Shown: piece by piece, positions 1 to 64,000 of the stretch
Layout: every line of letters starts with the position of its first letter
Numbering within the stretch: the first letter of the stretch is position 1
Origin: Pristiophorus japonicus
Lineage: Eukaryota
Assembly (NCBI RefSeq): GCF_044704955.1
Contig: NC_091978.1
Span: 208,382,001 to 208,446,000 of the forward strand
Reading direction: 5' to 3'
DNA length: 64,000 bases
Program-made: the position numbers and the translations under genes
Notes under the pieces: generated by a model
What the model saw: only the letters and a program-made list of their open reading frames with translations
The model's database searches: none
What the model was told of the DNA's origin: nothing

Positions 1-727
1 CGGTTTTAAGTAAGATTGTCAAAAAAGGATGTCTTAAGCAATGTACATATCATGACCGCAACTCTAACGCGTTGTATTAATGTCGATGACCCTGTTTTCG
101 TGCTGAACTTTGGTACGTGCCCCAAGTGGCTCACAGACACTGTCGTAGCTAAAGAGGGGAGTAGGATATTCGTGGTAAGACTCACTAATGGCCAACCTGC
201 AAGAAGCACATCGATCAAACCAAATTGAGGGTCACCGATGATACAGAACTGCTGGATGACTACAGTGACATCGACTTCCAACCACAAGCAACAGAACCAG
301 CGGTTCACCAAGAGACAGAACCCGTCGCACCGGACAGTCCGACCAGAGCCACAGCACCACAAGGCAGTGACACTCCGGTCAGGCCACCCACACCCAGTGT
401 CCAACTCAGACACTCAACCAGAGAGTGCAGACCCCCAGTCAGGCTCGACCTGTAAACCGCATCTAAGACTTGGGGGGAAGAGTTGTGATGTATTTGTAGC
501 CATACTCTGTACCATGCATTGTACCATGTTATTACATGTAATAGCCAACAGATGGGGAAAGCCCGGGAGGCACACATTACTGCACCTCGTGCTGCCTCCC
601 TATATAAAGCAGGCTCCCCCTGCAGTGCTCACTTTTGGAGTTTACATTAAACCTAAAGGTCACAAGGTGATCAGCTCCAGCATGGGCCACGTGGGATTTA
701 TTATAGTGATAAGCATATGTATCACCA
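1..727 (+). mobile_element. Gypsy (Mag-like) LTR retrotransposon A, 3' end: integrase tail, PPT and 3' LTR (484-~727)
   Basis: ORFs 16-455 (PVFVLNFG..PKWL..TVVAKEGSRIFVVRL) are homologous to the pol ends of elements B and C. The purine tract GGGGGGAAGAG precedes TGTGATG at 484. TATATAAA is at 601, ATTAAA at ~646, and the LTR ends ATCACCA at ~727. Confidence 0.85.
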
Positions 728-868
728 CCCATCCGTCCCTTCAACCACCATCTGCTCCACCTGTGACAGAGACTGTAGGTCCCGCACTGGACTCATCAGT
801 CACCTGAGAGCTTGTATTAGTGTGGAAGCAAGTCATCCTCAACTCCGAGGGACTGCCTAAGAAGAAGA
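728..868 (+). mobile_element. RTE-clade LINE 3' end
   Basis: Encodes TTICSTCDRDCRSRTGLISHLR and ends in (AAG)n; clearly homologous to the RTE 3' end at 20820-20967. Confidence 0.8.
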
Positions 869-1726
869 TTTTATTTTGTTTCCAAACAATCAAACAGATA
901 TCTTGATGAGACCACATACAAACAGTAAACAACAATGCTTTAATTTTTAAAAATCCATACATTTTGAAACTAAATCGACAATGATAACAATTTAGAACAA
1001 GACAGTGCAATTTTTTTGAGAGACAATCATTTGTCATTTGCATTCCATTTTCTCCACAGAAGCAACTACAAGTATAACATTACATTAGTCTTTTCCTAGA
1101 TTTTTGTCGTCTAATCTTGTCAATGATTTTGAAGAAGTCAAGTCCTCTCAGTACTTCGCTCTCGATGTTCATAATTGAAAGACTATGAAGTCGATCTTGT
1201 CCCATTCAGTTCCTGACCTTATCCTTTATGCGTTTTAGTTTTGAGAAGGACCGCTCACCACTGCAATTTGACACCATCATCGACAGATATATCCGAAGAG
1301 CTATTTCAATGTTAGAAAAGGTTTGGATGAGGCCGTCTGTATGGAGGAACTGGTACATTCTCAGCTCTGCTGACTTAGTTTGTTTGTCACAAATTGAGGT
1401 TTGAAGCTCTGTTGAGGATGCCACCAGGCTAGAAAATGGGATGAATTCACTTTCAATCATAGGTTCCAGATCTTTGGGATAGGAGCAGGCAAGATTTGCT
1501 GCGGCTTGCTTGATCTCGTGAGTCGAGAGAGCAGCTAGCTTGGACAGGAATCCAAACTTACAGTGGATTTCCTTGTATGCTTCAAGGCGGTGTTTCAAGG
1601 TACTTTTTTTTCCCAAAAATATACTTTATTCAATGTAAAATTTTCACAATACATTGGAAAATAGTTCAGAACCTTGCGGTCAGCAATTCCATACAATTCG
1701 TTTGGATGCTGACAGCAGTTCCATAC

Positions 1727-4700
1727 TGTTGTGTATCTGTAAAGCATGCACTCCCATGTTCCACCACCAGGGAGCGCATCCCCTGAAGTCCCAAGGGATC
1801 CCAGCATCCCTTGGAGCACTGTATATAAGCCGGCCCCTAAGGCCTGTTCCTCACTCTGGAGTGTCTTAATAAAGACTGAGGTCACTGTTACTTTGACCTC
1901 CCTGTGTGCAGTCTCATCTGTGTTAGGAACACAATAACTGGCGACGAGTATAATAATCCAATGCAAAGATACAGCAAACTGTGGGCATCCTGGAGAAGTT
2001 CTCGGAGGGTGAGGACTGGGAAGCCTATGTCGAACGGCTAGACCATTACTTTGTAGCCAACGAGCTGGACGGAGAAGGAAGCGCTGCAAAAAGGAGAGCG
2101 GTCCTCCTCACAGTCTGCAGGGCACCGATCTACAGCCTCATGAAGAATCTTCTGGCTCCGGTGAAACCCACAGATAAGTCGTATGAGGAGCTGTGTACAC
2201 TGGTTCAGGAGCATCTTAACCCGAGGGAGAGCGTGCTGATGGCGAGGTATCGGTTCTACACGTGCCAACGATCTGAAGGTCAGGAAGTGGCGAGCTACGT
2301 CGCCGAGCTAAGGCGACTTGAAGGACAATGTGAGTTTGATGGCGACCTGGAGCAAATGCTCAGAGACTTTTTTGTACTGGGCATTGGCCACGAGACCATC
2401 CTACGAAAACTTTTGACTGTAGAGACACCGACCCTCAGTAAGGCCATTGCGATAGCACAGGCGTTTGTGTCCACCAGTGAGAACGCCAAACAAATCTCTC
2501 AGCACACAAGTGCTAGCAATGTTCATAAATTAACTCGAACAGTGTTTGTGAGCAGAAATGTACAGGGCAGAAACCACGAGTCTGCAACTGCCAGCAGACC
2601 TCAGGTGACCCAGATGACTCAGAGTCCGCAACAAAGGATGAATGCAAGGTAATTCACACCTTGTTGGCGTTGTGGAGACTTCTATTCAGCCTATTCATGC
2701 TGCTTCAAAAGGGTATGTGGAACTGTGGAACAATGGGGCACCTCCAACGAGCTGCAAGCTCTGCAAAACCTGCTAACCACCACGTGGCAGAGGAAGATCA
2801 GTCCATGGTGGATCAAAACAATTTTGAGCCTCAGAAAGAGGAGGCAGATGCTGAAGTACACGGGGTGCACACATTTTTGACGAAATGTCCACCTATAATG
2901 CTAAATGTAAAATTGAATGGCTTACCCGTAGCCATGGAACTGGACACTGGCGCTAGCCAATCTATCATGAGTAAAAAGATGTTTAAGAGACTGTGGTGCA
3001 ACAAGGCACTCAGACCAGTCCTGAGCCCCATCCACACAAAACTGAGAATGTACACCAAAGAGCTTATCACTGTTCTGGGCAGCACCATGGTCAAGGTCAC
3101 CTATGAGGGCACGGTGCACAAACTGCCACTCTGGATTGTCCCAGGCAATGGCCCCATACTGCTTAGAAGAGCTGGCTGGGCAAAATCCGCTGGAACTGGG
3201 ATGACATCCGAGCGCTATCACATGTCGATGAAGCTTCATGTATCCAGGTTCTTAACAAATTTCCTTCCCTCTTTGAGCCAGGCATTGCAAACTTTTTCGG
3301 GGCAAAGGTGCGGATCCACTTGGTCCCAGAGGCACGACCCATTCACCACAAGGCGCGAGCGGTACCTCACATGATGAGGGAGAGAGTGGAAATCGAGCTG
3401 GACAGGCTGCAACGCGAGGGCATCATCTCCCCAGTGGAATTCAGCGAGTGGGCCAGCCCGATTGTTCCAGTACTCAAAAGTGATGGCACAGTCAGGATTT
3501 GCGGCGATTATAAAGTAGCTATTAATCGTTTCTCGCTACAGGACCAATACCCGCTACCTAAGGCAGGCGACCTATTTGCGACGCTGGCAGGAGGCAAGAC
3601 GTTCACCAAGCTCGACCTGACTTCGGCCTACATGACGCAGGAGCTGGAAGAGTCTTTGAAGGTCCTCACCTGCATCAACATGCACAAGGGACTGTTCATC
3701 TACAACAGATGCCCGTTTGGAATTCGGTCGGTTGCAGCGATCTTCCAGAGAAACATGGAGAGCCTACTCAAGTCAGTACCATGCACGGGACAACATATTG
3801 GTCACGGGTCGGGACACCGTCGAGTACCTACAAAACCTGGAGGAGGTCCTCCAGTGACTGGATCGTGTAGGGCTGCAGCTGAAGAGGCCGAAATGCGTCT
3901 TCATGGCAACAGAAGTGGAGTTTTTGGGGAGAAAGTTCGCGGCAGATGGCATTCGGCCCACAGACGCCAAGACAGAGGCTATCAGGAACGCACCCAGGCC
4001 ACAGAACGTCACGGTCGTTCCTGGGGCTCCTCAACTATTTTGGTAACTTCCTACCAGGGTTAAGCACCCTCTTAGAGCCCCTACATGTGTAAAGGTGAGA
4101 ACTGGGTATGGGGAAAAAACCAAGTAATTGCTTTTGAGAAAGCCAGAAACATTTTATACTCCAACAAGCTGCGTGTATTGTATAACCCATGGAAAAGACT
4201 TGTGCTAGCATGTGATGCATCGTCGTACGGAGTCGGGTGTGTATTACAACTAGCTAACATTGCGGGGAAGTTGCAACCTGTCGCCTATGCCTCCAGGAGC
4301 TTGTCTAAGGCCGAGAGGGCCGACAGCATGATTGAGAAAGAGGCATTAGCGTGTGTGTTCGGGGTAAAGAAAATGCATCAGTACCTGTTTGGCCTCAAAT
4401 TTGAGCTGGAAACCGATCACAAGCCCCTCATATCCCTGTTCGCTGAAAACAAGGGATAAATACTAATGCCTCAGCCTGCATACAAAGGTGGGCACTCGCG
4501 CTATCAGCGTATAACTATACCATCTGTCACAGGTCAGGCACCGAGAACTGTGCAGATGCTCTCAGTCAACTACCATTTCCCACCACGGGGTTGGAAATGA
4601 CGCAGCCTGCAAACTTGTTGATGGTGGCGCAGCCCGCAGACTTGTTGATGGTCATGGAAGCGTTTGAGAATGATAAATCACCTGTTACGGCCCGCCAGAT

Positions 4701-6281
4701 TAGGACTTGGACCAGCCAAGATCATCTGCTGTCCCTAGTAAAAAACTGTGTACTGCATGGGAGCTGGGCCAGCATCCCCGTTGAAATGCAAGAGCTAATC
4801 AAGCCGTTCCAGTGGTAAAAGGATGAGCTGTCCATTCAGGCAGATTGCCTGTTGTGGGGTAACCATGTCGTGCTACCCAAAAAGGGCAGGGAGACGTTCA
4901 TCTCGGATCTCCACAGCACACACCCGAGTATAGTAATGATGAAAGTGATAGTCAGATCCCACGTGTGGTGGCCTGGTATCGACTCTGACTTAGAGTCCTG
5001 TGTACGGCAATGCAACGTGTGTGCTCAGTTGAGCAACGCGCCCAGAGAAGCACCACTAAGTTTGTGGTCCTAGCCCTTCAGACCATGGTCGAGGATCCAT
5101 GTCGACTATGCAGGCCCGTTTCTTGGTAAAATGTTCCTGGTGGTGGTGGATGCTTTTTCAAAATGGATTGAATGTGAAATAATGTCGGGAAGCACCACCA
5201 CTGCCACCATTGAAAGCCTGAGGGCCATGTTTGGCACTCACGGCCTGCCTGACATACTGGTCAGTGACAACGGGCCATGTTTCACCAGTGCCGAATTTAA
5301 AGAATTCATGACCCGCAATGAGATAAAACATGTCACCTCAGCCCGTTTAAACCAGCCTCCAATGGGCAGGCAGAGCGGGCAGTATAAACAATCAAACAGA
5401 GCCTTAAGCGAGTCACAGAAGGCTCACTCCAAACCCGCCTGTCCCGAGTACTGCTCAGCTACCGCACGAGACCCCACTCGCTCACAGGGGTGCCTCCGGC
5501 TGGGCTACTCTTGAAAAGGACACTTAAAACCAGCCTCTCGCTGGTTCACCCCAACCTGCATGATCAGGTAGAGAGCAGACGGCAGCAACAAAATGTAAAT
5601 GATGGTCGTGCCACTGTGTCACGGGAAATTGATTTGAATGACCCTGTGTATGTGCTAAACTATGGACACGGTCCTAAATGGATCGCGGGCACGGTGAGCT
5701 AAAGAAGGGAGTAGGGTGTTTGTAGTCAAACTAGACAATGGACAAATTTGCAGAAAGCACCTGGACCAAACGAGGCTGCGGTTCACAGACTGCCCTGAAC
5801 AACCCACAGCAGACACCACCTTTTTCGAGCCCACAACACACACCCAAAGGATCAATGATACCACCCCGGACCAGGAAATCGAACCCATCACGCCCAACAG
5901 CCCAGCTAGGCCAGGCTCACCCAGCAGTCCTGCAGGGCCAACAATACGCCAGCCCAGCGAGGGCACAACCAACACACCAGAACAGACATTTGTACTGAGG
6001 CAGTCCACCAAGGAAAGAAAGGCTCCCGACCGCCTCACCTTGTTTTCACTTTGACTTTGCGGAGGAGTGATGTTGTGTATCTGTAAAGTATGCACTCCCA
6101 TGTTCCGCCACCAGGGAGTACATCCCCTGAAGTCCCAAGGGATCCCAGCATCCCTTGGGAGCACTGTATATAAGCCGGCCCCTAAGGCCTGTTACTCACT
6201 CTGGAGTGTCTTAATAAAGACTGAGGTCACTGTTACTTTAACCTCCCTGTGTGCAGTCTCATCTGTGTTCGGAACACAATA
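1727..6281 (+). mobile_element. Full-length decayed Gypsy (Mag-clade-like) LTR retrotransposon B; LTRs 1727-1936 and 6071-6281; TSD CATAC
   Basis: The ~210-bp LTRs differ by ~7 substitutions and 1 indel. 5-bp TSD at 1722-1726 and 6282-6286. PBS TGGCGACGAG at 1939. Domains in order: gag, protease LDTGAS, RT (WASPIVPV, LDLTSAY), RNase H (CDASSYG, TDHKPL), integrase (HPS..C..C, SDNG). Several frameshifts and stops. Confidence 0.96.
1939..1948 (+). promoter_or_regulatory. Primer-binding site complementary to the tRNA-Ser(GCT) 3' end
   Basis: TGGCGACGAG lies 2 nt after the 5' LTR. Variants occur at 8531 (TGGCAACGAG) and on the minus strand at 37813 (TGGCGATGAG). Confidence 0.8.
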
Positions 6282-8316
6282 CATACAATGCACTAGTGTG
6301 CATTTCATTTCAAGGTACAGTTCAGTACAATCCGTAAATCACGTTACATGTAGTACTGTGCAAATAAGGGTATTACATGGAGCAGATGAGAACAGGTTTA
6401 CATTACATTCCAGGATACATTTCAATACCGATCACGAATCACGTTACACGTAGCACTATGCAGATGAAAGCAGGACACGGAACGGATGGGAATATATTTA
6501 CATTTCTTTACATGTTACTAAACAGTGCAGAGACTTTCATTATACATGGCACAACACAGGTGTTTTTCAGTACATGGTGCTCTATATATACAAGCAGATT
6601 AATAAGTACAGTCTGATTCCATCCCCTGGGTTTACCGTGGCGGAAGGGCCTTAAACTGTGGCTCTTCCCCATCATGCCTTTGCGGCGATTACACCAATCT
6701 TTAGTGCGTCCCTCAGCATGTACTCCTGGACCTTGGATTGCGTCAGTCTGCAACACTCGTCTGTGGACATCTCCTTGCTCTGGAAGACCAGCAAGTTTCG
6801 GGAAGACCAAAGTGCGTCTTTCACTGAGTTGATGGCTCTCTAGCAGCAGATGATGTCTGTCTCAGTGTGCGCCCTGGGAACAGGCTGCAGAGCACGGAGT
6901 CCTGTGTTACAGAGCTACTTGGGATGAACCTCGACACCACCACTGCATCTCCTTCCAGACCTGCCTTGCAAAGGGGCAATCCCGAAGGAGATGGATGACA
7001 GTCTCGTCCACATCACAGCCGACTCGGGGGCAGAGTGCCTGATTAGTTGATCAATGATGACAAGGAACACCTCAGTTTTGAATTTCTCCTTGGGTGACAG
7101 CACAGTGTTTTCAGCATTTCCATCGTCATAGTGGCGGTTGGGTACCCGGACGTGCCTCTGAGCTGAATTGTACTCGTTGTGGCCCCAGTTTAATCCCTAG
7201 GTCTTCAAGTCCTCAAACTTTGTCCGCTGGGTCTTGACAAAATCAATAGCGGACTCGAGTAGGCATGATATTCAGATTCAAGCCGGTCTCTTGAAGTGAG
7301 AGATTGGTCAGGTGAAAGCACTTCAAGACTGTTCCAAATAACGATGAGAATAGCTGAATCCAGTTCGCCCAGTTTGTCAAGGATCAATTGAGCTTCATTT
7401 CAGCATTCAACTTTCTGTTCCACGTCAGTTGCCAGGGACTACAATACATCGTATATGGGAGTGTAACCTTTGAGCAGGGCTGACACTGCTTCTTACCTTG
7501 CTGATCATCGAGTAGCAGAAAGCTGTTTGACAACAGACAGCCCAAAAGGCTTTAATTTTTCATAAAGCAGTCACCAACGATACGTGGATGCAGAGAGAAA
7601 AGTGTACAACTTCTGTACAATGTCAAAAAATCTGATGATCACTGGGCTGCATTTGGCACTGTTTTTCCCCACAAGGTTGACTGAGTGCGCAGCGCATGGT
7701 ATAAACATTGCAATATGGGCATTGCTCTTTGATGATAGTTTGGACACCAATGTATTTTCCACTCATATTTGAAGCTTTATCATAACATTGTCTGTGACAA
7801 TTTTATATGTTGAACCTGTTTTCATCCAGAAAGGCCAATATTATTTCTGCTATCACTAGTATGACCGATTATCATCAAGAACTTTAGGAACCTTTCCTCG
7901 GTAGAACATAGTGGACGACAAATGTCAGCTGATCTGAGTGTGACATCTCGCATTAAATCAACAGATATTGAATAGAACTTCGCTGATTTCAATTCCTAGA
8001 TAATCGTTTCAAGTACTTTGCCACCCATCAGACTAATCAGTTCTTCACAAGTGGTGGAAGACAAGTATGAAGTATGCCCCTTGCCTTTGTTGGCGAATCG
8101 CTTGATGGGTTCAGCAAGAAATGCGTCGTAGTTTGTGAGAACCGCCAACACACCCAGATAATTACCATTATCTTGGAGACCCAATGATTTTGTCTCTGCC
8201 TCGCAATGAAAGACCTCATTCACAGAGAAACGTTATCACACAGGCAGCTCGCTCTAGAACCTTGCACCAGTACTGCCGTTCATTTTCAAACTGGAAGACA
8301 ATATGACCATCCACAC

Positions 8317-11300
8317 TGTTATATATATGGACTTGTATTTGCTCTGTACAGCCACCAGAGGGCTCATCCCCTGGAGTCCCAAGGGATCCCATAATCCCTT
8401 GGGAGCACAGGTATTTAACGAGGCTTCACAGGTTGGAGAGGCACTCTGGAGACTTGCAATAAAAGACTATGGTCACACTTTACTTTGAGCTCATAGTGTT
8501 CAGTCTGACTCTTTCGCCATACACAACAACTGGCAACGAGATACAGATAGCGAACCCAAAGATGCAGAGAACAGTGGGCATCCTGGAGAAATTCTCAGAG
8601 GGAGATGATTGGGAAACTTTTGTGGAGCGACTCGACCAATACTTTGTGGCCAACGAGTTGGATCGGGAAGAGAGTGTTGCCAAACGAAGGGCGATCTCCT
8701 CACCGTCTATGGGGCACCAATGTATGGCCTCATGAAGAATCTGCTCACTCCAGCGAAACCCACGGAGAAATCGTACGACGATTTGTGCACACTGGTCCGA
8801 GAGCATTTGAACCCAAAGGAAAATGTTCTGATGGCGAAGTACCGGTTCTACACCCACAAAAGGCCAGGAAGTGGCGAGTTATGTCACCGAGCTAAGACGC
8901 CTTGCAGGACATTGCGAATTTGATGGACATTTGGAGCACATGCTCAGAGACTTTTTCATACTTGACATTGGCCATAAAGCCATACTTCGCAAACTTTTGA
9001 CTGTAGAGATCCCAACCTTGAGTAAGGCCATAGCGATAGCCCAGGCGTTCATTGCCATCAGTGACAATACGAAGGAAATCTCTCAGCACACAAGTGCTGC
9101 TACAAGTACTGTGAACAAAGTGATGTTGTTTTCGAATCGTAACGTACAGGGCAGGTCACATATACCTGCAGCTACACATCCGCAGATGACTCAGAGTCCA
9201 CCATCAAGGGTGATGAATGCAAGACCATTAAAACCTTGTTGGCGCGAAGGGGGTGATCATCGTTTGCATTCATGCTGATTCAAAGAGTACGTTTGCAAGG
9301 GCTGTGGAACAATGGGACACCTTCAACAAGTGTGCAGGCGAGCTGCAAAGCCTGTTAAACCTGCAAACCATCATGTTGCAGAGGAGGACAGATCCACGGA
9401 GGATCACGACGAACCAGAGCCTCAGAGGGAGGAGGCAGAAGTACATGGGGTGCGCACATTCACCACATATTGTCCCCCGATAATGCTGAATGTTGAACTA
9501 AATGGACTCCCGGTGTCAATGGAGCTGGACACGGGCGCAAGCTAGTCCATCATGGGCAAAAAGATTTTCGAAAGGCTGTGGTGTAACAAGGCCTCAAGGC
9601 CAGTCTTAACTCCAGTTCGCACGAAACTAAGAACTTACACGAAAGAACTGATTCCTGTAATCGGCAGTACTACTGTAAAGGTCTCCTATGATGGAGCGGT
9701 GCACAAGCTACCACTCTGGGTAGTACCGGGCGATGGTCTCATGCTGCTCGGCAGGAGCTAGCTGGGAAAGATATGCTGGAACTGGGACAACGTCCGAGCG
9801 CTGTCGCCCGCTGACGACACTTCGTGTGCCCAGGTCTTAAACAAATTTCCTTCGTTGTTCGAACCAGGCATCGGGAAATTCCAAGGAGCAAAAGTGCAGA
9901 TCCACCTAATTCCGGGGGCACGACCCATCCATCACAAGGCGAGAGCAGTAGCGTACATGATGTGAGAAAGGGTAGAGATCAAGCTAGAGAGGGCATCAGT
10001 TCACTGATCGAGTTCAGCGAGCGGGCCAGTCCTATTGTCCCAGTCCTCAAGGGAGATGGCACCATCAGAATCTATGGCAATTACAAAGTAACTATGAACC
10101 GTTTCTCCCTGCAGGACCAATACCCACTACCAATGTCCGACGACCTCTTTGCAACGCTGGCGGGAGGAAAGACATTCATGAAGCTGGATCTGACTTCAGC
10201 CTATATGACGCAGGAACTGGAGGAATCATTGAAGGCCCTCACCTGCATCAACACGCACAAAGTTATTTTTGTTTATTACAGATGCCCGTTTGGAATCCGA
10301 TCAGCGGCGGCGATATTCCAGAGAAACATGGAAAGTTTACTGAAGTTGGTCCCGCACACTGTGGTCTTCCAGGATGACATCTTGGTCACAGGTCGGAACA
10401 CAGTCGAGCATCTGCAGAATCTGGAGGAGGTTCTTAGTCGGCTCAACCGCGTGGGGCTCAGGTTAAAATGCTCGAAGTGCATTTTCCTGGTGCCTGAAAT
10501 GGAATTCTTGGAAAGGAGGATTGCGGCGGACGGCATCAGGCCCACCAACGCGAAGACGGAGGCAATCGAGAATGCACCGAGGCCACAGAATGTGACGAAG
10601 CTGCGGTCGTTTCTGGGACTCTTGAACTAATTTGGTAACTTCTTACCGGGTCTCAGCACACTGCTAGAACCACTACATGTCTTACTACAAAAAGGGGACG
10701 AATGGGTTTGGGGCAAAAGCCAAGAAAATATCTTTGTAATGCTCAAGAAAATTGCTTGTGTTGTATGATCCATGTAAGCGTTTGGTACTAGCATGTGATG
10801 CATCGTCATATGGCGTCGGGTGAGTATTGCAACAAGCTAATGATATTTGGAAACTGCAACCGGTTGCTTATGGATCCAGGAGTCTGTCTAAGGCTGAGAG
10901 AGCCTACAGCATGATTGAAAAAGAAGCGTTAGCGTGCGTCCATGGGGTAAAGAAAATGCATTGTAGAATTTACCAATATCTCGCAAAGATTCCAAGTACC
11001 TTTTCCCCTGCAGAGGAGAAGAATCCCTTTCTGGGCTTTTAAAATGAGTTTAAAGGGGCAGACGAAGCCTGCGGGGGATAAAAGGGGATGCATTCATGGA
11101 GACCCCCCCCCCCCCAGTGTTTGGATTCATAGGAAAGGGAATTCAAAATTGACCTAAATTACAGAAGCTTGAGATCCCCTAAAACATCTATGATAACGAG
11201 CAAATCAATTTTAAGATTCTACAACATTTTGGCTGCGAAAAAGAGTTACCAAATACAGGAGGTGGGGCCTACCTCTGAAGCAAATTCGTGTATTAAGGAT

Positions 11301-14300
11301 CCCAGGCTATTCACCCCCTAAGAGATAATCAAATTACCCAATCAAGCACAATGGAAATCATGGTCAGGAAACTGGACAATCCTAAAACAATGCAAAACCA
11401 GTGATAGCACATTCTCACACCCTAATCGAGTTACTGCTGACAAAGGAGACATTTGAAAATCAATGGACAGAACAGTTTAAACAGAGCCCAAGAGATTTGA
11501 TGGGAGATAACAGAGCCTTTTTTTGGGATATATCTATCCCCCAGTTTTACAAGGAAAAACTAGCAGAACACAGACTGGAACTCGCACAGACTCGAACAGA
11601 ACACAGACTGGAACTCGCACTGATTCGAACAAGGACACAGACTGGAACACAGACACAGACACAAGCAGCCTGCTTCCTCTACAGTGAAGAAATGGAATAG
11701 TGAAGGAAACTACCAGAACTGATCAGGAACTGACCGAGCACAAGGCCCATGAAACGGAAGGTTGTCAGCAACCAAATTGACAACCACTCTACAATCAACT
11801 TCTGAATGACCCAACGGGGGAGAAATTACCAAAGGGACTAACTAAAACTATTCCTAACCAAAGAAAGTGGGTACTTACCCCATACATCCAAAACGCAACT
11901 TAGCGCATCAACGGACGCACCCCAACCGAAGACTACGCAGTCCGAAGTCCTCTCCTCTGTCCGGGGTACGGCTCGCCTAGAAGGCCAAGTGCAGTGAACC
12001 CCGAAACTGCAATTCACCGGCAACTGTCTAAAGGGATTGGTGAGCATAGCCCCTGAACCCTCAGAGCTATAACTTAGTTAGTCAGGGGAATTGGGAGGGG
12101 GGAGGCTGGGATAACTTGTGTAAATGTATCTGCATTCTCCTCTTTACCCCATTTAGAGTTTAAGCTGTATTCTTTTCCCCACAGGCTGTAATTTGACATT
12201 TTATTCAATGTGTTGTATCCCTCAGTGTGTATTGGTCTGTGTGTGTTATTAAAGGTGTGCCTTTTACTTCTTTTTAAACACAATAAAGCCATACCTGCTT
12301 CCTACCTTGAAACCGATTGTCTGTCCAAGTCTGTCACAGTCCCTTCATAATTCCAGTGTCTAGAACCAAGGGTGTGGGAGCGATTCGGAACCGCTCATAT
12401 AAGGTCAGAAGGGAAAGCTGACCCCTGCAAACCACCCCTTACAGCATCAATACCTGTTTGGATTAAAATTCGAATTGGAAACTGACCATAAGCCACTTAT
12501 ATCCCTGTTTTCCGAGAGTAAAGGGATAAATACAAATGCATTGGCCCGCATCCAGAGATGGGCGCTCACGTTGTCCGCATACAACTACGCCATCCGCCAC
12601 AGGCCAGGCACAGAAAACTGCGCCGATGCGCTCAGTAGGCTGCGATTGCCCACCATGGGGTGGAAATGGCGCAGCCCGCAGATCTAGCCATGGTTATGGA
12701 AGCATTTGAGAGTGAGCAATCACCCGTCACTGCCCAGCAGATCAAAATCTGGACAAGCCAGGACCCCTTATTATCTCTAATCAAAAGCTGTGTGCTTCAC
12801 GGGAGCTGGTCCAGTGTCCCAGTGGAAATGCAGGAAGAGATAAAGCCATTCCAGCGGCGCAAAGATGAAATGTCTATACAGGCAGACTGCCTTCTGTGGG
12901 GCAATCAAGTAGTGGTCCCCAAGAAGGGCAGAGACACCTTCATCAATGACCTCCACAGTACCCACCCAGGCATCGTAATGATTGAAAGCGATAGCCAGAT
13001 ACCACGTGTGATGGCCCGGTATCGATGCGGACAGAGTCCTGCGTTCACAGATGTAATACATGCTCGCAGTTAAGCAATGTACCCAGGGAGGCGCCGCTAA
13101 GTTTATGGTCTTGGCCCTCCAAACCGTGGTCTAGGGTACGCGTCGACACTGCAGGCCCGTTCTTGGGTAAAATGTTCCTTGCGGTTGTAGACGCGTACTC
13201 CAAGTGGATTGAATGTGAGATAATGTCGGCTAGCACGTCCACTGCTACTACTGAAAGCCTGAGGGCCATGTTTGCCACACACGGCTTACCCAATGTCCTG
13301 GCGAGTGACAACGGGCCATGTTTTACCAGTACTGAGTTCAAAGAATTCATGACCCATAACGGGATGAAACATGTCACATCTGCCCTGTTTAAACCAGTGT
13401 CCAATGGTCAGGCAGAGAGAGCAGTGCAAACCATCAAGCAAGGCTTGAAGAGGGTAACTGAAGGCTCACTGCAGACTCGCCTATTCCGAGTCCTGCTTAG
13501 CTACCGCATGAGACCCCACTCGCTCACTGGAATCCCACCTGCTGAACTGCTCATGAAAAGACAAGGCTCTCATTAGTTCACCCTGATCTACATGAACAGG
13601 TAGAAAGCAGGCAGCTTCAACAAAGTGCATACCATGATAGCGCAAATGCGTCATGTGAGATTGAAATCAATGATCCTGTATTTGAATTAAATTATGGACA
13701 AGGTCCCAAGTGGCTTCCCGGCACTGTCGTGACCAAAGAGGGGAGCAGGGGGTTTCGGGCCAAACTTTCAAATGGACTCATTCACCGGAAACACTTGGAC
13801 CAAATCAAACTCAGATTCACAGACTATCGTGAGCAACCCACCTTGATCCCTACCTTTTTTGATCCCTCAACATACACACCAGTGGCAACCGGCACCACAG
13901 TTGACCACGAAGCAGAACCCATCATCCGCAGCAGCCCTGCAGGGCCCAACACACCAGGCAACCCAGCAAGGCCAGCTGCACAGCAGCCCAGCGAGGGCCC
14001 AACAAATGATTCAACAACACCAGCTTTCACACCGAGACGATCGACTCACCTTGTAAATAGTTACACTATTGACTTTGGTGGGGGGGGGGGGGCAAGTGTT
14101 GTTATATGTTTGGACTTGTATTTACTCTGTACAGCCACCAGAGGGCTCATCCCCTGGAATCCCAAGGGATCCCATCATCCCTTAGGAGCACAGGTATTTA
14201 AGGAGGCCTTATAGGTTGGAGAGGCTCTCTGGAGACCTGCAATAAAAGACTCAGGCCACACTTTACTTTGAGCTCACAATGTTCAGTATGATTCTTTCTC

Positions 14301-14311
14301 CATACACAACA
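8317..14311 (+). mobile_element. Full-length decayed Gypsy (Mag-clade-like) LTR retrotransposon C; LTRs 8317-8528 and 14100-14311; TSD CACAC
   Basis: 212-bp TG..CA LTRs with ~20 mismatches. TSD at 8312-8316 and 14312-14316. PBS at 8531; G-rich PPT ~14076-14096. gag, PR, RT (VFQDDIL), RH and IN all present; interrupted at 10962-12443. Confidence 0.96.
10962..12443 (+). mobile_element. 1482-bp solo LTR (retrovirus-like or long-LTR retrotransposon) with 4-bp TSD GCAT
   Basis: TGTA...TACA ends, with GCAT at 10958-10961 and 12444-12447. It splits host RNase H KKMH|QYLFG exactly. TATAA at 12068, AATAAA at 12282, 33-bp tandem repeats at 11564-11647. Confidence 0.85.
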
Positions 14312-15127
14312 CACACTACCAGTGCCTGCTTGTTTAGTGCACATTACTACTATGGCTTCTCTAGGCTGGTGGCTGTTTTCGTGAGATGAAATCCTCTCAT
14401 CTCCATGCTTCTAGTCATTAAACCCTTGAGTAAAGTGGCTACTCGATCGTGCTGTGACATTGCAAGTAAAGCAGTATACTCTACCGTTTGAAGGTGAATA
14501 ACAGAGCTACGTTCACTCCACACGCTCCCCTGTCAGCGGGTACACACATGTGAAGAAGGACTTTGAGCAGCATCAGCGACCTCCTCCCTTGGCATGAATC
14601 ACACCTGAGTTTTGGACGTCTTAATCACAGTTTCGGCAGTCCTCACTACCTTCTGCAATCCAATGGCTTTGCATGTCTTCAGAGATATTGTCTCCCCACA
14701 GCCTAATGTCACTTGTAAGTTGCGGCTCTTTCAGCTCCGTATGCGCTGGTTGGTTTTCATTTTCTTTAACTTTTTGGGTTTGGAGCTCCAACTCGGCCAA
14801 CTCCGGGTCCGGTGCCACTAGTGGTTGTGTTGTTGGAGTTGACTGCACAGCGTCGTCTTGGCCTTCACCTTCGTGATTTTGAGTTTTTAATTGGAAAAAA
14901 TGATCTAGTTTAAGCAGTTTAGCTACTTCTCGTCTCTTTTGCGCCTCGCGTAGCTGGTGCTCCTTCCTTTTTGCGCCCCGATTTGTGTGTAGAATGCATC
15001 TCTAGAAAAAGGGCATCTCGAGTCTGTTTACATCAAGTCGAGAATAACATGTGCCTGAGCCCTCGTGGCTTCGCTCCGCTCTTGCTACGTCACTTATGTC
15101 AATGCTGTTTACCCTTACCCTTAATCC

Positions 15128-15170
15128 GACCCTGTATGGGCCCCGGGTGACTCCCCATCTGCCATCCCTG
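15128..15170 (-). repeat. Probable hAT left terminus
   Basis: The minus strand begins CAGGGATGGCAGATGGGG..CCCGGGGCCC about 170 bp upstream of the transposase ATG. The partner TIR was not found in the window. Confidence 0.45.
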
Positions 15171-16630
15171 GTTAGGACCGGGAACTATAAAACTGTTAAA
15201 GTGGCAGAGGGTGTCAGAAGAGTCGTGGATGTTGGTGGAAGAGACCAGACAAGGGAAGAAAGAAATCAAGTTGCGATAGGAAGAAATCAGTTCCATGGGG
15301 CAAGAACAGGCTGAAACTATCAGGGCAGTCCTTTTTGTGGATCATGGAAGGAGGTAGAAGCGGGCTGAGTGGGTTTGGGGGACTATGAGGTTGGAGGCCA
15401 AGGAGGGAAGTTCTCCAGAGGAGATGAGGTCAGTGACGGTCTGGGAAATGATGGTTTGATGTACAGTGGTCGAGTCGTGGTTCAGAGGGGATAGTAGGAG
15501 GTGTCAGAGTATCCAACTAAATATTGGGAAGACCGAAGCCATCGTTTCCGGTCCCCGCCACAAACTCCATTCCCTAGCCACCAACTCCATCCTTCTCCTT
15601 GGCAATTATTTGAGGCTGAACTAGACTGTTCGCAACCTTGGTGTCATATTTGCCCCCGCGATGAGCTTCCGACCACATGTCCAGGCCATCACTCAGACTA
15701 CCTATTTCTTCCTCTGTACCATCGGTCGTCTCCACCTCAGCTCATCTGTTGCTGAAACCCTCATCCATGACTTTATTACCTCTAGACTTGACTATTCCAA
15801 CACGCTCCTGGCCAGCCTCCCATCTTTCACCCTCCATAACCTTAAGGTCATCCAAAACTCTGCTACCCATATCCTAACTTGCACCAAGTCCCATTCACCT
15901 ATCACCCGTGCTCGCTGACCTACATTCACTCCTAGTTAAGCAACACCTCAATTTTAAAATTCTCATTCTTGTTTTCAAATCTCTCCATGGACTTGCCCCT
16001 CCCTATCTCTCTAACCACCTCCAGCCCTCTGGAATATTTGCACTCCTCCAGTTCAGGCCTCGTGTGTATTCCGATTTTAATCACTCCATCATTGGGGGCC
16101 GTGCCTTCAGCTGCCGAGGCCCTAAGCTCTGGAATTCCCTCCTATAACCTCTCCTTCCTCCTTTAAGACGTTCGTTAAAACCTACCTTTTTGACCAAGCT
16201 TTTTGTCATCTGTCCTAATATCTCCTTATGTGGCTCAGTGTCAAATTTTGTTTGATAACGCTCCTGTGAAATGCCTTGGGTCATTTTACTACATTAAAGG
16301 TGCTATATAGAAACAAGTTGATGTTGTTGGCATTCAGCCTCTGCAAGGTAATGGTCTGTTTGCCAAATAACAACACACCACCCTTGTCAGCAGGTTTAAT
16401 GAAATTGTTAGGGTTGAGAGAACAGAGTGCTGCAAGTTCAGAGGGAAGTAGGTTAGAGTGAGGGGAGTAGAGTAATTGAGATGGCTGATGTTACGCCGGC
16501 AGTTCCCAATTGAATTGGAACTGCGGCCAAGGACAGCTTTGGGATGGAGTGAGTCGGTACTGCTGAAGAGAGATGTCGAGAGCACGCATGTGGCGGCACA
16601 TGGCACTGACATGGCTCTCATGGAGATATC
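15171..16630 (-). mobile_element. Penelope-like element fragments (15171-15510 and ~16330-16630), split by an L2
   Basis: The minus strand encodes HQTIISQTVTDLISSGELPSLASNLIVPQTHSARFYLLP.IHKKDCP..SACSCPMELISSY (PLE RT N-terminal FYLLPKIHK motif) and MCRHMRALDISLQQYRLT. Confidence 0.7.
15511..16330 (+). mobile_element. L2 LINE 3' part
   Basis: LNIGKTEAI, LIHDFITSRLDYSN, LLVKQHLNFKILILVFKSLHGLAPPYLS, GGRAFS..GPKLWNSL; tail ends in (GTT)n. Confidence 0.88.
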
Positions 16631-17034
16631 AATTGGATAAGAGTAATGCATGAGTTAAAAGTAATAAGACCCCTTAAAAACAGATGCAGGTGATATTGTA
16701 ATTGAAAATCAGGAAGTGACAGACTTGAAGAAGAGGATTAAGTACCAGAGATACACTTAACCTAAATCAAGGATAGGAACTAGATATAATACAAGTTAAA
16801 AAATGGTAATGGAGAAAATAATGAGGCTAAAGATAAATAAATCTCCCGAACCTGATGGTTTCCACCTCGGGTATTAAAAGGTGAGTAAATTGTAAATGCT
16901 GTATTCATGATCTTCCAAAACACACTCAATTCAGGAATTGTCCCCATGGATTGGAAAATCCCCAATGTCACTCCATTATTTAAGAAATGTTGGAGAGGTA
17001 AACTAGGAAACTATAGGCCCATTAGTCTAACGTA

Positions 17035-17502
17035 TAACTCTTATAAAATGCCAATTAGGATGACACAAGTGTTATCAAAAGATAACAAATGAACAAGAGT
17101 GCCATTTTTTTTTTAAAGGGGCACAAACTCCAAATTATACCTAGAACAAAAGGAAACTTGTCAAATCAAATCAAAATGTGGTTCATGGTATTGACTATAC
17201 GCTGCAGTCCCTGGTCGGGGAAGGCCTCGTGTACATGAATACCAAGTGCTCCCTCTCCCTCTCCAGGGACTCCTGGGTGTGGACATAGTCACAAAAGAGA
17301 GGCAACAGTCAAGACGAACGACTCCATCGGTCGCACACTGCTTGGACCTGTGTCCAGGCCCAGGAGCAGTCCCACGAGAAGGTCCTCCGACTTGCCCGCC
17401 CCCCCCGCACTAGGTGGCCAAAGATTGGGAACGTGGGGCTGAAATGCAACCAGAAATAGAGGATCAGCCCTTTCAAATAGTGGGAGAGGGGCTGGATAAG
17501 TC
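17035..17502 (-). mobile_element. Tx1-like LINE 3' fragment
   Basis: IQPLSHYLKGLILYFWLHFSPTFPIFGH is homologous to QPLFQSLKGPLLNFWLHFS at 56623. Confidence 0.6.
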
Positions 17503-17827
17503 TAATGTCTACCATGAGAAAGTCACTTAAATCTGTTATTAGGGACAGAGTGACTGAGCACTTGGACAAATATTAACTGATCAGCGAGCCAGCATAGATT
17601 TGTAAACGGAAAGTCATGTCAAATGAACCAAATTGAATATTTCAGTAAATAAAGTGGTAGATAAGGGAGTATACGTAGATGTTATTTATATGGACTTCCA
17701 AAAGGCATGCAATAAGGTTCCACATACAAAACTATTAACCAAAATGAGAGCACATGGAATTGGAGATAACCTATTGACATGGGTAGGGAATTGGTTGGGA
17801 GTAGGGTTAATGGGTATATACTCAAAT

Positions 17828-18960
17828 AGAAACATAGAAAATAGGTGCAGGAGTAGGCCATTCGGCCCTTCTAGCCTGCACCGCCATTCAATGAGTTCAT
17901 GGCTGAACATGCAACTTCAGTACCGCCGTTCCTGCTTTCTCGCCATACCCCTTGATCCCCCTAGTAGTAAGGACTTCATCTAACTCCCTTTTGAATATAT
18001 TTAGTGAATTGGCCTCAACAACTTTCTGTGGTAGAGAATTCCACAGGTTCACCACTCTCTGGGTGAAGATCTTTCTTCTCATCTCGGTCCTAAATGGCTT
18101 ACCCCTTATCCTTAGACTGTGACCCCTGGTTCTGGACTTCCCCAACATTGGGAACATTCTCTGTGCATCTAACCTGTCCAATCCCAACAGAATTTTACAT
18201 GTTTCTATGAGATTCCCTCTCATTCTTCTAAATTCCATTGAACACAAGCCCAGTTGATCCAGTCTTTCTTGATAGGTCAGTCCCGCCATCCCGGGAATCA
18301 GTCTGGTGAACCTTCGCTGCACTCCCTCAATAGCAAGAATGTCCTTCCTCAGGTTAGGAGACCAAAACTGTACACAATACTCCAGGTGTGGCCTCACCAA
18401 GGCTATGTACAACTGTAGCAACACCTCCCTGCCCCTGTACTCAAATCCCCTCGCTATGAAGGCCAACATGCCATTTGCTTTCTTAACCGCCTGCTGTACC
18501 TGCATGCCAACCTTCAATGACTGATGTACCATGACACCCAGGTCTCGTTGCACCTCCCCTTTTCCTAATCTGTCACCATTCAGATAATAGTCTGTCTCTC
18601 TGTTTTTACCACCAAAGTGGATAACCTCACATTTATCCACATTATACTTCATCTGCCATGCATTTGCCCACTCACCTAACCTATCCAAGTCACTCTGCAG
18701 CCTCATAGCATCCTCCTCGCAGCTCACACTGCCACCCAACTTACTGTCATCCGCAAATTTGGAGATACTACATTTAATCCCCTCGTCTAAATCATTAATG
18801 TACAGTGTAAACAGCTGGGGTCCCAGCACAGAACCTTGTGGTACCCCACTAGTCACTGCCTGCCATTCTGAAAAGTACCCATTTACTCCTACTCTTTGCT
18901 TCCTGTCTGACAACCAGTTCTCAATCCACATCAGCACACTACCCCCAATCCCATGTGCTT
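17828..18960 (-). mobile_element. Young CR1 LINE, 5'-truncated, with an open RT C-terminal ORF (346 aa, 17897-18937)
   Basis: SGVPQGSVLGPQLF..FADDSKL..LVRPHLEYCVQFW is uninterrupted; CR1 3' UTR with TTCTAT-type tail. Confidence 0.93.
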
Positions 18961-19048
18961 TGTCACAATGTGACTAGTAATATCCCCCAGGAGCTGTATT
19001 GGGGCCTCAGCTTTTCACTATATTTATAAATTTCACTATATTTATAAA

Positions 19049-20967
19049 CACTCAAGAACACAGAGGCAGTCAGGGCCCGCTGGAAGGAGCACTTTGAAGA
19101 TCTCCTCAATCAAGAGTCTGCCTTTGACTCGAGTGTTCTCGACTCCATTCCACAGCATGTTATCCACCACCACCTCAGTAAAACCCCAACACTGCACGAG
19201 GTAGAAAAAGCCGTAAGACAGCTTAAGAACAACAAGGCTACGGGAGTGGATGGAATCCCTGCTGAGACACTGAAGTATGGTGGAGAGGCACTAAAGGCAT
19301 GGATACATGACCTCATCTCTCTCATCTGGAGGGAGGAGAGCATGCCTGGAGATCTCAGAGATGCAGTGATCATGACCATCTTTAAAAAAGGGGACAAGTC
19401 CGACTGCGGCAACGATAGAGGAATCTCCCTGTTATTGGCCATTGGGAAAGTTGTCGTTAGAGTCCTCCTCAACCGTCTTCTCCCTGTGGCCGAGGAGCTC
19501 CTCCCGGAGCCACAATGCGGATTTCACCCCTACGGGGCACAACAGATATGATTTTTTTCAGCGCAACAGCTGCAGGAACAATGCAGGGAACAGCGCCAGC
19601 CCTTATACATGGCCTTCTTCGACCTTACAAAGGCCTTTGACACTGTCAATCGCGAGGGTCTATGGAGCATCCTCCTCCGCTTCGGATGCCCCAAAAGTTC
19701 GTCAACATCCTCCGCTTGCTCCACGACGACATGCAGGTTGTGATCCTTACCAAGGGATCCATTACAGACCCAATCCATGTCCGGACTGGGGTCAAACAGG
19801 GCTGCGTCATCGCCCCCAATCCTCTTCTTGATCTTCCTCGCTGCCATACTCCACCTCACAGTCAACAAGCTTCCCGCTGGAGTGGACCTAAACTGCAGAA
19901 CCAGTGGGAGGCTGTTCAACCTTTGCTGTCTCCAGGACAGGTCCAAGACCACCCCAACCTCTGTCGTCGAGCTACAGTACTCGGATGATGCCTGCGTCTG
20001 CGCACATACAGAGGCTGAACTCCAGGACATAGTCGACCTATTTTCTGAGGCGTACGAAAGCATGGGCTTTACGCTAAACATCCGTAAGACAAAGGACCTC
20101 CACCAGCCAGTCCTCGCTGCACAGTACTGCCCCCCAGTCATCAAGATCCATGGTGCAGCCCTCAACAACGTGGACCATTTCCCATATCTCGGGAGTCTCC
20201 TATCAACAAGAGCAGACATTGATGACGAGATTCAACACCACCTCCAGTGCAGCCTTTGGCTGCCTGAGGAAAAGAGTGTCTGAAGACCAGGCCCTCAAAT
20301 CTACCACCAAGCTCATGGTCTATAGGGCTGTAGTAATACCCGCCCTCCTGTATGGCTCAGAGACATGGACCATGTACAGTAAACACCTCAAGTCACTGGA
20401 GAAATACTACCAAAGATATCTCCGCAAGATCCTACAAATCCGCTGGGAGGACAGACACACCAACATTAGCGTCGTCGACCAGGCCAACATCCCCAGCATT
20501 GAAGCACAGACCACACTTGATCAGCTCCACTGGGCAGGCCACATTGTCTGCATGCCAGACACAAGACTCCCAAAGCAAGCGCTATACTCGGAACTCCTTC
20601 ACGGCAAACGAGCCAAAGGTAGGCAGAGGAAACGTTACAGGGACACCCTCAAAGCCTCCCTGAAAAAGTGCAACGTCCCCACTGACACCTGAGAGCCCCT
20701 GGCCAAAGACCACCCTAAGTGGAGAAAGTGCATCCGGGAGGGCGCTGAGCACCTCGAGTCTCATCGCCAAGAGTATGCAGAAATCAAGCGCAGGCAGTGG
20801 AGAGCGTGCGGCAAATCTGTCCCACTCACCCTTACCCTCAACGACTATCTGTCCCACATGTGACAGGGACTGTGGTTCTCATACTCAACTGTTCAGCCAC
20901 CTAAGGACTCATTTTAAGAGTGGAAACAAGTCTTCCTCGATTCCAAGGGATTGCCTATGATGATGAT
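19049..20967 (+). mobile_element. RTE (BovB-like) LINE, 5'-truncated
   Basis: DGIPAETLKYGG, AFFDLTKAFDTVNR, TGVKQGCVIAP, LQYSDDA, LLYGSETWT, CPTCDRDC..SHLRTH; (ATG)n tail. Confidence 0.92.
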
Positions 20968-21271
20968 ACTCAAATTGGCACGTGACTAGTAATATCCCCC
21001 AGGAGCTGTACAGGGGCCTCAGGTTTTTACTATATTTATAAATGATTTAAGCCAAAGGAATACAGAGCCATATCTCCAAGTTTGCTAATGACACTAAGTT
21101 AGTGGCAAATAATGTAGATGGGAGCAGAAAGTTGCAAAAGGACATGAATAAATTTAGTGAGTGGGCAAAACTGTGGCAGATGGGAATTCAATGTGGGGAA
21201 GTGGGAAGTCATTCAATTTGGACCCAAGAAAGATAGATCAGAGTATTTTCTAAACGGTAAGAAGCTAGAAA

Positions 21272-22086
21272 CAACAACTTGTATTTATATAGCGCCTTTA
21301 ACGTAGTGAAATGTCCCAAGGCACTTCACAGGACTTTTATGAGATAAAACATAAAAACATAGAAACTAGGTACAGGAGTAGGCCATTCGGCCCTTCGAGC
21401 CTGCACCACCATTCAATATGATCATGGCTGATCATTCACCCTAGTACTCCTTCCCTGCTTTCTCTCCATATCCCTTGATCCCCTGGTTCTGGCCTTCCCC
21501 AACATTGGAGTGAGTGAGTGGGAGAGTGAGTGAGTGGGAGATTGAGTGAGTGGATGGATGGGTGAGTGAATGGGTGGGTGGGTGGGTGAGTGAATGAGTG
21601 AGAGTGAGTGAGTCACCTAAATTGGCTTCTGTTAAAAAGCAACGTTAAAAAAAATTTAACACCGAGCTGCATAAGTAGAAATTAGCGCAGGTGACCAAAA
21701 GCTTGGTCAAAGAGGTAGGTTTTAAGGAGCGTTTTGAAGCAGGAAAGAGAAATAAAGAAGCGGAAAGGTTTAGGCAGGGAGTTCCAGAGCTTGGGGCCTA
21801 GGCAACAGAAGGCACAGCCATCAATGGTTGAGCAATTATAATCAGAGATGCTCAAGAGGGCAGAATTAGAGAAGTGCAGTCATCTCGGGAGGGGGGGTTG
21901 TGGGGCTGGAGGAGATTACAGATAGGGAGGGGCGAGGCCATGGAGGGATTTGAAAATAAGGATGAGAATTTTGCCATCGAGGCGTTGCTTAACCGGGAGC
22001 CAAGTTAGGTGAGCGAGCACAGGGGTGATGGGTAAATGGGACTTGGTGAGAGTTAGGACACGGGCAGCCAAGTTTAGGATCACCTC
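21272..22086 (-). mobile_element. L2 3' fragment with TSD CTAGAAAC, containing a CR1 3' scrap (~21348-21507) and a (GAGT)n microsatellite
   Basis: (GTT)n tail reads ACAACAAC on the plus strand. The 3' end matches the L2 at 15511-16330. CTAGAAAC is present on both sides. Confidence 0.8.
21508..21614. repeat. (GAGT/GGGT)n compound microsatellite
   Basis: Directly visible tetranucleotide repeats. Confidence 0.95.
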
Positions 22087-23549
22087 TAGAAACTGGAGAA
22101 GCAGATATTTAGAACTCTATGCACAGAAATCACTAAAAACAGAATTAAAAAATAATTTAAATGGCTAATGGAATGTTGGATTTTATCTCAAGGGGGTTGG
22201 AACACAGCATCTGTGGAGAGAAACAGAGTTACTGTTTCAGGTCTGTGACCCTTCGTTATTTCAGATTCCAGCATCCGCAGTATGGGGTAGAAGTTATGTT
22301 ATATAAAGCTCTGGTTAGACCCCGTCTGGAGTCCTGTGTTCTAGGCACCACACCTCAGGAAGGATATATTGGCCTTGGATGGATGCAGTGCCGATTCACC
22401 AGGATAATATCTGGGCTAAACAGATTAAATTACGAGGACAGGTTGCATAAACTATTCCCTTGAGTATAATGGGTGATCTAACTGAAGTGTTTAAGAAAGA
22501 TTTGATTGGGTAGAAAGAAACCATTTCCTCTGGTTGGGGAGGCCAGAACAAGGGGCATAACCTTAAAATTACAGCGAAGCAGTTCAAGGGCGATGTCAGG
22601 AAGCACTTCTTCACACAAAGGGTAGTGGAAATCTGGAACTTGTTCCCCAAAAAGCTTTACTGGCTCGGTCAATTGAAAATTTCAAAACTGATAGATAAGT
22701 TTTTGTTAGCAGAGTATTAAGGGTTACAGAACCAAGGCAGGTAAAATTTAGTTAAGATACAGATCAACCATGATCTAATTTAATGGCAGAACAAGGTTGA
22801 GAAGCTGAATGGCCTACTCCTGTGACTAGTTTTGATCGTGTAAGGGGGTTCAAAGGGAATTTTCCATATTTCCCCTCTAATTGGCCTTGGTTTGTTTTTG
22901 CCTCTCCTCTATTATAGAGACTGCTGCTGCTGGGTAGGGGGGTATCGTATCATGATGCTTCAGGAGTCAAAGCTGTATGGGACAAGCTTGATTGGATCAG
23001 ATGGTCTTTTCCTACCCATCATTTTTATATGTTAATTTTAAATTGTCTTGCTAGCATAGGAGAGTATACCTGCAATTGCTCCCAGAGCTGGAGTGAATGT
23101 TTATGTTGCGAGAGTCCCTTTTTCCATATCCACTCTATTGCATTTGCCTGTTTGGTTGAACTTATGTAAATGCTCAATTAGTGAGCTTCTGAGGATTTTA
23201 CAGCTACCAGCTATTTTTGTTACAGACATTGTGAATATGCTGCTGAGCAAAAAACAAATAAAACCAACAGGAAAAAATAGAAACACACTTTAGAAAAAAA
23301 ACAAGCAGTGAAGTCATTGGAAAAAGTATTCATTAAAAATACCTCTATCCCTTTAAGAATGCCTTTACACATGAATCTCCTTTACACCTGTTGTAGATGG
23401 GCAGGCTGAGAACATCTTGTATTGTGTATTGAGACAGGGTTAATTAATAATCTCATAGTAAAGAATCCTCTGGAGAAAAATGATCATATGATAAACTCAA
23501 TGTGAATTTCTGTGTGTGAAATACTTAAATCCGAAACTGGAATCTTAAA

Positions 23550-26420
23550 TAAAGCCAACTCGTAGGTTTGAGGGGCGAGCTGGCTATGGTAGACTGGGAA
23601 ATTAGATTAAAAGGTATGACGGTAGATAAGCAGTGGCAAACATTTAAAGAAATATTCCAAATTCAGAAATAAAATCTCCATGGAAAAAGTAATTTATCTG
23701 TATCTGTGGCTAACTAAAGAAGTTAAGGATGGTATTAGATTAAAAGAAGAGATTTACAATGTTGCGAAGAATAGTAGTAGGTCTGAGGATTGGGCAAACT
23801 TTAGAAACCAGCAAAGGTTGACCAAAGATTTGGTAAAAAGGGATAAAGTAGAATGACAGTAAAGTAGGAAGAAATATAAAAACAGATTGCAAGAGCTTCA
23901 ACAAGTATGTAAAAAGAAAGCAAGTAACAAAAGTAAGTGCTGGTCCCTTAGAGGCAGGACAGGAGAAATTAAGGGGAAAATAAGTAAATGGCAGACTTTA
24001 AACAAATATTTTGTATCCGTCATCACAGTAGAAGGCACAAAAAGCATACCAAAAATAGCAGTGAACCAAGGGGCTAATGAGAGTGAGGAACTTAAAGTAA
24101 TTAATATCAGTAGAGAAAAAGTACATATGAAATTAATGGCACTAAAGGCCACTATAAAAGCCAACAAATCCCCTGGACCTGATGACCTAAACCCTAGGGT
24201 TCTAAGAGATGGCTGCAGAGATTGGTTGTGATCTTCCAAAATTCCCTAGATTCTAGAATGGTCCCAGCAGATTGGAAGGTAGCAAATATAACACAGCTAT
24301 TTAAGAAAGGTGGGAGAGAGAAAACAGGGAACTACAGGCCAGTTAGCCTGACATCAGTTGTTAGGAAAATTCTAGAATCCATTGTTAAGGAAGTGATAAC
24401 AGGACACTTCAAAAATCATAATGATTCGGCAAAGTCAACATGGTTTTATGAAAGTGAAATTGTGTGTAACAAATTTATGAGTTTTTTTGAAGATGTAACT
24501 TGTAGGGTAAATAAAGGGGAACCAGTGGATGTAGTACGTTTGGATTTCCAAAAGGCATTCTACAAGGTGCCACATAAAAGGTTGCTATGCAAGATAAGGG
24601 CTCATGGGATTGGGGTAATATATTAGCATGGATAGAGGATTGGTTAATGGACAAAAAACAGAGTAGGGATAAACGGGTCATTTTCCAGTTGGTAGGTTGT
24701 AACTCGTGAGGTGCCACAAGCACCAATGCTTGGGCCTTAGCTATTTACAATTTATATTACTGACTTGAGATGAAGGGATCGAGTATAATGTATCCAAGTT
24801 TGCTAATAATACAAAGCTATGTGGGCTGTGAGGACACAGAGAGCCTGCAAGGTGATATAGACAGATTGTCAGTGGGCAATAAGGTGGCAGATAGAGTATA
24901 ATGTAGAGAAATATGATGTTATTCACTTTGGTAGGAATAGAAAAACAGAACTTTTTTTAAATGGTGAGAAACTTTTAAATGTTGGTGTTCAGAGAGATTT
25001 ATATATCCTCGTACAGGAAAGTTTGCATGCAGGTACAGCAATTAGGAAGGCCAATGGCATGTTGGCCTTTATTGCAAAGGGGTTGGAGTATAAGAGTAAG
25101 GAAGTCTTGCTAACGAATTGTACAGGGCTTTGGTGAGACCACACTTGAAGTACTGTGTAGTTTTGGTTTCATCTAAGGAAGGATATACTTGCCTTAGAGG
25201 CGGTGCAATGAAGGTTCGCTTCATTGATGAGAGGATTGTCCTATGAGGAGAGATTGAACCTATACTCTCTGGAGTTTAGAATAAGAGGTGATCTCATTGA
25301 AACACAAGATTCTGAGGGAGATTGACAGAGTAGATGCTGAGAAGTTGTTTCCCTGCCTGGAGAGTCTAGAACTAGGGGACATAGTGTCAGGATAAACATA
25401 GAAATCTACAGTGCAGGAGGAGGCCATCGTGTCCACGTCGGCTGACAAAGAGCCACACAGCCCTCGGTCAGCAGCCCTGAAGGTTACATATTAACCTATG
25501 AACAATGGTGGAAAGGTAAAGAGCACCCAGCCCAACCAGTGCGCCCCACACAACTGCGACACCCCTTTCACCAAAACATTCTACACTCCACCTCAACTGG
25601 AGCCATGTGATCTCCTGGGAGAGGCTAAAAACAGGTATAAACGCAGGTGAATTGGGGATAAAAAAAATCTGGGAAAATTCCTCTCCGAGCCATCCAGGCG
25701 ATCGAAACAAGTTCAGATCATCACTCTGGCCGTATTCGAATCCTTGCAGTACTTACCATCGTATTTGCACCAGCCAACAAGAGGTTATCCAGTCTAATCC
25801 CACTTACCAGCTCTAGGTCCGTAACCCTGCAGGTTATGGCAATTTAAGTGCCCATCCAAGGACCTTTTAAATGTGGTGAGGGTTTCTGCATCCACCACCC
25901 TTCCAGGCAGTGAGTTCCAAACCCCCACAATCCTCTGCATGAAGCAGCCTACCCTCAAATCCCCTCTGAACCTTCCACCAACCACCTTAAAACTATGCCC
26001 CCTCGTAATTGACCCCTCCACCAAAGAAAATAGGCCCTTGCTGTCCATTATATCCTGGCCCCTCAAAATTTTGTACACCTCAATAAGGTCTCCTCTCAAC
26101 CTCTTCTGTTCCAATGAGAACAAACCCAGCCTATCCAATCTGTCCTCATAGCTAAGATTCTCCATTCCAGGCAGCAAGGGGTCGGCCATTTAATACTGAG
26201 CTGAGGAGCTATTTCATCACTCAGAGGGGTTGTGAATCTTTGGAATTCTCTACCCCAAAGTGCTGTAGATGCTGAGTCATTAAGTATAGCAAGGTTGAGA
26301 TAGAGAGTTTTGGATTCTAAGGGAATCAAAGGATATGGAGATCAGGGAGAAAAGTGGAGTTGAGGTTGAAGATCTTATTGAATGGTGGAGCAGGCTCGAG
26401 GGGCTGTATTGCGTAGCTCC
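23550..26420 (+). mobile_element. CR1 LINE ORF2, decayed, with a nested minus-strand CR1 3' end (~25396-26172)
   Basis: KSPGPD, VPADWKVANITQLFKKGGREKTGNYRPVSLTSVV, LDFQKAF.KVPH. The insert encodes LFSLEQKRLRGDLIEVYKI on the minus strand. Confidence 0.88.
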
Positions 26421-27020
26421 AATTTGCATACATTGAGGCCTTATTTAAATTAAGCTTGTGCACAAAATGTGCAAGATCAATTGAATGGTGTTTGAGCAAA
26501 AAAATCTGTGAGATTCCAGCAGAGACCACTCTGTTGAATCTGAATTGTGATAGAACTATTCATCACAACCTCATCTCTTCATACTTTTCACTGCCAATGG
26601 TGTTTTGTAGAATGGCCTCTGGTTGTCAACACAACAAAGAAGTCCACTGTAGAGACACACAACCAAAGAAAGTTGCAATTAGTGTAGATTAAGGTATCAA
26701 CCCAACAACACTTTGATAACCTTATTGTAAGTTGTATCATGATATTGTAAAGGGTCCTTCAACTTTCTCCAACCATTACCCTCTGAAATACCTCAGAAAT
26801 ATTGAATATGTACATAACTGGAGAAAACACACTTGATGGTGTTCTGCTCCTCGTGCATCAGTGTTTTATTCCAGTCAGAAGATAGATCTCATGAAGTTTG
26901 ATTTCAAGGAACTGAGACATTGCACTGTTTATTTAAACTGGAGAAAGTCTAAAGATTCAGTCGGGTAAATTAAACTTGGGAACTATTTTTACGTCTTTAA
27001 TAGTTATTGTGCTGTAGAGT

Positions 27021-27840
27021 ATAGAAACATAGAAAATAGGAGCAGTAGTAGGCCATTCAGCCCTTCGAGTCTGCACCGCCATTCAATATGATCATGGCAG
27101 ATCCTCTATCTCAACACCATATTCCTGCTTTTCCCCCACACCCCTTGATGCCTTTTGTGTCTAGAAATCTATCTATCTCCCTCTTAAATATATTCAGTGA
27201 CTTGGCCTCCACAGCCTTCTGTGGTAGAGAATTCCACAGGTTCACCACCCCGAGTGAAAAAAATTCTCCTCATCTCAGTCCTCAATTTCCTACCCCGTAT
27301 CCTGAGACTGTGAACCCTTGTTCTAGACTTCCCAGCCAGAGGAAACATCCTCCCCGCATCCAGTCTATCCAACCCAGTCAGAATTTTATACTTTTCAATG
27401 AGATTCCCCTCTCATTCTTCTAAACTCTAGTGAATACAGGCCTAGTCGACCCAATCTCTCTTCATATGACAATCCTGCCATCCCAAGAACCAGTATGGTG
27501 AACCTTCGCTGCACTCCCTCTATGGCAAGTATATCCTTTCTTAGGTAAGGAGACCAAAATTGCACACAATACTCCAGGTGCAGTCTCACCAAGGCCCTGT
27601 ATAACTGTAGTAAGACATCCTTGCTCCTGTACTCAAATCCTCTTGCAATGAAGGCCAACATACCATTTGCCTTCCGAACTGCTTGCTGCGCCTGCATGTT
27701 TGCTTTCAATGACTGGTGTACAAGGACACCCAGGTCCTTCTGAAAATTGACACTTCCCAAGCCATCACCATTTAAATAATAATTTGTCCTTATGTTTTTC
27801 CTACCAAAGTGGATAACTTCACATTTAGCCACGATATACT
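27021..27840 (-). mobile_element. CR1 LINE 3' part
   Basis: ORFs 27395-27832 and 27184-27372 encode the CR1 RT C-terminus; TTCTAT-type tail at ~27021. Confidence 0.9.
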
Positions 27841-28328
27841 ATCAATTCTACTTGCCTAGATTATGTCTAAATTGGTTTCACTGGTTTTTGACATTTCCTC
27901 TTACTGAATTGACAAGAGATGAAATGAGAATACTACATGAATTCCTTCACCCAGTGTTACTGTTGCATAAGATGATGGTTTAGCCTTGGGCTACACAATA
28001 CAAGATGCATACCATTTGATCATGGGGGTACAGTCTGGTACATTAGAACAGGAAAGTTGTGTTTAAAAAGCTCACAACACATACAGTATTACAGACAAGA
28101 TTTTTTTAATAACGATAAAATCATAAAAAACTCATACATTACAATTGCTATAATTCAGAAAATGTTGAAGTTTAATTTGTATCATTTTGAGAAGAAATTG
28201 CCAGTTGCAGGCAGTGCCAAGCTTACCACCTACCAGAAAAGGTCACTCACGACCATGGCTATTTTCTAGTTATGCAATAAGGAATTAATTTTAATAATGA
28301 TATTTTTCACTTGTAATATTCTGGCAGC

Positions 28329-29039
28329 TTTATTCTTGAATGAGAAATGAGTACAAGGGAAGAAAAATATTAGCTTAAAAGTAGGAGCCAGACAAGCCTC
28401 GATTGGCATAAAATCAATTAGAGTCTAACTTCACTGAGGGCAAGACTCTAGCCTTTTCTAGAGATTATATTTAAACATTTCCTTGGCCCTTTAGCACCCC
28501 AACTGTTTTAAGAACCAGAAATTAAGAATGAAGTAATCATATATTACTAATATAGCTCAGATTAATAAGACACCTTTATTGTTTAAGTGGGTGCCCAGTG
28601 GAAAGATTTTTTTGTAGAAAAGTTAAGTAACATTATTTAAAAAATGCATCAGGCAGCACCAATATCCACAACCTAAAAGTTCACAAACATAGCCAATAAT
28701 CATTCTTGGCTCCCAGATCAGTGAAAGCAGATACTTGATGTGAAGCACAACATTGCTACTGAATCCATTGCTCTCATTGTTTAGAACTTTTAGCTCAAGG
28801 TATTATGGAGCATCTTCGGGATGCATATCTGCATCACCATAATAAAAAGATGCTCATGCCTTGAAGAAATACTGGCATGGTAAGCTAAAAAGCTAAAAGA
28901 AATGCTGCTAAATATAGTAGCATCGCACTTTAACACTCTTTAATAACTACAATCACACAGAAAATCATATATGATTTATATGACACTAAATTAAAAAAAT
29001 CACATAAAACATTGCCTCTCAGAAATAAGGTTTTTTGAA
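28329..29039 (-). other. NCAPG: NCAPG 3' UTR with candidate poly(A) signals
   Basis: AT-rich unique sequence after the stop codon; minus-strand AATAAA at 28575-28580 and 28329-28334. Confidence 0.5.
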
Positions 29040-29166
29040 CTAATCATCTCCCTTGTTTAATAATCGAGTGAGATTCATTTTTGTTTTCTCCATTGCTGCT
29101 GTTTTTGCTCGTCTTGAAGGTCTTGTTGATACTGAAGAAGCTGGAATTGCAAAGTCTTGGCCATCA
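29040..29166 (-). CDS. NCAPG: NCAPG last coding exon
   Basis: Acceptor ttttattttag|T. Encodes (S)DGQDFAIPASSVSTRPSRRAKTAAMEKTKMNLTRLLNKGDD*, matching the vertebrate CAP-G C-terminus RRAKTAALEKSKLNL. Phase 2. Confidence 0.93.
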
Positions 29167-29630
29167 CTAAAATAAAATTAATTATCAAAAAAAGTTTAAA
29201 ATAAACATGAGTTGCAACACACCAGCAACTACATTCTTATGAGAAAGGAGGCTATGCATGAAACTCAGGATTTTCAGTTTTCTTTATCAAAAATTGTAGA
29301 GCCAACAATGTTTCCAAAATCCTAATGGATCGCCTGTACCGCTGATGAATAAAAACTGAAAAATAATTGAGTACACAAATACAACTCTGTGTTCTGTACT
29401 TATCTCAGTTATGCAAGCTGCTCATTGTTCCTACCCATTATATAATTAGAAACAAAATAGATGATTACCACAGTATGCCTGATTTAGAAATGTAATTGTC
29501 TAAACATATCTAACTATAGATAAATCTAAATATATGATGATATATAAATATATGTGCCTGATTTCTGTGATGGTTTCCTCAATCTTCTGCAGTAACATTG
29601 TTGCAAACTCCATGGAAACAGCCGTTTATA

Positions 29631-29980
29631 CAGGTACAACGTCCCGAATCTGGAATTCCAAAAATCGTAATTGTCCGAAAACCGGACATTTTTCAGGCGA
29701 CATCGGGCAGCGAGGGACGAGGAAACCTGTAAAAAATGCAGTGCCAGGGGGCCGTGTGAATCGCCGAGGAGTGAAAGGAATCGGCGAGCGGCGTGAATCG
29801 GCGAGGAGCGGAGGATTGGTGGACGGAGAGGTCCGAAATCTGGCAAAACCGGAAATCCGGCATGGATTCAGTCCTGAGGATTCTGGATTTCATATTATTG
29901 ATGTTCTTGTCCGAAATCTGGCAAAATCCAAAAACCGACACGGACTCGGTCCCGAGGATTCGGGATTTCAGACGTACCTG
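29631..29980. mobile_element. Tc1/mariner-pogo-type MITE (TA TSD)
   Basis: TA|CAGGTACAACGTC...GACGTACCTG|TA, with an internal ~60-bp direct duplication (GTCCGAAATCTGGCAAAA...GGATTTCA). Confidence 0.8.
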
Positions 29981-31221
29981 TATTGATATTATGGCAGGAA
30001 ATTGGGAGAATCCCCTCAAAAATTCTACCCCAAATTTTGTGTCTGACACCCGCCTATCAACTCACTATTATACAATTCTCCCTCCAGGCTATGTAATCTC
30101 TCACTTTATCATATTATTGCACTGATACATTACATGTATCACACAACTATTATACTGCTGCTCCTTTGACATTTTATTATACATTGGTGTTGCTGCTTCT
30201 GGTATACCACGTACACGTTCATTTAAGGCGACTCAAGACAACTCCTTACTTTTCAGCTCCCAAAAAATGACACACATACAATATGTGCGTCAACAAATTA
30301 AAACATCAAATCCTTACAAGTTTACACACAATGCTCTATATACTAGAAACATTTTATTCAATGTAAGCAACAGTACCTGACCTCACTCTAGTGCACGACC
30401 TAACAAACAAACAAAAATGCTGGCAGACCAGCTCTTCTAGCACCATCTGACCTTGCTGGCAGGAGAGTGTTCTACTAAAAACAGTTAACTGCTTCATCAG
30501 GACAGGATTCTACCTGAAAATTCAGTTGGAATTGGAACAGCAGGGTCAAGAATTGCAAGAGATTGGAGTTGGAGATCAGGAACAAAGTTCACAAATAGAA
30601 TTTGCACTTCTGGAGGTCCAGGTGTACTGTCTGAGGTTCCAAACCTGTGCAGCTAACCTCTGTCATTTTATTCCTAGGAGTATATGATAACCCACTTACC
30701 ACAGAATTCAAAGTTAAGGCAACATCATAGAATGATTTCTTCTCAACTGAAGTGTCATGGATGCTGTATCCCTGAGAAAATTATTGCTAGAATCTAGGTA
30801 GTGTTCTTATGGGTGGAATGTGATTGCAGAGAAAATTTAAATAGCAGATGTGGCTAATTGCAATTGATTAATAAATAAAGTGCACGTAGACATGGTCATT
30901 GGTAACGTGATCTCAATACTCATTCACACAGCATGTGCATACGTACTTTAACCTTTTTTGAGAGCAAAATGGTAAGACAAAATCAGAGTGCTTGAGTGCC
31001 TTACTTTCTTGGTTACTGAATGATGGTATATGTTTGTTACGTAAATATACACGCGATGCACATTTACCTGTATTGTGCAAATGTAAGAAGGCATTTTCTA
31101 CTAAAATTAGTGCATGTGGCTAAAATCGTATTGATGTAGCCAAATCTGTGGCTAGTCAGAAATTGTCTAATTCATAACACTGCTCTAATCTAAAGCCAAA
31201 CAACCATGCAATATAATTTAG

Positions 31222-31392
31222 GCTGATACTCCAGTGCAGTACTGAGTGAGTCCTGCACTGTCAACAGTACCGTCCTTTCGGGTGAGATGATAAACGGAGG
31301 CCCCATCTGCCCTCTTAGGTCGACATAAAAGATCACATGGCACTATTTGAAGAAGAGCGGGGGAGTTCTCCTGGTATCTTGGCAAATATTAT
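31222..31392 (+). mobile_element. Deu-domain SINE (SacSINE1/AmnSINE-like) fragment
   Basis: CTCCAGTGCAGTACTGAG..CTGCACTGTC..AAAAGATCACATGGCACTATTTGAAGAAGAGC matches the recalled DeuSINE core. Confidence 0.75.
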
Positions 31393-31696
31393 TGGGTACA
31401 ATTATACACTTTAATTCTGAATGTTGTTTTTTTTTACAAAAAAACAAAGTTATGCTGATCACATATGTAACGCAATATTCTTCACACATTACAAAACATT
31501 ATGTATTACAACTAATTTGCCAAAGTCCTTGAGATCTCCAAAGGAGGTGAAGGTTTTTTTTTTAAAAAAAGCAGTGCAGTTCAAAGCTAATATATCATTT
31601 TTGGATCCAAATAGATTTTTCCTATAGTGTACAAGAAAATCTGTAACATACACATGAAAGATGACTTGTCAATGCTTTCTAGATTGCCCTTTTAAA

Positions 31697-33152
31697 GGGG
31701 CCAAGTTTTGGCCTGAGTCGCTCCTGTTTTTTTGGAGCAACTGGTTTAGAATGGAGTATCTTAGAAATTGCAATTCTCGGCATTTAATTTGCTCCAGTTC
31801 TAGTCAGTTAGAACAGTTTCAGTTTGGAACAGATTTTTTTTATTCAAAAGCCGGCGTGTCCGGCCACTTACGCCCGTTTTGAAAGTTTAGGCAGTGAAAA
31901 CTTAATCCAAACTAACTTAGAATGGAGTAAGTGTAGATTTTTGTACGCTCAGAAAAACCTTGCCTGCACTTAAAAAATCAGGCGTAGGTTACAAATCAGG
32001 CGTAGGGAATGGGGGGGGGGGTGGGGGTTTAAAGGGAAGTTTACAAACATTAACCACTTCAGTTTTACAAATAAAGAGCCATCATCAATAATAAATGATA
32101 AATACATCAATAAATCAATCAAAAAAAATTAATAAAAAATTAAAAAAATTAAAAAGGCAATAAATAAAAAAATTTCTACTCACTGCAGCACCGGGAGCCC
32201 GCCAACAGCGTGCTGGGACGGGGCTCCCCCAGTGTGTGTCTCTCTGTCTGTCTGTGTGTCTCTCGCTCATTCTCTGTCTGTCAGTCTCTCTGTCAGTCAG
32301 TGTCTGTGTTTCTGACAGCGAGGAGAGGGAGGGAGGAGGAGGAGGGGGGAGGGAGGGAGGGAGGTGGGGGGGAAAGAGGAAGGGAGGGTGAGCGGGAGGA
32401 AGGGGGGGTGAGAGGGAGGGAGGAGGGAGAGAGGGAGGGGGAGAGGAGAGGGAGGAGGCTGAACGGGCCCGGCTGACGTTAAGAAGCCGGGCCCAAGACT
32501 TGGGGCAGGGCCCGCCCCAGCAAGATGCCGGGCGGGCGGGCCCCACCGAAGGAGTTAAAGGTAGGTGGCCGGGGGAGGCCAGAGCTGGGGAAGGGGAGGG
32601 TCGTCGGAGCAGGAGCTGGGAGGGGGTAGGGGTTGTCCGAGCGGGAGCTGGGCAGGGGGGGGGGTTGGGGGGGGGGGGGTCCGGGGGGGGAGTGGAGCGG
32701 GAGCTGGGGGTCCGGGAGGGGGTCGGAGCGGGAGTCCGGGGAGGGAGTGGAGCGGGAGCTGGGGGTCCGGGAGGGGGTCGGAGCGGGAGCTGGGGGGTCG
32801 GAACGGGAGCAAGAGAGCGGAGCGGGAGGTGGGCACTTGAGCAAGCCAGCTGGAGCCAGAGCAGTTGCTGGACGAGGGAGGTGCAGCCTGATCCTCGCAG
32901 CCCCAGTGAGGCCATTCGGCCAGGGCTGGGCACTGCGTGCTTCGGGCCTCTCCCACACAGTTTCGGGCGCCTGGAGCTACTGCAGGGACCTGGCTCCGCC
33001 CCCCACAGCTCGTGGTGCACTGCGCCGAGCTGCAAAGGACCTGCAGGGAGCCGGAGAATCTGCAGGTATTTTTTAGGTGCGCTTTCAGGCGCGAAAAACG
33101 GGCGTCCAGGTCGGGGCTGCGCCGTTCTAGGCGCGGCCCGAAACTTGGGCCC
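31697..33152. mobile_element. GC-rich non-autonomous DNA transposon (PIF/Harbinger-like)
   Basis: TIRs GGGGCCAAGTTTTGG and GGGCCCAAGTTTCGG with AAA on both flanks (possible 3-bp TSD); internal G-rich tandem repeats; no transposase. Confidence 0.7.
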
Positions 33153-34000
33153 AAAATGATGGAAAAATAGATTCAAAGAAAAGCTGAAGATAGCCCATAT
33201 CTCAGAACACAGCTATACAAAAAACAGTGAATTTGCACTCATTAAATTTTTGTTGGTGGGGGGGGGGGGGGAAAAGAGAAAGAGAAGGAGGGCAGCAGCA
33301 TGCTTTAATGCCTAATTGTTCTTGATTTGACATTATAGGGGTTTCATTCCTTCATTTTATTATAAACAGGTTAATAAAAGCGGGAATATGGTGTTGAGAT
33401 AGAGGATCAGCCATGATCATATTGAATGGCAGTACTGACTCGAAGGACCGAATGGCCTATTACTGCTCCTATTTTCTATGTTTCTATAAAATAGCACACA
33501 AAGCAATCAACGAGTACAGTACCTGAAGAAATTAAACCCCATCATTTTTAATTTAAATTAAAGTATTATAAATTATATGAAGTAAACAAAAAAACTATTT
33601 TCTCCATACATCATCTCCTGCCAAAGGGGCAAGTTATTCTGTTAACCAAACCTAGACAACATTGAGACACAGGAGATCAACAAGTATGAGAGAAAGAATG
33701 GAGCCACATCCCTAACTGATTTCTAATACTCCCTAAATGTCAGATGCTGATCTGTGCATCTGGAAGGGTATTTGTCAATTCCTTCACCGTTTGCACCCCC
33801 CCAATGCATACTGTACATTAATGCTTACAGGACAGGGTTTCTTGAGAGATAAGGGTTTGAAACACCAAACCCAGATAGAGGTACCATTGCCATTTGTGGC
33901 TGAAATGTTTCAATAGCTTTCAGAGGGATCATAAATAACAGTATTTATTGGTATGTGAAATCAGTTCTAATGATAAACAATCCACTGATGCTATACTTGC

Positions 34001-34082
34001 CTTTCATCGGAGGATTCTACTGCTCTCCTGATCCTTCTGCTTTTGGTTACAGACTTGGCAGTTGACAAACCTTTACCTTGTT
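34001..34082 (-). CDS. NCAPG: NCAPG penultimate coding exon (GC donor)
   Basis: ctgtctag|AA...GAAAG|gcaagt. Encodes (E)QGKGLSTAKSVTKSRRIRRAVESSDE(S). The 82-nt length gives phase 1 to 2, which fits the last exon. Confidence 0.82.
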
Positions 34083-34333
34083 CTAGACAGAGCACAGTAA
34101 ACACAAGTCTCACTTAAGATAACATCTGGACAAATAAAATCCACTTCAGTATAAAATTCCAATACATTCCAACTATACAGAAAATGTAATCTAAAAAAAA
34201 GTGCCTGTTAACTTAGTTCTGCATTTATCAAAAGGCCGAATGGCCTCCTTCCGTGTTGTATCATTCTATAATCCTATATGGACCATGTCATCTTCTAATA
34301 TCCATAGTACTAAACAGAAGAAATCAAAATGAC

Positions 34334-34441
34334 CTTTTTTGTTGGTCTTCTTCATCCTTTTCCCTCCTTTACTGTTTACTGTTTCATTACTTTGTTGTTC
34401 TGAGACATCTACATTCCCAGTGATTTGGGATTTGTTTCCAT
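34334..34441 (-). CDS. NCAPG: NCAPG coding exon (low-complexity C-terminal tail)
   Basis: ttttctttcgcag|AT...AAAG|gtcatt; 108 nt, phase 1 to 1; (D)GNKSQITGNVDVSEQQSNETVNSKGGKRMKKTNKK. Confidence 0.75.
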
Positions 34442-34839
34442 CTGCGAAAGAAAAAAGGCACAATATTTGTCGAACTACTTCAATCCCTTCAATGCTGCAA
34501 CCATTCAAAAGTTCTCAATTTAAAAGAAAACTGTTAATTAATGTGAGCTTGCAGATATTTTCAATTGTAGTGATCAACTAGAAGTGAAATTTTGCAAGAT
34601 ATCAAATTAATATTTTCTAAGTTTAGAGGAGACACATTAATGCTTTTTGATTCTCAAAATATAGAATTAAAAGTTATTTTTTGGTAAACATTAATGTTTG
34701 TATATGAATAACAAAATTAATTATTTTGGGAACTAAAGTAGCATTTCACAAGGAACTTGTGGGCCTTTTTTAACACTGCCTGTCTGATGGAAACACAGCA
34801 ATCGGGCAGTTAAAATAACTCACACCTATCTCGCTGCCT

Positions 34840-35838
34840 TCACACTGGTTATGATCTTAATTTCTTGAAACTTTGATCAAATCACCCCTTAACCGTCTAA
34901 ATTCCAGGGCATCCAACCCTGGATATGGTGGGAGGGATTTGTGTAATCCCTCCCACCATATAATTTAACCCCTGGAGTTACCAGATGTCATTCTGGTAAT
35001 CCAATACTGCACTCCCTCCAAGGCCAATATATCCTTCCGAAGGTGTGGTGCCAAGAAATGCTCACAGTACTCCAGATGTGGTCTAACCAAGATTTTGTGT
35101 AGCTGTAGCATAACTTTTACTCCCTTGCATTCTAGTCCTCTAAATATAAAGGCTAGCATTCCAATAGCCTTTTTGATTATTTTCTGTACTAATTCATGAC
35201 ATTGTTAATGATCTATGTACCTACACTGTTTTTAACTTTTCATCATTTAGAAAGTACTCTGTTCTAACCTTTTTAGTTCCAAAGAGGATGACCTCACATT
35301 TGCCTACATTGAAATCCATTTGCCACAGTTTAGCCCATTCACTTAATCTATCAATATCTCTGTAATGTTATGTTTCCATCTACACTGGCTACAATGCCAC
35401 CTATCTTTGTGTCATCGGCACACATTGGCTTTCTGTCCTATTATCCAAGTCGTTAGTAAATACAGTGAATAGTTGAGGCCCCAACACAGATCCCTGCGGG
35501 ACGTCACTAATCACATCCTGCTAATTAGAGTATCTGCCCATTATCCCTGGTGTATAATTCCCTGGTTTCCCCCTCAGTTAACGGAGTGACATGCGCAATT
35601 TTCCAATCTAAAGGAATGCTTCCTGATTAGAGAGAACTTTGGAAGATTATAGTTAGGGCATCTGCAATGTGCTCACCTACTTCTTTTAAATTCCTGGGAT
35701 GGAAACCATCTGGGCCTTGGGGATTTGTCATTCTTTAGTGCCATTATTTTCTTCATTACTGTTATTTTGCTTATGTTAATTTTGTTAAGTCCCTGTCACC
35801 GATTCAATATTAGTTTCCTTGAGATTTCTGGGATATTA
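34840..35838 (-). mobile_element. CR1 LINE fragment
   Basis: MLAFIFRGLE..LVRPHLEYC; decayed RT motifs. Confidence 0.8.
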
Positions 35839-35839
35839 T

Positions 35840-38057
35840 ACTACCGCTCTCGGTAGCGGGTACTGGTCTTGGAGTGACACCCAATTGATGGTGGCCTTGT
35901 AATTGTCACATATCCTGACCGACCCATCCGCCTTGAGCACCGGCACGATTGGGCTCGCCCAGTCACTGAATTCGACTGGCGAGATGATGCCTTCCCTCAG
36001 CAGGCGGTCCAATTCACATTCTATCTTTTCCCGCATCACGTATGGCACCGCTCTGGCCTTGTGGTGTACTGGCCTGGTGTCCGGGTTTATGTGAATCACT
36101 ACTTTGGCCCCCATGAAAGTGCCGATGCCGGGTTGAAATAATCAGTCAAATTTGTCCAGGACCTGTGGGCATGATACTCACTCCACAGAAGAAATTGCAT
36201 TGACATCGCCCCATTTCCAGTTCATGACAGCAAGCCAGCTCCTCCCCAGTAGTGCGGGACCATCCCCCGGGACAATCCAGAGTGGCAACCTGTTCTCCGA
36301 ATCTTTGTGGGTCACGACTACCGTGGCGCTGCCCAGCACTGGATGATCTCCTTTGTATACCTCCGTAGTTGTGCGTCAATCGGCAATAATTTTGGCCGCT
36401 TGGCCTTGGACACCCACAACCTTTTGAACTGTTTGATACTCATCAGGGACTGGCTGGCCCTCGTGTCTAGCTCCATTAATACTGGGATGCCATTGAGGAG
36501 CACTTTCATCATTATCGGTGGCATCCTGCTATATGAACTGTATATGTGCTCCACATGAACTCGCTGAACTTCAGCTTCCAGCGATTTCCTCCATTATTCA
36601 TTTGGCCTCATAGGGCTTACATAGACATAGAACATAGAAAATAGGTGCAGGAGTAGGCCATTCGGCCCTTCGAGCCTGCACCACCATTCAATGAGTTAAT
36701 GGCTGAACATGCAACTTCAGTAACCCATTACTGCTTTCTCGCCATTCCCCTTGATTCCCCCTAGTAGCACGGACTACATCTAACTCCTTTTTGAACTTAC
36801 ATCGGGCCCGTCCTCCTCATACATCAACCTGGCTGCAGGCTTCCTGCACATATGCGTCAAGTGACCGCTGACGTTGCAGTTTCTGCAGGTATATTGCTGA
36901 TATCTGCAAGCTCTGGCTGGGTGTTTGCCTCCACACCTCCAGCATGAGCTGGAGGCCCCGTTGTTGGAAACAAAAGGTCCATTACCAGTCGATCGTCTCT
37001 GACTGTGTCTGTGACTGTCCTTAAGCGCACTATTGACAGGTGTTGATGGCCCCATTACTGGCCGCATTGTCCCTTGCCATGGCGTGAATCGCCGTTCAGC
37101 TAGCCATTGTCTCTGTTGAATTCCCCCTTTGGGTTCGACTACATACTGGGACATGTCCAATTGCCCTTGTCTGCCTAGAGAACTGTGTGCCGCGTTAACA
37201 ATGTTGACTTCCTGGTCATTTGCCGCATTTGAGCCAAGATTTTTGTCATATATCATTCTGGTCTCTTCGTCCCCTGAGATAAATGTCTGGGCTATCAGAG
37301 CCACCGCTTCCAAGGTCAAGTCTTTGGTCTCAATCAGTTTCCTGAAGACCCCAGCGTGCCCGATGCCCTCAATAAAAAAGTCTCGCAGCATCTCTGCTCT
37401 ACATGCATCTGTGAACTTACATAGGCTCGCCAGTCGCCAGAGATCTGCCACGAAGTCAGGAACGCTTTGCCCTTCTCGCCACTCGTGCGTGTAAAACCGG
37501 TGCCTCGTCATGTGCATGCTGCTCGCTGGTTTAAGGTGTTCCCCGATCAACTTACTGAGCTCTTCGAACGTCTTGTCCGCCGGCTTCTCTGGCGCTAGAA
37601 GGTCCTTCATCAGGGAGTACGCTCTGGATCCACAAACCGTCAGGAGATGAGCCCTGCGTTTGACGGCCGAATCCTGTCCCAACCATTCTTTAGTGACAAA
37701 ACTTTGCTGTAGTCTCTCAATAAAGTCGTCCCAATCATCACCAACACAGTACCTCTCTTCTGTGCTGCTAGTGGCCATGCTCGCGTGGTTTAAATCCCAG
37801 TTTCTCATCGCCAATGATATGTCCTTACGATACAGTATAAATGCACACGAGGCCCATACTTGAGAGAAGGTCACTCTGTGACCAGTTGCCTTTATTACCA
37901 AGGCCTCAAGAGAGAGACGGTGGGTGTTGCTTCCCCTTGTATACCTGAAAGTCCAGGTTAGGAGTGTCTCCCACAAGTTCATCCCCTTGTGGTCAATGTT
38001 CTCAAGGTGTACAACTTCGATCAGCTTAGGGTTACAATGATAGTTGAATACATGACA
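35840..38057 (-). mobile_element. 3'-truncated Gypsy (Mag-like) element D: 5' LTR 38057-37815, PBS 37813, gag from ATG 37778, protease, start of RT
   Basis: TGTCATG..ATATCA LTR; PBS TGGCGATGAG; gag DDWDDFIERL with two CCHC knuckles; ELDTRASQS; WASPIVPVLK. Breaks off after QYPLPRA. Confidence 0.9.
36623..36795 (-). mobile_element. Short CR1 3' end inserted in Gypsy D, TSD CTTACAT
   Basis: CTTACAT at 36616-36622 and 36796-36802; sequence nearly identical to 17828-17995. Confidence 0.88.
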
Positions 38058-38174
38058 AAAAACATATTGGGTTCTAATATATTTAAGAAGGATAAGAAAA
38101 GGTGAGTGGTAATATTTGTTAAAGAGACAAGCCATGTTGTAGAGAGGGTTGATGTAGACAGGGGAAGAGCTGCT

Positions 38175-39555
38175 ATGGTCGGTACTCAAAGATGTCCTTG
38201 CCGGCCCCCCGCTCCTTGCCGACCTCTGGGCTTCCCGCTCCTTGCCAGCCTCCGGGCCTCCCGCTGCTCGACGGCCTCCGGCCTCCTGCTCTTTGCTGAC
38301 TTCCGGGCCTCCCGCTGCCGAGTGCATTACTCCCCTGCGCCCTGCTGATTTCAGATTCGGCTTCAAACTGCATTTCCGACCACTGCCCACTCACAGCCCT
38401 CATCCGGGCAGGTAAGTCATTGGCTGGTTGATTGATAAGTATCTCTCCTCTTTCTCTTTTATAACAGATAAGTCTAATTAGAGGGATGGAAGGGCAGCTC
38501 AGTTCTGTAGAGTGCATGTCCGGCGGCATGTGGGAAGTCCTGGACGCTTCGCGCAGCCTAGACTTCCATGTGTGCAGGAGGTGTCTCCAGCTTCAACTGC
38601 TCAAGCCCTACGTTTCGGAGTTTGAACAGCGGCTAGAGTCACTATGGTGCATCCGCGAGGCTGAGAGCTACGTGGATAGCATGTTTCAGGAGGTGGTCAC
38701 CCCGCAGTTAAGTATGCAGGTAGAGGGAAGTGGGTGAGCACCAGACGGAGGAAGAACACTCGGCAGGTAGTGCAGGAGTTCTCCCCGCACCCCCCCCCCC
38801 CCAACTCCCCGAGTCCACCTCGGTTTCTAACCACCGGTGAGAGCGATGGAGCCTCTGGGGAGTGCAGCCTGAGCCAAGTCCAAGGCACCACGGGTGGCTC
38901 AGCTTACGGGGCGGGGGGGGGGGAGGGACAAAGAATAAAAAAGCTTTAAAGAGTGGTAGGGGATTCAATAACTATGGGAATAGAGACATGACTCCAGGAT
39001 GGTATGGTGCCTCCCTGGTGCCAGGGTCAAGGATATCACAGAGCAGACACAGGACATTCTGGGGGGAGAGGATGAACAGCCAGAGGTCGTGGTCCATATC
39101 GGGACCAATGACAGGTAGAAAGAGGGATGAGGTCCTACAGGCAGAATTTAGGGAACAAGGAGAAAAGTTAAACGGTAGGACCTCAAAGGTAATTATCTCC
39201 AGGTTACTACCGGTGCCATGTGCTAATGAGTACAAGAACAGAAGAATAGAGAGGATGAATGCATGGTTGATGCAGGAGGGAGGGCTTTAAATTCCTGAGG
39301 CATTGGGACCGCTTCTGGGGGAGATGGGACCTGTACAAACTGGACAGGTTGCACCTCAACAGCGCCGGGACCAATATCCATGCGGGGAGTTATGCTCGTG
39401 CTGTTGGGGAGAGTTTAAATTAGCTTGGCAGGGGGATGGGAACCTAAGAACAAGGAAGTAAAGCTGCAATTGGAAAGCAAGAATGTAGAAAGTGAATCTG
39501 TAAGAGAGAGGAAAACAAGGCTTCGTAAATAATAATCAAGGAGGTCTTCCTGTGT
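38175..39555 (+). mobile_element. CR1 5' region: GC-rich 5' UTR and ORF1 (Cys-rich/leucine zipper plus SGNH esterase-like)
   Basis: MEGQLSSVECMSGGMWE..CRRCLQLQLL..LESLWCIREAESYVDSMFQEVVTP, then PEVVVHIGTND and KVIISRLLPVP. Confidence 0.8.
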
Positions 39556-39567
39556 AAATGCAAAGAA

Positions 39568-40678
39568 TATTGGGGGTAATGTACTGACGTGGATAGAGAA
39601 CTGGTTGGCAGACAGGAAGCAGAGAGTCGGGATAAACGGGTCCTTTTCAGAATGGCAGCCAGTGACTAGTGGGGTGCCTCAGGGCTCAGTGCTGGGACCC
39701 CAGCTATTTACAATATACATTAATGATTTAGATGAAGGAATTGAGTGTAATATCTCCAAGTTTGCAGATGACACTAAACTGGGTGGCGGTGTGAGCTGTA
39801 AGGAGGACGCTAAAAGGCTGCAGGGTGACTTGGACAGGTTAGGTCTGTGGACAAATGCATGGCAGATGCAGTATAATGTGGATAAATGTGAGGTTATCCA
39901 CTTTGGGGGCAAAAACACAAAGGCAGAATATTATCTGAATGGCGGCAGATTAGGAAAAGGGGAGGTGCAACCCTGGGTGTCATGGTACATCAGTCATTGA
40001 AAGTTGGCATGCAGGTACAGCAGGTGCTGAAGGCGTCAAATGGTATGTTGGCCTTCATAGCTAGGGGATTTGAGTATGGGAACAGGGAGGTCTTACTGCA
40101 GCTGTACAGGGCCCTTGGTGAGGCCTCACCTGGAATATTGTGTTCAGCTTTGGTCTCCTAATCTGAGGAAGGACGTTCTTGCTATTGAGGGAGTGCAGCG
40201 AAGGTTCACCAGACTGATTCCCAGGATGGCTGGACTGACATATGAGGAGAGACTGGATCAATTGGGCCTTTATACACTGGAGTTTAGAAGGATGAGAGGG
40301 GATCTCATAGAAACTTACAAGATTCTGACGGGACTGGACATGTTAGATGCGGGAAGAATTTTTCCGATGATGGGGAAGTCCAGAACCAGGGGACAGAGTC
40401 TTAGAAAAAGGGGTAGGCCATTTAGGACTGAGATGAGGAGAAACTTCTTCACTCAGAGAGTTGTTAACCTGTGGAATTCCCTACCGCAGAGAGTTGTTGA
40501 TGCCAGTTCATTGGATATATTCAAGAGGGAGTTAGATATGGCCCTTACGGCTAAAGGGCTATGGAGAGAAAGCAGGAAAGGAGTACTGAGGGAATGATCA
40601 GCCATGATCTTATTGAATGGCGGTGCAGGCTCGAAGGGCCGAATGGCCTACTCCTGCACCTATTTTCTACGTTTCTAT
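39568..40678 (+). mobile_element. Young CR1 3' part
   Basis: ORFs 39605-40000 and 40070-40597 encode the RT C-terminus; CR1 3' tail at ~40670. Confidence 0.92.
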
Positions 40679-41091
40679 CCTCTTCCTCTACTGTAAATAC
40701 CGATGCAATGTAATTATTCAACATGTCTGCCATTTCCTTATCATTGACAATATATCATGGTTATCAGTTTTCAAGGGACTAACATTGTTCCTGACCATCC
40801 TCTTTTTCCAAATACCATTGTAAAAAATGTGTTCATTTTGATGTCCCTTGCGCATTTCTTTTCATTCTCCCCTTTTGTAGCTCTTACTATCTGTTTTTGT
40901 CACCCTTTGCCATTGTTCGTATCTTTTCCATTCGACAGGATGTGTGTTATTTTTTGCATTTTTGGTATGCTTTTTGGCAAGTAGAGCTCTTCGCCCTTAG
41001 GGGTATAAACTGGTTCTGTATCACAAAAAAATTTTTTGAACACCTCCCACTGATCTTCTGTCATCTACCCATTAACAGATTTACCCAGTGA

Positions 41092-42908
41092 ATGTGGTGG
41101 ACAACTAATTTAGTCATTCACCACCAGATCTGGCTGGACCCCATAAAGCACTATCGGGTCATGCTCTCATCTGCCAAAACTGCTCACTATTCCATGATCA
41201 TTCTGGAATGTGAAGATAACCCCCAGCTTCTTTTCTCCATTGCAAACAGTCTTCTTAAATGCCTCTCTCCCTGGTCTTCTCCACACTCAGCTCCAACAAG
41301 TGAGGAGCTTATGGACGTCTTTGTTTCCAAGATTGAGACCATCCAATCAGCAGTCTCTGCCATTTCCCTTCCTTCCCCTAGCCCACCGGGCCAAACGTCC
41401 TCCAAGGCTCCCCCCCCGCCCTAGCCCTGCAGTTTTCTCCTGTTTATCTCCGATCTCTCCTGATGCCCTCTCCAAGCTCATCTTGCCCATGAGACTTCCT
41501 GCTCCCTTGACCCTAGTCTCACTAAACTGCTGACCACCCAACTTCCTTTTCTGGCTCCCTTGTTAGCTGATATTAACAGTTCTATCTCCTCAGATACTGT
41601 CCCCCTTTCCTTCAAATTTGCCGTCATCATTTCTCTCCTCAAAAAACCATTCCATGATCTTTCCACCTATACAATCTACTGCCCCACCCCCAACCTCCAT
41701 AGTCCTTAAAAGTGTTGCCCAAATCCATCCCCATATTTCCCGGATCTCAGTGTTTGAATCCCTCCAATTAGGTTTACATCCCATGCCACAGTACCGAAAC
41801 GGCTCATCAAAGTCACAAATGACGTCCTACGTGACTGCGACAAAGGTTAACTCTCCCTCATCATCCTTCTCAACCTGTCTGCAGCCCCTGACACGGCTGA
41901 CCACTCCATCCTCCTCCAACACCTCTCCACTGTCATCCAGCTGGGTGGGACTGCACTCGTCCGGTTCCATTTTCATCGATCTAATTGTAGCCAAAGAATC
42001 ATCTGTAATGGTTTCTCTTCTCACTCCCGCATAGTTACCTCTGCCTTCCCCCAAGGATCTATCCTCGACTCCAATATCCTTTTCTCCAATTAAATATTGG
42101 GAAGACCGAAGCCATTGTCTTTGTTCCCCACCACAAACTCCGTTCCATAGCTACCGACTCCATCCTTCTCCAGAGCATCTATCTGAGGCTGAACCAGACT
42201 GTTCATAACCTTGGTGTCATATTTGATCCTGAAATGAGCCTCCAATCACATATGTGCCATAACTAGGACCGCCTTTTTCCACCCCTGTAACATCACCCGA
42301 CTCCGCCCCTTCCTCAGCTTATCTGCTGCTGAAACCCTCATCTATGTCTTTGTTACCCCTGGACTTGACTATTCCAATGGCCTCCCACATTCTACCCTAC
42401 GTAAACGTGAGGTCATCAAAAACTCTGCTGCTTGTGTCCCAACTCGCATCAAGTCGTGTTCCCCCATCTCCCATGTTCGCTGGCCTACATTGGCTCCCAG
42501 TTAAGCCACTCCTCGATTTTAAAATTCTCATCATTGTTTTAAAATCCTTCCATGGCCTCGTCCCTCCCTATTTCTAAATCCTCCAGCCTCACAACCTTCC
42601 CCCCCCACCTCCCCCCAGATATCTGCTCTCCTCGAATTCTGGCCTCTTGAGCATCCCTGATTTTAAACACGCCACCATTGTTGGCTGTGCCTTCAGCTGA
42701 CAAAGCCCTGAGTTCTGGAATTCACTCCATAAACCTCTCAGTCTCTCTTTCCTCCTTTAAGACACCCCTTAAAACTTACCTATTTGATCAAGCTTCTGGT
42801 CACCTGCCCTAATTTCTCCTTATGAGGCTCAGTGGCAAATTTTGTTTCATACTGCTCGTGAAGTTTTACTGTGTTAAGGGCGCTGTATAAATACAAAGTT
42901 GTTGTTGA
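41092..42908 (+). mobile_element. L2 LINE ORF2, decayed
   Basis: SAKTAHYS..DNPQLLFS, LNIGKTEAI, GLHWLPVK..DFKILIIV.KSFHGL; (GTT)n tail. Confidence 0.85.
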
Positions 42909-43104
42909 CTCCTGCCTGCACAACTCCCGTCCCCAGTTAAAATCACCGCTTTAGAAAATGAATCACAAACTAAATTAAAAATAAAGAAAAACTATTGTAC
43001 TTATTTAAAAAGACTGCAGAATTAGTGTTTATTTTTGAAGTTATTATGGTGACATAGGAAGGAAGACTGGCTTGATAGGCATATTGAGCTAAATAGTTGT
43101 ACGA

Positions 43105-43490
43105 GACAGACTCCCAGTTCACTCAGTGAGTTCACCAGGAAGTAGCCGAGACCCATAGACCAGGAAGGTCACAGATTCCAAATCTGTGAGTGAGTTGATC
43201 TCAGTCAAGGCAACAGAAGGATTGCTACAATTGGCTTCAGCGGCTTGAGTTAAGGTTCCGGTCCCCGATTGCAATCCAATGATTACTGCTAGAAGTGTGC
43301 ATGTGTTGGGTACACAATTGGGCTTAGCCATGATGACCTGCACAGTCAAAAAGGCAGTTAACATCATGGCTCACAGGAATAATAGCAATTTGGGTGTGGT
43401 ATCCGAGGGAACCAGTCAGATGCTGAGCTAAACCTCACTAAGGAGCCAATACCTTGAGAGCAAAGGAGGGCTAAAGGTTGTGAAAAAAAA
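43105..43490 (+). mobile_element. LF-SINE-like element
   Basis: Collinear matches to the recalled LF-SINE consensus: GATCTCAG, CTACAATTGGC.TCAGCG, GGTTCC..TCC..ATT.C.ATCCA.TGA..ACTGCT.GAAGTGTG, GGCTCAC..GAATAATAGCAATTTGGG, GGAGGG; A-rich tail. Confidence 0.65.
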
Positions 43491-43529
43491 AAATAAAGTG
43501 AGATCATATTTTAACAATTACCGACATAG

Positions 43530-43785
43530 GAACAACTCGCATTTATATAGCGCCTTTAACATAGTAAAAAGTCCCAAGGCACGTCAAAGGAGCATTATCA
43601 AAATTTGACACCAAGCCATGTAAGGAGATATTGGGATCGATGACCAAAAGCTTGGTCAAAGAGGTTAAGGAGTGCCTTAAAGGAAGAGAGAGGTAGAGAG
43701 GCAGAGAGGTTTAGGGAAGGAATTCCAGAATTTAAGATTTAGGCGATTGAAAGCACAACCGCCAATGGTGGATGGAGAGTAATCA
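43530..43785 (-). mobile_element. L2 3' fragment
   Basis: Tail reads AACAACTCGCATTTATATAGCGCC on the plus strand; matches the other L2 3' ends. Confidence 0.8.
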
Positions 43786-44169
43786 AGTTTCAAAAAACAT
43801 TTGACAAGATTTTGTGATGGCAATTATGGTGATGAGAAAGTGAGCCATGATGTTAACTGCCTTTTTGACTCTGCAGGTCATCATGGCTAAGCCCAATTGT
43901 GTACCCCACACATGCACACTTCTAGCACTGCATAACAACAGAAAAGAGAGAAATTCTGGTAATGGCAACATTTGAACTCAAAAGAAACGGCAAATTTAAA
44001 CATTCGGTGTGCTGTAGAGTCTTGTGACTACAGTAAAGAGAAGGGGATTAGGGTTGATTAGGACATGGGAAAGGAAAGTCAGGGACAACATCCGATTAGA
44101 TGTTCCTATAACTGGTTACAATATATTATAAAATCAAAATTGGATTTGCGCATGATATACTATTACATT

Positions 44170-45130
44170 TACAATTATTTCTCTTTCGCTGAACAGTAAA
44201 TCTCCAGGGATAGAGGGATACTGAAGGAGACCAGGGAGAAGATTTGTGAGGCATTGACAATTGTTATGATGGAGTTACTGGACACTGGGGAAGTACCAAT
44301 GGATTGGAAAACTTACCAAAATGGTGGCAATCAAAAATTACAGAAGTAATTAGACAAAATGTGTAAACAATGACAGATGAAATTCAATACAGATAAATGT
44401 CAAGTTCTGCACATAGGAAGAAAAAATAGGAAGCACATATACTCCATGAATGGTGCTGAAATAGTTAAGGACAAAGGAGAAAGAGAGGTAGGAGTCTCAG
44501 TAGGCTTGACGCTTAACATGTCCAACCAATGCAAAGCAGCAATCAATAAACTCAGTACAAAATTGAACTACACAGCCAAAACAGTAGAATACAAGTCAGA
44601 GGAAGGCATGATTTACTACTGTTTAATACTGTGGTCAAAGCATACCTTCAGTATGGAGTTGAATTCTGGTCACTAAGACATGAGGGAAACAAACAAGCTC
44701 TGGAAGCAGTTAAAAGATGAGTCACAAGGCTGATTCCCAGTTTTAGAGGGCTGAGTTGAGGAAAGAATGGAGAAACCTCAGCTTTTCAGACTTGAAAGGA
44801 AGAGTCTGGGAGGTGATCTTAGAGATGTATTCACATTGTAAATGTTATGGAAAAGGTAAATCCAGAAAATTACTTTAAATTAAATAGTGAGAGTGGAACT
44901 CAGAGCCATAGGTTCAAACTCGTAAAAGGAAAATTTAGAACTGGCATCGGGATTTTTTTCTTCACACAAAGAATAATCAGCACATGGAATGGACTTTCAA
45001 AGAGTAGTGCAAGCAAATAAACCTAGAATTATTTAAGAAACAATTGGCTACTGCAATGGGAGAGAAACTATAAACCTACATGGCTAGATAAATTAAGTTG
45101 GGCCAAATGGCCCTTCTCATCTATAATTAT
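44170..45130 (+). mobile_element. Old CR1 fragment
   Basis: VPMDWK, MKFNTDKCQVLHIGRKN, FFTQRIISTWNGL. Confidence 0.75.
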
Positions 45131-45843
45131 ATTACAGTACGAGCCAATTTGACTGCAGTCATTCCATATACAAACTCAGAAATTCAACAAACTGTTGAGA
45201 GAAAGTTTCAAATTCATCTCCGAATCTACAATGTATTTTCTAGATGCATAAGTATAAAGCAACAGTTGCACAAATCCAGAGATTTCTACCTATACAGTTA
45301 AATTGGGTTTCAGGCAGCCTCACAGGATCAACAGAAACTTAAAATTAAGCTAGTAAATAACAAGATATTTATTCAAAAAGCATGAGTGAATGAGACAAAA
45401 CATGATCAGTCTCCCTGTGCTACTGGCAAGTTAATTCATCTCACAACTGACCTTCCTAATTTGATGTGTAAAAGCACTGAAGACTGCTTAACTTGATTTT
45501 TAGACGTGGTATTCAATTAGCTAAAATACTGACCCTTTGGAATAGTTGTTCACATTTCCAAGATGGACAGTCAGACCACAGAAGTATGAATAAAAAGGTA
45601 CAATCCTGAAGCCCAGGCATGAAATTGAAAGGCAAGTGGGTAGAGTAAATCTTCACCTATTTTTGGGAAGCCACATTAGCTATCCGTCAATTATACCTTA
45701 CCAGGAAAAATCACAGCTTTAAATTGCAAGTCTTGCACAGTGTGATTTACATCGTCCTCAGCTGTGATTATAAGAATTTGTATAGGAATCATTGGAACTG
45801 AGAAATGAATGATCTCTTAGGTGAACATAAAAGATCTCATGAC

Positions 45844-46005
45844 CAATATTTCTCCTAATTTTTATTTGGGTGCGTAGCCCCTTTAATGGACTGCGGGGCC
45901 CATTCAAAGTATCGTGCATGCGCAAAATTTCACGGTAAAAAAGCTGGTCCTGGGCTTTGTGGGACCGGTAGACAGCTGTGCGGTTGCAGCTTAGAGGGAA
46001 CATTT
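45844..46005. mobile_element. hAT-type MITE inserted in a Deu-SINE
   Basis: Ends CAATATTTCTCCTAA and TTAGAGGGAACATTT; 8-bp TSD CTCATGAC/CCCATGAC (1 mismatch) at 45836-45843 and 46006-46013. Confidence 0.65.
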
Positions 46006-46815
46006 CCCATGACACTATTCGAAGAGCAGGGCCAATATTTACTCCTCAACCAACAGCTCTAAAAACAGATTATCTGATCTGAATTATCACACTGCTTGTC
46101 TGACATCCAGTATTGGATGAACAGAAATATCTTCCATTGGAAAGACCAAAGCTATTATCTTCCCTCCCCGCCACAAGCTCTGTCCCTAGCCACCAACTCC
46201 ACCCCCCTCCCTGACCACTGCCTAAGGCCAACCTGGGTTGTTCGTAACCTCGGAGTCTTATTTGACTTCCGACCCTATATCCTCTCCATCACCAAAACTG
46301 CTTGCTTCCACGTCCGTAACATCGCCAGTCTCCGCTCTTGCCTCAGTACATCTCATATCCATGCCTTTACCACTAGACTCGACTATTCCAATGCCCTTCT
46401 GGCCAGCATCTAACCGTCCGTAAACTTGAAGTCATCCAAAAATCTGCTGCCTGTGTCCTAACTCACACCAAGTCCCATTCACCCATCACCCATGTTCACT
46501 GTACTGCATTGGTCCGGTAATGCCTTGATTTTAAAATTCTCATCCTTGTTTTCAAATCCCTCCATGGCCTCGCCCCCACATCTCTATAATCTCCTCCAGC
46601 TCTACAATCCTCAGATCTCCACGCTCCTCCAATTCTGGCCACCTGTGCATCCCTAATTTTCAGTGCTCCACCATTGGCAGCCATGCTTTCAGCTGTTTCG
46701 GCACAAGCTCTGAAATTTCCTCCCAACTCTTGTCCTCCTTTAAATCTCTCCTTAAAACCTACCTCTTTGACCAAGCTTTTGGTCACCTTTCTTAATATCT
46801 CTATGTGGCCCCGTG

Positions 46816-47980
46816 TCTACTACTACCACTACTACTACTTCTTCTGTATGGTAGTAACAAAGCGAATCAAACGTCAATATCCAAGTTGGATATCCAGGCC
46901 AAGCTTCCAGTGTAACAAGTGTGGATATCTTGTGGGCTGCCTGCAAATTTCCTCTGAGGGCAGTGTGCAATGATATGCTCCAGGGTCTGATTAGGAGCTC
47001 CACAGTCGCATGATAGGGGATGCTTTAATTTTCCACCTATGGAGAAGGTGGCAACATCTACCATGACCAGTTCTGAGGCGGTTGATGGTTGACCACTGTT
47101 TGCTAGGAAAGTTTGATCCTACAGGTTGTACTGTGGGCTCCTCTATAAGGAATCCATTCCGTATGTCACAGTTCTTCAAAGCATTTCGCCATCAGTTAAG
47201 GCTGAGGGAGATCGCTGAAGGGCTTCGGTGAAGGTCCAAAAAAGGCCTTCTAGATTTGAGATGGGTTGGTGGTAGGTTGTTCAAGTCGGCCTGGATCTGC
47301 ATGACTTTGCTGGTGTAGTGGTTGTATTCTCTGGAGACTGGATATTCACAACGTAGGTGTGATGGTTGCAAGTACGGGGAGCCAAGGTGTTGGTGTCAAT
47401 AAAAGTGTACCGATGATAATTCTCATAGTAGAATTCAGCTGGACATCAACGGATTTGACATGCGCACTTGATAGCCATGCCGGAGAGTAGTACTCCGCTG
47501 TAGAGCACACCAGGCTGAATGCTGCCGTAAGGAGGGTTTGAGCACCTGCTTTCCATGTGGATCCGGCGAGTTTCTGGATCAAGTTGACCTACTCTTTAGT
47601 TTCTTCCCAAGGTTCTGGAGATGTGTTTATATGACAGGGTGCGATCAAGCATGACTCCTAACTAGGAGGGTTTTTTGGCATGGTTTACTTCTGTGCCGCA
47701 AATGGAGACTTCCAAAGCTTGGTTTGCTTGATGGGTGTTGAGGTGGAATGTCGAGGTGACAGTGTTTCGTGGGTTTGGCTGGAGTCTCCATCGCAGAAGT
47801 AGGCCTCCATCCTCTGTAAATCACTGGTCAGGGTCTCTTCGGCGATGGACAGATTTGTGTTTTACGTGGACAAGGCAGTGTCATCAGCGTATACGAACTT
47901 GCGGGACTGTGTTTCGGGCAGGTCACTGGTGTAAACATTGAATAACATGGGTGCCAGGACAGAACCCTGTGGGAGTTCGT
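46816..47980 (-). mobile_element. Vingi/Ingi-like non-LTR retrotransposon, 5'-truncated
   Basis: LPQGSVLAPMLFNVYTSDLP..KFVYADDTAL; QKLAGSTW..LVCSTAEY..VDVQLNSTMRII.GTL..TPTPWLPVL; NRLRTGHGR..CDCG..QT.EHII.HCP; (GTA)n tail. Confidence 0.72.
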
Positions 47981-48693
47981 TTACTACTTTAAAGGCGCTA
48001 TACAAATGCAAATTGTTGTTGTTATTAGCTCAATGCTGTTTGCAAGACCTTGCTGTACCACATTGCCTACTGTGATTTCCTATATCACAACAGTGACTAT
48101 ACTTCAAAAGTATTTCATTGGCTGTAAGGTGCTTTGGGACATCCTGAGGTTATGAATGCAAGTTCTTTCTTTCACATCCCGAGAAAGGTACTGGTGCTCA
48201 ACTTATCCAATGAATTGCAAATCTTTCCCCTTCATTCACAGCTTCTCTATACCAGCGATGATCAGCAAGACAAAGAAAGAAAACTAATTTACATTTATAT
48301 AGTGCCCATACAAGTTCTCAGAATCAGCAAAGTAAACAAGATTAATAGCCAGTTAAACTGTTTTGGTGGTGTTAATTGAGGGAGGAACATTGGCCAGGAC
48401 AGTGGGAGAGCCCCCTACACTGTTTTTTCACGGAAGACATGAAAAACCTCCTGGAAATCGTAGAGTTCCAAGGATCTAGCGAGAATGAGGAACCGAAAGA
48501 ATTTGTATTAGTAAAAAAATAGTACTGGAGAAATTAATGGGATTGAAAGACGATAAATCCCTTGGACCTGATGGCCTACATCCTAGGGTTTTGAAAGAGG
48601 TGGCTATAAATGCATGCATTGGTTGTCATCTTCCAAAATTCCACAGATTCTAGAACGGATCCCACAGATTGGAGGATAGCTAATGTAACCCTA

Positions 48694-49070
48694 GTGCAGT
48701 GTCAAGAATCCAGAACCCTCAGGACAGAGGCTGTTCTGGATTCCAGGCTTTCAATCTTCTTCCTGACGTCACTAATCCAGAAACACCCAAGCCCAGGTTT
48801 GGGTATTTCTGGATTCCAGAACATCAGACGGGGGGGGGGGGGGTCCCCGCCGAAGAGGTGGTGCTGTTTGGACGGGCCCCGCTGCGGTGGTGCTGTTCGG
48901 ACGGGCTGGCGAGGAGGCCCCGAGGCAAGGGCAGCAGTGGCGAGTGGGGTGAGGCGAGGTCCAACAGCAGCGGGACCCCGAGGTCGGCGGATTCCGGAAC
49001 ATTTTACAGATTCCAGACAACCCTGCCACCAATCGGTCTGGAACATTCCGGATTTTCAACGCTGCACCTG
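48694..49070. mobile_element. Tc1/mariner-pogo-type MITE related to 29631-29980
   Basis: TA|(cag)GTGCAGTGTCAAGAATCC...GGATTTTCAACGCTGCACCTG|TA, interrupting a CR1 at ANVTP|LFKK. Confidence 0.75.
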
Positions 49071-50084
49071 TATTTAAGAAAGGAGGGAGAGAGAAAATGG
49101 GGAACTACAGACCAGTCAGCCTGTCATCAGTAGTAGGGAAAATGCTAGAATCTATTATTAAGGACGTGGTAACAGGGCACTTAGAAAATAATAATAGGAT
49201 TGGGCAGAATCAACACTGATTTATGAACGGGAAATCATGTTTGACAAATCTGTTTTTTTGAGGTTGTAACTAGCAGAATATATAAGGAGGGACCAGTGGA
49301 TGTGGTGTATTTGGTTTTTCAAAAGGCATTCAATAAGGTGCCACACAAGAGGTTATTGAACTAAATTGGGGCTCATGGGATTGGGGGTGGATGGAAGATT
49401 GGTTAACAGATCAAAGAGAGAGTAGGAATAAACGGGTCATTTTCAGGTTGGCGGGCTGTAACTAGTGGGTGACACAGGGATCCGTGCTTGGGCCCCAGCT
49501 ATTCACAATCTGTATCAATGATTTAGATGAGGGGACCAAATATAATATATCCAAGTTTGCTGATAATACCAAGCTAGGTGGGAAGGCAAGTTGTGAGAGG
49601 GATGCAAAGAGGCTTCAAAGGGATATAGACAGGCTAAGTGATTGGGCAAGAACATGGCAAATGGAATATAATGTGAAGAAATGTGAAGTTATCTACTTTG
49701 GTAAGAAAAATAGAAAAGTAGAGTTTTTTTTTAAATGGAGAGAGATTGGGAAATGTTGCTGTTCAGAGGGACCTGGGTCTCCTTGTACACGAATCACTGA
49801 AAGTTAACATGCAGGTACAGCAAGCAATTAAGAAAGGTATTTTGGGCTTTATTACAAGAGGATTTGAGGATAGAATAAAGACACCTTACTGCAATTATAT
49901 AGTGCCCTGGTGAGACCGCACTTGGAGTATTATGTACAGTTTTGGTCTCCTTACCCAAGGAAGGATATACTTGCCATTGAGGGAGTGCAACGAAGGTTCA
50001 CCAGATGGATTCCTGGGATTGGGGGGGGGGGATTGTCCTATGAGGAGAGAATGAGTAGACTAGGCCTATATTCTCTAGAGTTTA

Positions 50085-50633
50085 TAGAATGGTAGAATGG
50101 TTACGGCACAGAAGGAGGCCTTTCGGCCCATCGAGTCAGTGCTGGCTGTCTGCAAGAGCACCTTAAGCTAGTCCCACTCGCCCGCCCTTTCACCGTAGAA
50201 CTGCAATAAAAAATATTTTCCTCATGTCGTCTTTGGTTCCTTAGCCAATCACCTTGAATCTGTGTCCTCTGGTTCTCGACCCTTCCACCAATGGGAACAG
50301 TTTCTCTCTATCTACTCTGTCTCGACCCCTCATGATTTTAAACACCTCTATCAAATCTCACATCCTTCTCTGCTCGAAGGAGAACAACCCCAACTTCTCC
50401 AGTCTATCCACATAACTGAATTCCCTCATCCCTGGAAACATTCTGTAAATCGTTCCTGCATCCTCTGTCAAACAACTGTCAAATAAATCAGTTTTGTTTC
50501 CTATATACAGTGAGTCGATTGCTTGATGTCACCAAGAGGAAACTAATTGACGTCCTGTTATCGACTGTTCCATTTTTGAGCCTTTTCACCTTTGTTAAAG
50601 AAAAACTTGTATCACGATCCCAGGACGATTCTC
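50085..50633 (-). mobile_element. CR1 3' end (50085-~50466) fused to ~165 bp of non-CR1 sequence; putative TSD AGTTTA/AGTTAA
   Basis: The host CR1 sequence CTCTAGAGTTTA|..|AGTTAAGAAGAATGAAAGGTGATC is continuous across the insert. Confidence 0.65.
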
Positions 50634-51032
50634 AGTTAAGAAGAATGAAAGGTGATCTCATTGAAACGTACACAATTCTTACAGGGTTCGACAGGGTAGC
50701 TGCAGGGAAGAAGATTCTTCTGGATGAGGAGTCTAGAACCAGGGGTCACAGTCTCAGAATAAGGGAAACAAAAGCAAAATACTGCAGAATAAGGGGTTGG
50801 CCATTTAGGACTGAGTCGAGAAGAAACCACTCAGAGGGTGGTGAATCTTTGGAATTCTCTACCCCAGCGGGCTGTGGAGGCTCAGTCTTTGAGTATATTC
50901 AAGACAGAAATTGATAGATTTTTTGGATATTAAGGGAATCGAGGGATATGGGGATAGAGCAGGAAAGTGGAGTTGAGGTGGAAGATCAGCCATGATCTCA
51001 CTGAATGGCGGAACAGGCGCGAGGGGCCGAAT

Positions 51033-53338
51033 GTGAGAGGTGATTTAGCCATAGTGGACTGGAAACAGCTACTTGAAGGTAAATCAATGTCAGAGCAGTG
51101 TCAGGCATCCAAGGAGGAGATCCGCAGGGTTCAGGCCAAATATGTACCCTTAAAGAAAAAGAGTACTCAGGTAACTGATGAACTCACTTTAAATGGTGGA
51201 AGATGCCCGTGCGTGAATTCTTTCAACATGGGGTGGCCATTGCACATCAGCCACCACATCAGCTTGACGGAGCAAGATCTTGGTCCAGTGGCAAGACAAT
51301 TGGAGACCAGGCTCCGCCAGATGTGCCAATACATACACACAAACTCATACTCCTACTGTCCTCCTTCCCACAGGACCACTCTCTACTTGGAATTCATAGT
51401 GCGCAATGTGAACCTCTCAGCCTCGCTATTGGCCTGTGCTGCACCTTCCCTTGGTCTTGTCCACACTGCTCCACCTCTGGGCTCCGACATCTCTGCTCCT
51501 CCGTGCCTCGTCCATCCTCTCCGCTCCATGCCGCTCCCGACCTCCGCTCTACGCCACTCCCGACCACCGCGTTGTTGATTCATGAGGGAGAGAATATTCA
51601 TTCATAGAGACCATGAGGGTAATGTGAGCGTGGAGGCGGAAGATGTGGGTATAGTTCTTAATGAATACTTTGCGGCTATTTTCACAAGAGGGGGCGATGC
51701 AGACACTGTTTTAGAGAAGTGTGAAATATTAGATGAATAAACATACTGCGGGAGGAGATATTAAGGGGTTTAGCAGCTTTGAAAGTGGATAAGTCCCCAG
51801 GCCCGGATGAAATGTATCCCAGGCTGTTAAGCAAAGCAAAAGATGAAATAGCAGAGGCTTTGACCATCATTTTCCAATCCTCTCTGGCTTCAGGTGTTGT
51901 GCCAGAGGACTGGAGGACTGCTAATGTGGTACCTTTGTTTAAGAAGGGAGAAAGGGATAGACAAAGTAATTACAGGCCAGTCAGCCTAATCGCAGTTGTG
52001 GGAAGGTTATTGGAAAAAAATCCTGAAGGACAGGATAAATCTACATTTAGAAAGACACAGGTTAATCAGGGACAGTCAGCACGGATTTGTTAAGGGAAGG
52101 TCGTGTCTGACCAATTTGATTGAATTTTTCTAGGAGGTAACCAGGAGGGTATATGAGGGCAGTGATTATGATGTAGTGTATATGGTTTTTAGCAAAGCTT
52201 TTGATAAGGTCCCACATGGCAGACTGGTCATGAAAGTAAAAGCCCATGGGATCCAGGGCAAAGTGGCAAGTTGGATACAAAATTGGCTCAGAGGCAGGAC
52301 GCAAAGGGTAATGGTTGATGGGTGTTTTTGTGACTGGAAGGATGTTTCAAGTGGGGTTCCACAGGGCTCAGTGCTAGGTCCTTTGCTTTTTGTGGTATAC
52401 ATCAATGATCTAGACTTGACTATAAGGTGTATGATTAAAAAGTTTGGAGATGATACAAACATAGGCTGTGTGGTTGATAATGAAGAAGAAAGCTGCGGAC
52501 TGCAGGAAGATATCAATCAACTGGTCAGGTGGGCAGAACAGTGGCAAATGGAATTTAATTCAGAGAAGTGTGAGATAATGCATTTGGGGAGGGCCAACAA
52601 GGAAAGGGAATACACATTAAATGGTAGAACATTGAGAAGTGTAGAGGAACAAAGGGACCTGGGAGTGCATATCCCTGAAGGTAGCAAGCCAGGTATTTAA
52701 GGTGGTTAAGAAGGCATATGGAATGCTTGCCTATATTAGCCGAGGCATAGAATACAAGAGGTGGTGTGTTATGCTTGAACTGTATGAAACACTGGTTAGG
52801 TCACAGCTGGATTACTGTGTGCAGTTCTGGTCACCTCATTACAGGAAGGACGTGATTGCACTGGAGAGGGTACAGAGGAGATTTACTAGGATATTGCTGG
52901 GAGTGGAGAATCTTAGCTATGAGGACAGATTGGATAGGCTGGGTTTGTTTTCTTTGGAACAGAAGAGGCTGAGAGGAGACCTCATTGAGGTGTATAAAAT
53001 TATGAGAGGCCTAGATAGAGTGGATAGAAAGGGCCTATTTCCCTTAGCAGAGGGGTCAAAAACCAGGGGGTATTAATTTAAAGTAATTGGTAGAAGGTTT
53101 AGAGGGGATTTGAGGGGAAATTTCTTCACGCAGAGGGTTTTGGGGGTCTGGAACTCACTGCCTGAAAGGGTGGTAGAGGCAGAAACCCTGGATGTGCACT
53201 TGAAGTGCCGTAACCTGCAGCGTTACGGACCTCGAGCTGGAAAGTGGGATTAGGTTGGATAGCCTCTTGTTGGCTGGCACGGACACAATGGGCTGAAATG
53301 GCCTCCTTCCGTGCTGTAAACTTCTATGATTCTATGAA
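51033..53338 (+). mobile_element. CR1 LINE ORF2 (second subfamily), with an unclassified repeat insert at ~51163-51575
   Basis: KSPGPDEMYPRLL, VPEDWRTANVVPLFKKG, FSKAFDKVPH, SGVPQGSVLGP, FGDDTNI; TTCTATGA tail. Confidence 0.9.
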
Positions 53339-55109
53339 TGGCTTACTCCTGGTCCTAATTCTTATATGCTTATGTTCGCTTGTATTTCTGATCCATTGAA
53401 CAGGCATATGAGGACCTCAGTTTAAGATCTCATCCAAAAGGCAGCTGAAGTCCTGGAGTGGAACTTGACAAAAGGAAAGTTCTCCACATTGCTCCCAGCT
53501 TCCACCCAATAGTTGGCACAGAGATACTGGTTTTATTACCATGTCGCACAAGGGGGAATGTGTTGAGAATCAACATTACTTTTCTCGGTACAGAAAAGTC
53601 TGTACCGTAACACCACTCACACCAGCTTTGGAACTGCACATGAGCTTCTAATACACCTGAGGAAGTAAGCCCCACTATACTCCAGCTGCTGAAATGCCTG
53701 AGTATGTTTGGTCAGATTTAAAAGATCTTGAAAAGCAGCAATCTTTCCATAGCCAACAAAGGCACTCACTGCATTAAAACCAACAAATGATGCATAACAA
53801 CTAGAATGGTGTAAATGTGTGCCGCCTTTAGCTCGGCATCTGTTTTTCTACATTAAAGGTGCTGCATAAATGCAAGTTTTTGTTGCCTCTGTTATGTCGA
53901 CAACCTTTCCGCTGCCAGTATATTTTATGCTACTTCTTGGGACATATTTACGAGGGAATCGTGGCATTGAAAAGCATAGTACAATAGAAAGAAGCCTGTG
54001 TCTTCAGACACAATTACAATTGTTTCACAGCTAAATCGGGATGCGTGCAATACATGGAAGATTCAAGTAGCTGCTTCTCCGTGTGTGCTTCAGGTTCATC
54101 ACTTCCCCAGTGCAGCTTTCAGTGACTTTGTTACAGGCATCCATCACCACAGCCAACAAATCAAATATTCCCACTGAGCTTTCCACTGTATTAGTGCTTC
54201 AACTCTCCAAGCAAAACTCTGAAGACACTTTCTTTATTACATGGGTTCACTAGGAATTTTCTAAATTGTTGAACTTTGTGATATGGAGCGAGGTTCTTCA
54301 ATTGTGTGCCTAGTTCCAATCCTCTCTCACATTTCTCTGTGCTCTGGATAGCTGTATTTCTTTAGACAAACATTAATCCATTCATGCTTAATTATTCATT
54401 CAGGACAAACCTGCTAGATCAGCATATCCTCTGTGGTCTCCTATATAATTCTGTACAAAGCTCATGCTATTGATTATACAGAAGATGGCTCTGGGGAGGG
54501 GTGGGAGCTTCTAATGACTAGGCTTTAATATTCCTACTGGAAAGCAGGGAGGAGGGGAGCAATTTTCTTGCTTGCATGTTGGTTCTCCATATTGGGAGAG
54601 GGAGAGTGAAGGAGAACCACAACTACAACTTCTACAATAACTGGAAGAAAATAACATATACTTAGAAGGAGAGACTATTAGCAACCAAAGATCAACATAA
54701 GATGGGTGCTGGTGCACTTGTTCTTCAAGATTATTACCTATAGGTGTGGGGAGGAAAGAAGATAAAAGCTGAACAATCATGAGGGTGTGGTGTGTTCTTT
54801 CAAAATCAACTAGGCCGCACAAACTTATAAACACCGACCCCCCATTGCTGGGCCCAGGACAGTGGAGCTGCCTGGGTAAAAGTTTTCTTTCTATTCCCAT
54901 TAACAAGACTTGGTGGAGGACTGTGCTTGGGCATATCCAGCTGTCCCAGGTGAAGACATCTCCTCCCCCGACCAGGAAGATCCGAAAGACTTATATTTAA
55001 CAACTAGAAAGTGCATCCCTGCAGCATACCCTCTCACCCATCAAGCCCCGTTTTAAGTGTTAATCCCACTATTGCAGACTCCCTCCTTTTGTTGCCCAGA
55101 TCCGACTTT

Positions 55110-56825
55110 TGTACACCACTGTTGTGTGTCTGATTAAGGTTATTGGCAGTGTCCTTTTGTTTCAGGAAAGGGGTGCGTCAGTGATGCCCCATATCCGGCC
55201 AGTAATATGCCATTTGCATGGAGCCTTTGCTGCGCCTTTTGCGGAAGAGGTTTACAGGACTGGCTCTGCAAGGGCCGAGCGTGGTGGCCGTCTTCCTGGC
55301 TTATGTGATGACGTGCTCCTCATGGTCATGGATCCCATTGACTTACGGCAGATGCGCGAGTGCCAGCAGGTCTACTCCGCTGTGTCCTCTGCATGAGTCA
55401 ACTGGGAGAAATGTTCCGGACTCCTGGTGGATCAATGGCGAGTGGACTCCCTGTTGGAGGACCTCAAACCTTTTGCCTGGAGTACCATTCATCTCCTCTA
55501 CCTGCCGAGGAAGCTTGGCTGGTGAACTGGCAAAAGCTAGCGGCCGAAATCACCGCTCACCGAGGGCGCTGGTCATAAATCAATTGCTGATGTTTATACT
55601 GTGGTACCGGTTGGTCACTTTGATCCCACCCCATGTTTGTAGCCAAGATACAGAAGAAGCTTGTTGACTTCTTCTGGGACAAAAAGAAGCATTAGATCTC
55701 TGCCATGATTCTGAGTCTCCCACTTGGGGAGGGTGGTCAGACGCTGGTGTACGTGCTGCAACTTTCTGTCTTCAGACCCCACAGAAATACCTGTACGTTG
55801 AGGATCCTCTCAGATTGTGTACGATGGTGACATATTTCTTCTGCCAGCTGCACGGCCTCAATTACGACATGCAGCTCCTGTTTATAAAACTGGGGTGTAG
55901 CCATCCCTATTTGCAGGAGCTGCCCGTCTTTTACCAGGAAGTGAAACACGTTCGCCTCCAGCTGGAGTTCTCCTCCGTCAGAAGTGACGGCTATCCTCCA
56001 GGAGCCGCTGCTCAGGAATCCACACCTCCACGACCACGGTTTCAAGTGGCTGATGGAGGAGAGGGCCCTGGCTGCCAAGGTGGCCAGAATCAGGGATATA
56101 CTGGATGGTGGAGGAGTGGGCTGGATGTCGCCAGAGGAGCTGGTATAGCGCATGGTCCGGGCCAAAGCCACTGAGACGCTAAAAGAGGCACTTGGCTCGG
56201 ACTCCACTAGGTGTGTTGAGGGATCCCGTCTGATCCCAGACGGAATTTCTCATTGGCGCCAGGCCCCAAACCTTCCCTCTGGAGCCGGCGACTGACAGCT
56301 TCAGCCTTCTCTCAGAGATCCCTTCCATGCCTTTCCACTCTGCACGGTGGGGTTTCCTGCACGAGTTGCTCTTGTACCCCCTTCACTTTGTCTTCTCATC
56401 TGCCGTCCAGACACCACCTTGCCATCTGGAGGAGGCAGGGGTCCCCAGTGGAGGGCTCGCTACACAGGAGTCCACCCCTGTTCTTTTGGGGACTTGGAAT
56501 GGGGGCTGTTGCACAGAGCAGTCCCATACAACACATTTTTTAAGTAGGTTCACGGACTCCCAGACTGTCTGCAATTTCTGCAGCCTGGAGGAGTCTGTGT
56601 TCCATGAATACAGAATGAGAAGTTGCAGCCCCTCTTCCAATCTTTGAAGGGGCCGCTCCTCAATTTTTGGTTGCACTTCAGTTCCAAGCTCTTGATCCTT
56701 AGGCACTCGGTGCTTGCCACCCTGCCGTGTTCATGCCCGGGTGTCCCTGGAGATGGAGGCCTTGAGGCTTTAACGCGACCAGTGGGCACCAGAGGGACTA
56801 AAGCGCTTCATCACCCCCGGGACAT
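55110..56825 (+). mobile_element. Tx1-like LINE ORF2 fragment
   Basis: FRKGVRQ.CPISGQ.Y..EP, LAY.DDVLL, RALVINQLL..LWYRLVTL.PP, GDLEWGLLHRAVP, CNFCSLEESVFH. Confidence 0.78.
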
Positions 56826-58155
56826 CGAGATAGGAATAGTGCAATCAAGCAGACGCAACATGGATTCATGAAGGGGAAATCATGTTTAACTAATTTACTG
56901 GAATTCTTTGATAGAACGAGCATGGTGGATAGAGGTGTATCGATGGATGTGGTGTATTTAGATTTCCAAAAGGCATTCGATAAGGTGCCACACAAAAGGT
57001 TACTGCAGAAGATAAAGGTATGCGGAGTCAGAGGAAATGTATTAGCATGGATAGAGAATTGGCTGGCTAACAGAAAGCAGAGAGTCGGGATAAATGGGTC
57101 CTTTTTGGGTTGGAAATCGGTGGTTAGTGGTGTGCCACAGGGATCGGTGCTAGGACCACAACTGTTTACAATATACATAGATGACCTGAAAGAGGGGACG
57201 GAGTGTAGTGTAACAAAATTTGCAGATGACACAAAGATTAGTGGAAAAGCGGGTTGTGTAGAGGACATAGAGAGGCTGCAAAGAGATTTAGATAGGTTAA
57301 GCGAATGGGCTAAGGTTTGGCAGATGGAATACAATGTCGGAAAATGTGAGGTCATCCACCTTGGGAAAAAAAAACAGTAAAAGGGAATATTATTTGAATA
57401 GGGAGAAATTATAACGTGCTGCGGTGCAGAGTGACCTGGGGGTCCTTGTGCATGAATCCCAAAAAGTTAGTTTGCAGGTGCAGCAGGTAATCAGGAAGGT
57501 GAATGGAACGTTGGCCTTCATTGTGAGAGGGATGGAGTACAAAAGCAGGGAGGTCCTGCTGCAATTGTATAGGGTATTGGTGAGGCCGCACCTGGAGTAC
57601 TGCGTGCAGTTTTGGTCACCTTACTTAAGGAAGGATATACTAGCTTTGGAGGGGGTACAGAGACGATTCACTAGGCTGATTCCGGAGATGAGGGGGTTAC
57701 CTTATGATGATAGATTGAGTAGACTGGGTCTTTACTCGTTGGAGTTCAGAAGGATGAGGGGTGATCTTATAGAAACATTTAAAATAATGAAAGGGATAGA
57801 CAAGATAGAGGCAGAGAGGTTGTTTCCACTGGTCGGGGAGACTAGAACTAGGGGGCACAGCCTCAAAATACGGGGAAGTCAATTTAAAACCGAGTTGAGA
57901 AGGAATTTCTTCTTCCAGAGGGTTGTGAATCTGTAGAATTCCCTGCCCAGGGAAGCAGTTGAGGCTAGCTCATTGATTGTATTCAAATCACAGATAGATA
58001 GATTTTTAACCAATAAGGGAATTAAGGGTTATGGGGAGCGGGCAGGTAAGTGGAGCTGAGTCCACGGCCAGATCAGCCATGATCTTGTTGAGTGGCGAAG
58101 CAGGCTCGAGGGGCTAGATCGCCTACTCCTGTTCCTAATTCTTATGTTCTTATGA
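56826..58155 (+). mobile_element. Young CR1 3' part
   Basis: ORFs 56868-57380 and 57424-57936; tail TTCTTATGTTCTTATG at ~58140-58154. Confidence 0.93.
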
Positions 58156-58291
58156 AACAAAATTCTGATTTGATTTGTTAAGTTTCATTTAAATTCAGTT
58201 TAAGTTGCGTGGCCGTGCAACTTACAAGGAACATTGCTTGCAACAACTATTTGAAGAGATTTTATTTACTTAAAAGTGGAGTAGGCCATAC

Positions 58292-58418
58292 CTTTCACAT
58301 TTTCATTTGTTCTTTCTGTTGTGGTGTCGCATCTACTCTTCTCATTTTCTCCCGATCCTCCATTTAAGTGAATCCTAATTTTCTCAATGACTCGCTGATT
58401 TACTTTGTTTTTCATTTC
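58292..58418 (-). CDS. NCAPG: NCAPG coding exon
   Basis: tattatag|GAA...AAAG|gtatgg; EMKNKVNQRVIEKIRIHL... (cf. human QVKDRTCLRALEKIKIQL); 127 nt, phase 0 to 1. Confidence 0.88.
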
Positions 58419-58434
58419 CTATAATAGAGAGATC

Positions 58435-59362
58435 AGAAGAACATAAGAATTAGGAGCAGAAGTAGGCACTTCAAGGCTGTTCCGTCACATGGCTAATCTT
58501 CGACCTCAACTTCACTTTCCCATCCAATCCTCATATCCCTCGATTCCCCAGGAGCCCAAAAATCAATCTATCTCAACCTTGAATATGATCAATGACTCAG
58601 CATCCACAGCCCTGTGGGGCAGAGAATTCCAAAGATTCAAAACCCTCTGAGTGAAGAAATTCCTCCTCAACTCAGTCTTAAATGGCCGACCCCTTATCCT
58701 GAGAATATGCCCCCTAGTTTTAGACAGCCAGGTCAACAACCTCTCGGCAACTACCCTGTCAACTCCTTCAGAATCTTATGTTTCAATGAGATCATCTCCC
58801 ATTCTTCTAAACTTCGGAGTATAGGCCCAATCTACTCAACCTCTCCTCATAGGACAACCCTCTCATCCCAGGGATCAATCTAGTGAACCTTCATTGCACC
58901 GCCTCCAAGGCAAGCATGTCCTTCCTCAGATAAGGAGGCCAAAACTGTGCACAATACTCCAGGTGTGGTCTCGCCAAAGCCCTGTACAATTGTATTAAGA
59001 CTTCCTAACTCTTGTGCTCCAACCCCCTTGTAATAAAGGCCAACATACCATTTGATTTCCTAATTGTTTGCTGTACCTGCATGCTAACTTCTGTGTTTCC
59101 TGCACAAAGACACCTAAATCTCTGAATACCCAAGATTTAATAGTTTCTCACCATTTAAAAAATACTCATATTTCCCCACATTATACTCCATCTGCCACCT
59201 TATTGCCACTCACTTAACCTGTCTATAATCGCTTTGAAGGTTCTGTGCCCTCCTCACAGCTCACTTTCCTACCAAGCTTTGTTTCGTCAGAAAACTTGGA
59301 TACATTGCACTCAGTTCCTTCATCTAAATCAGTAATATAGATTGAAAATAGCTGCCCCCAAT
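58435..59362 (-). mobile_element. CR1 3' part abutting an NCAPG splice acceptor
   Basis: Plus-strand GAACATAAGAATTAGGAGC tail; reverse-complement RT C-terminal motifs. Confidence 0.88.
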
Positions 59363-60363
59363 ACAATCAGCATAGTCAGCAACATTTAAGATTCCAAATT
59401 CTGAATTTCAAAATATAATTTCAATCCTTTTACATTATTCAAAGATCCTAATTATGAACACAAAATTGTGATTGTAACATATTATCAAAAATAAATAGTC
59501 CATTTAGCAAAATTGAGACCTTTATATACACACACAGCTTTAATGATAACAGCAGTTTTATATTTAGAAGCATTTGTGCTAGAGTTCAGATTATAAAACC
59601 TCTCTATACAACTGCTATGGGAGGCACAATCCATGTTAGGACAGATAATTCTACTAAATATTTTTTAACTTTGGAAATTAGCACAAATACTGAGATCTAA
59701 TAATTGCAGGTTAGTATTACATTGCTAATTATGATCATTGTTGGATGGTTGGTTGGGGGGGGGGGGGGGAAAGGGGAGAAAGAGGAGGGAGTACTTTCAA
59801 GGAAACTTTTACCCTTCCCCGAGAAAGACTTAGGTGGTGGAGGAGAGGGAAAGAGCCAAGACTTAAAAAAATATATAAATATCTTCCCAGAGCAGATACT
59901 TGTAACATAAGCAGGTTTCAAAGCAACCTTGGGAGACTTCGCATTCCTTTAAAGGAGTACCACAAGTAAATAGGTGTGCAATGCCAACAGGGAGAAAGGA
60001 AGGGAACTGATCTGAGCGAGGCTATGAAAGTCAGTGGGGCCAGAGAAAGATCACCAGACATGAAATGTGAAAATTTAAAGGGACATCATCAGAGATTGAT
60101 GTTTTCCTGTAGGAGAAGAAAATTCCTGTTTGCACTTATCAGTTACATGACTAAGAATGGATGGCAATGTCAGTTATTGTCCCTTGTTGACCACTTGGGC
60201 TATTTCTCATACCAAATGAATGAGCAATTTTACTATTTTACACTTCTTTCATTTAGAATAGCGGTCCTTCAAACTCCAAAACAAAGTCAACTAATACCAT
60301 TTCTGATAGACAAACATATCCAGTTCTTTCTGGTATAATCATGCAAAAGGTAACAAACATAAC

Positions 60364-60531
60364 CTTAATGTCATCCAGAAGAGCACACAACTGCTCTGTG
60401 CATGATGACGTTCCTGTAGAAAGTTCAAGCAATCCCAGAGCTTTGACCAAAATCCGAATGTCTGGGGAGTCTAGATCCTTCAATACTTCATTGCAGATCT
60501 TCACAGCCAGATTGTCATGCACTGTAGACAC
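60364..60531 (-). CDS. NCAPG: NCAPG coding exon (end of Cnd3 domain region)
   Basis: tttgtacag|GTG...AAG|gttatg; VSTVHDNLAVKICNEVLKDLDSPDIRILVKALGLLELS (cf. human LTVHDNLAMKICNEIL..SPEIRVYTKALSSLELS); 168 nt, phase 0 to 0. Confidence 0.95.
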
Positions 60532-60559
60532 CTGTACAAACAAAACAACAACATTTTAT

Positions 60560-63500
60560 ATAGGATTACATAGGATATAAAAGATAGAAACCAGTCATTC
60601 GGTCAAACCAGTCCATGCCAGTGTTTATGCTCCAGCTGAGTCTCCTCCCATCTTTCCTCATTTAACCCTATCAGCAAAACCTATTCCCTTCTCCCTCATA
60701 TGCTTATCTAACCACCCCTTAAATGCATCTATACTATTTGCTTCAACCACTCCCTGTGGCAGGTAGAGTGTTCCACATTCTCACCACTCTGGGTAAAGAC
60801 ATTTCTTCTAAATTCCCTATTTGATTTTTTGGAGACTATCTTATATTGATGGCCTCTTATTTTCTCTCTCTATCAAAATGTTTCATCATTTTAAAGATCT
60901 CTATTAGGTCACGCCTCAGCTTTCGCTTTTCAAGAGAAAAGAGACCCAGCCTATTCATCCTTTCCTGCTAGTACACTCTCCCATTTCTGGTATCATCCTT
61001 GTAAATCTTTTTTGCATCCTCTCCAGTGCCTCTATATCCTTTTTATAATATGGTGACCAGAATTGTACACAATACTCCAAATTTGGTCTCACCAACATTT
61101 GATACAAGTTTAGCATAACTTCTCTACTTTTAATTCAATCCCTCTAGAAATAAACCCTCATGTTTGGTTTGCTTTAAAAAAAAATGGCCTTGTTAACCTG
61201 TGTCGTTGCGTTTAGTGATTTGTGTATTTGCACTGAGATCCCTTTGCTTTTCAATCCCATTTGTATCAGAGTTTTCCAAGGAATACGCGACCTCCCTATT
61301 TTTCTTACTAAAATGTATTACCTCACATTTATCTGTGTTGAATTTCATTTGCCAATTATTTGTCCATTCTGCAAGTTTATTAACGTTTTCTTGTAATTTG
61401 TGCAGTCCTCTTCAGTATTGACTACCCCCCCAATTTGATATCATCTGCAAATTTAGAAATTGTGTTTTTGATTCCAAAGTCTAAATCGTTTATATAAATT
61501 GTGAACAACAGTGGTCCCAGCCTTGATCCTTATGGAACACCACTTCCCATCTTCTGCCACTCTGAATAGCTAGTCTTTACCCCCACTCTCTGCTGTCTGT
61601 CTGGAAGCCAGCTAGCTATCCATTCTGCTACTTGTCCCTTGACTCCACATTCTCGGAATGTATTTATTAGTCTATTATGTGGTACCTTATCGAAGGCCTT
61701 TTGAAAATTTAAATAAATTGCATCTACTCTCTCTGTTATCTCTTCAAATAATTCAATGGGGTTGGTCAAGCAAAATTTTCCCTCTTGAAATCCATGCTGA
61801 CTATTCATTATTATATTTTTGGTTTCTGGATGGTCTTCTATTTTCACCTTTAGTAGGGATTCCATTATTTGTCCTACCACTGATGTTAAGCTGACTTGTC
61901 TATAGTTTCCTGGACTTTTGTATCCCCCTTCTTAAATAACGTTAGCTATCTGCCAATCCTTTGGCACTGCACCTTTTTCTTACCAAGTATCAAATGTGTT
62001 GTAATGCCTCTGCTATCTCTTCCCTAGATTCTTTTAAAATGCACAGACGTAAATACGTCCAGACCAGGGGTTTTATCCTCTTTGAGTTTGATTAGTTTAT
62101 TAATATTTCTCTTTTAAAATTTTAAATGCAGTTATCTAATTTCTAATCTCATCATCTGATGTCATGTCCATCTGTTTTTTCTCCCTGGTAAATACTGAAG
62201 CAAAGTAATTATTTAATATTTCTGCTATCTCTCCATCGCTGTCTGTGATATTATCCTGTCCATCCTTTCGTGGCCCTATTCCCAGCCCGAATTTCCTTTT
62301 TTGTATTTATGTGCCTGTAAATTTTTTACTATTTTGTTTTACGTTCCTTGATAATTTAATTGCAGTTCCAGTTTGCCTTTCTAATTGTTTTTTTCATTAT
62401 TTCCCTCCTAATCTCTTCATATTCTCTCTGGTCATGCTCTCCCCTGCTGTCCATGTACTTAGTGTATGGCCCTTTCCTTAACCTAAATTTTACCCTCGAG
62501 TTTTTATTCATCTATGGTATCTCATTAATGTTTAGCTTGTTCTTGTTTTTTCGCAAAATGTATTTTTCCTGGACTCTGCTGAACACTATTTTAAATATTT
62601 CCCACTACTGTTCTACACCATTGTTTGCCAATATTGTTGTCCATTTTATTTTCCCAAGGTCTATTCTCAGCCACTGCAAAATCAGAATTTCTCCAACCTA
62701 TTACTCTGGTCTTCGTCATACTTATGTCCTTCTCAATTATTATCTTAGAGTATTATATTATGGTCACTATTGTCTTGATGTTCCCCTACTTTTACTTCTT
62801 TTATCTGCTCTGGCTCATTCCCCTCAACTAGATGCAATAGCAAATCCTCCCTTATTGGACTTCTTGCATACTGGACTAGAAAGGAGTCCTGTACAATTTG
62901 TAGGAACCCCATTCCCTTTTCCCCATTCTCATTACCTACCACTTCTGGCCAATTAATATTGGGGTAGTTGAAATCCCCCTTGATTATTTTATGTTTTTCA
63001 CTCATTGTCCTAATTTGTTTGCCGATTTCTTCCTCCAGCTCCCTTTCACTATTTGGTGATCTGTAGACTACCCCTATGAGTGTGATTGGTCCTTTATTAT
63101 CTTTTATCTCTATCCACATAGATTCTATTTTTGTCTTGCTGATAGCTGCATCACTTTTTTCTATTGCCATTATGTTATCCTTAATGAGTACAGTTACTCC
63201 ACCTCCCCTTTTCCCTCTCTAATCTTTCCTAACCCTGTAATGTTTAATTCCTAATCCTGATTTTTCTGTAGCCATGTCTCAGTAATCTCTACTATTTCTG
63301 GTTCCTTGCAATGTACTATTGCCTCCAGTTCCCGTTTTATTCCGAACACTGTGTGCATCGCTGTGTAGACAATTTAAACTCATTTTTAATAGCAGTTCCT
63401 CTCACTTTGTTAACCATCTTTTTACATCCCTGTTCTACAACCCTATTTATTCCCTGGCCATCTATGTCCATCCATCATTTAGTCCGTCTTATGCTCTCTT

Positions 63501-63712
63501 TTCCTGTTTTGTTTATATTTAAGCTTGTTTCATTTCTTGTAGATCACTCCCTGTCTTACTAGTTTAAAGCCTTTGCCACCTCCCTATTTCCCTTTCAGCT
63601 AGGACAAGGGTCCCATCCCGGTTCAGGTGGAGTTCCATCTGTTCATCTTCCTTTCGCAGTACTGGTGCCAGTGTCCCATGAAAAGGAACCCCTCCTTCCC
63701 ACACCAGCCATT
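60560..63712 (-). mobile_element. Near-complete decayed CR1 (end of ORF1, APE endonuclease, RT, 3' UTR)
   Basis: LHLNRDGT.VLA; ESMWIEI..TLIGVVYRSP..GDFNYPNINW..SDHNII; FQKAFDKVPH; SGVP. Confidence 0.88.
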
Positions 63713-64000
63713 TTGAATAGCAATGCAAGGTACAAAAGACAAGACTATACATGTCCAGCTTTTAGGTCATCATATTAGACACTGCTGCCTAACCCAGGCA
63801 TACAGATAATCTTGTGTACTGGAGGCAATATTGCTGCTAGAACATAAAAAGCAGCATGGTTTGATTTTCTCCAAATTTCATCTGCTGCAGGGAACAGCAA
63901 GTCCATTTATCCCACCCACCACTGCCCTATGTCGGTTCAATAATCCCTGTCCCTTAAAGCCTCCCCGATGAAGTGCAACATCCCCACCAACGCCTGGGAG

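Follow-up and report, generated by a model that had tools for sequence, protein, structure and literature searches.

The locus raises the question of what kind of element left a 1482-bp LTR inside a Gypsy retrotransposon. A preliminary description of the 64-kb window (the whole stretch of DNA that was analyzed) had proposed a solo LTR with TGTA and TACA ends and a GCAT target-site duplication, and direct reading of positions 10958 to 12447 bore this out. The LTR (positions 10962 to 12443) starts with TGTA, ends with TACA, and is directly flanked by GCAT on both sides (10958 to 10961 and 12444 to 12447), while a nearby homologous Gypsy that is unbroken crosses the equivalent site uninterrupted, with a single GCAT. 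The interrupted Gypsy (8317 to 14311, plus strand) has 212-bp LTRs at 8317 to 8528 and 14100 to 14311 with a K2P distance of 0.10 between them and a 5-bp duplication, CACAC. It is broken within the RNase H region of pol by the insertion, in agreement with the earlier view that the retroviral LTR is the younger of the two. The LTR had also been thought unrelated to the surrounding Mag LTRs, and its comparison with the rest of the window gave no similarity at an E value of ≤1e-3. Its sense strand was assigned as plus from where the PBS and PPT lie in paired copies elsewhere in the genome. Taken alone, the LTR is an unremarkable remnant.

The possibility that no other copies share these termini did not materialize, since the first 22 nt of the LTR had at least 1,427 exact matches in the genome, against 0 for the control. 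All 40 scored genome matches of the LTR exhibited 93 to 100% identity, and 38 were essentially full length. Twenty copies of this family, designated family A, were fetched; 9 were solo LTRs between perfect 4-bp duplications and 11 adjoined a PBS, a PPT, or internal region. As had been anticipated, paired LTRs could be recovered by genome search, and these enclosed gag-pol. Their divergence was 0.025 to 0.043, a 4-bp duplication was present at 3/3 paired copies (one with a mismatch), and 3/31 loci were open over the whole gag-pol stretch fetched. Family A may already be catalogued in Repbase or Dfam. A sister family with large copy number, family B, exhibited 80% Pol identity to family A, homologous LTRs of ~1.3 kb, and the same PBS type.

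Within the LTR, the 3' 660 bp (11784 to 12443) were 88 to 95% common to LTR subfamilies that differ upstream, and likely comprise the promoter-proximal U3, R, and U5. Another segment (11009 to 11380) was homologous to the 5' end of the family B LTR (score of 136 against a shuffle maximum of 69). The signals named in the preliminary description were located on the plus strand: a GGTGAG splice-donor-like site at 12039 to 12044 (present in 21/23 other copies), in a segment homologous to the family B donor-like region; TATAA at 12068 to 12072 (21/23 copies); and an AATAAA polyadenylation signal at 12282 to 12287 (20/23 copies). The TATAA is doubtful as a TATA box because it lies downstream of the donor-like site. 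A pyrimidine tract with CAG/G at 12170 to 12184 (plus strand), exact in 18/23 copies, is a candidate splice acceptor. Promoter, splicing, priming, and readthrough functions in family A are putative assignments from motifs.

The paired copies of family A contained a gag with coiled-coil and CCHC regions, a stop, and then pro-RT-tether RNase H-RNase H-IN. The Gag Cys-His box, CX2CX4HX4C, matched zf-CCHC with E values of 0.001 (family A) and 0.0002 (family B), and the dual RNase H (a tether RNase H followed by an RNase H) is as in Lokiretroviruses. The integrase exhibited a pN/pS of 0.48, whereas the other frames gave 1.13 and 0.86. The PBS matched a host tRNA-Arg(CCG) gene plus CCA at 18/18 positions in 2/7 copies and at 14 to 17 of 18 in the other 5. 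Before the TG of the LTR, family A has a G-run plus AA and family B a G-run plus ATTA.

The gag-pol junction was TGACTAG (in-frame UGA-CUAG) in 27/31 family A copies and 8/8 family B copies. Six older loci were read for the junction, two of which stopped short of it, and TGA-CGG was found at the junction in 4/4 older relatives with an aligned protease start; in 11 further older loci that were scanned automatically, no junction was recovered. Hairpin z scores 3' of the gag stop were -3.1, -5.8, and -2.0 over 200 nt and +2.6, -0.7, and +0.5 over 100 nt, and there was no clear excess of third-position conservation beside the stop. The UGA-CUAG and UGA-CGG gag-pol contexts are not given for retroviruses in the available part of a 2026 review on readthrough in animal viruses.

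The env check in family A covered ~40 of well over a thousand loci, picked by likeness to one env-less copy; 28/30 integrase ends met an LTR 590 to 638 bp downstream, and the family B env as query produced no match inside the element at 61 + 2 family A loci. Where the LTRs stood farther apart, in two family A proviruses, the extra content was another repeat, not env. A large PF00429 env family in the genome was unrelated to this LTR family, and a PF00523 profile search of the genome returned nothing but is uninformative, its control being equally silent. Family B carries an 800-aa env and older relatives also carry env, so env loss is the parsimonious direction. Family A is thus likely an env-loss derivative of an ancestor resembling the env-bearing family B.

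In RT-tether trees, the element was placed inside the canonical retroviruses (support of 100/100 and 100/98) and outside Loki, class I, the foamy/ERV-L cluster, and Gypsy; the class I clade (100/99 and 100/97) left it out. The foamy RTs in these trees were mammalian only, and the sampling was without fish FLERV, class II, or Odin sequences; P0154, tried as a foamy reference, proved to be a Gypsy. This placement and the dual RNase H contradict a Ty3/Gypsy identity and uphold the proposal that the LTR is the recombination remnant of a true endogenous retrovirus. Paired copies enclosing an env-less Gypsy/BEL pol had been envisaged as an outcome against that proposal; the interior is indeed env-less, but its pol is retroviral. 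The element and SnRV formed no supported clade in any tree, the base of the retroviruses being an open polytomy, and AU tests did not reject grade plus SnRV (p of 0.19 and 0.38). RT-tether identity was 30 to 32% with foamy viruses, 38% with SnRV, and 47 to 51% with frog and coelacanth elements. The nearest sequences were Logan P0022 (83%) and Heptranchias P0126 (~70%), the latter, from a shark, being the nearest named RT relative; viral relatives of this kind are the basis for the putative host class. HIV RT scored far lower. Family A is likely one of the snakehead-retrovirus-like ERVs (clade Huo, CmiERV lineage I): a true ERV, and likely an env-loss derivative, that adds a variant to a group already known.

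The best explanation, to which we assign a probability of roughly 80%, is that the locus holds a solo LTR of a large, env-less gag-pol ERV family which is likely SnRV-like, likely lost env, and likely spread by germ-cell retrotransposition. Transcription would start from the 5' LTR, Gag would be made from the first frame, and Gag-Pol would likely arise via readthrough of the UGA-CUAG stop. Host tRNA-Arg(CCG) and the purine tract would likely serve as primers for reverse transcription, and integrase would join the DNA to its target, in this case the pol of the older Gypsy, duplicating 4 bp. LTR-LTR recombination would then likely have removed the interior.

Alternatively, family A may have been carried by particles of family B or another retrovirus, through trans complementation and reinfection. 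Family B would suit this role: it is large and bears env, its LTRs are homologous to those of family A, and its PBS is of the same type. We nevertheless consider it unlikely, given the purifying selection on the family A integrase, the family A loci still open across gag-pol, and the younger age of the dated family B copies (LTR pairs 0 to 0.010 apart against 0.025 to 0.043).

Less probable still is the identity suggested in the preliminary description, that of a foamy-like ERV whose U3 overlaps an accessory ORF. The long LTR and the 4-bp duplication (which is not unique to foamy viruses) are consistent with it, as is the presence of foamy Env among the top structural matches of the family B Env model. 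The RT phylogeny proposed as a check gave retroviral placement but did not recover the element within the foamy clade; by itself it does not reject this identity, since AU tests, with mammalian foamy RTs only, left element plus foamy unrejected (p of 0.054 and 0.23). Four hallmarks fail, however, as these are described in the available parts of the sources. The foamy PBS is for tRNA-Lys (or Asn) (PMC5210030), whereas that of family A is for tRNA-Arg(CCG). Foamy Gag is without a Cys-His box and GGGTG stands at the PPT-LTR boundary (PMC5210030, PMC8278194), whereas family A has the box and no GGGTG there, and foamy pol occupies a different frame and has a start of its own (PMC8278194), whereas family A pol is in frame with gag. 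The RT-tether identity to foamy viruses is also lower than that to SnRV or the frog and coelacanth elements.

The U3 frame also argues against an accessory gene. A stop-free frame of 104 codons is present at 11386 to 11700 (plus strand), 99 codons as described when counted from GTG at 11401, with its first Met at codon 39; its length is at chance level, being matched in 978/2000 shuffles. Among copies, it exhibited a pN/pS of 1.02 and was broken by 15/16 indel events, and searches against Pfam and Atlas gave no match. It was judged not to be a gene, and the idea of a conserved U3 ORF was not sustained. The longest sense ATG frame in the family B LTR is ≤57 codons, and the long LTR is probably a lineage trait (~1.3 kb in family B) rather than a sign of an accessory gene.

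We give least credence to the idea that the element, Odin-like or lokiretrovirus-like, never had env, rather than being a retrovirus that lost it: Odin combines a dual RNase H with the lack of env (PMC9040795, available part), a long LTR, coiled-coil gag, and F-like env are known in Loki, and the element lies near the retrovirus base, but element plus Loki was rejected (AU test p of 0.002, with Loki rows labelled by RT motifs), Loki RT motifs are absent, sister family B and older relatives have env, and the comparison with Odin, whose RT is expected as sister to Loki, is indirect. The dual RNase H, long LTR, and coelacanth and frog matches had made a lokiretrovirus the first lead, which was abandoned on the RT motifs and AU test.

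The family B Env is predicted to match the paramyxovirus/pneumovirus F fold (class Ib), from a low-confidence model (pLDDT of 50, pTM of 0.39). Every match listed by Foldseek against the PDB was an F protein (best E value of 1e-9), and ranks 1 to 11 of the VIA structural ranking were F proteins or foamy Env (Z of 8.2 to 6.6; next row, 4.5), with foamy Env at a Z of 6.7 and an rmsd of 9.6 over 258 aligned residues. The Env sequence searched against the PDB and Pfam gave only a weak Ig-like domain and no sequence-level F match, and its similarity to SnRV env was weak (20% over 275 aa, pairwise E value of 3e-5). Walleye-virus Env matches were also obtained. In the available parts of the literature, orthoretrovirus Env is placed in a different subclass from the F type (PMC11468914), and independent env gains are favored for Loki and canonical retroviruses (PMC9040795); F-type env in fish retroviruses may already be covered by Calcraft (2024) or Nino Barreat and Katzourakis (2024). 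We tentatively raise the possibility, which we regard as rather doubtful, that this is a canonical retrovirus lineage combining an orthoretrovirus-type gag-pol, an alphavirus-type UGA-CUA/UGA-CGG readthrough, and a paramyxovirus-F-type Env, and that the F-type fusogen was the ancestral retroviral Env, later replaced by a gamma-type Env or lost. Such ancestry would, if true, draw on that reading of the lineage and on the foamy, Loki, and walleye-virus Env matches, and would run counter to independent env gains by Loki and canonical retroviruses. If the family B F fold holds, it bears on the origin of retroviral env.

SnRV-like ERVs in cartilaginous fish have already been published. In the available parts of these reports, the elephant shark CmiERV lineage I clusters with SnRV (Han 2015, PMC4422223), and SnRV-like ERVs appear as clade Huo in Xu et al. 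2018 (PMC6001957). Judged by eye, the gag of CmiERV lineage I has a CCHC box and is followed by TGA, as in family A, and the scaffold 2 RT shares the ATHKHDCG and PACAP motifs. Also by eye, CmiERV has an ~830-bp LTR with TGTT...AACA termini, a PBS of another kind, and an env of gamma type, whereas family A has a 1.48-kb LTR, a tRNA-Arg(CCG) PBS, and no env, and family B an F-like env. Because the scaffold 2 PBS differs (by eye), the tRNA-Arg PBS is not group-wide in SnRV-like ERVs. SnRV (L111, P0096) has the coiled-coil and CCHC gag, in-frame stop, and pro-RT-tether-RH-IN order of family A, the coiled-coil matches being weak in both. Its PBS, which we take to be for tRNA-Arg, matches that of family A at 13/18 positions. 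SnRV differs from family A in its UAG-GGC stop, its env and accessory ORFs, and its much shorter LTR; the env expected of SnRV-like ERVs is absent in family A and present in family B. The frog and coelacanth "NYNRIN-like" pols (P0023, P0025-P0028; 47 to 51% RT-tether identity) are annotated as host proteins, and no element-level description was seen for them, P0126, or P0022. Lokiretroviruses share the dual RNase H with family A and have long LTRs and F-like env, but their RT clade excludes the family A RT and they are reported in 0/6 chondrichthyan genomes (PMC7947760, available part). Odin, as described in part in PMC9040795, shares the dual RNase H and the lack of env. Foamy viruses and fish foamy-like ERVs (PMC5210030, PMC11468914, available parts) share the 4-bp duplication and long LTR, with the F-like Env fold in family B only. 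The UGA-CUAG/UGA-CGG gag-pol stop context is less ordinary than the LTR, as is the predicted F-type Env on an orthoretrovirus-like backbone. So is the presence of the env-less family A and the env-bearing family B in many copies each in one genome, which makes env loss and copy-number growth directly comparable.

The sequence at window positions 10962 to 12443 (+ strand) is 1482 bp long, begins with TGTA, ends with TACA and has GCAT on either flank, bearing out the preliminary description of a long solo LTR with a 4-bp target site duplication. It breaks the RNase H region of the pol gene of a Gypsy element (8317 to 14311), and a related Gypsy at 1727 to 6281 provides the empty-site counterpart, being continuous across the same site with one GCAT. 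This neighboring element is 72% identical to the host Gypsy and has 210-bp LTRs (K2P 0.034) and a 5-bp duplication, CATAC. The LTR had been described as visibly unrelated to the ~210-bp Mag LTRs around it, and no other match to the 1482 bp was found within the window. Its nesting alone shows that it is younger than the host Gypsy, as had been claimed. We conclude that the solo LTR is real and comes from a true endogenous retrovirus (ERV), here family A; LTR-LTR recombination would have produced the solo LTR.

In the 5.9-Gb genome searched (G000), all 40 scored LTR matches were 93 to 100% identical. The first 22 nt of the LTR had 1,427 exact matches (reversed control, 0) and one pattern found 96 exact junctions between LTR and primer binding site (PBS), both counts being lower bounds. 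Nine of 20 fetched LTR copies were solo with an exact 4-bp duplication, and the other 11 adjoined primer site, purine tract or internal sequence. The genome search for paired LTRs that had been proposed yielded paired copies, and the interior was recovered. Three LTR pairs, each flanked by a 4-bp duplication that in one case is imperfect by a mismatch, gave K2P values of 0.025, 0.043 and 0.032, compared with 0.10 for the 212-bp LTR pair of the host Gypsy. At rates uncalibrated here, this corresponds to 57 to 97 million years (the shark rate assumed in the accessible part of PMC4422223) or 6 to 10 million years (mammalian rate). Several LTR subfamilies (L027-L055, L129-L136), diverging upstream of LTR position 823, sit on near-identical interiors (94 to 96%), and one pair is 99% identical. 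A repeat at window 17826 to 18961 is also inserted in two family A proviruses (L269:4859-6215, L270:688-1743; 95 to 96% identity), and the insertion interrupting another contains an 80-bp tandem array (L024:2183-2609).

The interior, PBS and reverse transcriptase (RT) phylogeny, also called for earlier, revealed gag-pol, a tRNA-Arg PBS and a position among canonical retroviruses, with no env. In the paired copies, gag encodes a CCHC knuckle and has a weak coiled-coil match; pol encodes protease, RT (YVDD motif), two RNase H domains, the first of them a Gypsy-type tether, and integrase. The integrase pN/pS was 0.48 in frame versus 1.13 and 0.86 out of frame. When set against a host tRNA-Arg(CCG) gene extended by CCA, the PBS was complementary at 18/18 positions in two of seven copies and at 14 to 17 of 18 in the other five; the 3' pattern of this tRNA has one exact genome match only (L025:1449-1522). 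Gag and pol are in frame with each other. Of 31 copies (one being the query copy), 27 have TGACTAG between the two genes, and the others have TGACTGG (two), TGACTAA (one) or TGTCTAG (one). At 28 of 30 loci the LTR was reached 590 to 638 bp past the integrase end, leaving no env; one further locus reached it after 412 bp and one had none within the stretch. In better-kept copies the pol frame stops ~550 bp before the LTR, and eight further proviral stretches had no extra segment between the two. Two copies with wider LTR spacing were rejected as env candidates, the extra sequence being another repeat. A rare env-bearing copy is possible, since loci were selected by likeness to an env-less copy. 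Beyond these direct observations of layout, termini, duplication, PBS match, junction and, in the examined copies, env absence, host tRNA-Arg would prime reverse transcription and UGA readthrough would produce Gag-Pol.

A protein search identified family B, a younger sister family on many contigs (L176-L188, L189-L218), 75% identical to family A in DNA and 80% in Pol. Its 1.3-kb LTRs are partly homologous to the window LTR, and the LTR ends (TGTA...TACA), 4-bp duplication and PBS type match; all five LTR pairs gave K2P of 0 to 0.010. Its gag has ~666 codons and its pol 1423, a length over which pol is open in 20 of 121 matches; its env has ~800 codons (104/104 scored matches at ≥97%). Several older, decayed relatives (L137, L138, L139-L146, L169-L175, L219-L268) have Pol 36 to 74% identical to that of family A and env 23 to 54% identical to that of family B; L173 and L174 have LTRs near 500 to 550 bp. 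Because env is present in family B and these relatives, family A probably lost it from a family B-like ancestor. It probably multiplied through retrotransposition in cis, which the available text of PMC10435555 names as a route; help in trans from family B is also possible.

The preliminary description placed GGTGAG at 12039, TATAA at 12068 and AATAAA at 12282, and all three were found there. The TATAA is probably not the promoter, as it lies downstream of the donor-like GGTGAG, and the family B LTR, homologous to that of family A in this region, has a TATA box ~165 nt upstream of its donor-like site. An accessory ORF overlapping U3 had also been proposed, but the stop-free frame at 11386 to 11700 was judged not to be a gene. 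It was intact in 8 of 24 LTR copies, with alternative frames of 79 to 92 codons open about as often or more. Fifteen of its 16 distinct indel events were not multiples of three, all 19 divergent LTRs compared carried indels, and pN/pS was 1.02 among subfamily members but 0.75 when those 19 were the comparison. An equally long frame arose in 978 of 2000 block shuffles, and Pfam and Atlas searches gave no match.

For placement, trees of 71, 34 and 29 rows were drawn from several hundred proteins. References were labeled as follows: snakehead retrovirus (SnRV) by eye against an alignment in the accessible part of the PMC7947760 supplement, together with its length of 10,688 nt; Loki by motifs from the same source; foamy by PDB match (L117) or shared motifs; and ERV-L-like by likeness to protein P0019 and dUTPase domains. 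Family A grouped within canonical retroviruses with supports of 100/100 and 100/98. It lay apart from Loki, Gypsy, class I and a cluster of foamy and ERV-L elements, and shared a polytomy with SnRV and with elements from frog, coelacanth and turtle. The sequence closest to its Pol was an unnamed protein at 83%, followed by a fragment from Heptranchias at ~70% and by pols of frog and coelacanth at 47 to 51%. In AU tests, a grade with SnRV (p 0.19 and 0.38) and a grouping with foamy viruses (p 0.054 and 0.23) were unrejected, and Loki membership was ruled out (p 0.002); the tree thus excludes Loki. Features, rather than the tree, decide between foamy and SnRV: the foamy hallmarks set out in the available portions of PMC5210030 and PMC8278194 all failed. 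The earlier identification as an endogenous retrovirus stands, whereas by its features the family is not foamy. In comparisons with solved structures, family A Pol reached 240 bits against MLV-type RT, ahead of foamy (219) and Ty3 (152), and SnRV gave the same order.

The family B env is a third open frame and encodes an Ig-like domain and a membrane anchor, along with a furin site and heptad repeats. Its ectodomain model, from 29 rows, was of low confidence (pLDDT 50, pTM 0.39). All Foldseek PDB matches listed were paramyxo- or pneumovirus F proteins (best E 1e-9; TM-scores only 0.2 to 0.3), and in VIA ten F structures and foamy Env ranked first, from Z 8.2 (rmsd 6.7, 296 aligned) to Z 6.6, before a drop to 4.5. 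Sequence searches with this env gave no F-type match. The model suggests that an F-type fold is likely. Matches in the viral structure library BFVD were mostly F-type glycoproteins, together with the Envs of walleye epidermal hyperplasia virus 1 and walleye dermal sarcoma virus (E 3e-8 and 8e-6), a hint that epsilonretrovirus Env may be F-type too. A separate class I-like ERV family (L086-L110) has LTRs of roughly 300 bp and DNA unrelated to family A. Its env, which is gamma-type (PF00429) and unlike that of family B, had 78 scored matches, with long open frames in many of them.

Env-less ERV families are well established. No earlier description of family A was found in the literature searched. 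Neither an alphavirus-type readthrough context in a retrovirus nor an F-type env in the SnRV-like group was found in that literature, coverage of which was incomplete (including 2024 work for the latter). The interest of these elements rests mainly on the family B envelope and the readthrough signal. The junction was TGACTAG in all eight family B copies and TGA-CGG in the four older relatives with an aligned protease start, contexts that the accessible part of PMC13517186 places in the alphavirus-type class. It gives other stop contexts for retroviruses, and its zebrafish ERV context, UGACGA, comes close. SnRV-like ERVs are already known from cartilaginous fish, as CmiERV lineage I of elephant shark and clade Huo (available parts of PMC4422223 and PMC6001957). 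CmiERV scaffold 2, placed with SnRV by Han 2015 (PMC4422223, same part), shares by eye the ATHKHDCG and PACAP motifs of family A. Its pol is like that of family A, yet its env, also judged by eye, is gamma-type and similar to the env of L090 (class I-like family; accessible part of supplement 1), which suggests env exchange within the SnRV-like group. SnRV itself resembles family A in its CCHC gag, in-frame stop and pol, and its env is weakly like that of family B (pairwise E 3e-5).
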